Virus record (IMG/VR): IMGVR_UViG_2645727743_000024 | Origin: a virus | Lineage: Duplodnaviria > Heunggongvirae > Uroviricota > Caudoviricetes | Length of the DNA: 9,819 nt | Strand: one strand, 5' to 3' | Part shown: positions 1 through 9,819 of the stretch, piece after piece | Layout: each line of letters opens with the position of its first letter | How positions within the stretch are numbered: position 1 is the stretch's first letter | Position numbers and translations under genes: made by a program | The notes under the pieces: generated by a model | Databases searched by the model: none | What the model saw: the letters and a program-made list of their open reading frames with translations, nothing else | Told to the model about the DNA's origin: nothing

Positions 1-168
1 GAAATGCTGAAAATTAATCCACAAATTACCGAAATGGTAGCTAAATACGCTGGGTGTTCTGTAGAAGAAGTAGAACGATGTGTTGAAAAATATTTTTCTC
101 CTTCTTCTCCGTCTACACCTTCCATTAATGAATTAATCAAATTAAAAGCTAAGGAGATTACTAAATGA
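1..168 (+). CDS. 3' end of an upstream gene (partial, start lies left of the window); probably a head-morphogenesis gene by position, function not determinable
   Basis: Frame 1 is open from base 1 for 55 codons and ends at TGA 166-168, overlapping the next ATG (165-167) in an ATGA arrangement typical of translationally coupled phage head genes. No start is visible, so it is absent from the ORF track. Confidence 0.35.
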   Translation, partial: EMLKINPQITEMVAKYAGCSVEEVERCVEKYFSPSSPSTPSINELIKLKAKEITK

Positions 169-527
169 TTATTGATTTAGACACTCTGTTTCCAGTTCGA
201 AAGACTTTCACAGATATTGTAAGTTATTGTACTGATCCGTTTGCCTCTGTAGAAAACAAGGTTTTTGCTTCTCTTCCTGCTGATGTTGAGTGCGGCGACT
301 TGATCACCAGCACGGGCGCTAAATATGAATCAGGAGATGATATCTATGTTGTTATGAGTGAATTTGTAACGGCTGGAGCAAACAAGCCTGTAGATGTTTT
401 ACGTAGCAATGCTGGCCTTGTGTGCATCAAAGCTGATGCGCTGAATGCTGTAAGTGAAGCAGCAAAAACAGCATTAATTAAAAAAGGCTTCCAGCTTGAA
501 GGCTTTAATACGGTTTTCACTTCTTAA
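165..527 (+). CDS. hypothetical phage head protein (possible decoration or head accessory protein by position, directly upstream of the major capsid gene)
   Basis: 120-aa ORF with AAGGAG at 151-156, 8 nt before ATG 165; stop TAA 525-527 lies 18 nt before the capsid gene. Position mirrors lambda D before E, but I see no convincing sequence similarity to gpD. Confidence 0.6.
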   Translation: MIIDLDTLFPVRKTFTDIVSYCTDPFASVENKVFASLPADVECGDLITSTGAKYESGDDIYVVMSEFVTAGANKPVDVLRSNAGLVCIKADALNAVSEAAKTALIKKGFQLEGFNTVFTS

Positions 528-545
528 TAAAAGGAATAATAATAA

Positions 546-1574
546 ATGATTCTAGGTAATGATTACGTTGATTTAGCTCCTCTGTTCTCTGCGCATAGCA
601 CTAGAAACTATCTGCTTTCTACTCTCGACTTCACTGATTCTGTAGGGGTTACATCTCATAAAGTAGCTGTTTCCCAGCTTGTCGAAAGCAACGAATCTCT
701 CTTTAACAAAGAGACAAGCCGTTTTAGTTCTGAACACAACGTTACTAAGCGAGAACAAGGTAAAGAATGGCTGATTGAAATCCCGTATTTTCTTCGTGAA
801 GATGTGATCCGTCCTTCTGATGTTCAAGGCAAACGTAAGCCAGGCACTGATTTTCAGGAAACACTCACTGATATCTATGCGGAATATATCGCTAAACACA
901 ATGTTGCATTCCAGCGTACTAAAGAGAGCGTGTTGGCGGCTTCTTTGTTCTCTGGCAAAACTTACACGCCTAAAACTGATGATGTGTTAATTGAGTGGGG
1001 CAAGCTGTTTAATGTGACACCTATGAAAGCCACTGTGACCGCTTCCAGCACTGACACCACGAAGATTTTTAAAGAATTTGATCAGATTGCTACGAATATT
1101 ATCGACAGAGCACAAAGCCAGGCGTCAGCGGTAGAGCGTATTGTTGTTTTCTGTAAGCCGGAAGCCTTCTCTGCAATTCGATTCTCTGCGGGTATGGCAA
1201 ACGCATTCCAGTATGTAAGCCCACTGGAAGAGGGGAACGTTGTGTATCAGCGTCGTGACCTGCTGCCAGGGGTGACAGCGTTCACTATTCCAGGAACTAA
1301 CATTGATGTTGTTAAACTGGTAGATCCGCTACACCTTGCACATATGACCGCTGACGCTGTAGCTGTGCCTAAATTCTCTAAGGGTAGCGGAATTTATACC
1401 AATATCTTCGGGGCTGCTTCCAGCACCTTTGAACTGATTAATGCCGCTCCTGCTGAGGTGTACAGCTATAGCTATGAATCTTCTCGTGGTGATGCTGTTA
1501 ACGTTGTTACAGAGAATAGCCAGATGGTTGTAAACCACGGCGTTGGCTTCTCAGTTCAAATCACTGTAAAATAA
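546..1574 (+). CDS. major capsid protein, lambda gpE-like (Phage_cap_E family)
   Basis: 342 aa, close to lambda gpE (341 aa). Recalled gpE-like stretches: APLF, HKVAVSQL (gpE EKVYLSQI) and IVVFCKPEAFSAIRF (gpE IIVFDPKGWALFRSF). AAGGA at 531-535 precedes the ATG; a strong terminator follows. Confidence 0.8.
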   Translation: MILGNDYVDLAPLFSAHSTRNYLLSTLDFTDSVGVTSHKVAVSQLVESNESLFNKETSRFSSEHNVTKREQGKEWLIEIPYFLREDVIRPSDVQGKRKPGTDFQETLTDIYAEYIAKHNVAFQRTKESVLAASLFSGKTYTPKTDDVLIEWGKLFNVTPMKATVTASSTDTTKIFKEFDQIATNIIDRAQSQASAVERIVVFCKPEAFSAIRFSAGMANAFQYVSPLEEGNVVYQRRDLLPGVTAFTIPGTNIDVVKLVDPLHLAHMTADAVAVPKFSKGSGIYTNIFGAASSTFELINAAPAEVYSYSYESSRGDAVNVVTENSQMVVNHGVGFSVQITVK

Positions 1575-1592
1575 TATTTTAACGTGTAATAG

Positions 1593-1627
1593 AGGCGTGG
1601 CGTGTATTCACGCTTCGCCTTTTTTTA
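1593..1627 (+). terminator. rho-independent terminator downstream of the major capsid gene
   Basis: Stem 1593-1604 pairs with 1609-1620 (12 positions, one T-T mismatch and one G-T wobble), 4-nt loop TATT, then TTTTTTT at 1621-1627. Confidence 0.6.
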
Positions 1628-1659
1628 TTTATTTTTAAATTTTGAGAGGTGATTAAAAT

Positions 1660-1863
1660 ATGGAAGTGATTTTGAAATCAAAAAATGGTGTACACGTACA
1701 TTTAGATGCTAATGATTCTAGAGGCTTGTTAAATCTGAAATATCTATGTTCTCTTTTAGATGTTCCCTATGAAGGAGTAAAAGCCCGTATGTTCAGACTA
1801 AACGAGAGTATTGATCAGGCTCTACACCATTTCTTAAGCAAAGAAGGTGGTAAAAATGATTAA
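1660..1863 (+). CDS. hypothetical small protein (67 aa), first gene of a three-gene cassette
   Basis: ATG 1660 preceded by GAGAGGTGA (1644-1652); stop 1861-1863 lies 14 nt before the next gene's ATG. No recognisable motif. Confidence 0.5.
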   Translation: MEVILKSKNGVHVHLDANDSRGLLNLKYLCSLLDVPYEGVKARMFRLNESIDQALHHFLSKEGGKND

Positions 1864-1877
1864 TAAGGGGATTTTAA

Positions 1878-3707
1878 ATGTTAGAAATTAACACTTCTAA
1901 AATTAAGAACACAGTAACATTTAGTGTAGATAAAGACAGCTTGAAAAAAGCGAAAGACTCTATTACAGGCTTAAAGGAATTCGCAGAAAATATCAAGCCA
2001 GCTAAATTGAGATTTGATAGTGTCACTAAAGGCTATAAGAAAGCACAAAGTGAAGTAGACAAGATTGCTCAACAGAAAGCTAAAACAGAAAAACAGAATC
2101 AAAGAGCACAAGCTGCCGCAGCAAGAGCACAGGCAAGGCAACAGCAACAAATAGCAGCACGTAAGGAGAAAGCTGAACTAAAGCTTTTAGACGTTGGATC
2201 AAGCATTAGTGCAATGCACCGCCTCTCTGTAGCGGAACAATATAAAGCTATTGCACAGGCTAGAGAGATAGCCAAACAATATGAGCAAGGGGCTATCTCG
2301 CTTGCACGTATGAATAGCCAGATGAAACGCCTACAACAGCAACAACGTAAGATTAATGGCAATAGAAAAGCACAATTAGCCCCCGTTAAGGGAGGATCAG
2401 GGAATTCCGCCACTATGGGCGCTCTGTTATTTGGAGGCGCTACGGCTGCCGCTGGCGTGATGGCTATGAATAAAGCAAATGAATTCGTTACTAATAGTTT
2501 TGCCAATGCTGAGACACAAGGAGAATTAATCCAACGTGCAAGGCTTGGCGGTGTAGACGTTAACCAGATGTATAATATTACAGAATGGGCGTATAGAAAC
2601 GGCGTTGACTCTATGATGGGGGATCAAGGGGCTAGGAAATACCTGGATCAGATGAAAGATGTTAGGGAACGTGCCGCAAAATCCTATAGTGAAGCTGAAT
2701 TAGTGAAAGACAAGAAAACCGGAAAATCTGAATGGAAAGGCGGTGATAACGCTATTAATGAACTTCTAAACATTGGAGTTATTAACAAAAGCGACCTTAA
2801 AAAATTTGCTGATAATCCAGCCGGATTAATTTCTAAGGCTGTTAATGGAATGATGAAAAAAGGGTTTTCAGATTCTCAAATTGGACAACGTTTAGAAGAC
2901 CTGGGCGATGATTTGATGCTTACATCAAAATATTGGCAACGTTCCGTTAAAGATGTACAAGAAAGTATTAATCAGCAAAAAGCCTCTGGAAAATGGCTAA
3001 CAGAAACACAGCAAGACTCTATTGTTAAATTCAGAGAACTAAACAGACAGCTTTCACAGCTTTCTGATGCAAGACAAGTAGCATTCGTAGACGGCTTTAT
3101 GAAATCTCTTGATCCAAAAGTAACGGAAGAGTTTATGAAAAACCTTTCTAATCTCACTCCGTATTTTACGAAGCTAGGGGAAGCTGTAGGAAGTCTCTTT
3201 GAGGCTATTATGAAGATTGTAAACTGGTTTAATCGTAATGATGATAAGACAGATGCTATTCAGAAAAATTTAGGTGATGCACCGCCTTTGAGTAATGAAG
3301 GGATGAAACAGCATCTTTCTAATCTCGTTCCTGACCAATATAAAGGCGCTGGCACTGCAACAACTACACCTGATAATAGTCATTCTCTATTTAATACGAT
3401 TAAGGGATTGCTTTTCGATGATAATTCTTCTGTGTCAGATGTAAAAATGTCAGTCAGCGAAGCACCGATAACCAATCTCAAACAGGGTGCTTTAAATAAT
3501 CTTGCAATGACAACTCCGGCTTATAATTTATCTCCTGTATTCAATCTGAATCCTACATTTGAAGTGGTAACGGAGGTTCCGCTTACTATTAATTCTGACA
3601 CATCCAGATTAAGCGATTATGTGGATTTTACAGCGAGAGCAAGTCGGGATAGCTTCTTGAAATCATTAACATTAACCAGCTTATCAGGACAATCTAACGG
3701 CGGGTAA
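1878..3707 (+). CDS. hypothetical 609-aa protein with Gln/Ala-rich coiled-coil region and a Gly/Ala-rich hydrophobic segment; possibly a virion internal, ejection or tape-measure-like protein
   Basis: RBS AAGGGG 1865-1870, 7 nt before ATG 1878. Residues about 55-160 are Q/A/K/R-rich heptad-like (AQQKAKTEKQNQRAQAAAARAQARQQQQIAARKEKAELK); residues about 170-197 GGSGNSATMGALLFGGATAAAGVMAM look membrane-spanning; the C-terminal third is S/T/N-rich. Function is inferred from architecture only. Confidence 0.75.
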   Translation: MLEINTSKIKNTVTFSVDKDSLKKAKDSITGLKEFAENIKPAKLRFDSVTKGYKKAQSEVDKIAQQKAKTEKQNQRAQAAAARAQARQQQQIAARKEKAELKLLDVGSSISAMHRLSVAEQYKAIAQAREIAKQYEQGAISLARMNSQMKRLQQQQRKINGNRKAQLAPVKGGSGNSATMGALLFGGATAAAGVMAMNKANEFVTNSFANAETQGELIQRARLGGVDVNQMYNITEWAYRNGVDSMMGDQGARKYLDQMKDVRERAAKSYSEAELVKDKKTGKSEWKGGDNAINELLNIGVINKSDLKKFADNPAGLISKAVNGMMKKGFSDSQIGQRLEDLGDDLMLTSKYWQRSVKDVQESINQQKASGKWLTETQQDSIVKFRELNRQLSQLSDARQVAFVDGFMKSLDPKVTEEFMKNLSNLTPYFTKLGEAVGSLFEAIMKIVNWFNRNDDKTDAIQKNLGDAPPLSNEGMKQHLSNLVPDQYKGAGTATTTPDNSHSLFNTIKGLLFDDNSSVSDVKMSVSEAPITNLKQGALNNLAMTTPAYNLSPVFNLNPTFEVVTEVPLTINSDTSRLSDYVDFTARASRDSFLKSLTLTSLSGQSNGG

Positions 3708-3741
3708 TTCCCGCCATAACATTACAAGGAAAATTATTATT

Positions 3742-4455
3742 ATGGCGACCGCCGGGATTTTAACCATACGTGCAGCAAATACTCCAGAACAACACGTTCA
3801 GGCTGTTTACAAAGCAGAACAAGATATAAACTCTACAAAAAACGAAAATAGCAAAGCTAATAAAACAAAAGGAGAGAATGGTTTTGCTATTGTTACCAGT
3901 GGGCTGGCTTCTTCTGGCAATGATGTTTATGAAAATTATATGGCACTGGCTTTTGACAGTGTTGACGATGTGAACGTGAGACGTTCGGCAGATGTTACAA
4001 GCTACCCCGTAGAAAATGGTGCTACTGTGTCTGATCACGTTCAAATTAAAAACAATAAGTTTTCTCTTAAAGGAAGGATCACTGAAACACCGATTAAAAG
4101 CGATCCTGGCTTGTTAAAGAGTGCAGGGGTGAACGGGAACAGAAGATCATTAGCAATTGATTATCTGAATCAGATTATGGACAGTAGACAGCCTTTTCTT
4201 CTTGTTACAGAAAATAAAACTTTTGAGAACGTTGTTTTAACAGGCATCGAATACACAGAAGAGGCAAGCGAATCCCTGGTATTTGATCTTAGCTTTGAGC
4301 AGATCAGGCTCGTTTCGTATGGCACTGTAAACACTGTAGCTATCAAAACACAGCCATCTAAGAACATCGGGGCGAATATGAAAAAACGTGTTAACACTGA
4401 AAAATCAAGTAGTGAAGGTGAAGACACTATTACTCCTGCCTTTAAACAGGAATAG
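3742..4455 (+). CDS. hypothetical 237-aa protein, third gene of the cassette
   Basis: RBS AAGGA 3726-3730 before ATG 3742; the N-terminal about 60 aa are K/N/E-rich low complexity, the rest has alternating hydrophobic and polar stretches. No recognisable catalytic motif. Confidence 0.7.
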   Translation: MATAGILTIRAANTPEQHVQAVYKAEQDINSTKNENSKANKTKGENGFAIVTSGLASSGNDVYENYMALAFDSVDDVNVRRSADVTSYPVENGATVSDHVQIKNNKFSLKGRITETPIKSDPGLLKSAGVNGNRRSLAIDYLNQIMDSRQPFLLVTENKTFENVVLTGIEYTEEASESLVFDLSFEQIRLVSYGTVNTVAIKTQPSKNIGANMKKRVNTEKSSSEGEDTITPAFKQE

Positions 4456-4495
4456 CCGTAAACGCCCCTAAAACGCTCTGTAACGATGTAATTAT

Positions 4496-4530
4496 AAAAG
4501 AGGCTACCAATCTATATTGAGGCCTCTTTA
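4496..4530. terminator. hairpin between convergent genes (possible bidirectional terminator)
   Basis: AAAAGAGGC (4496-4504) pairs with GCCTCTTTA (4522-4530) at 8 of 9 positions, but the loop is 17 nt and the flanking T-runs are weak. Confidence 0.25.
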
Positions 4531-4536
4531 TTGCGT

Positions 4537-5871
4537 CTATGGTGTTGTTTTACGCCTTAAATTTGATTTTTTATTGATTGATAAGCCTTTCTCTATTTCA
4601 GGGTAGCGTAGAAGCTCAATATATTTTTTAAGCTCTACTGGAGAAGCTGCATTCTTGCTATATGTGCGGAATGTCTCTGTATTGCCGCGTGTATGGCCCA
4701 GGAGAAGGGCGATCCTGTCTTCTGGAATTTGATTTCGATCAAGAAGCTGTGCTACTCCGTGTCTCAGAGAATGAAACACCTTCCTTTCTGTTCCCTTTTC
4801 CCCTAAAGCCTTTCGTTTAGCTCTTGTAAATCTCTGCGTGTGCCACGTGGAACGCTTACCATCAGCACGCTCTGTAATGCTGGCGTGATAGAACAAAAAG
4901 CCATTATGAGGCTTTTCACGCAGCGACAACACCAACGGAGTGATAAGGCTATGTACAGGCACAACACGTGCCGCAGCTTTCGTTTTTCCCTGTGTGATTT
5001 CAAAACACAGCACACCTTCGATCTCTTTCACATCGTCTATTGTGAGACTTGCTATCTCATTGATCCGCATACCTGTATATAAACCGATAAGACACAAAGC
5101 CATCATTTCTTTGTTTTCTGCTGAATTACCGGAAAATACTTGCAACACCTGCAATAGCTCTTTGTTAGAAAATGCCTCGTAGCTCTCTCTACTTTGTGCC
5201 ACATCAAGCCTATGCCCTCGCCAGGGGGAGAGCGCCCTTTCTGGCGCATCGTGGTAACGTGATGAAGCTAACTCCCATAGCTGGGCCATTGGGCTGATAT
5301 AATTTGCAATTGATTGTTGTGAAAGGGTTTTTTGCATGTGTTCTATCCAGCCTGTAACAGTGGTGCGGCTTACATCTTGCAATGCAATATCAGGCTTTTT
5401 ACGGTAGGAGAGAAACATCTCTACCGCTTTTCTTGCCTTAGCTAAAGTGGCTGGCTTCTTCTTCGTGCTGTTAATTGTCAGGTAGATTTCAAGAATTTTA
5501 AGCAATGACGGACACGAAGACGCTGTATCTTGCATTCTGGTAGCTGTTTTGGCGTATTTAGCCTTACTGCGTAACAGTTCCAGCGTGTTCTCTATTGTGC
5601 TGTTTACAGGAGCGACACTCTCCCGTAGACAATGGTATTCATCTGCAATCTGATCACGCTTTCTACGTGCAACACGAAGATTACTTGTGTGTAGACTTCT
5701 GACAAACGTCCTTTTTCCTTCAAAAAAGGGCTGCATATACACAGGCAGCGTGATCCTTAAATAGTAGTTACCGTAAGAATCACAGATTATGTATTGATTG
5801 GGCTTGTATCTCATAAACTCCCCGGCTAAAGTGTCGGAGCGTTTGTAATGTGAAAATTGATTGTAACGCAT
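4537..5871 (-). CDS. tyrosine recombinase / phage integrase
   Basis: 444-aa ORF with catalytic-domain motifs: Arg in TGMRINE, HSLRHG, LLGH and a C-terminal Tyr in RTYSK. ATG at 5871 has no Shine-Dalgarno; an in-frame ATG at 5814 (425 aa) has GGGGAG 3 nt upstream. The N-terminus does not resemble the P4-type arm-binding domain as I recall it. Confidence 0.85.
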   Translation of the reverse strand: MRYNQFSHYKRSDTLAGEFMRYKPNQYIICDSYGNYYLRITLPVYMQPFFEGKRTFVRSLHTSNLRVARRKRDQIADEYHCLRESVAPVNSTIENTLELLRSKAKYAKTATRMQDTASSCPSLLKILEIYLTINSTKKKPATLAKARKAVEMFLSYRKKPDIALQDVSRTTVTGWIEHMQKTLSQQSIANYISPMAQLWELASSRYHDAPERALSPWRGHRLDVAQSRESYEAFSNKELLQVLQVFSGNSAENKEMMALCLIGLYTGMRINEIASLTIDDVKEIEGVLCFEITQGKTKAAARVVPVHSLITPLVLSLREKPHNGFLFYHASITERADGKRSTWHTQRFTRAKRKALGEKGTERKVFHSLRHGVAQLLDRNQIPEDRIALLLGHTRGNTETFRTYSKNAASPVELKKYIELLRYPEIEKGLSINKKSNLRRKTTP

Positions 5872-5876
5872 AGAAA

Positions 5877-5906
5877 ATGATAATTTTTTCTATAAGATTC
5901 AATCAA
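5877..5906 (-). promoter_or_regulatory. candidate sigma70 promoter for the integrase
   Basis: On the - strand: TTGATT (5906-5901), 18-nt spacer, TATCAT (5882-5877). Predicted start falls near 5871, which would favour the 5814 start codon. AT-rich context makes chance matches likely. Confidence 0.2.
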
Positions 5907-5957
5907 TTAGTAATGGTCGTAGGTGATGGCATTAACACGAGATTAATCGAGTGTTTT

Positions 5958-5976
5958 ACTCCTATTATCGGCACCA
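5958..5976 (+). repeat. attachment-site core: 19-nt copy of the 3' end of tRNA-Thr (thrW type) without a tRNA body
   Basis: ACTCCTATTATCGGCACCA matches my recollection of the thrW 3' end (T-stem 3' half, acceptor 3' strand TATCGGC, discriminator A, CCA). Upstream sequence GTGTTTT does not continue the tRNA, and no GCCGATA 5' acceptor strand is present about 70 nt upstream. It lies between the integrase 5' end and the CP4-like module. Confidence 0.6.
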
Positions 5977-6255
5977 TTAAAATCAAATTGTTACGTAAGA
6001 TCTTATCATTCTCCCACCAAAAAATTATCTTAATGTAACAGCTGGTGTAAGTAAATTCTATCAACGAAGATCAATCTTATCTACTGACCAAAAAGGCCTG
6101 ATAGGGCTTCGCTCACTATACATCCTTGGCTGCAGGTTTAGTTGTACACCACTCCTAAATTTAATGTGTTGGCAATGTGTTCAATAAAGCTCGAACAAAT
6201 TAGCTCATTATGATCGGTTAATACTTCAACTTCTGGTTGCATGATTGTTTGTCCG

Positions 6256-6292
6256 TAAAAAGATAACGCGCCTGCCGGGTAGTAGCAGGCGC
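6256..6292 (-). terminator. candidate rho-independent terminator downstream of the toxin gene
   Basis: Perfect 8-bp stem GCGCCTGC (6268-6275) with GCAGGCGC (6285-6292), 9-nt loop; on the - strand followed by GTTATCTTTTTA, an interrupted T-run. Confidence 0.4.
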
Positions 6293-6357
6293 ATTACGCA
6301 ATAGGTAAACAAGGGAGGAAGTTCAGAAATGTAAATCGGGAAGGTTGTACGCAATGT

Positions 6358-7037
<680 letters not shown>

Positions 7038-7055
7038 TACAGTTCTCCACTATTG

Positions 7056-7277
7056 TCAGTTCAGGGTGATGCTCATCAGGCAGGTATAGGGCCCATTGCG
7101 GTCCTGGCGGCGTTCGGCGTATACCGCGAGGACTCCGGCGATATCCGGAACGTCCCTGCCGGTGTAATGACAGACGCTACCGTGCCACTGGTATTTGCCG
7201 GTGCAGTAGCGAAAGATTCGGGACTCAGGATGCTGGCGGTATATCGTCATTGCCCTGCGTTTACTGATAATTTTCAT
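7056..7277 (-). CDS. DUF987 family protein (YeeT/YkfH-like)
   Basis: 73 aa from ATG 7277 (MKIISKRRAMTIYRQHPESRIFRYCTGKYQWHG...), resembling recalled YeeT. GAGG lies 8 nt upstream. The track start at 7289 is a non-ATG (TTG) start overlapping the RadC-like stop. Confidence 0.7.
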   Translation of the reverse strand: MKIISKRRAMTIYRQHPESRIFRYCTGKYQWHGSVCHYTGRDVPDIAGVLAVYAERRQDRNGPYTCLMSITLN

Positions 7278-7285
7278 GTAATACC

Positions 7286-7762
7286 TCAAAGCAGACCGTG
7301 TTCTGCGAACGAATAGATTTGCCTGCCACCGACAATCAGATGGTCAGGGACACGGATATCCACCAGCTGAAGCACCTGAACCAGTCGCTGCGTGAGGGTT
7401 TTGTCGGCCTGGCTAGGTGTCGTCTCGCCGGAAGGATGGTTATGCGCGAGTATCACCGCCGCCGCGTTGAAGTGCAGAGCACGTTTGACCACCTCCCGGG
7501 GATGCACCTCGGTGCGGTTAATCGTGCCGGTGAAGAGCGTTTCATGGGCAATCAACTGATTCTGGTTGTCCAGATACAACACCCGGAACTCTTCCCGCTC
7601 AAGCGCGGCCATATGCAGTCGCAGCCATTCACGTACGGCGTGGGTAGAGGTGAAGGCTACGCCGGGCTCATGCAGGTGGCGGTCCAGAGCCCTGAGCGCC
7701 CGCTGAATGAGACGCCGGTCCTGTGGCGTCATCTCGCCGGGTAAAAAGGAAAGCTGTTTCAT
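7286..7762 (-). CDS. RadC-like JAB/JAMM-domain protein (YkfG/YeeS/YfjY family)
   Basis: 158 aa; HNHPSG motif (LAHNHPSGETTPS) and C-terminal DHLIVGGRQIYSFAEHGLL typical of the family; AGGAG precedes ATG 7762. Confidence 0.85.
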   Translation of the reverse strand: MKQLSFLPGEMTPQDRRLIQRALRALDRHLHEPGVAFTSTHAVREWLRLHMAALEREEFRVLYLDNQNQLIAHETLFTGTINRTEVHPREVVKRALHFNAAAVILAHNHPSGETTPSQADKTLTQRLVQVLQLVDIRVPDHLIVGGRQIYSFAEHGLL

Positions 7763-7777
7763 CTGTTGCTCCTTCGG

Positions 7778-8236
7778 TCAGTCGATAATACGCAGAATGG
7801 CGTGAGCCTCTGGATGTTGCATGGCATACTCCCGCAGGCGGTAATAGTGTGCGGTCATCGCGTCACATTCTGTACGGCAGGCATGGTGGCTATACGCAAT
7901 CAGGCAGACAGCAATACCTGCTGCTTCTGCACTCATTTGGGCATCGTTACCGTTCAGGCAGTTAAACAGACGCCATGTCTCATCGTTGTCAGGCTCGGGG
8001 GACATAAATGCGCCGCCATTGCTGAGGGTGTAGAACGACCAGATACCACCGCTGTAGCCCTCACAGAAGCGGTCCATCCAGGCGAAGATATGCGGCTCCA
8101 GGAGTAGCCACTGCGGGATAGCGCCAAAGTACTGTGGCCAGAAATCGATACGCTGTTCATCGGGGACCGGCGTGACGGTCAGTTCAAATTCGGGTTGGTT
8201 AGCGGGTGCGAGGTCGTGCTGCGTCTGTGTTATCAT
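7778..8236 (-). CDS. antirestriction protein, ArdB/KlcA family (YfjX/YafX-like)
   Basis: 152 aa from ATG 8236 (MITQTQHDLAPANQ...). The track ORF extends to 8449 but would overlap the upstream DUF905 gene; the internal ATG has GGAGA upstream and follows a terminator-like hairpin. Confidence 0.8.
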   Translation of the reverse strand: MITQTQHDLAPANQPEFELTVTPVPDEQRIDFWPQYFGAIPQWLLLEPHIFAWMDRFCEGYSGGIWSFYTLSNGGAFMSPEPDNDETWRLFNCLNGNDAQMSAEAAGIAVCLIAYSHHACRTECDAMTAHYYRLREYAMQHPEAHAILRIID

Positions 8237-8251
8237 GGGTATGTCTCCGTC

Positions 8252-8280
8252 AATAAAAACGCCAGCGGCGATGGCTGGCG
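8252..8280 (-). terminator. candidate rho-independent terminator between the DUF905 and antirestriction genes
   Basis: 7-bp stem CGCCAGC (8260-8266) with GCTGGCG (8274-8280), 7-nt loop; on the - strand followed by TTTTTATT (complement of 8252-8259). Confidence 0.45.
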
Positions 8281-8333
8281 TATGGGGATATAAAGTGTGT
8301 TCGGGGAGGTGAATGCGGGTAAATGCTTCGCGA

Positions 8334-8573
8334 TCAGCGGGTAGCCGTGTCTGTACGGATGCCTGAGGTGCGGATATAGCGGTTAAGACCTTCACCGGCA
8401 TCCGGCTCAAAGTTCCATGCCCGCCAGACCATCCGGCCTTCAGTATCACGAACCACCAGACGGAAGTGACTGCCCTGGTCGTCTTCGAGTGTGATATTGC
8501 TGTACGTGGTAGTGACCGCTTGCGCTTGTCTCCGGGTGAAAGGCCCCGGTGGCAGCAACACGGATTGGGTCAT
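8334..8573 (-). CDS. DUF905 family protein (YkfF-like)
   Basis: 79 aa from ATG 8573 ([66 protein letters not shown]...). AGGAG lies 7 nt upstream; the 150-aa track ORF is an N-terminal extension. Confidence 0.7.
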
Positions 8574-8588
8574 TTTCGGGCTCCTGAT

Positions 8589-8623
8589 AAAAGAAAACCC
8601 CGGCAGCCTGCTAGCTGTCGGGG
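8589..8623 (-). terminator. candidate rho-independent terminator downstream of the secreted-protein gene
   Basis: 9-bp stem CCCCGGCAG (8598-8606) with CTGTCGGGG (8615-8623), including one G-T wobble; 8-nt loop; on the - strand followed by TTTTCTTTT, then the DUF905 RBS. Confidence 0.45.
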
Positions 8624-8649
8624 TGGATTTGCTGGGGAAGATGCTACTA

Positions 8650-9117
8650 TCAGTCGTTGCTGCAGTCTCCGGGAGTGGACAGAACTTTCTCAGCGTTCTT
8701 CCGGTCCGCAGTGAAGGTCCCTGCTTTGTGGTCATTGACGTAGACGTCGAACTGCCCGGCCTCAGAGATATTGCTGATGAAGTCAAACCAGGCGTTATCG
8801 CCGTTACGCCAGCCCAGGCTGGACGGAATAATGTACTGCTGGTGATCCATCACTACGGTGATAGTAGTGTCGTCATCGTGCGAACTGACCATCTTGTCAT
8901 CGGCAAGGGTAAGAAAGACTGAATGCTGATAGAAACCATTCTGGTCCGGGTTCCCTGTGCAGTTGATGGTAAACGTCTTTCCGCTGGCTTCGGTCACGCT
9001 GTATTCCGTATTGCCCTGACCGTAACCCTGCTGCCAGAACCCCGGGATAGCAGAGGCATTAAAGCTCGCGAGCAGTACACCCGCCAGCATAAACCGACTT
9101 AGTGAAAGTATTGTCAT
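8650..9117 (-). CDS. secreted protein with N-terminal signal peptide (YkfB/YfjT-like)
   Basis: 155 aa; [23 protein letters not shown] looks like a Sec signal peptide with AxA cleavage site; AGGAGA lies about 6 nt before ATG 9117. Confidence 0.75.
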
Positions 9118-9139
9118 TCTTGTCTCCTTTGTCGTTGTT

Positions 9140-9583
9140 TTATTCCTGATTGTCAGGGTTTGAGGGTATCAGCAGTCGCCCCATCAGTTTGCCGTCATGG
9201 GCGTACTCAAAGTATTTTTCTTTGGTATACGGGTCCGTCACCTCCTGGTATTCCAGTTTGATGTTATCGGCAATACACAGCGCATTCATCAGTGGCTGGA
9301 CGGTTTTTTCCTGCATATCCACGAGGTAGTAGTAACTGCCATCCTCGCAGCCATCGGGCGACTGGCGGGTACGTAAAACCTGCAAGGTGGGACCGGATAA
9401 GTAGTCAACCTGTGACCATTCTTCGCTGACATCATCCTGGTGGCTGACCACATCACTGAAACGCGGTGGGGTGAGGTCCTTAAATTTACTGATGGCCTTC
9501 AGGTCATCACTTCTGTCATCGCATGCGATGAGAAACAGAGTGGTGGCAACCAGCGCCAGCAGAGGCAGTGTTTTACGTTTCAT
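9140..9583 (-). CDS. lipoprotein (YafY/YfjS-like), predicted inner-membrane retained
   Basis: 147 aa; signal peptide plus lipobox LIAC followed by Asp at +2 (Lol avoidance signal). Its ATG (9581-9583) overlaps the upstream gene's TAA stop (TAATG). Confidence 0.8.
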   Translation of the reverse strand: MKRKTLPLLALVATTLFLIACDDRSDDLKAISKFKDLTPPRFSDVVSHQDDVSEEWSQVDYLSGPTLQVLRTRQSPDGCEDGSYYYLVDMQEKTVQPLMNALCIADNIKLEYQEVTDPYTKEKYFEYAHDGKLMGRLLIPSNPDNQE

Positions 9584-9819
9584 TATTTTTTTCCTGAAAT
9601 CAGACGAACCACTTTGGCAAAGACATAAATGCCCACGAAAATACCCACCGGCACGCCGACGAACGGTGTCAGCGCGACACTGGCAGCACCGGCTGCGCCA
9701 CCTCCCGTCAGCAGTGCGGCAACAGTGGCAAGGGTCAGGGCCGCGAGACTGTCGGACACCCCGGTTTTGTTCAGAATGATGACGATGACAACAATGGCGA
9801 TAATGGCAATAACGGGCAT
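9583..9819 (-). CDS. small hydrophobic membrane protein; its ATG coincides with the window edge, so it may be N-terminally truncated
   Basis: 78 aa with two hydrophobic, Gly/Ala-rich predicted transmembrane segments; stop overlaps the start of the lipoprotein gene, suggesting translational coupling. Confidence 0.5.
   Translation of the reverse strand: MPVIAIIAIVVIVIILNKTGVSDSLAALTLATVAALLTGGGAAGAASVALTPFVGVPVGIFVGIYVFAKVVRLISGKK

Follow-up and report, generated by a model that had tools for sequence, protein, structure and literature searches.

A tRNA-Thr island with its own capsid and tail-protein genes, a probable satellite of phi92-like phages

PLE remodels the coat of the phage ICP1 with TcaP, and is not known to encode homologs of virion proteins. 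It is a small integrated island linked to a virulent myovirus whose capsid is of the E type. It replicates from an iteron origin through an initiator of its own, and initiator alleles and origin covary. The helper's Odn protein is a chimera of the initiator's DNA-binding domain and a T5orf172/GIY-YIG domain; its N-terminus is 42% identical to the RepA_N initiator of PLE (PMC8263062).

The cfPICIs are chromosomal islands of roughly 10–15 kb with an integrase, a replication module and a major capsid protein (MCP) of the HK97 fold. Their genes provide in full for head and packaging (terS/terL, portal, protease, adaptor, connector); tail genes are lacking, and the helpers are temperate phages. The SatelliteFinder model lists 11 core components including terL, portal, head-tail adaptor and connector, and forbids tail and holin genes (PMC10085698). 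The P4-like satellites and classical PICIs of the Enterobacterales are integrated at tRNA genes, measure about 11–15 kb and occur in tandem at the same hotspots. They remodel or redirect helper capsids and encode neither MCP nor tail proteins.

The locus described here resembles each of these in part. The window is a stretch of 9,819 nucleotides from IMG/VR record IMGVR_UViG_2645727743_000024, and its positions 1–5980 are the right half of a mobile island of about 12.8 kb that sits inside the thrW tRNA gene. The island appears to be a new kind of phage parasite; no description of the family was found in the searchable literature. Positions 1–5980 form the right arm of one of a conserved family of integrative replicons of 12–13 kb in Enterobacterales, which probably live as satellites (hyperparasites) of virulent phi92-like myoviruses of the Stephanstirmvirinae.

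In size, in integration, in its iteron origin with a covarying initiator and in its apparent link to a virulent myovirus of the same capsid type, the family is like PLE. The recombinase is a tyrosine enzyme where PLE has a large serine recombinase, and the initiator is HTH_36/DnaD-like (PHROG 270/428) rather than RepA_N. Judged by profile matches and by integrase and initiator class, no homology to PLE core proteins was detected. Unlike PLE, the island family encodes its own MCP, a tape-measure protein (TMP) and sometimes a tail-tube initiator, and its hosts are Enterobacterales. With cfPICIs it shares size, integrase, replication module and capsid fold; however, it pairs an MCP with tail genes and has neither portal nor terminase, which places it outside the cfPICI definition. 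It is tRNA-integrated like P4 and the PICIs, but differs from them in encoding an MCP and tail proteins. No homologs of Sid, Psu, Delta, the alpha primase, AlpA, Stl-type regulators, Pri-Rep, CpmAB, Ppi/Rpp or terS were found in any ORF with Pfam, PHROG and NCBIfam.

Boundaries and replication arm of the island

GC content is 0.33–0.47 over positions 1–5750 and 0.50–0.58 from 6250 onward, so the low-GC block reported by the first-pass annotation is real. The right boundary is the attR core ACTCCTATTATCGGCACCATTAA (5958..5980, plus strand), a 23-bp repeat of 3’-terminal thrW sequence. When the window was shuffled 200 times, a 21-mer of this site never turned up. In the complete copy L001 the same 21-mer occurs at both ends (13190–13210 and 25962–25982), at a spacing of 12,772 bp.

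The integrase gene (4537..5871, minus strand) points into the element. It matches Pfam Phage_integrase (1.4e-17), DUF6538 and Phage_int_SAM_5 as well as PHROG 1, and its counterpart in L001 is annotated as a tyrosine recombinase. RefSeq homologs are annotated at 425 aa, which would put the start near 5814. An inward-facing integrase beside an att site had been recognised from the letters, and this holds: the site is the thrW 3’ end and flanks complete copies on both sides. Complete copies also carry a small serine recombinase.

The left arm lies outside the window, and we infer the Rep and origin of the present copy from complete copies that are 96% identical over 1–5976. These contain an ORF-free region with arrays of 21–22-nt iterons and AT-rich blocks, plus a Rep-like winged-helix initiator of HTH_36/DnaD-like type (PHROG replication-initiator families 270/428, best 6e-9). 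The dominant iteron array differs with the Rep allele (L001, L014, L015, L004). An iteron origin with a covarying cognate initiator is therefore a property seen in the complete relatives, in the arm beyond the window.

The first-pass annotation had proposed annotating the whole element for the rest of a prophage, and had considered that the tail genes might lie upstream of the head genes. In complete copies such as the 12,772-bp L001, the ORF listing, existing annotation and Pfam, PHROG and NCBIfam searches gave no portal, terminase, protease, tube, sheath, baseplate-wedge, fibre or lysis gene. The element is thus not a complete prophage, and further tail genes upstream can be dismissed, since complete copies of about 12.8 kb have no additional structural, packaging or lysis genes. 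No pac or cos site or small terminase was recognised either. Without portal, protease, terminase and connectors, the island cannot build a packaging-competent capsid alone. PADLOC-DB gave no matches for the structural proteins, and only weak generic wHTH matches for the Rep-like protein.

The surroundings are those of a known integration hotspot. Other prophage remnants adjoin the island, in L014 a P4-like element does, and Sp2 of the Sakai strain also sits at thrW.

Structural genes and their phage relatives

The window opens inside a small gene, here called g70, of which the 3’ part is present (1..168, plus strand; ORF 4–168). It always precedes the capsid module in the family. The intact gene encodes 70 aa in L001 (19956–20168), family sizes are about 65–74 aa, and the position is kept in L004, L005, L008 and L011. 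It matches no Pfam or PHROG family.

Next comes a family-specific 120-aa protein (165..527, plus strand), with dN/dS 0.14–0.18. It has no match by sequence in Pfam, PHROG, NCBIfam or the PDB, and its 91 homologs are all from Enterobacterales and all labelled ‘hypothetical’. The gene occupies the place held in phi92 by the decoration protein gp123, to which its product has no sequence similarity. The AF2 model has a pLDDT of 61, and the best Foldseek matches are chains of about 124 aa in the Sf14 and Bas63 capsid maps (E=0.03–0.1). The earlier label of head protein is weakly supported. A capsid decoration or accessory protein is possible.

The third gene encodes a 342-aa MCP of the lambda-E/HK97-fold type (546..1574, plus strand). 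It belongs to Pfam PF03864 Phage_cap_E (E=9e-16, 58.2 bits against a cutoff of 22.9, residues 18–341) and matches PHROG 29 at 9e-17, which bears out the E-like capsid gene seen at first pass. The layout of that reading holds too, with a partial upstream gene, the 120-aa gene and the capsid gene running toward the integrase. In the PDB, the MCP matches the capsid of Pakpunavirus P7-1 (9zbi, 7e-13) and phi92 gp124 (21uy, 1.6e-5). It is 22% identical to gp124, no phage among 50,697 records exceeds about 26% identity, and dN/dS is 0.11–0.19. Directly 3’ of the gene is a terminator-like hairpin with a T-run, GCCTTTTTTT (1592..1626, plus strand), which has a 9-bp stem with 5 GC pairs and a T-rich tail.

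The first-pass annotation saw no tail genes, only three unknown genes between capsid and integrase. Two of these three have now been identified, and the matches of the 609-aa and 237-aa proteins are confident enough to remove the apparent tail deficit. The 609-aa protein (1878..3707, plus strand) is a TMP homolog. It matches PHROG 16051, ‘tail length tape measure protein’ (E=2e-53), and is 27% identical to phi92 gp134 over 475 aa (BLASTP 2e-33). Over the N-terminal 66 aa identity to gp134 rises to 55%, and the first 25 aa are nearly identical. In the PDB it finds 21vq_V, from the phi92 tail entry that contains gp134 (E=1.5e-37). All 134 of its phage matches are phi92-like phages of about 145–150 kb. 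The TMP homolog of a K. pneumoniae family member likewise matches only the phi92-like group (40–42% identity, E=2e-85). The dN/dS of the TMP homolog is 0.08–0.21.

The 237-aa protein (3742..4455, plus strand) is a tail-tube initiator, a Dit-like baseplate protein. It is a member of Pfam PF21821 Dit_like (E=3e-29; 101.9 bits, cutoff 24.2), shares 60% identity with phi92 gp135 (E=2e-92) and matches 21vq_N in the PDB at 2e-78. By PDB matches it is also related to the phiTE tube initiator (9cuy) and Pam3 gp17 (7yfz). A 79-nt stretch of the gene (3772–3850) is 91% identical to phage EC_OE_11. The dN/dS is 0.04, and the gene is accessory, being missing in L005, L008 and L011.

The remaining gene encodes a 67-aa protein (1660..1863, plus strand; dN/dS 0.06) directly 5’ of the TMP homolog. 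Every family member has a gene of 62–87 aa in this place. The protein does not resemble gp133, its positional counterpart in phi92; going by position, it may be a chaperone.

The module order of the island is that of phi92 gp123–124 followed by gp133–135, with gp125–132 missing. Homologs of gp124, gp134 and gp135 stand in the same relative order as in phi92, a Justusliebigvirus (22%, 27–55% and 60% identity), and the solved tail/baseplate entry of phi92, 21vq, contains both gp134 and gp135. In contrast to the island, which lacks gp125–132 (connectors, sheath, tube, chaperone), phi92 is a virulent phage of 148 kb with a full morphogenetic set.

Recurrence across hosts and a probable phage counter-nuclease

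The same architecture is found at thrW in E. coli (L001, L004, L014, L015), at a tRNA-Gly gene with a different integrase in another E. coli (L005), and at non-orthologous sites in K. pneumoniae (L008–10) and Serratia (L011). Relatives of the MCP occur in Citrobacter, Enterobacter, Cronobacter, K. aerogenes and Sodalis. Modules are shuffled between family members. The proteins of diverged copies are only 19–75% identical, all ORFs are intact, and the five genes of the structural module have dN/dS values of 0.04–0.21, which indicates purifying selection. Recurrence of this minimal architecture, in strongly diverged form and under purifying selection, therefore excludes both a deletion remnant and a full prophage.

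In proteins of three lytic Justusliebigvirus/Stephanstirmvirinae phages, island-type Rep DNA-binding domains are fused to a GIY-YIG/T5orf172 nuclease domain. There are one or two such domains at the N-terminus, 89–100% identical to Rep alleles of the island family. In inny_184, residues 1–162 share 96% identity with the N-terminus of Rep from the E. coli C6 island, and the second wHTH shares 89% with Rep from the O104:H4 island. In muut_154, residues 1–122 share 100% with the N-terminus of Rep from the MLI104K2 island. The phages inny and muut also share 97–99% nucleotide identity with the 55-aa gene and the start of rep of the island. The N-terminal segments of the chimeras match 268–424 E. 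coli chromosomes at 90–99% nucleotide identity; their C-termini consist of MUG113/T5orf172 domains, with relatives among the endonucleases of many large phages.

These chimeras mirror Odn of ICP1 and carry the signature of an arms race. The two stacked Rep domains show 89–100% identity to island Rep alleles, against 42% between Odn and the PLE initiator. We infer the direction of the Rep-domain transfer from the chimeric architecture, and the phage nuclease is apparently aimed back at the island.

Alternative readings and a proposed life cycle

A satellite lifestyle is preferred, on indirect evidence, because the TMP and tube initiator match virion proteins of a virulent phage group only, the phi92-like one, because a 12,772-bp element has no packaging, tube, sheath or lysis genes, because its architecture is conserved across hosts and att sites under purifying selection, because it has an iteron/Rep replicon, and because phages carry Rep-nuclease chimeras. 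The first-pass idea of a satellite with its own capsid and borrowed tails named the best-supported class. Its details need changing: portal, protease, terminase and connectors are lacking, two tail proteins are encoded, and the relatives and antagonists are virulent phi92-like myoviruses rather than temperate helpers. In its cfPICI form, a satellite of temperate phages that makes its capsid and steals only tails, the idea would explain an MCP, integrase and replication module in some 13 kb. It is very improbable, since terL, portal, protease, head-tail adaptor and connector are missing, tail genes that the cfPICI model forbids are present (PMC10085698), and all phage links of the island go to virulent myoviruses. 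Equally improbable is a decaying temperate phage that lost most of its head-tail region and was fixed at thrW by descent, a reading close to the deleted prophage that the first pass had also listed. The small size, the prophage debris alongside, and the IS insertions or frameshifted integrase seen in some copies would fit. Yet such a ‘deletion’ must then have arisen repeatedly, in copies whose proteins are only 19–75% identical, at thrW, tRNA-Gly and the Klebsiella and Serratia sites, all with intact ORFs and structural genes under purifying selection, and the closest tail-gene relatives are strictly virulent phages of 145–150 kb without integrases.

A more serious competitor, if still an unlikely one, is an unpackaged defence island. 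The MCP, TMP and tube-initiator homologs would then be dominant-negative mimics that poison phi92-like assembly, and the island would spread by other routes such as generalised transduction or recombination. The structural set is indeed incomplete, with no portal, terminase or pac site; the TMP N-terminus and tube initiator resemble phage proteins as closely as a mimic would need; and a counter-nuclease shows conflict but says nothing on mobilisation. The IMG/VR matches are all prophage-type calls from isolate genomes, none from virome particles. Against this, integrases for different att sites together with an iteron origin and Rep are the design of an amplifiable satellite and superfluous for a static defence gene. 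The MCP, at most 26% identical to known phage MCPs, is too divergent for an obvious co-assembling poison, and PADLOC gave no matches. Interference and mobilisation are moreover compatible, as PLE does both.

As a satellite, the island would excise upon phi92-like infection and replicate from its iteron origin, using Rep and host or helper replisome parts. Its own genes would supply capsid shell proteins, a tape measure and a tube initiator, which would join the helper's portal, scaffold, protease, terminase, tube, sheath and baseplate in particles with the 12.8-kb genome. Such assembly would divert or poison that of the helper, so that the host population is protected. At only 22% identity to its phi92 counterpart, the MCP may or may not co-assemble with the helper's portal, scaffold and protease, and the capsid part could depend on another helper, a phage not yet sequenced. 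The phage would counter with its chimeric nuclease, which would cut the island origin as Odn of ICP1 does to PLE.

More tentatively, this may be the first satellite family to encode a tape measure, a tube initiator and its own capsid shell while having no portal or terminase. In E. coli, Klebsiella and relatives it would build chimeric virions together with virulent phi92-like helpers, in an arms race in the style of PLE and ICP1. If true, phages would destroy the origin of the satellite with a nuclease on which Rep domains captured from it are stacked.

Structural genes of the island

The left 5,980 bases of the window, the right arm of the island, have a GC fraction of 0.33-0.47, against 0.50-0.58 in the adjoining region. 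On the plus strand they hold the 3' end of a small gene (an ORF at 4-168), and then ORFs of 120 amino acids (165-527), 342 amino acids (546-1574), 67 amino acids (1660-1863), 609 amino acids (1878-3707) and 237 amino acids (3742-4455). A terminator-like hairpin on the same strand lies at 1592-1626. The 342-aa product is a major capsid protein (MCP) of the lambda-E/HK97 type (Pfam PF03864, E=9e-16; PHROG 29).

The first-pass annotation had seen no tail genes here, and had named confident tail matches for the 609-aa and 237-aa proteins as what would count against this. Both proteins have such matches, so the claim was wrong. The 609-aa protein matches PHROG 16051, 'tail length tape measure protein' (E=2e-53). 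A tblastn search with it matched 134 phage genomes, all of them phi92-like myoviruses of around 145-150 kb. It is 27% identical to the phi92 tape measure gp134 over 475 aa (E=2e-33), rising to 55% in 66 residues at the N-terminus, where the first 25 are almost identical. The 237-aa protein is a Dit_like protein in Pfam (E=3e-29) and is 60% identical to the phi92 tail-tube initiator gp135 (E=2e-92). Further matches are the tube initiators of phiTE (9cuy) and Pam3 (7yfz). Entry 21vq, the solved tail/baseplate of phi92, contains gp134 and gp135 as chains.

The MCP is 22% identical to phi92 gp124, and somewhat nearer to the capsid protein of Pakpunavirus P7-1 (9zbi, 7e-13). A search of phage genomes found no sequenced phage with an MCP more than about 26% identical. 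The order of the 120-aa protein, MCP, 67-aa protein, tape measure homolog (TMP) and tube initiator is that of phi92 gp123-124 plus gp133-135. The genes in between, gp125-132 (connector, sheath, tube and chaperone genes), have no counterpart in the island. Sequence similarity was found neither between the 120-aa protein and the decoration protein gp123, nor between the 67-aa protein and gp133. The AF2 model of the 120-aa protein is of low confidence and its Foldseek matches are below significance, a hint at most. PADLOC and NCBIfam searches of the structural genes gave nothing useful.

A megablast of window 1-5976 against 50,697 phage genomes yields a single 79-nt match, and the island is therefore not a known phage. 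Four 146-kb records named 'Campylobacter phage' (MG065639, MG065645, MG065656 and MG065689) have TMP scores identical to those of E. coli phi92-like phages; these are probably mislabelled or contaminant Justusliebigvirus genomes.

The whole element, its site and its family

A tyrosine integrase on the minus strand (4537-5871) is followed by the att site, a 23-bp copy of the 3' end of the tRNA-Thr gene thrW (5958-5980). ORF, Pfam/PHROG, GC and thrW comparisons bear out the coordinates, capsid gene, integrase, att site and low GC of the first-pass annotation. Ten bases at 5916-5925, GGTCGTAGGT, also match thrW just upstream of the att core, with a 32-nt insert between the two (5916-5980). The island thereby carries an interrupted, longer pseudo-copy of the 3' half of the thrW tRNA. 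The same arrangement is seen at 25920-25984 of L001, the locus of E. coli 100416. In an Rfam scan the tRNA was the sole match.

The stretch to the right of att is the toxin end of a CP4-6-like island, on the minus strand (6358-9819), with a strong terminator-like hairpin before it (6263-6297). Profile matches identify the toxin CbtA (6358-6762), the antitoxin CbeA (6720-7037) and an antirestriction protein (7778-8449), and a RadC-like ykfG homolog (7286-7762) was recognised by eye from its translation, all on the minus strand; other small genes are also present. In E. coli K-12 this toxin end is the direct neighbour of thrW. The new island therefore sits in tandem between thrW and the older CP4-6-like island, at a known hotspot. 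Identity with Sp1 or Sp2, which occupy thrW in O157 Sakai, was rejected: Sp1 is lambda-like and Sp2 is P4-like. Tandem arrays at thrW occur elsewhere too. In strain 100416 a lambdoid prophage follows the island (L001 25995-42000), and in MLI104K2 (L014) P4-like satellite genes lie directly upstream of it (a DUF927 primase pseudogene and Ogr/Delta; L014 1-4533).

In E. coli 100416 a thrW 21-mer bounds the element at both ends, 12,772 bp apart. The left arm, outside the window and read in L001, holds a small serine recombinase, about 2.2 kb free of ORFs, several small genes and a 230-aa HTH_36 protein (Rep), which matches PHROG replication-initiator families (best 6e-9). The ORF-free stretch contains five or six iterons of 21-22 nt (GGGGTAGGTCATAGTGAGCTA) and AT-rich blocks. 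Such features are hallmarks of a replication origin. Iteron arrays of the family include TGGATGTAACGAGAGGTTACA, TACCCCTATCAAGTCTGA and ACCTAGGAAATGAGTTCCGATC, and the dominant array changes with the Rep allele across L001, L014, L015 (a further thrW copy) and L004 (O104:H4 2011C-3493).

The L001 origin (15530-16100) is itself a mosaic. Next to its own five to six iterons it has two-copy remnants of the dominant types of other islands: ACCTAGGAAATGATTTCC (L004 type), GTAACGATATGTTACA (L015 type) and TACCCCTATC (L014 type). Rep alleles that are otherwise different share a C-terminal end of the form ...DFDIPF or ...D(S)(L/I)PF (L001 18419-18442; L015; L004 and L005, the latter from E. coli 00_3230). 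This end resembles the C-terminal tip of E. coli SSB (DFDDDIPF), and could possibly be an SSB-tail mimic that recruits replisome proteins.

The first-pass annotation had left room for a complete prophage, for tail genes upstream of the head genes and for a deleted prophage, and had proposed extending the sequence leftward to thrW and annotating the whole element. This was done on the complete L001 element. Annotation plus Pfam, PHROG and NCBIfam searches of its ORFs found no portal, terminase, protease, tube, sheath, baseplate wedge, fibre, holin or endolysin; of the replication genes sought, a Rep-like one is present. Without packaging, further tail or lysis genes in its 12,772 bp, the element is neither a complete prophage nor one with its tail genes upstream. 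A deletion remnant is rejected as well, because several att sites and genera share the same minimal set, which is under purifying selection. ORF lengths are kept in all compared members. By the Nei-Gojobori method, dN/dS between the window and L001 is 0.18 for the 120-aa protein, 0.19 for the MCP, 0.06 for the 67-aa protein, 0.08 for the TMP and 0.04 for the tube initiator; a more distant pair gives 0.13 for the MCP and 0.21 for the TMP.

Of 5,426 complete E. coli genomes, 242 carry the window region at around 96% identity, and 598 carry part of it. The variant occurs in about 4% of complete genomes, and some match, partial ones included, in up to 14%. Diverged copies are found in O104:H4 2011C-3493 at thrW, in E. 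coli 00_3230 (where the site is a tRNA-Gly gene, the integrase another one and the tube-initiator gene absent), in K. pneumoniae (L008-L010, a cluster of 721 sequences) and in Serratia (L011). MCP relatives are also known from Citrobacter, Enterobacter, Cronobacter, K. aerogenes and Sodalis. This breadth was taken from the protein database because scanning with the TMP, one genome for each species, gave two loci only.

Members exchange modules. In the copy of the O104:H4 outbreak strain, the TMP homolog is 64% identical to that of the window and the MCP-position protein only about 19%, still in PHROG 29. This 343-aa protein (L004 8958-9989) has a weak PHROG 29 match and no Pfam or phage tblastn match, and is a second, very divergent capsid type of the family. 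In the tRNA-Gly copy the MCP is 75% and the TMP homolog 28% identical. For the K. pneumoniae TMP homolog, too, the sole matches are tape measures of Stephanstirmvirinae (40-42% identity, E=2e-85).

Upstream of the structural module, 60-90 nt before its first gene, diverged family members have a GC-rich hairpin with a T-run (L001 19863-19895, with equivalents in L004, L005 and L008). This suggests transcriptional insulation of the module from the early genes, and a need for a promoter or antitermination of its own, which may depend on a helper. The palindromic motif GCAACN6GTTGTA, also upstream of the module, was not found in the phi92 structural region, so no shared late-promoter signal was found. 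Some copies are decaying: in MLI104K2 Rep is truncated by an IS3 element and the integrase is frameshifted (L014 9704-10917, 15833-17109), and other strains have IS5 or IS600 insertions.

Island sequences in phage nucleases

When the left arm was compared with all phages by sensitive blastn, the Justusliebigvirus phages inny and muut matched at 97-99% nucleotide identity over the island's 55-aa gene and the start of its Rep-like gene. In these phages the Rep-like part belongs to a chimera, inny_184 (367 aa; phage locus L012 3233-4336) or muut_154 (332 aa; L013 3232-4230). In both proteins two HTH_36 winged-helix domains precede a MUG113/T5orf172 domain of the GIY-YIG superfamily. Over its residues 1-162, inny_184 shares 96% identity with the N-terminus of Rep from the thrW island in E. 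coli C6, and its second winged helix is 89% identical to the O104:H4 island Rep. In muut_154, residues 1-122 and the N-terminus of Rep from the MLI104K2 island agree completely (100% identity). On 268-424 E. coli chromosomes the coding segments of these N-termini have matches of 90-99% nucleotide identity, which lie inside islands of the family. The C-terminal domain is related to endonucleases scattered through many large phages, and the full chimera is found in only about three or four. The related phages phi92, alia and VEcB lack it.

The island's 55-aa gene (L001 17531-17698) lies just upstream of Rep and is 99% identical in nucleotides to its muut and inny homologs, which likewise precede the chimeric nuclease gene. 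It may be a co-transferred partner or regulator. The SSB-like tail of Rep is missing from the chimeras.

A precedent is Odn of phage ICP1, whose N-terminus is 42% identical to the RepA_N of the satellite PLE and is fused to T5orf172, and which cuts the PLE origin (PMC8263062). By analogy, inny_184 and muut_154 look like E. coli-phage counterparts of Odn with two stacked specificities. We infer that phages captured the DNA-binding domains of island Reps, in two cases stacking two of them, and so aim a nuclease at island origins.

A probable satellite of lytic phages and its rival

The best reading, of moderate confidence, is a new family of satellites of phi92-like phages, whose gene set is unprecedented. 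What is observed is the gene content with its homologies, the replicon features, the selection and the exchange of sequence with phages; induction, packaging, chimeric virions and interference are inferred. Most likely, infection by a phi92-like phage would induce the island to excise, by means of its own integrase, and to amplify itself from the iteron origin. It would then make capsid shell proteins, a tape measure and, in some members, a tube initiator. The helper would supply portal, scaffold and protease, terminase, tube, sheath, baseplate and lysis. The resulting particles would carry the 12.8-kb genome, at a cost to the helper.

This mechanism has weak points: the island MCP is far from that of phi92, no pac/cos site or terS was recognised in the island, and the mechanism gives a satellite no reason to carry a tape measure. 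The IMG/VR matches are prophage-type calls made on isolate genomes, and are uninformative on packaging. In the main rival the conflict with the phages stays and packaging falls away: the structural homologs would act purely as dominant-negative mimics. We consider it rather unlikely, and the two are not exclusive of each other.

The satellite reading agrees with the first-pass annotation in outline; the form it had suggested, a satellite that builds its own capsid and borrows helper tails as cfPICIs do, does not hold. cfPICIs are defined by terL, portal, adaptor and connector genes, which the island lacks, whereas it has tail genes, forbidden components in the SatelliteFinder model for cfPICI (PMC10085698); current satellite finders would therefore systematically miss this class of island. 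By the homology seen in Pfam, PHROG and NCBIfam searches of its ORFs it is not a PICI, a P4-like element or a PLE, and PADLOC gave no match. The closest working analogue is probably PLE: common to both are a virulent myovirus as partner, proposed for the island, covariation of Rep and iteron alleles, and an Odn-like nuclease that would counter it. The island differs in encoding virion-protein homologs, which PLE is not known to do. No description of the family was found in open-access papers or bioRxiv, which does not prove absence.

Detailed knowledge of satellites whose helpers are strictly lytic phages comes essentially from Vibrio alone (PLE, PICMI). If E. coli and Klebsiella do have a widespread equivalent, it would be a tractable model in the best-studied host. 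The likely targets, Stephanstirmvirinae such as phi92 and Phapecoctavirus, are broad-host-range lytic phages often isolated for therapy. The islands could thus be an unrecognised determinant of phage resistance and therapy failure, and the chimeric nuclease could mark phages that overcome them. An MCP without portal or terminase, joined by a tape measure, challenges the view of which parts a satellite must bring itself.

Follow-up and report, generated by a model that had tools for sequence, protein, structure and literature searches.

Gene order, conservation and the integrative element

The window is a stretch of 9,819 nucleotides from IMG/VR record IMGVR_UViG_2645727743_000024 (Caudoviricetes), and it carries a structural operon, a terminator-like hairpin, a three-gene cassette and an integrase gene on the opposite strand (Table 1). 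A program-made list of open reading frames contains exactly the three + strand genes of 67, 609 and 237 aa that the first-pass annotation had described. The Shine-Dalgarno sites claimed for them correspond to a purine-rich SD-like stretch ahead of each gene (GAGAGGTGA ahead of 1660, AAGGGGA ahead of 1878 and AAGGAAA ahead of 3742). The terminator reported after the capsid gene is visible as a hairpin followed by a T-run, and the integrase gene indeed faces the cassette.

Table 1. Positions of the genes and sites in the window
Feature	Position	Strand	Remarks
~70-aa ORF, 3' part	4-168	+	cut by the window start; opens the structural operon
120-aa protein gene	165-527	+	always directly upstream of the capsid gene
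Major capsid protein gene	546-1574	+	lambda-E / HK97-fold type; PF03864 9.3e-16, phrog_29 9e-17
Intrinsic-terminator-like hairpin	1592-1616	+	9-bp stem, 5 GC pairs, then GCCTTTTTTT; between capsid gene and cassette
67-aa gene	1660-1863	+	program-made ORF list
609-aa gene	1878-3707	+	program-made ORF list
237-aa gene	3742-4455	+	program-made ORF list
Tyrosine integrase gene	4537-5871	-	PF00589 1.4e-17, DUF6538 4e-9, Phage_int_SAM_5 2.8e-7, phrog_1 2.1e-33
attR core	5958-5977	+	20-nt copy of the tRNA-Thr (thrW) 3' end; right end of the element

Of 5,426 complete E. coli genomes, 299 contain the whole cassette at about 90-96% identity, and about 180 further genomes carry a second tape-measure type. 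Comparison with 13 E. coli copies gave dN/dS values of 0-0.2 (67-aa gene), 0.09-0.20 (609-aa gene) and 0.00-0.10 (237-aa gene), and the element's genes combine dN/dS values of 0.0-0.2 with dS values of 0.07-0.47 among these copies. Such dS values lie far above those of a recently fixed remnant and, together with the low dN/dS, indicate that function has been maintained. Widespread conservation and low dN/dS also mean that the ORFs are more than chance readings; the three are confirmed as real, conserved and under strong purifying selection. The 609-aa (tape-measure) gene is interrupted in two of the 13 E. coli loci examined.

The first-pass annotation had started from the premise of a lambda-like prophage. 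The genes sit instead in an integrative element of about 12.5 kb, inserted in thrW and lacking almost all other virion genes; the window covers the right-hand 6 kb of this element. Its attR core has one exact match in the window (0 expected by chance), and the same thrW core flanks the element in loci L001, L016 and L018, at spacings of 12,492, 12,540 and 12,577 bp. GC content is 40.6% to the left of attR and 52.9% to its right, where genes of a CP4-6-type island follow; the window holds no tRNA gene, only the 20-nt remnant of thrW. An orthologue of the integrase is annotated in RefSeq as a 425-aa integrase, and the element further carries TACCCCTATCAA iterons beside an AT-rich tract and an initiator-like HTH_36 protein. 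Pfam and PHROG searches matched no ORF of the element (L001 13496-25987) or of its relatives to a portal, terminase, protease, tube, sheath or baseplate, no pac or cos site was identified in the element, and no Rfam family was matched at E <= 0.1 in its 2-kb non-coding region or elsewhere in it. No plasmid location was found for the element. The element lies in a hotspot region where islands are arranged in tandem and IS elements occur.

Relatives occur in Klebsiella, Enterobacter, Citrobacter, Serratia, Sodalis and a second E. coli lineage, none with other virion genes. They share the order of ORFs of ~70 and ~120 aa, capsid gene, an ORF of 59-67 aa, a tape-measure gene of 609-650 aa and integrase gene, and the capsid protein, small protein and tape measure are kept in all of them. 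In seven measured members the att-to-att distance is 12,492-14,279 bp, always at tRNA 3' ends, with capsid identity among the seven down to 56%. All 12 IMG/VR loci matched are prophage calls from isolate genomes, none being virion-derived, and a 12.3-kb metagenome contig proved to be an integrated copy, not a circle.

The element could be read as the decaying remnant of a larger prophage, in which the integrase, the capsid gene and two tail genes were left after deletions; its gene set is incomplete for a virion, and a hotspot of this kind would suit such a history. We nevertheless consider decay very unlikely, since elements of this same size and minimal gene content are found in at least seven genera, inserted at differing tRNA genes and with intact att repeats, and since purifying selection is strong. 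Moreover, the element has its own iteron replicon, whose initiator modules have been swapped between otherwise near-identical elements, and the nearest relatives of its tail genes are virulent myophages of 145-150 kb, which do not lysogenise.

Proteins of the capsid operon and the cassette

By its profile matches, the protein encoded upstream of the hairpin is an E-type major capsid protein, very divergent from phage capsid proteins. Searches of the PDB matched it to 9zbi_A (7.4e-13) and Phi92_gp124 (1.6e-5); a full-length alignment with phi92 gp124 gives 22% identity, dN/dS is 0.10-0.19, and homologues of the protein occur in Enterobacterales chromosomes only. The same restriction to Enterobacterales chromosomes holds for the 120-aa protein (dN/dS 0.07-0.22), whose gene occupies the position that the gene for the cement protein gp123 has in phi92. 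Its candidacy as a cement-protein homologue found no support, with no detectable similarity to phi92 gp123 and no PDB match, and its AF2 model (pLDDT 39) was unusable. The ~70-aa ORF is present in full, with 70 aa, at L001 19956-20168 and family-wide as an ORF of 66-74 aa; it received no Pfam or PHROG assignment.

Profile searches gave strong and specific matches for two of the three cassette proteins, in which the first-pass annotation had seen no assignable motifs. The 609-aa protein is a predicted tail tape-measure protein homologous to phi92 gp134 (659 aa). It matches phrog_16051 among the PHROG profiles (1.8e-53, residues 120-609) and the solved Phi92_gp134 in a PDB profile search (1.5e-37), and BLASTP aligned it with gp134 at 55% identity over the first 66 aa and 27% over 475 aa. 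Overall identity is about 30%, with the protein 50 aa shorter than gp134; a scan in 25-aa windows shows the two ends to be the better conserved parts, with 84% identity at the N-terminus and 56-78% at the C-terminus, against 12-52% between them. All 134 phage matches found by tblastn (134/134) belong to Stephanstirmvirinae-type myophages of 130-153 kb.

The 237-aa protein is likewise assigned by homology as a tail-tube initiator (a Dit-like baseplate protein), the counterpart of phi92 gp135 (236 aa), to which it is 60% identical. It matches PF21821 Dit_like at 3.4e-29 and 101.9 bits, compared with a Pfam gathering cut-off of 24.2 bits, over profile positions 1-126 of 127, and PDB profile searches matched it to the solved Phi92_gp135 (2.1e-78) and to the tube initiators 9cuy_K (2.7e-13) and Pam3 gp17 (1.4e-6). 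In the cryo-EM structure of phi92, gp135 is the hexameric tube initiator (PMC13450770). The tube initiator is absent from many members of the family (Klebsiella, Enterobacter, Serratia and the second E. coli lineage) and is therefore not essential to the element's lifestyle. The position beside the integrase is, as had been suspected, a variable slot across the family: some members have the tube initiator in the gap between tape measure and integrase, whereas others have unrelated small ORFs there, with 42-aa and 92-155-aa ORFs replacing the tube initiator in Klebsiella and Enterobacter.

The tape-measure gene lies directly upstream of the tube-initiator gene, in the same order as in phi92, ZCKP1, phiWec188 and 05F01. 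The cassette as a whole is colinear with small ORF-gp134-gp135 in four Stephanstirmvirinae genomes, also at the DNA level, and in every member of the element family the small ORF and the tape-measure gene follow the capsid gene. Of the two readings that the first-pass annotation had offered, that of an unfamiliar virion module stands for the tape measure and the tube initiator, whereas the 67-aa protein has no such match. The annotation had also held that confident matches to tail proteins, with synteny in complete phages, would reduce the cassette to an ordinary structural module. Such matches and such synteny were found, but the step to an ordinary module fails with its premise, as the context is not that of a lambda-like prophage. 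Its other reading, in which the three genes are accessory cargo (morons, defence or anti-defence genes) on an integrative element, seems to us extremely unlikely. The variable slot next to the integrase would accommodate cargo, but none of the five proteins matched a family of the PADLOC-DB 2.0 defence models at E <= 0.01, two of the proteins are clear structural homologues, and the small ORF and the tape-measure gene belong to the universal core of the family.

The 67-aa protein may be a small partner, possibly DNA-binding. In alignments it is present in every family member as an ORF of 59-67 aa, and the tape-measure gene always follows it directly. Residues ~25-61 hint weakly at a helix-turn-helix like that of NUMOD or sigma-70 region 4: family members give HTH matches below threshold only, the best PDB matches of the family profile are to sigma region 4 (E 0.06-0.1), and distant relatives with repeated copies of the module show I-HmuI_NUMOD-like and Sigma70_r4_2 matches. 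The AF2 model (pLDDT 77) has a beta-hairpin and two helices, and no significant fold match to it was found. A tail assembly chaperone was considered and rejected, the protein having no Pfam or PHROG TAC match; phi92 gp132 itself matches Phage_TAC_15 at 1.6e-22. Equivalence to phage gp133 was also rejected (BLASTP E 0.69; hhalign probability of family against family 0.1%).

A candidate satellite of phi92-like phages

Sequence exchange between the element and phi92-like phages is evident at the nucleotide level, with patches of 96.5% (428 bp), 91% (79 nt) and 88.5% (87 nt) identity to Justusliebigvirus genomes. The GC content of the element (39-41%) is like that of phi92-like phages (36-43%) and unlike that of the host flank (53%). 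In three phi92-like phages, muut, Mt1B1_P17 and inny, one gene encodes an endonuclease C-terminus that is constant (phrog_681, 2e-18; as an isolated domain MUG113 at 2.9e-5 and T5orf172 below threshold) and N-terminal DNA-binding domains that differ among the three. Each of these N-domains matches, at 82-98% identity, the initiator N-domain of a different variant of the E. coli element, and the constant second HTH_36 of the nucleases is 85-93% identical to a further variant. The N-domain of the type-A initiator occurs in one of 50,697 phage records, and a search of phage genomes for the element's iterons found none. Within the elements, iterons covary with the type of initiator. Taken together with this covariation, the initiator-matched domains of the phage nucleases constitute the signature of an arms race.

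Among the criteria for phage satellites are an integrase and att sites of their own, an incomplete virion gene set and a narrow genome size compatible with a small capsid, and the element shows all of these; given that the virion gene set is incomplete, it cannot form particles alone. We propose, as the likeliest reading, that the element is an undescribed phage satellite, one that assembles hybrid virions and is engaged in an arms race with phi92-like coliphages; no description of the element, or of a satellite of phi92-, rV5- or Stephanstirmvirinae-type phages, was found in the open-access literature and bioRxiv. The cassette would then probably be the tail-core module of a small integrative satellite of virulent phi92-like Stephanstirmvirinae, building chimeric tails. 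As to the fuller proposition of an undescribed Enterobacterales satellite family with virulent phi92-like helpers, a capsid and tail core only and a live Odn-like arms race, we consider the balance to be about even. In such a race, phages would deploy Odn-like nucleases with stolen initiator DNA-binding domains and satellites would respond by swapping replicon modules.

From the genes present we infer helper dependence, packaging, small capsids, incorporation of the tail proteins and an effect on tail length; the DNA shared with phi92-like phages and their initiator-matched nucleases lend indirect support to induction, replication and packaging by a helper. We envisage a course of events in which (i) infection by the helper, likeliest a virulent phi92-like myophage of the Stephanstirmvirinae (Justusliebigvirus or Phapecoctavirus), would activate the element, which would then replicate; (ii) the helper would supply portal, scaffold, terminase, tube, sheath, hub, wedges and fibres; (iii) the capsid protein of the element would form, or steer assembly to, small heads fitting about 12-14 kb; (iv) the tape measure, with the tube initiator where present, would nucleate tails on helper hubs, its conserved N- and C-terminal tips being the parts obliged to dock onto helper components; (v) helper tube and sheath would enclose the tape measure, giving chimeric tails roughly two rings shorter than the helper's, with about 22 tube rings against 24 if length scales as 609 to 659 aa. 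Compatibility of the 22%-identical capsid protein, which comes without its own portal, scaffold or protease, with the head components of the helper is putative.

With the element still a parasite of phi92-like phages, the tape measure and tube initiator might instead act mainly as dominant-negative look-alikes that dock onto helper hubs and tubes and spoil phage tail assembly, serving population-level defence and not as working parts of satellite virions. Retention of the tape-measure tips (84%, 56-78%) while the middle drifted to 12-52% would fit such interference, tail assembly is a proven target of defence in Tab (PMC10884400), Tai (PMC11364771) and Rta (PMC12987554), and the signature of a phage counter-weapon shows that the element harms the phage. 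We regard interference as unlikely, however, as the whole tape measure, middle included, is under purifying selection (dN/dS 0.09-0.20) and holds a constant length of 609-650 aa across genera, and as the capsid protein of the element points to particle building. Furthermore, the tape measure of the PLE satellites is structural and needed for transfer, and the two roles are not exclusive.

A second possibility concerns the identity of the helper, which might be another, unsampled and possibly temperate myophage, with the likeness to phi92 going back to common descent of the tail module. The capsid protein does not resemble Stephanstirmvirinae more closely than it does Felix-O1-, PB1- or KIL-type phages, the tape measure is only about 30% identical overall, and phi92-like phages of Serratia and Sodalis are not known in the collections searched. 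This alternative appears improbable in view of the near-identical DNA patches shared with Justusliebigvirus genomes, the three Stephanstirmvirinae phages whose nucleases bear initiator-matched domains, and the fact that 134 of the 134 phage matches of the tape measure fall in the Stephanstirmvirinae-type group.

To our knowledge, all established E. coli satellites (P4-like, PICI and cf-PICI) exploit temperate helpers, and the only satellite of virulent phages to have been worked out in depth is the Vibrio PLE with ICP1. If the proposed dependence on phi92-like phages is true, the element would represent the first satellite-helper system of a virulent coliphage, and chimeric-tail piracy would have arisen a second time, independently. 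A parasite of phi92-like and Phapecoctavirus phages would then be present in about 5-9% of complete E. coli genomes, with related elements in Klebsiella, Enterobacter, Citrobacter and Serratia. Phages of the phi92-like/Phapecoctavirus group are commonly isolated and have been put forward for therapy and biocontrol; phage yield, transduction host range and treatment outcome could thus be influenced by the element. More broadly, a private tape measure would emerge as a recurrent satellite strategy, and origin-directed chimeric nucleases as a general phage counter-measure.

Comparison with known satellites

The ORFs of the element gave no Pfam or PHROG match to Psu, Sid, Delta or alpha-primase, which sets it apart from P4-like satellites, and no match to AlpA, primase-replicase or TerS/Rpp/Ppi, which sets it apart from classical PICIs. 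It also differs from cf-PICIs in having an E-type capsid protein only, without protease, portal, head-tail connectors or small terminase. Provision of a capsid-protein homologue by the satellite is nonetheless common to the element, cf-PICIs (Alqurainy et al. 2023), SaPIbov5 with its Ccm, and EPIPs. Ccm of SaPIbov5 redirects the capsid size of the helper (PMC8569155), the EPIPs of Mycolicibacterium carry a tape measure too, with tail length altered (PMC12822802), and satellite genomes of 15-20 kb fit T=4 heads (PMC10945586). Whereas cf-PICIs and EPIPs have a fuller head module (portal or adaptors, scaffold and small terminase) and temperate helpers, the head genes of the element are those for the capsid protein and two small ORFs only, and its proposed helper is virulent.

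The gp134-gp135 pair of phi92 (PDB 21vq, PMC13450770) is homologous to that of the cassette from end to end, and the two pairs agree in gene order and spacing. It belongs, however, to a 148-kb virulent phage genome and not to a 12.5-kb chromosomal element, and the phi92 genes that flank it (chaperone, tube, sheath, plug and hub) are absent from the element. For the coliphage nuclease, the closest match is ICP1 Odn (Barth, Nguyen and Seed, eLife 2021, PMC8263062), which cuts the PLE origin and has the same architecture, a satellite initiator DNA-binding domain fused to a GIY-YIG-superfamily (T5orf172/MUG113) nuclease; swapping of replicon modules among satellites is also common to both systems. 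Identity to the satellite domain is 82-98% in the coliphage proteins and 42% in Odn. Unlike Odn, the coliphage proteins have two initiator-type domains each, and their cleavage of the element origin is putative.

The PLEs of V. cholerae are satellites of the virulent T=13 myophage ICP1 that have TAC and TMP genes of their own and, in some variants, one for a baseplate hub, and PLE builds chimeric, shorter tails, its TMP being needed for transduction (PMC12987554). Phi92 is also T=13, with 24 tube rings. No sequence relationship between PLE and the element is demonstrated, and the gene descriptions of PLE set the element apart. Its tyrosine recombinase acting at tRNA genes and its HTH_36-type initiator place it outside the PLE family, which is recognised by a large serine recombinase, a RepA_N initiator, TcaP and NixI; it encodes a capsid-protein homologue where PLE has TcaP, an external scaffold that acts on the helper coat protein. 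The parallel with the PLE trio of TAC, TMP and hub is incomplete, as the small partner of the element has no recognisable chaperone features. Host and likely helper differ as well (Enterobacterales and Stephanstirmvirinae, unlike V. cholerae and ICP1). The likenesses are nevertheless several. Both are small integrative elements, PLE with a virulent T=13 myophage as helper and the element with a likely phi92-like one. Both have their own tape measure beside a small partner gene, shorter than the helper's in PLE and shorter than phi92 gp134 in the element, and a baseplate or tube-base protein in some variants only. Finally, a helper-borne, origin-directed chimeric nuclease confronts PLE in ICP1 and, putatively, the element in phi92-like phages.

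Anatomy of a thrW-bounded element

In the closest complete genome, NZ_AP021891, the region sits between the tRNA-Thr gene thrW and the CP4-6 island and includes a 12,492-bp element with thrW 3'-end repeats at both borders. The first-pass annotation had started from the premise of a lambda-like prophage; what is found instead is a tRNA-bounded element without most virion genes. No element ORF matched portal, terminase, protease, scaffold, connector, tube, sheath or baseplate families in Pfam and PHROG searches, and a search for a packaging site in the element returned none. At the right thrW repeat, the GC content steps from 40.6% to 52.9%. The composition of the element (window 1-5977, 39-41%) is similar to that of Stephanstirmvirinae segments (36-43%; phage loci L002, L003, L027-L031), while the E. 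coli flank has 53%.

The upstream half of the element, including the initiator type of this copy, lies beyond the window and is described from L001, the matching locus in NZ_AP021891. The whole element comprises a serine invertase; 2 kb of non-coding DNA in which five TACCCCTATCAA iterons lie beside an AT-rich tract; a few small ORFs; an HTH_36 protein similar to replication initiators of phages (PHROG 1e-10); two small ORFs without assignment; and the capsid gene, the cassette and the integrase. The cassette had been described as three tightly spaced plus-strand genes with their own Shine-Dalgarno sites between the capsid terminator and the integrase, and the ORF list agrees.

Outside the window, at L001 14536-15665, a pair of 20-nt inverted repeats about 1.1 kb apart with the common core TGTGCAAATTTT encloses the 179-aa serine DNA invertase (PF00239, 9.6e-34), an arrangement that may be a Hin-like invertible switch; members from other genera have a tyrosine recombinase of ~185-205 aa in place of the invertase. 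Just upstream of window position 1 (L001 ~19690-19955) there is a conserved strong sigma-70-type promoter (TTGACA-N17-TATAAT), and alignment of eight family members places a hairpin-rich untranslated leader of 300-880 nt between it and the structural operon. This leader has no match in Rfam; it may serve in antitermination or be a small RNA. To the right of attR (window 5978-9819) lies a CP4-6-type island of 53% GC. The thrW site of NZ_AP021891 (L001 2567-13495) holds two tandem islands, each ending in a thrW 3' repeat, of which the first (10.9 kb) has its own integrase and TraJ/TrbJ/TrbL remnants; the second repeat is labelled in RefSeq as a 112-nt 'tRNA-Ser'.

Coordinates of the features in the window and in the compared loci (L001, NZ_AP021891; L003, L030 and L031, phage loci; other L numbers, loci of the element family)
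Feature	Position	Strand	Basis or context
E-type capsid gene	window 546-1574		upstream of hairpin and cassette
Terminator-like hairpin	window 1592-1616		between capsid gene and cassette
67-aa ORF	window 1660-1863	+	ORF list; Shine-Dalgarno-like stretch upstream
609-aa ORF	window 1878-3707	+	ORF list; Shine-Dalgarno-like stretch upstream
237-aa ORF	window 3742-4455	+	ORF list; Shine-Dalgarno-like stretch upstream
Tyrosine integrase	window 4537-5871		convergent with cassette
Right thrW repeat (attR)	window 5958-5977		exact-repeat match
YkfI/CbtA-type toxin	window 6358-6762	-	matching RefSeq locus annotation
YafW antitoxin	window 6720-7037	-	matching RefSeq locus annotation
RadC-like JAB protein	window 7286-7762	-	matching RefSeq locus annotation
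DUF987, antirestriction protein, YkfB, YafY, YpjK homologues	window 5978-9819		matching RefSeq locus annotation
Iteron array	L001 15983-16190; equivalents in L008, L016, L018, L022, L026, L012		beside AT-rich tract
Element initiators compared	L001:17757-18452; L022:3243-3896; L026:7252-7905; L017:7176-7886; L016:7179-7910		
Phage nuclease gene	muut gp094 L003:4058-5056; Mt1B1_P17 gp053 L030:1141-2127; inny_184 L031:1018-2121		

The cassette genes and the element family

The cassette had been reported to hold no assignable motifs, a view that profile searches overturn for two of its proteins. The 609-aa protein matches the PHROG tape-measure family phrog_16051 (1.8e-53) and the solved chain of Phi92_gp134 in the PDB (1.5e-37), and the 237-aa protein matches Pfam Dit_like well over threshold (3.4e-29) and shares 60% identity with the tube initiator Phi92_gp135 (2.1e-78 to the PDB chain). 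All phage relatives of the element tape measure come from virulent myophages of 130-153 kb within the Stephanstirmvirinae (Justusliebigvirus, Phapecoctavirus), in which the tube and chaperone genes are followed by small ORF, tape measure, tube initiator, plug and hub; the three genes of the window are colinear with the small ORF-tape measure-initiator stretch, at the DNA level too. The element tape measure is 50 aa shorter than gp134. Compared in 25-aa windows, the two proteins share 84% identity in the N-terminal tip and 56-78% in the C-terminal tip, against 12-52% in the stretch that separates the tips. Both the tape-measure and the tube-initiator gene have a 5' end (window 1878-1965 and 3772-3850) that shares 88-91% nucleotide identity with the phage gene over ~80 nt, the remainder of each gene being much more distant; this could come from gene conversion involving helper genomes or from N-terminal peptides that are strongly constrained.

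The 67-aa protein offers a lead rather than a finding. Sub-threshold matches to sigma-70 region 4 and other HTH families, together with I-HmuI_NUMOD-like matches of its distant multi-repeat relatives, are weak but mutually consistent signals and point tentatively to residues ~25-61 as a small DNA-binding module of the helix-turn-helix type. Its AF2 model (pLDDT 77) has no significant structural neighbours. Sequence and profile comparison detected no kinship with the phage small ORF or with tail chaperones.

The cassette occurs in 299 of 5,426 complete E. coli genomes at about 90-96% identity, chromosomal in every case, and a second tape-measure type is found in about 180 further genomes of this set. 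Pairwise comparison with 13 other E. coli copies (dS 0.07-0.47) gave dN/dS values of 0.00-0.10 for the 237-aa, 0.09-0.20 for the 609-aa and 0-0.2 for the 67-aa gene. Because they are kept across E. coli genomes with low dN/dS, the three ORFs are real genes. In two of the 13 copies (L015 and L025, ~12240-13520), a ~1.3-kb insertion, probably an IS element, with minus-strand ORFs of 301 and 136 aa splits the tape-measure gene and leaves the flanking genes intact.

The element capsid protein shares only 22% identity with phi92 gp124, and its close relatives are confined to Enterobacterales chromosomes. The family loci examined represent K. pneumoniae, Enterobacter, Citrobacter, Serratia, Sodalis, a second lineage of E. 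coli and a metagenome. Gene order is the same throughout, with ~70 aa, ~120 aa, capsid, 59-67 aa, tape measure (609-650 aa) and then integrase, and further virion genes are absent from every locus; where measured, the elements span 12.5-14.3 kb from att to att, at tRNA 3' ends in every case. The main E. coli lineage, Citrobacter and Sodalis carry the tube initiator, which is replaced elsewhere by unrelated small ORFs, so that capsid, small protein and tape measure form the constant core and the initiator is an optional extra. The reading as a remnant prophage is poorly supported. The cassette had also been considered either accessory cargo or an unfamiliar virion module: cargo is poorly supported, as none of the five proteins compared matches known defence-system models, and the virion reading holds for the tape measure and tube initiator.

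Initiators, iterons and phage nucleases

Taken alone, both tail-gene annotations are ordinary; the interest lies rather in the element context and in nucleases on the phage side. A whole-element megablast against 50,697 phage records matched Stephanstirmvirinae only, with 428 bp at 96.5% identity in Justusliebigvirus muut and further short patches (88-91%) where the tape-measure and tube-initiator genes begin. The 428-bp stretch codes for the DNA-binding domain at the N-terminus of the initiator-like protein of the element (98% protein identity in muut). In muut this domain opens a 332-aa protein that also has another HTH_36 domain and, at its C-terminus, an endonuclease domain (phrog_681, 2e-18; taken in isolation, this domain matches MUG113 at 2.9e-5, above the cut-off, and T5orf172 sub-threshold). 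The gene recurs in phages Mt1B1_P17 and inny with its C-terminal part unchanged and with different N-terminal domains, which share 82% identity with initiator domains from two further variants of the E. coli element; the second HTH_36, constant among the phages, shows 85-93% identity to a fourth variant.

Among E. coli elements with 92-96% identical capsid genes, at least five initiator types with mutual identity below 30% occur. The iterons covary with initiator type (variants TACCCCTATC, AATACTATAA, TAGGTCACTG and AATTCTGTTA) while the structural genes remain 92-96% identical, which indicates, at the sequence level, that replicon modules are swapped among elements. Since the type-A initiator domain occurs in a single record among the 50,697, the domain was likely transferred from element to phage. 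The nuclease pattern is hard to explain unless the elements replicate in cells infected by phi92-like phages and harm these phages.

A satellite model and known systems

The V. cholerae PLEs are satellites of ICP1, a virulent T=13 myophage, and have genes for a chaperone and a tape measure, to which only some variants add one for a baseplate hub (PMC12987554, 2026). Their tails are chimeric, combining satellite and phage parts; the PLE tape measure is 95 aa shorter, tails are 10 nm shorter, and its deletion cuts transduction by 96-99.9% (PMC12987554). Published structure data give phi92 a T=13 head and 24 tube rings, and T=4 heads fit satellite genomes of 15-20 kb (PMC10945586). On the basis of this precedent, the phi92 head and tail data and satellite genome sizes, we propose that the element is a satellite of virulent Stephanstirmvirinae in which (i) the capsid protein would form or redirect small heads, for which SaPIbov5 Ccm is a precedent as a satellite-encoded capsid homologue (PMC8569155); (ii) the cassette would provide a private tail core plugging into the hub, tube, sheath and terminator of the helper; (iii) the conserved tape-measure tips would be the plug-in points to helper tail parts; and (iv) the resulting tails would be about two rings shorter. 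The evidence is computational throughout: it shows the homologies, the anatomy of the element, the existence of a family and the contact with phages, and from it we infer helper dependence, packaging and incorporation into tails. In the main rival reading, the tail proteins would serve chiefly as dominant-negative decoys, a role that could coexist with a structural one; purifying selection over the full tape-measure length and the capsid gene accompanying the tail genes argue against it.

Open-access papers and bioRxiv yielded no account of this Enterobacterales family and none of a satellite that exploits phi92-like phages. An EPIP preprint of December 2025 reports tape measures to be absent from satellites except PLE11 (PMC12822802), and a Nature paper mentions putative tmp genes for PLE-like elements and for some cf-PICIs, but for no other satellites (PMC12987554). 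The coliphage nuclease gene, with its putative cleavage activity, resembles ICP1 Odn in architecture and evolutionary pattern: Odn contains a copied DNA-binding domain from the PLE initiator and cleaves the origin of PLEs, which evade it through replicon exchange (PMC8263062). By gene content, the element falls outside the definitions of P4-like satellites, PICIs, cf-PICIs and PLEs alike. The PLEs are its closest functional precedent; the element would work as they do, yet stands outside their family.

Follow-up and report, generated by a model that had tools for sequence, protein, structure and literature searches.

Gene content of the window

The window, a stretch of 9,819 nucleotides, contains an open reading frame (ORF) at positions 1878-3707, and the following genes and features were annotated in it:

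1-168, plus strand: 3' portion of a small conserved ORF with which the island structural operon begins, cut at the window start
165-527, plus strand: p120, a conserved protein of 119-126 aa, always encoded just 5' of the island capsid gene
546-1574, plus strand: major capsid protein with an HK97-type fold, Phage_cap_E family (PF03864, E = 9e-16; PHROG 29 "major head protein")
1592-1625, plus strand: terminator-like hairpin and T-run just 3' of the capsid gene (consensus scan)
1660-1863, plus strand: p67, a small protein (67 aa; 60-76 aa elsewhere) encoded directly 5' of the tape-measure gene
1878-3707, plus strand: tail tape-measure protein (TMP) gene, 609 aa from ATG to stop, phi92 gp134 / phAPEC8 type
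3742-4455, plus strand: tube initiator, a Dit-like baseplate protein homologous to phi92 gp135 (PF21821 Dit_like, E = 3e-29)
4537-5871, minus strand: tyrosine integrase (DUF6538, SAM-like and catalytic domains; PF00589, E = 1.4e-17; PF20172; PF13102)
5958-5977, plus strand: attR core at the right end of the element, an exact 20-nt copy of the tRNA-Thr (thrW) 3' end (chance expectation 0)

The ORF at 1878-3707, reported in a preliminary description, was found to be genuine, with an ATG-to-stop reading frame on the plus strand. The partial ORF at the window start (4-168) is part of a 70-aa CDS that is complete at positions 17956-18168 of island locus L001, and no family match to it was found in Pfam or PHROG. 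The p120 gene is kept in 7 islands at 25-59% identity, with tblastn matches in further islands and a dN/dS of 0.08. When p120 was compared with phage decoration proteins (phi92 gp123 group) by hhalign, the two were co-linear over 91 columns at a weak, non-significant level (probability 2.4%, E 0.02), a slight hint that p120 may be a decoration or cement protein. The capsid protein is 35-62% identical to those of other islands (dN/dS 0.17) and only 22% identical to the capsid proteins of phiWec188 and phi92. The hairpin 3' of its gene is predicted from the consensus scan to have a 9-bp stem with 5 G-C pairs, followed by GCCTTTTTTT.

It was noted that p67 adjoins the TMP gene upstream in nearly every island examined; 7 island copies were aligned, and tblastn matches were found in 17 of the 24 bacterial loci scanned. 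Compared with its L001 counterpart, p67 has a dN of 0. It received no Pfam or PHROG assignment and has no detectable kinship to phage chaperones, and hhalign found no homology to the gp133-like protein encoded at the same position in phages (probability 0.2%). The single-sequence AF2 model of p67 (pLDDT 75) contains two strands and two helices and has no PDB fold match. A weak helix-turn-helix hint was obtained from one island homologue of p67 only. Downstream of the TMP gene, the tube initiator is 58-61% identical to Justusliebigvirus and Phapecoctavirus proteins, with matches to PDB 21vq chain N (Phi92_gp135; E = 2e-78) and to the Pam3 tube initiator gp17 (E = 1.4e-6) and a dN/dS of 0.01. 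Homologues of the integrase adjoin the TMP gene in other islands.

The ORF at 1878-3707 encodes a tape-measure protein

By homology, this ORF is the gene for a full-length tail TMP of the contractile-tail type found in phi92 and phAPEC8 (Stephanstirmvirinae). PHROG 16051, "tail length tape measure protein", matches residues 120-609 (E = 1.8e-53), and phi92 gp134 (PDB 21vq chain V) matches residues 1-67 and 147-608 (E = 1.5e-37). In the phi92 virion structure, gp134 is the trimeric TMP (PDB 21vq; PMC13450770). The TMP of phiWec188 (651 aa) aligns with the island protein end to end by BLASTP (aa 1-607, E = 3e-58), and overall identity to the TMPs of Stephanstirmvirinae phages is 26-37%. The best BFVD fold matches of the structure model are tape-measure proteins. 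Foldseek returned nothing significant for this model against the PDB, and no match was found in Pfam, NCBIfam or PADLOC, so that the identification came from PHROGs and the PDB sequence search only. The mostly helical, extended architecture, the hydrophobic segment and the length, which falls within the family range, agree with it (AF2 and sequence), as does the position of the gene directly 5' of the tube initiator gene, the same order as in phages.

The tape-measure-like reading of the preliminary description is thus borne out, and two of its reservations could be examined. The length of 609 aa had been called short, with siphovirus tape measures as the yardstick; this was the wrong measure for a myovirus-type TMP, of which the full-length relatives span 578-715 aa, and 609 aa is normal for the family. 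The lack of major tail or chaperone genes upstream had been described correctly: the island TMP gene does not follow a pair of tail assembly chaperone genes (Phage_TAC_15 and gp133-like), as phage TMP genes follow gp132/gp133, and the gene for p67 and the capsid gene are found there instead. These missing neighbouring tail genes are real and proved the interesting part of the locus.

The same description had also allowed for an ejection, pilot or internal virion protein. A protein of this kind from a short-tailed phage shares the general look of the ORF product, namely a long helix, a hydrophobic segment and a disordered C-terminus. Full-length homology to the TMPs of myoviruses (phi92, with its solved virion structure, and phiWec188) rules this candidate out, the tube initiator gene comes next, and no Pfam, PHROG, PDB-fold or BFVD match to ejection or internal virion proteins was found; we regard such an identity as scarcely credible.

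Domain organization of the tape-measure protein

Five regions were distinguished in the TMP, as follows:

1878-2000, plus strand: N-terminal conserved domain, aa 1-41, near-identical to phi92 gp134
2013-2378, plus strand: Q/A/K-rich long helical region, aa 46-167 (AF2 helices)
2403-2477, plus strand: Gly/Ala-rich hydrophobic segment, aa 176-200 (maximum of the 19-residue Kyte-Doolittle mean, 1.48)
2490-3062, plus strand: conserved central helical domain, about aa 205-395 (pLDDT 88-97)
3609-3692, plus strand: C-terminal helix, aa 578-605, aligned with the baseplate-resolved part of phi92 gp134

At the N-terminus, 21 of the 22 residues from position 2 to 23 are identical to those of phi92 gp134, and residue 1 is the start codon, ATG in the island and TTG in phi92. 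Of the first 41 codons, 30 specify the same amino acid in both genes, and nucleotide identity over the first 60 nt is 90%. Residues N11 and D18 are near-invariant across the TMP family. At the other end, residues 554-608 align to gp134 residues 602-657 (HMMER), and by cryo-EM gp134 residues 631-656 are resolved within the phi92 baseplate (PMC13450770). By hand count, the last 25 residues are about 68% identical to phiWec188, compared with about 25-30% identity in the middle of the protein. From these alignments, the putative docking ends are the best-kept parts of the TMP, and the middle has diverged.

The composition reported earlier for the product, with a Q/A-rich helix, a Gly/Ala hydrophobic segment and an S/T/N-rich C-terminus, was confirmed by residue counts: A 20%, Q 18%, K 12% and R 9% at aa 55-165 (nt ~2040-2372), A 22% and G 16% at aa 166-210, and S 12%, L 11%, N 10% and T 10% at aa 451-609. 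The claim of a coiled coil held in part. AF2 places helices at aa 46-111, 118-136 and 142-167 (pLDDT 78-97), so the long helix stands; in a crude periodicity test, aa 46-111 has the 3.6-residue periodicity of an amphipathic helix, and the heptad (3.5) periodicity of a canonical coiled coil was not significant. The 12-mer CAACAGCAACAA does occur twice, as had been noted, at 2139-2150 and 2334-2345 rather than at 2141-2152 and 2331-2342 (a shift of 2-3 nt), with 0 copies expected from shuffles. Both copies code for QQQQ (aa 88-91 and 153-156), and Tandem Repeats Finder detected no tandem array at these sites. The suggestion that such Q/A-coding repeats allow length variation found no support among 120 homologues (96-98% identity, 608-612 aa), in which indels occur at aa 166, 171, 272-283 and 516 only and none at the QQQQ sites.

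The most hydrophobic 19-mer of the TMP is TMGALLFGGATAAAGVMAM (aa 179-197), with a Kyte-Doolittle mean of 1.48, slightly below the usual transmembrane cut-off of 1.6. A hydrophobic peak is present at the equivalent position in all 28 of the 28 aligned family members (19-residue mean 0.78-1.85). The residues covering this segment (aa 171-204) were modelled at low AF2 confidence, as was the C-terminal third of the protein save the terminal helix at aa 578-605. The central helical domain is, in the family alignment, the most conserved part of the TMP family, with invariant residues G242, D257, K260, D261, K280, G288, G289, P314 and E340 in its region, and the spacing from invariant G242 to G434 is 179-192 aa in all members. 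The domain has no PDB fold match and no enzyme match; the outcome named earlier as contrary to a tape measure, a clear match to an unrelated enzyme family, did not materialize.

Island and phage TMPs (phi92 gp134, Phapecoctavirus, Justusliebigvirus) are homologous end to end, are followed by a gp135-type gene and share one domain order: an N-terminal stretch of ~40 aa, long helices, the Gly/Ala segment, the central helical domain (about 190 aa), a low-complexity region and a C-terminal, baseplate-docking helix. The island TMP is 40-50 aa shorter, and the difference lies N-terminal to the central domain. This part measures 235-267 aa in island TMPs and 275-303 aa in phage TMPs, where it is Pro-rich, and most of the difference is accounted for by the region at aa 46-167. 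The phage TMPs have a Pro/Gly-rich stretch and an R/E-rich helix before the central domain, whereas the island TMP has a Q/A/K-rich helix.

The TMP gene lies on an element integrated at thrW

On the evidence of element boundaries and gene content, the TMP gene sits on a chromosomal island and not in a phage. The element is 12-13.5 kb long, is integrated at thrW, and encodes an integrase, a Rep protein with iterons, p120, the capsid protein, p67, the TMP and the tube initiator. In L001, the thrW 20-mer is found in thrW itself, at the left element end and at the right end; pairs of 20-nt thrW-derived repeats 12.0-13.5 kb apart also flank the element in L006, L030, L033, L034 and L037. The Rep protein is a 231-aa HTH_36 protein that matches replication-initiator PHROGs (L001 15757-16452, outside the window), and the iterons TACCCCTATCAA are present in 5-6 copies (L001 13983-14123, likewise outside the window). 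One relative of the element, which encodes ParA in addition, forms a circular contig of 14 kb.

Scans of the element ORFs against Pfam and PHROG, together with the scan of loci, detected no sheath, tube, chaperone, hub, neck, portal or terminase gene. No protease domain was found among these ORFs in the Pfam and PHROG scans, and no packaging gene or pac/cos site was identified in the element. The G+C content of the island is 39-41%, similar to that of phi92 (38%) and phiWec188 (43%), and the adjacent CP4-6 module is at 54.5%.

Because a TMP is present on a small integrated island without other tail genes, the island looks like a phage satellite. The generic traits of satellites were found, namely an integrase with att repeats, a Rep protein and origin of its own, and an incomplete set of virion and packaging genes. 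A literature search that included RefSeq protein accessions returned no description of the element. From its sequence, it looks like a phage satellite, as yet undescribed, with capsid and tail-core parts of its own.

The island gene set is widespread and under purifying selection

The TMP gene was found in 486 of 5426 complete E. coli genomes (about 9%), where its RefSeq annotation is always "hypothetical protein". Clusters of close homologues comprise thousands of member sequences, and among the representatives listed 120 of 120 are intact, at 608-612 aa. The IMG/VR matches are prophage calls from isolate genomes and are therefore silent on encapsidation. A search with the single TMP sequence recovered no loci among species-representative genomes, whereas an alignment of the central domain did. 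The module was encountered in Escherichia, Citrobacter, Enterobacter, Kluyvera, Scandinavium, Kosakonia, Buttiauxella and Pseudenterobacter, with its genes repeatedly arranged as p120, capsid, p67, TMP, optionally the Dit-like gene, and integrase, and with TMP identities of 25-40%. Islands differ in their sets of parts: the Dit-like gene is missing in islands L005, L006, L009 and L010, and some islands (e.g. L012 and L013) have no capsid-protein homologue within the sequence examined. The phi92-like sheath, tube, chaperone, terminator, gp136, hub and sheath initiator were found in none of the bacterial loci scanned, while a true 140-kb phage contig carries all of these tail genes.

Several of these observations could be read as the signature of a degraded prophage in which the TMP gene is a cryptic remnant with no current function. 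The island lies at the thrW hotspot beside the CP4-6 cryptic prophage module, most virion genes are absent, and the TMP is a hypothetical protein in RefSeq. This explanation is largely refuted by the six genes analyzed, all with dN/dS values of 0.00-0.17 (0.10 for the TMP) and no internal stops, which indicates that the TMP gene is under purifying selection and is not decaying. The same short gene set and order in many genera at 25-40% identity is not expected from random decay, and the att repeats of the element are still clean, with an origin and a Rep protein of its own. The phages with related TMPs, moreover, are Stephanstirmvirinae of about 145-150 kb, a group taken to be virulent, from which prophage remnants are not expected. 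We therefore consider a remnant very improbable.

Comparison with known satellites

By gene content, the closest precedent appears to be the PLE satellites of Vibrio, and no homology to PLEs is claimed. Three PLE proteins, namely a tail chaperone, a TMP and a baseplate hub, have 19-41% identity with their ICP1 counterparts; PLE tails are chimeric and shorter than those of the helper, and when tmp is deleted, transduction falls by 96-99.9% (Mathur et al., Nature 2026, PMC12987554; preprint PMC11838301). PLE and island alike are small integrative elements that lack most tail genes and encode their own TMP and one inner baseplate protein, and the phage TMP is the longer one in both cases. Identity to the respective myovirus proteins is 19-41% for the PLE and, for the island, 26-37% (TMP) and 58-61% (tube initiator).

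The differences between the two are several. The PLE has a tail chaperone and a baseplate hub (BhuB), and the island a tube initiator and no detected chaperone. The PLE remodels the ICP1 capsid protein by means of a scaffold (TcaP), whereas the island encodes a capsid protein of its own. The PLE host is V. cholerae and its helper ICP1, in contrast to Escherichia and other Enterobacteriaceae with a different putative helper. PLE function has been demonstrated experimentally, while that of the island is deduced from its genes.

Other satellites share parts of this profile. The cf-PICIs, some of which are reported to carry a TMP gene, resemble the island as integrative elements of Enterobacteriaceae with an integrase, a replication module and an HK97-type capsid protein of their own. 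However, they carry a complete set of capsid protein, protease, portal, head-tail connectors, TerS and TerL, compared with the capsid protein and possibly a decoration protein in the island. The P4-like satellite genes Psu, Sid, Delta and the alpha primase-helicase were absent from the island ORFs in Pfam and PHROG scans. EPIP satellites of Mycolicibacterium encode a capsid protein and a TMP, have no tail tube, and are associated with altered tail length and smaller capsids (PMC12822802, bioRxiv 2025). They differ from the island in their actinobacterial host, siphovirus prophage helper and serine integrase and additionally carry a small terminase subunit, adaptor, stopper and scaffold; they are likened to it here by description only (PMC12822802).

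Proposed role of the island in helper tail assembly

What is directly supported here comprises the homology, domain layout, gene context, element boundaries, conservation and purifying selection described above. We infer the helper's identity from sequence similarity, and we likewise infer expression on infection, incorporation into tails, an effect on tail length and transfer of the island. On this footing, it appears somewhat probable that the gene encodes a complete, functional TMP on a thrW element with its own replication module, and that this element acts in a PLE-like manner on a phi92/phAPEC8-type helper.

The model is taken from the V. cholerae PLE satellites of phage ICP1. When a virulent phi92- or phAPEC8-like myovirus infects a carrier of the island, the island TMP and tube initiator would be made and would replace helper gp134 and gp135 on the helper hub. 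Helper tube and sheath would then polymerise around the island TMP, giving a chimeric tail that is predicted to be about 5-8 nm shorter than the helper's, which corresponds to one or two of 24 tube rings. Such tails would go on particles with a shell of island capsid protein, and helper yield would probably be reduced as well by the diversion of helper parts. Co-assembly with the helper portal, scaffold and protease is uncertain because the island capsid protein is only 22% identical to that of the putative helper. It also counts against the model that no tail assembly chaperone was detected in the island, though PLEs have one.

A broader proposal, which we put forward tentatively as falling just short of an even chance, is that the TMP is the tail-core gene of undescribed, widespread Enterobacteriaceae satellites that parasitise virulent myoviruses of the phi92/phAPEC8 group. 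The minimal kit of these satellites would consist of the capsid protein, p120, p67, a shortened TMP and often a tube initiator; since the satellite has this kit of its own, it would make the head shell and the tail core. From the helper it would take the portal, packaging motor, tube, sheath, baseplate wedges and fibres. In this proposal, selection or chaperoning of the island TMP would fall to p67, a new factor standing in for helper gp132/gp133.

The conserved helper-docking ends of the TMP, with a diverged middle, can also be read as those of a decoy. The island TMP, the tube initiator and perhaps the capsid protein would then act mainly as dominant-negative subunits that enter or block baseplate and tail assembly of the invading phage, and the population would be protected without transferable island particles. 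The neighbouring cargo of related islands includes defense-type genes (SduA_C of Shedu, Dam, Imm_superinfect and Rap1a), and the blocking of tail assembly is already known as a defense from PLE11 Rta and from the Tai systems (PMC11364771). On the other hand, the integrase, att sites, Rep protein with iterons and capsid protein have been kept, which points to a horizontally spreading element rather than a fixed defense gene. A full-length TMP under purifying selection throughout exceeds what a blocker needs, and no PADLOC family matched any island protein. We find defense by decoy alone unlikely; it is also compatible with the satellite explanation, as PLEs both defend and spread.

Coliphages related to phi92 and phAPEC8 (Stephanstirmvirinae) have a broad host range and are frequent isolates for use in therapy. 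Should the island hijack or sabotage their tail assembly, it would be a common, unrecognised determinant of resistance to these phages, and virulent phages could in addition drive gene transfer by way of it. If the satellite model holds, the island would represent a second, independent case of chimeric tails in a tractable host, for a strategy demonstrated so far only in Vibrio PLEs, with the new twist of a satellite that encodes just a capsid protein and not a scaffold or a full head module. The pairs of island and phage TMPs, which differ mainly in one helical segment, would offer a natural series for the study of length control in contractile tails.

Identity of the 609-residue protein

The open reading frame at 1878-3707 (plus strand) encodes a 609-aa protein that is a new member of a known tail tape-measure protein (TMP) family. 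No match was returned from Pfam, NCBIfam or PADLOC; PHROG 16051 'tail length tape measure protein' matched with E=1.8e-53, and tblastn matched 134 GenBank phage records at 31-37% identity, almost all of them Stephanstirmvirinae myoviruses of about 145-150 kb (Justusliebigvirus/phi92 and Phapecoctavirus). The PDB sequence search returned Phi92_gp134 (PDB entry 21vq; E=1.5e-37). Phi92 gp134 is a trimeric TMP by cryo-EM, its residues 631-656 were resolved within the baseplate, and the phi92 tail has 24 tube rings (PMC13450770). Residues 1-607 aligned by BLASTP to the 651-aa TMP of the related phage phiWec188. The predicted model matched no PDB fold and no enzyme in Foldseek, and its best BFVD fold matches were tape-measure proteins. 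The PHROG, Phi92_gp134, phiWec188 and BFVD matches thus bear out the tape-measure resemblance proposed in the preliminary description.

The two ends of the protein were the most conserved parts. Residues 2-23 were identical to phi92 at 21 of 22 positions following a start codon that is ATG here and TTG in phi92 (first 60 nt 90% identical), and the C-terminal helix was approximately 68% identical to phiWec188, with 25-30% identity in the middle. Only 74 relatives were found among 1.84 billion representative proteins. Because the full-length ones span 578-715 aa, a length of 609 aa, previously regarded as short for a siphovirus tape measure, is ordinary for the family.

The residue counts agreed with the composition first described: residues 55-165 are rich in A (20%), Q (18%) and K (12%), residues 166-210 in A (22%) and G (16%), and residues 451-609 in S, L, N and T. 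The most hydrophobic 19-mer, TMGALLFGGATAAAGVMAM (aa 179-197), has a Kyte-Doolittle mean of 1.48, slightly under the usual transmembrane cut-off. An AlphaFold2 model built from an alignment of 28 family members (mean pLDDT 66) contained confident long helices at aa 46-111, 118-136 and 142-167, a low-confidence stretch at the hydrophobic segment, a confident helical domain at approximately aa 205-395, and a mostly low-confidence C-terminal third with a terminal helix at aa 578-605. In a crude test, a 3.6-residue periodicity was present and no significant 3.5-residue periodicity was found, which supports a long amphipathic helix but not a canonical coiled coil. The 12-mer CAACAGCAACAA does occur twice (none expected in shuffles), at 2139-2150 and 2334-2345, 2-3 nt from where it had been placed, and no tandem array was found there. 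Its proposed role in length variation was not upheld, as the 120 closest homologues (96-98% identity) measure 608-612 aa, with indels at aa 166, 171, 272-283 and 516 and none at the QQQQ-coding repeats.

Organization of the island at thrW

The TMP gene is carried outside a phage; in a complete E. coli genome, the region is found at the thrW hotspot. Copies of the 3' end of thrW bound the element on both sides, the right-hand one as a 20-nt core, and in five further loci the same repeats are separated by 12.0-13.5 kb. Read from the left, the element carries a small resolvase, 5-6 iterons, a Rep-like HTH_36 protein with several small ORFs, p120, a Phage_cap_E family capsid protein, p67, the TMP, the tube initiator and the integrase.

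Features of the island and neighbouring DNA (window positions unless a locus is named; L001 is the E. coli locus with the whole element, other L numbers are further island loci)
L001 13983-14123, outside the window: iterons TACCCCTATCAA, 5-6 copies, 18-24 bp spacing
L001 17623-17955 and the corresponding gaps of L003 and L006, immediately before the window begins: promoter and leader region
165-527: p120, just upstream of the capsid gene
1592-1625: terminator-like hairpin and T-run, directly after the capsid gene, before p67 and TMP
1660-1863: p67, directly upstream of TMP
L003 9813-10001, L005 9810-9998, L006 9811-10008, L007 5313-5495, L009 1862-2050, L010 9771-10001: p67 homologues
3742-4455: tube initiator gene (Dit_like domain), directly downstream of TMP
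5958-5977: right-end core, copy of the thrW 3' end
6358-9819: CP4-6 module with YkfI/YafW toxin-antitoxin pair, DUF987, JAB/RadC-like protein, antirestriction protein YafX, YkfB, YafY lipoprotein and YpjK
L003 1882-2442, L005 1929-2489, L006 2574-3134, L007 11105-11662, L010 1704-2264: short tyrosine recombinase

The iterons sit in a 2-kb non-coding stretch near the Rep-like HTH_36 gene and probably mark the replication origin of the element. A conserved near-consensus sigma-70 promoter, ATATCTTGACA-N17-TAATATAA, lies ahead of the structural operon, with a 250-700 nt leader containing terminator-like hairpins after it, and this arrangement suggests regulated read-through of the late operon (antitermination or RNA control). 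The hairpin following the capsid gene may lower tail-gene expression relative to the capsid protein. The G+C content was 39-41% in the island, 38% in phi92 and 54.5% in the CP4-6 part of the window. This unrelated cryptic-prophage module lies to the right of the att core and shows that the thrW site is occupied in tandem. In many family members, the end opposite the main integrase carries an additional, very short tyrosine recombinase (185-186 aa); in the E. coli element this position is taken by a 179-aa resolvase or invertase.

Distribution across Enterobacteriaceae

Genomic context was read for the most distant TMP relatives. The same gene order was found in the islands of representatives at 26-39% identity (P0122, P0123, P0126, P0127, P0128 and P0131) and was partly kept for P0145 and P0148. 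The relative P0133 lies in a 140-kb phage contig with a full virion set: portal, protease, scaffold, decoration protein, capsid protein, adaptor, terminator, sheath, tube, chaperone, a 79-aa protein, TMP, Dit_like, gp136-like, hub, spike and sheath initiator. Further copies were encountered in Citrobacter, Enterobacter, Buttiauxella, Pseudenterobacter, Scandinavium, Kluyvera and Kosakonia in a scan of species-representative genomes. In local tblastn of all bacterial loci, p120 and the capsid protein were usually upstream of the TMP and the integrase downstream, and p67 preceded the TMP in 17 of 24 loci, many of which are short or cut contigs. The phi92-like sheath, tube, chaperone, terminator, gp136, hub and sheath initiator were absent from every bacterial locus by the same search, in keeping with the early remark that no major tail or chaperone genes precede the TMP.

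Among 5426 complete E. coli genomes, 486 carry the TMP gene; it is chromosomal in all of them, under the annotation 'hypothetical protein'. Comparison of the window with an E. coli copy at 96% identity gave dN/dS values of 0.10 (TMP), 0.17 (capsid protein), 0.01 (tube initiator), 0.08 (p120) and 0 (p67). A decaying prophage was therefore ruled out by the low dN/dS, the recurring gene order and the E. coli prevalence. The islands constitute a family of mobile elements that have their own replication module and a small, fixed complement of virion genes; the parts list differs between islands. The 14,065-bp L007 contig is circular, given its 30-nt terminal overlap (k-1 of the assembler), and carries p126, capsid protein, p60, TMP, Dit_like, ParA and a 185-aa tyrosine recombinase. 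The contig may represent either an episomal member of the family or an excised element. Two different TMP-bearing islands (L019 and L023) were observed on one 35-kb contig of Citrobacter sp. NCU1 (NZ_NRDO01000039.1), so tandem or nearby double occupancy occurs.

Island-specific features of the virion genes

The phage TMPs formed one clade in a tree of 28 full-length members. Ahead of the central domain they have 275-303 aa, including a Pro-rich stretch with 7-19 prolines, compared to 235-267 aa and 0-5 prolines in the island TMPs, whose N-terminal helical part is thus consistently shorter by 30-60 residues. The stretch from invariant G242 to G434 remained constant at 179-192 aa in all 28.

Directly before the TMP, nearly every island examined encodes a 60-76 aa p67-type protein, unrelated to the gp133-like protein holding this position in phages. 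Its AlphaFold2 model (two strands and two helices) had no fold match, and the L003 homologue gave sub-threshold Pfam HTH matches; p67 could be an island-specific TMP partner or regulator. The conserved 120-aa p120 always adjoins the capsid gene upstream, where phages have a decoration/cement protein; the profile match between the two is co-linear, though weak (E 0.02), and each protein terminates in 'FTS'.

The product of 3742-4455 is 58-61% identical to phi92-group proteins and matched Phi92_gp135, the hexameric tube initiator (E=2e-78); the order of TMP and tube initiator is also that of the phages. One island's copy has 74% identity to phi92 gp135 versus 53% to the E. coli island copy, which suggests that tube initiator genes have been exchanged repeatedly with phages.

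Proposed role and comparison with known satellites

By analogy with the Vibrio cholerae satellites of phage ICP1 (PLEs), the island TMP and tube initiator would assemble on a helper's hub and serve as the template for a chimeric tail whose tube and sheath come from the helper. From similarity alone, we infer that the helper would be a phi92-type phage. The island capsid protein is only 22% identical to that of the phage, suggesting that the head shell is also island-made. A helical residue spans 1.5 Å; 659 aa then correspond to approximately 99 nm, in agreement with 24 rings of approximately 4 nm, and at this rise the 609-aa TMP would shorten the tail by one or two rings. Calibration against the PLE tails would put the shortening at approximately 5 nm. 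Neither a chaperone nor a packaging function was found in the island. The main rival explanation is a decoy or interference role, which is compatible with the satellite reading and does not exclude it.

The PLEs are the closest precedent for the proposed chimeric tail. Their chaperone, TMP and baseplate hub are 19-41% identical to the ICP1 counterparts, and PLE virions contain the PLE TMP and hub in place of the ICP1 proteins; the PLE11 TMP is 95 aa shorter than that of ICP1, PLE11 tails are approximately 10 nm shorter, and tmp deletion lowers PLE transduction by 96-99.9% (PMC11838301 / PMC12987554). P4, SaPI and PLE remodel capsids through scaffolds, whereas the island has its own capsid protein, and cf-PICIs carry a complete head module, which the island does not. 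The features of cf-PICIs and of P4-like satellites were not found in the island, which matched none of the families compared and was not assigned to the PLEs. No description of the element was found in the literature, RefSeq accessions included. Publications on satellite-encoded TMPs are recent and concern PLEs, some cf-PICIs and EPIPs (a further satellite kind).

Follow-up and report, generated by a model that had tools for sequence, protein, structure and literature searches.

Identity of a stranded tRNA-Thr 3' end

The locus analyzed here raises the question of how the last 19 nucleotides of a tRNA gene came to stand, without the rest of the gene, at the border between two pieces of DNA that differ markedly in composition. 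In the stretch of 9,819 nt that was analyzed as a whole (hereafter, the window), GC content is ~39% to the left of this 19-mer and 53-57% to its right. Our analyses indicate, with a probability of about 0.93, that the 19-mer is the attR core of a 12.46-kb element of 39% GC that was inserted at the 3' end of thrW by tyrosine-integrase site-specific recombination. The features of the window are as follows.

1-527 (+): end of a 70-aa ORF truncated where the contig begins, and a 120-aa ORF; conserved small element genes
546-1574 (+): major-capsid-like protein, 342 aa, matching Phage_cap_E over its full length; dN/dS about 0.16
1878-3707 (+): tape-measure-like protein, 609 aa, phrog_16051; dN/dS 0.07-0.08
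3742-4455 (+): Dit-like or baseplate-type protein, 237 aa; dN/dS 0.01-0.04
4537-5871 (-): tyrosine integrase, 444 aa, identified by Pfam and PHROG, with DUF6538, SAM-like and catalytic domains
5872-5957: attP-derived right arm of the element, which separates the integrase start codon from the core
5958-5976 (+): 19-nt attR core, an exact thrW match; in L004, L005 and the composite of L009 and the window, the element has this 19-mer at either end
5977-6357: 381-nt spacer, the attB-derived right arm and left end of a CP4-6-type island; the K-12 spacer is of equal length
6358-9819 (-): arm of the CP4-6-type island, from Pfam, gene calls and the RefSeq annotation of matching genomes, comprising
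6358-6699 (-): ykfI, toxin
6720-7037 (-): yafW, antitoxin
7056-7277 (-): ykfH
7286-7762 (-): ykfG, RadC-like
7778-8236 (-): yafX, antirestriction
8334-8573 (-): ykfF
8650-9117 (-): ykfB
9140-9583 (-): yafY
9583-9819 (-): ypjK/ykfL-like

The 19-mer, ACTCCTATTATCGGCACCA, occurs once in the window, at 5958-5976 on the + strand, and aligns exactly with nt 58-76 of the 76-nt thrW, the gene for tRNA-Thr(CGU), which was called by ARAGORN in E. coli C, K-12, APEC O1, strain 100416 and the Logan assembly L009. These positions comprise the last three bases of the T-loop, the 3' strand of the T-stem, the 3' strand of the acceptor stem, the discriminator base and CCA. In E. coli C, thrW lies at 2944-3019 of the compared sequence (L002), and the match to the window begins at 3001, i.e., with the final 19 nt of the gene. 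A preliminary description of this DNA had proposed that the 19-mer is the 3' terminus of a thrW-type tRNA-Thr and that the sequence upstream of it is not tRNA. The alignment confirms the first point; as to the second, no tRNA was found within the window by either ARAGORN or Rfam (gathering threshold), and a degraded tRNA in register in the upstream 57 nt was ruled out, as only 23 of these 57 bases match thrW. When the window and L009 were scanned with Rfam at the gathering threshold, the sole RNA gene was the intact thrW in L009.

Whatever sequence comes after the core, the 70 nt on its 5' side are the same in the window, L001, L004 and L005. Within the right arm, window 5906-5924 carries a weak, displaced thrW-like vestige (ATTAGTAAT/GGTCGTAGGT, compared with thrW nt 30-54), the score of which was reached in 3 of 2000 shuffles and equalled by one unrelated window. 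A diverged variant of the element in KL53 contains a 14-nt exact thrW match, TGCGAAGGTCGTAG, at about 3970-3983 of L039, offset as in the window vestige. The vestige suggests that the tRNA block of an ancestral attP was longer and is now interrupted by ~30 nt. On the other side of the core, the 15-20 nt that follow CCA are alike among otherwise unrelated thrW-linked elements (T[T/C]AA..AATCAA[T/A]A..TTA; compared in L001, L004, L005, L014-L033 and window 5977-5995), which suggests a shared ancestral segment, from either the region downstream of thrW or attP, that extends past the strict 19-nt identity.

To the right, window 5958-9811 aligns gap-free with K-12, from thrW nt 58 on, at 99.7% identity. 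Both sequences have 381 nt between CCA and the nearer end of ykfI (window 5976 to 6358; K-12 262946 to 263328), in agreement with the earlier proposal that the toxin gene is spaced about 380 bp from the tRNA end as in K-12; because ykfI is on the minus strand, it is its stop-codon end, rather than its start as had been proposed, that faces the 19-mer. Two pigeon strains, PT62 and LP5-1, carry the last ~340 bp of the element and the 19-mer before ykfI (equivalent to window 5615-6800). What is left of the element in these strains is an N-terminal DUF6538 integrase fragment, which resembles what a deletion in the same tandem arrangement would leave behind.

Intact thrW at the far end of the element

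The window represents the first 9,819 nt of draft contig JHRM01000022.1 (GCA_001265465.1). Because this contig starts inside the element, we infer the far end in the window's lineage from assemblies of other samples that are 100% identical to it. Two Logan assemblies, L007 and L009, encode a 609-aa protein identical to that of the window and complete the element. L007 matches the window from end to end at 100% identity and reaches 3 kb further left, while L009 is 100% identical to L007 over 6,711 nt and to the window over 3,704 nt. Leftwards, L009 contains proB, proA and an intact tRNA-Thr(CGU) gene at 1547-1622, which ends in the same 19-mer in direct orientation and is followed by the left end of the element. 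The composite of L009, L007 and the window thus has the order proB, proA, intact thrW, element, 19-mer, ykfI, with 12,458 bp between the repeats (39.0% GC, compared with 53% in the flanks). In the window's lineage, thrW would accordingly be followed by TCAAGAAAATCAATAACTT..., the left end of the element. Since no complete genome is more than 96.9% identical to the window's element, the window, L007 and L009 very probably represent one lineage. Base 1 of the window falls in the 70-aa ORF, and no repeat is seen at that point in L007 or L009.

APEC O1 and strain 100416 also have proA, intact thrW, the element with its integrase and the 19-mer, in the form of direct repeats. The preliminary description had predicted that the opposite end of the element, left of the window, would hold the intact tRNA, and had called for a tRNA scan of the flanking genome. 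Such a scan found intact thrW and the direct 19-mer in L009, ~6.5 kb left of window base 1, and the predicted position holds for the 100%-identical L009 and L007, for APEC O1, for strain 100416 and for 389 complete genomes. It does not hold for AP021891, where the left 19-mer of the element is contained in a 47-nt thrW fragment that belongs to a third element; intact thrW is found to the left of that third element.

The junction across E. coli genomes

A set of 5,426 complete E. coli genomes was searched. Megablast of window 5400-6800 matched 1,021 of them, nearly all of which align only from query position 559 (window 5958), where tRNA-Thr is annotated. Empty sites, in which thrW is followed by the window's right arm, are thus present in E. 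coli C, K-12 and ~1,000 others. A query spanning attL was contiguous in 389 of the 5,426 genomes, while in element-free genomes homology to this query ends at position 273-277, the CCA of thrW. A query for attR that ended at the last base of the 19-mer was covered to at least 80% in 447 genomes; of 40 rows sampled evenly, 37 align as far as this last base.

A further 19 IMG/VR loci and one Escherichia sp. genome have exactly 19 nt of thrW after the right end of the element, and at least five unrelated sequences stand downstream of the 19-mer in these 20 loci. All copies examined have conserved sequence in the 70 nt that precede the 19-mer at attR and in the 70 nt that follow it at attL; what the two junctions share is just the 19-mer and one T (at 5977 in the window, beyond the 19-nt core). 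Two left contexts of the element were found, namely intact thrW or a 47-nt thrW fragment. The KL53 variant, whose integrase is 53% identical to that of the window, is located at the same 19-mer before ykfI. The varied downstream neighbors and the KL53 variant together form the pattern predicted by repeated site-specific integration, and not that of deletion or chance. With direct repeats, an adjoining integrase and empty sites all observed, the earlier interpretation of the stranded fragment as the mark of an insertion at a tRNA gene is well founded.

Excision would restore attB, in which thrW is joined directly to TTAAAATCAAATTGTTACG. The predicted attP, ...CGAGTGTTTT-ACTCCTATTATCGGCACCA-TCAAGAAAATC..., had no exact-pattern match in IMG/VR or in JGI metagenome contigs, where assembled contigs detect rare circles weakly; an attR control pattern matched 19 IMG/VR loci. 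No excisionase or AlpA was recognized among the small ORFs of the element. The element may still be able to excise. Separately, a 41-kb replicon-like record, NZ_LT599830.1, has a 47-nt thrW 3' fragment at 21406-21452, where no feature is annotated; this fragment could represent attP in a phage or plasmid that integrates at thrW.

The integrase adjoining the 19-mer

The integrase is the last gene of the element, and its start codon lies 86 nt from the 19-mer. RefSeq homologues begin at the second Met, equivalent to window 5814, which gives a protein of 425 aa. The active site, with residues placed by alignment to XerC-like and XerA structures and by motif positions, is complete (R269, K296/K298, H367, R370, H393 and Y404). 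Compared with three diverged copies, the integrase has a dN/dS of 0-0.08 at a dS of 0.04-0.07, and five other genes in the part of the element covered by the window, at a dN/dS of 0-0.25, are also under purifying selection. This selection on the integrase and five other genes indicates that the element is maintained rather than decaying. No close relative of the integrase was found in sequenced phages.

The integrase of CP4-6 in K-12, IntF, is 24% identical to the window integrase, in the catalytic domain only. The possibility that the window integrase is an IntF homologue that reuses the CP4-6 att site was ruled out by this low identity and by the difference between a 19-nt and a 47-nt repeat.

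Proposed course of integration

Tyrosine integrases are known to act at tRNA 3' ends, for example those of P4 at leuX and of P22 and the Shigella serotype-converting phages at thrW. In the classical case, attP carries the 3' end of the tRNA, so that the gene is restored upon integration while the displaced 3' fragment remains as a direct repeat, and the integrase gene adjoins attP. For the element studied here, the attP of the circular form would have a copy of thrW nt 58-76 flanked by the right arm (window 5872-5957) and the left arm. The integrase would then recombine attP with the 3' end of thrW at a crossover presumably located inside the 19-20 bp block of identity. Intact thrW would be rebuilt at attL, the left junction, which lies ~6.5 kb beyond the left end of the window; at the right junction, attR, the second copy would be stranded at window 5958-5976, 86 nt beyond the integrase start codon. 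In the window's lineage, thrW would already have had a CP4-6-type island (ykfI-yafW...) before the element arrived, so that the newer element would sit closer to thrW and the older island beyond the 19-mer. The fragment would accordingly represent a recombination scar rather than a gene, and could serve as the substrate for any future excision.

The proposed course differs from known cases in some respects. While the P4 integrase is encoded next to the tRNA, that of the element is at the tRNA-distal end, beside attR. In comparison with classical tRNA integration, the block of identity is also short, at 19-20 bp, and begins at nt 58 inside the T-loop.

Alternative explanations

The junction could have been imported or reshuffled by homologous recombination, either as a pre-formed block of thrW, element, 19-mer and ykfI or in parts, which would make the 19-mer an inherited attR scar. 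We regard this as rather unlikely, even though the element is a mosaic relative to AP021891 (99.7% identity in the junction region, 99.0% in the integrase, 92% in the capsid gene and 96.9% over the whole window) and the right arm is near-identical to a very common CP4-6 arm. The mosaicism shows that elements of this kind are also shuffled by homologous recombination, and the junction in the window may therefore be inherited rather than newly made in its lineage. However, at least five unrelated downstream neighbors and a variant with a 53%-identical integrase at the same junction are hard to explain by flanking homology alone, and import would in any case leave the identity of the 19-mer as an attR scar unchanged.

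It is far less probable that the 19-mer is a decayed CP4-6-type attL, or a thrW pseudogene cut by deletion or rearrangement, with the AT-rich DNA on its left being unrelated. While CP4-6 in K-12 is annotated from inside thrW and its repeat includes these 19 nt, once at the left end of the island, that repeat is 47 nt long and paired with IntF, which is only 24% identical to the window integrase. Moreover, the break at nt 58 is constant, both in the sampled attR alignments and in the 20 extra loci, whatever stands to the right, which is unlike random deletion, and the element on the left does occur with a second 19-mer, in the intact thrW at its other end.

A match due to chance or to an assembly artefact can practically be dismissed, despite the origin of the window in a draft assembly, as the 19-mer was matched in none of 200 dinucleotide shuffles of the window (with up to 3 mismatches allowed), an exact match has an analytic expectation of ~7e-8, and the junction recurs in one NCBI assembly, four Logan assemblies (L007 and L010-L012) and complete genomes.

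Tandem islands at thrW

With integration of the element at thrW as the preferred reading, the 19-mer marks a border between two tandem islands and not a border between an island and the core genome, because the DNA on its right is itself a CP4-6-type thrW island. CP4-6 in K-12 resembles the left-hand element in that it targets thrW, with the intact tRNA on the left and a minus-strand integrase on the far right that is followed by a thrW 3' fragment, and the right-hand 3.85 kb of the window are CP4-6 DNA (99.7%). Unlike the element, which has a 19-nt repeat (T-loop to CCA) and a DUF6538-type integrase, CP4-6 has IntF and a 47-nt repeat; its attR in K-12, beside intF, is a 47-nt thrW fragment that extends from the anticodon arm to CCA. 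The gene content of CP4-6 is also unrelated to that of the left-hand element. CP4-6 therefore fails as owner of the repeat at 5958-5976, given its 47 nt as compared to 19 nt and an adjoining integrase that is not of the IntF type. A literature search found no paper on CP4-6 excision that gives att details.

Among complete genomes, AP021891 is the one distinct case in which the full integrase-19-mer-ykfI junction was found (99.7% identity). There, proA is followed by intact thrW, a ~11-kb trbJ/trbL element with a 357-aa integrase, a 47-nt thrW fragment, an element of the 12.46-kb type, the 19-mer and ykfI, in this order. Since CP4-6 and AP021891 show 47-nt repeats and the window a 19-nt repeat, thrW gathers elements with different integrases and different tRNA segments. 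In AP021891, RefSeq annotates a 112-nt "tRNA-Ser" at 7974-8085 of L001 (NZ_AP021891.1 3574453-3574564), where ARAGORN finds no tRNA. The 3' 47 nt of this feature are the thrW fragment, from the anticodon arm to CCA, that represents the attR of the trbJ/trbL element, and the "tRNA-Ser" is probably a mis-annotation. A "tRNA-Ser" label also lies under the match in strain FAM21845.

ExPEC strains have islands at thrW, among them VAT-PAI and PAI-APECO1-thrW. The latter has been catalogued at 295124-315041, and thrW is among the most used tRNA integration sites (PMC7545054). The APEC O1 copy of the element (NC_008563 295120-307364) makes up the thrW-proximal 12.2 kb of this island. While the catalogue lists a single 20-kb island (PMC7545054), the internal 19-mer shows two tandem units, the second of which is the vat module with its own truncated integrase; in the window, the partner of the element is the CP4-6-type arm instead. 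The 19-mer is a textbook scar at a documented hotspot (PMC7545054) and in principle nothing new.

Gene content of the element and a possible satellite role

Among the proteins of the element, Pfam, PHROG and NCBIfam recognize only the integrase, a resolvase, an HTH_36/O-like initiator and the capsid-E-like, tape-measure-like and Dit-like proteins, and PADLOC gave no defence match among ten element proteins. The serine resolvase gene lies near the left end (L009 2805-3344, minus strand; L001 9396-9935) and is missing in APEC O1 (L004); relatives of the element in other genera have a small tyrosine recombinase where the E. coli copies have the serine resolvase. Left of the window, at L009 3345-5486, a 2.1-kb ORF-free stretch contains clustered iteron-like tandem repeats with units of 13-35 nt. 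This stretch is upstream of the HTH_36/O-like initiator gene, and a motif, GATACCCCTATCAA, is common to the E. coli and Enterobacter elements (Enterobacter: L036 5548-5639). The iteron-like region is likely to represent a replication origin.

Three genes of the element have counterparts in the phi92-like phage Paula. Its gp135 shares 60% identity with the 237-aa protein, and its tape-measure protein gp134 shares 53% with the N-terminus and 29% with the C-terminus of the 609-aa protein. Between the capsid-like protein, along its full length, and the major capsid protein of Paula, identity is 21%. The order of the capsid-, tape-measure- and gp135/Dit-like genes is the same in window 546-4455 and in Paula (L013 618-9805). 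Relatives of the tape-measure-like gene were found in 134 of 50,697 phage records, all of which are virulent myoviruses of the Stephanstirmvirinae type with genomes of 142-153 kb. The best matches of the capsid-like protein among sequenced phages reach only ~24%, with Pseudomonas myovirus capsids, and none is therefore informative as a relative; this protein belongs to a chromosomal family that is distributed across Enterobacterales with 37-95% identity.

Relatives in Klebsiella, Enterobacter and Serratia have the same 12-14 kb architecture (L034 1127-15142; L036 1669-15156; L038 3138-15446), and the Dit-like gene is absent from them. Those in Klebsiella and Enterobacter are located at tRNA-Gly(CCC), with a 24-27-nt repeat that extends from the T-loop to CCA and lies 71-92 nt beyond a terminal minus-strand integrase. 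The Klebsiella tape-measure-like protein matches the same 134 records, with E. coli phages at the top, so that this comparison, a test of whether a helper relationship tracks the host, gave no signal of co-evolution.

The element resembles phage satellites that have structural genes or depend on virulent phages (cfPICI, the PLE of Vibrio cholerae and PICMI) in its size of 12-14 kb, an integrase at one end, a capsid-like gene of its own, an ORF-free iteron region by an initiator-like gene, and a tape-measure-like gene with phage kin in only one virulent myovirus group. Searches of the element with Pfam, PHROG, NCBIfam and PADLOC found neither the P4-like hallmarks (psu/delta/sid/alpha) nor those of PICI (alpA, pri-rep and terS), the cfPICI set (HK97 capsid, portal, protease, connectors and terS) or the PLE set (serine recombinase and PLE RepA). 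The element likewise gave no sign of a portal, protease, terminase, head-tail connector, AlpA or primase-helicase. Among the papers searched, none describes the element family or mentions DUF6538, and none links satellites to Stephanstirmvirinae or thrW.

The family, as read here, integrates at thrW in E. coli and at tRNA-Gly(CCC) in Klebsiella and Enterobacter, and has an iteron-type origin with initiator-like, capsid-like and tape-measure-like genes, to which the E. coli copies add the gp135/Dit-like gene; the tail genes would have phage kin only among virulent myoviruses of the phi92 and phAPEC8 types. A role as a satellite or in assembly interference is plausible, with indirect hints from structural genes whose homology is confined to Stephanstirmvirinae-type phages, from the iterons with their initiator-like gene and from purifying selection, and it is possible that the phi92-like gene set serves a satellite or acts as a decoy. 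Taken further, and as a tentative and somewhat doubtful proposal, the element could belong to an undescribed, Enterobacterales-wide family of tRNA-integrating elements that exploit virulent Stephanstirmvirinae, either as phage satellites or as assembly-interfering defence islands.

Implications

Base 5958 of the window is the exact boundary between two horizontally acquired units. The 20-80 kb "thrW islands" of E. coli can, on this basis, be separated into parts, i.e., the element with the 19-nt repeat, the CP4-6-type island with the 47-nt repeat and others, and the order within a thrW array records the order of arrival. The practical use lies in annotation, as exemplified by the RefSeq 112-nt "tRNA-Ser" that is really a thrW fragment. 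Any novelty would reside in the inserted element rather than in the 19-mer: if the satellite reading is true, the element would be an E. coli counterpart of PLE-ICP1 and would represent a new family of satellites or defence elements directed against virulent coliphages of a group used in phage-therapy collections.
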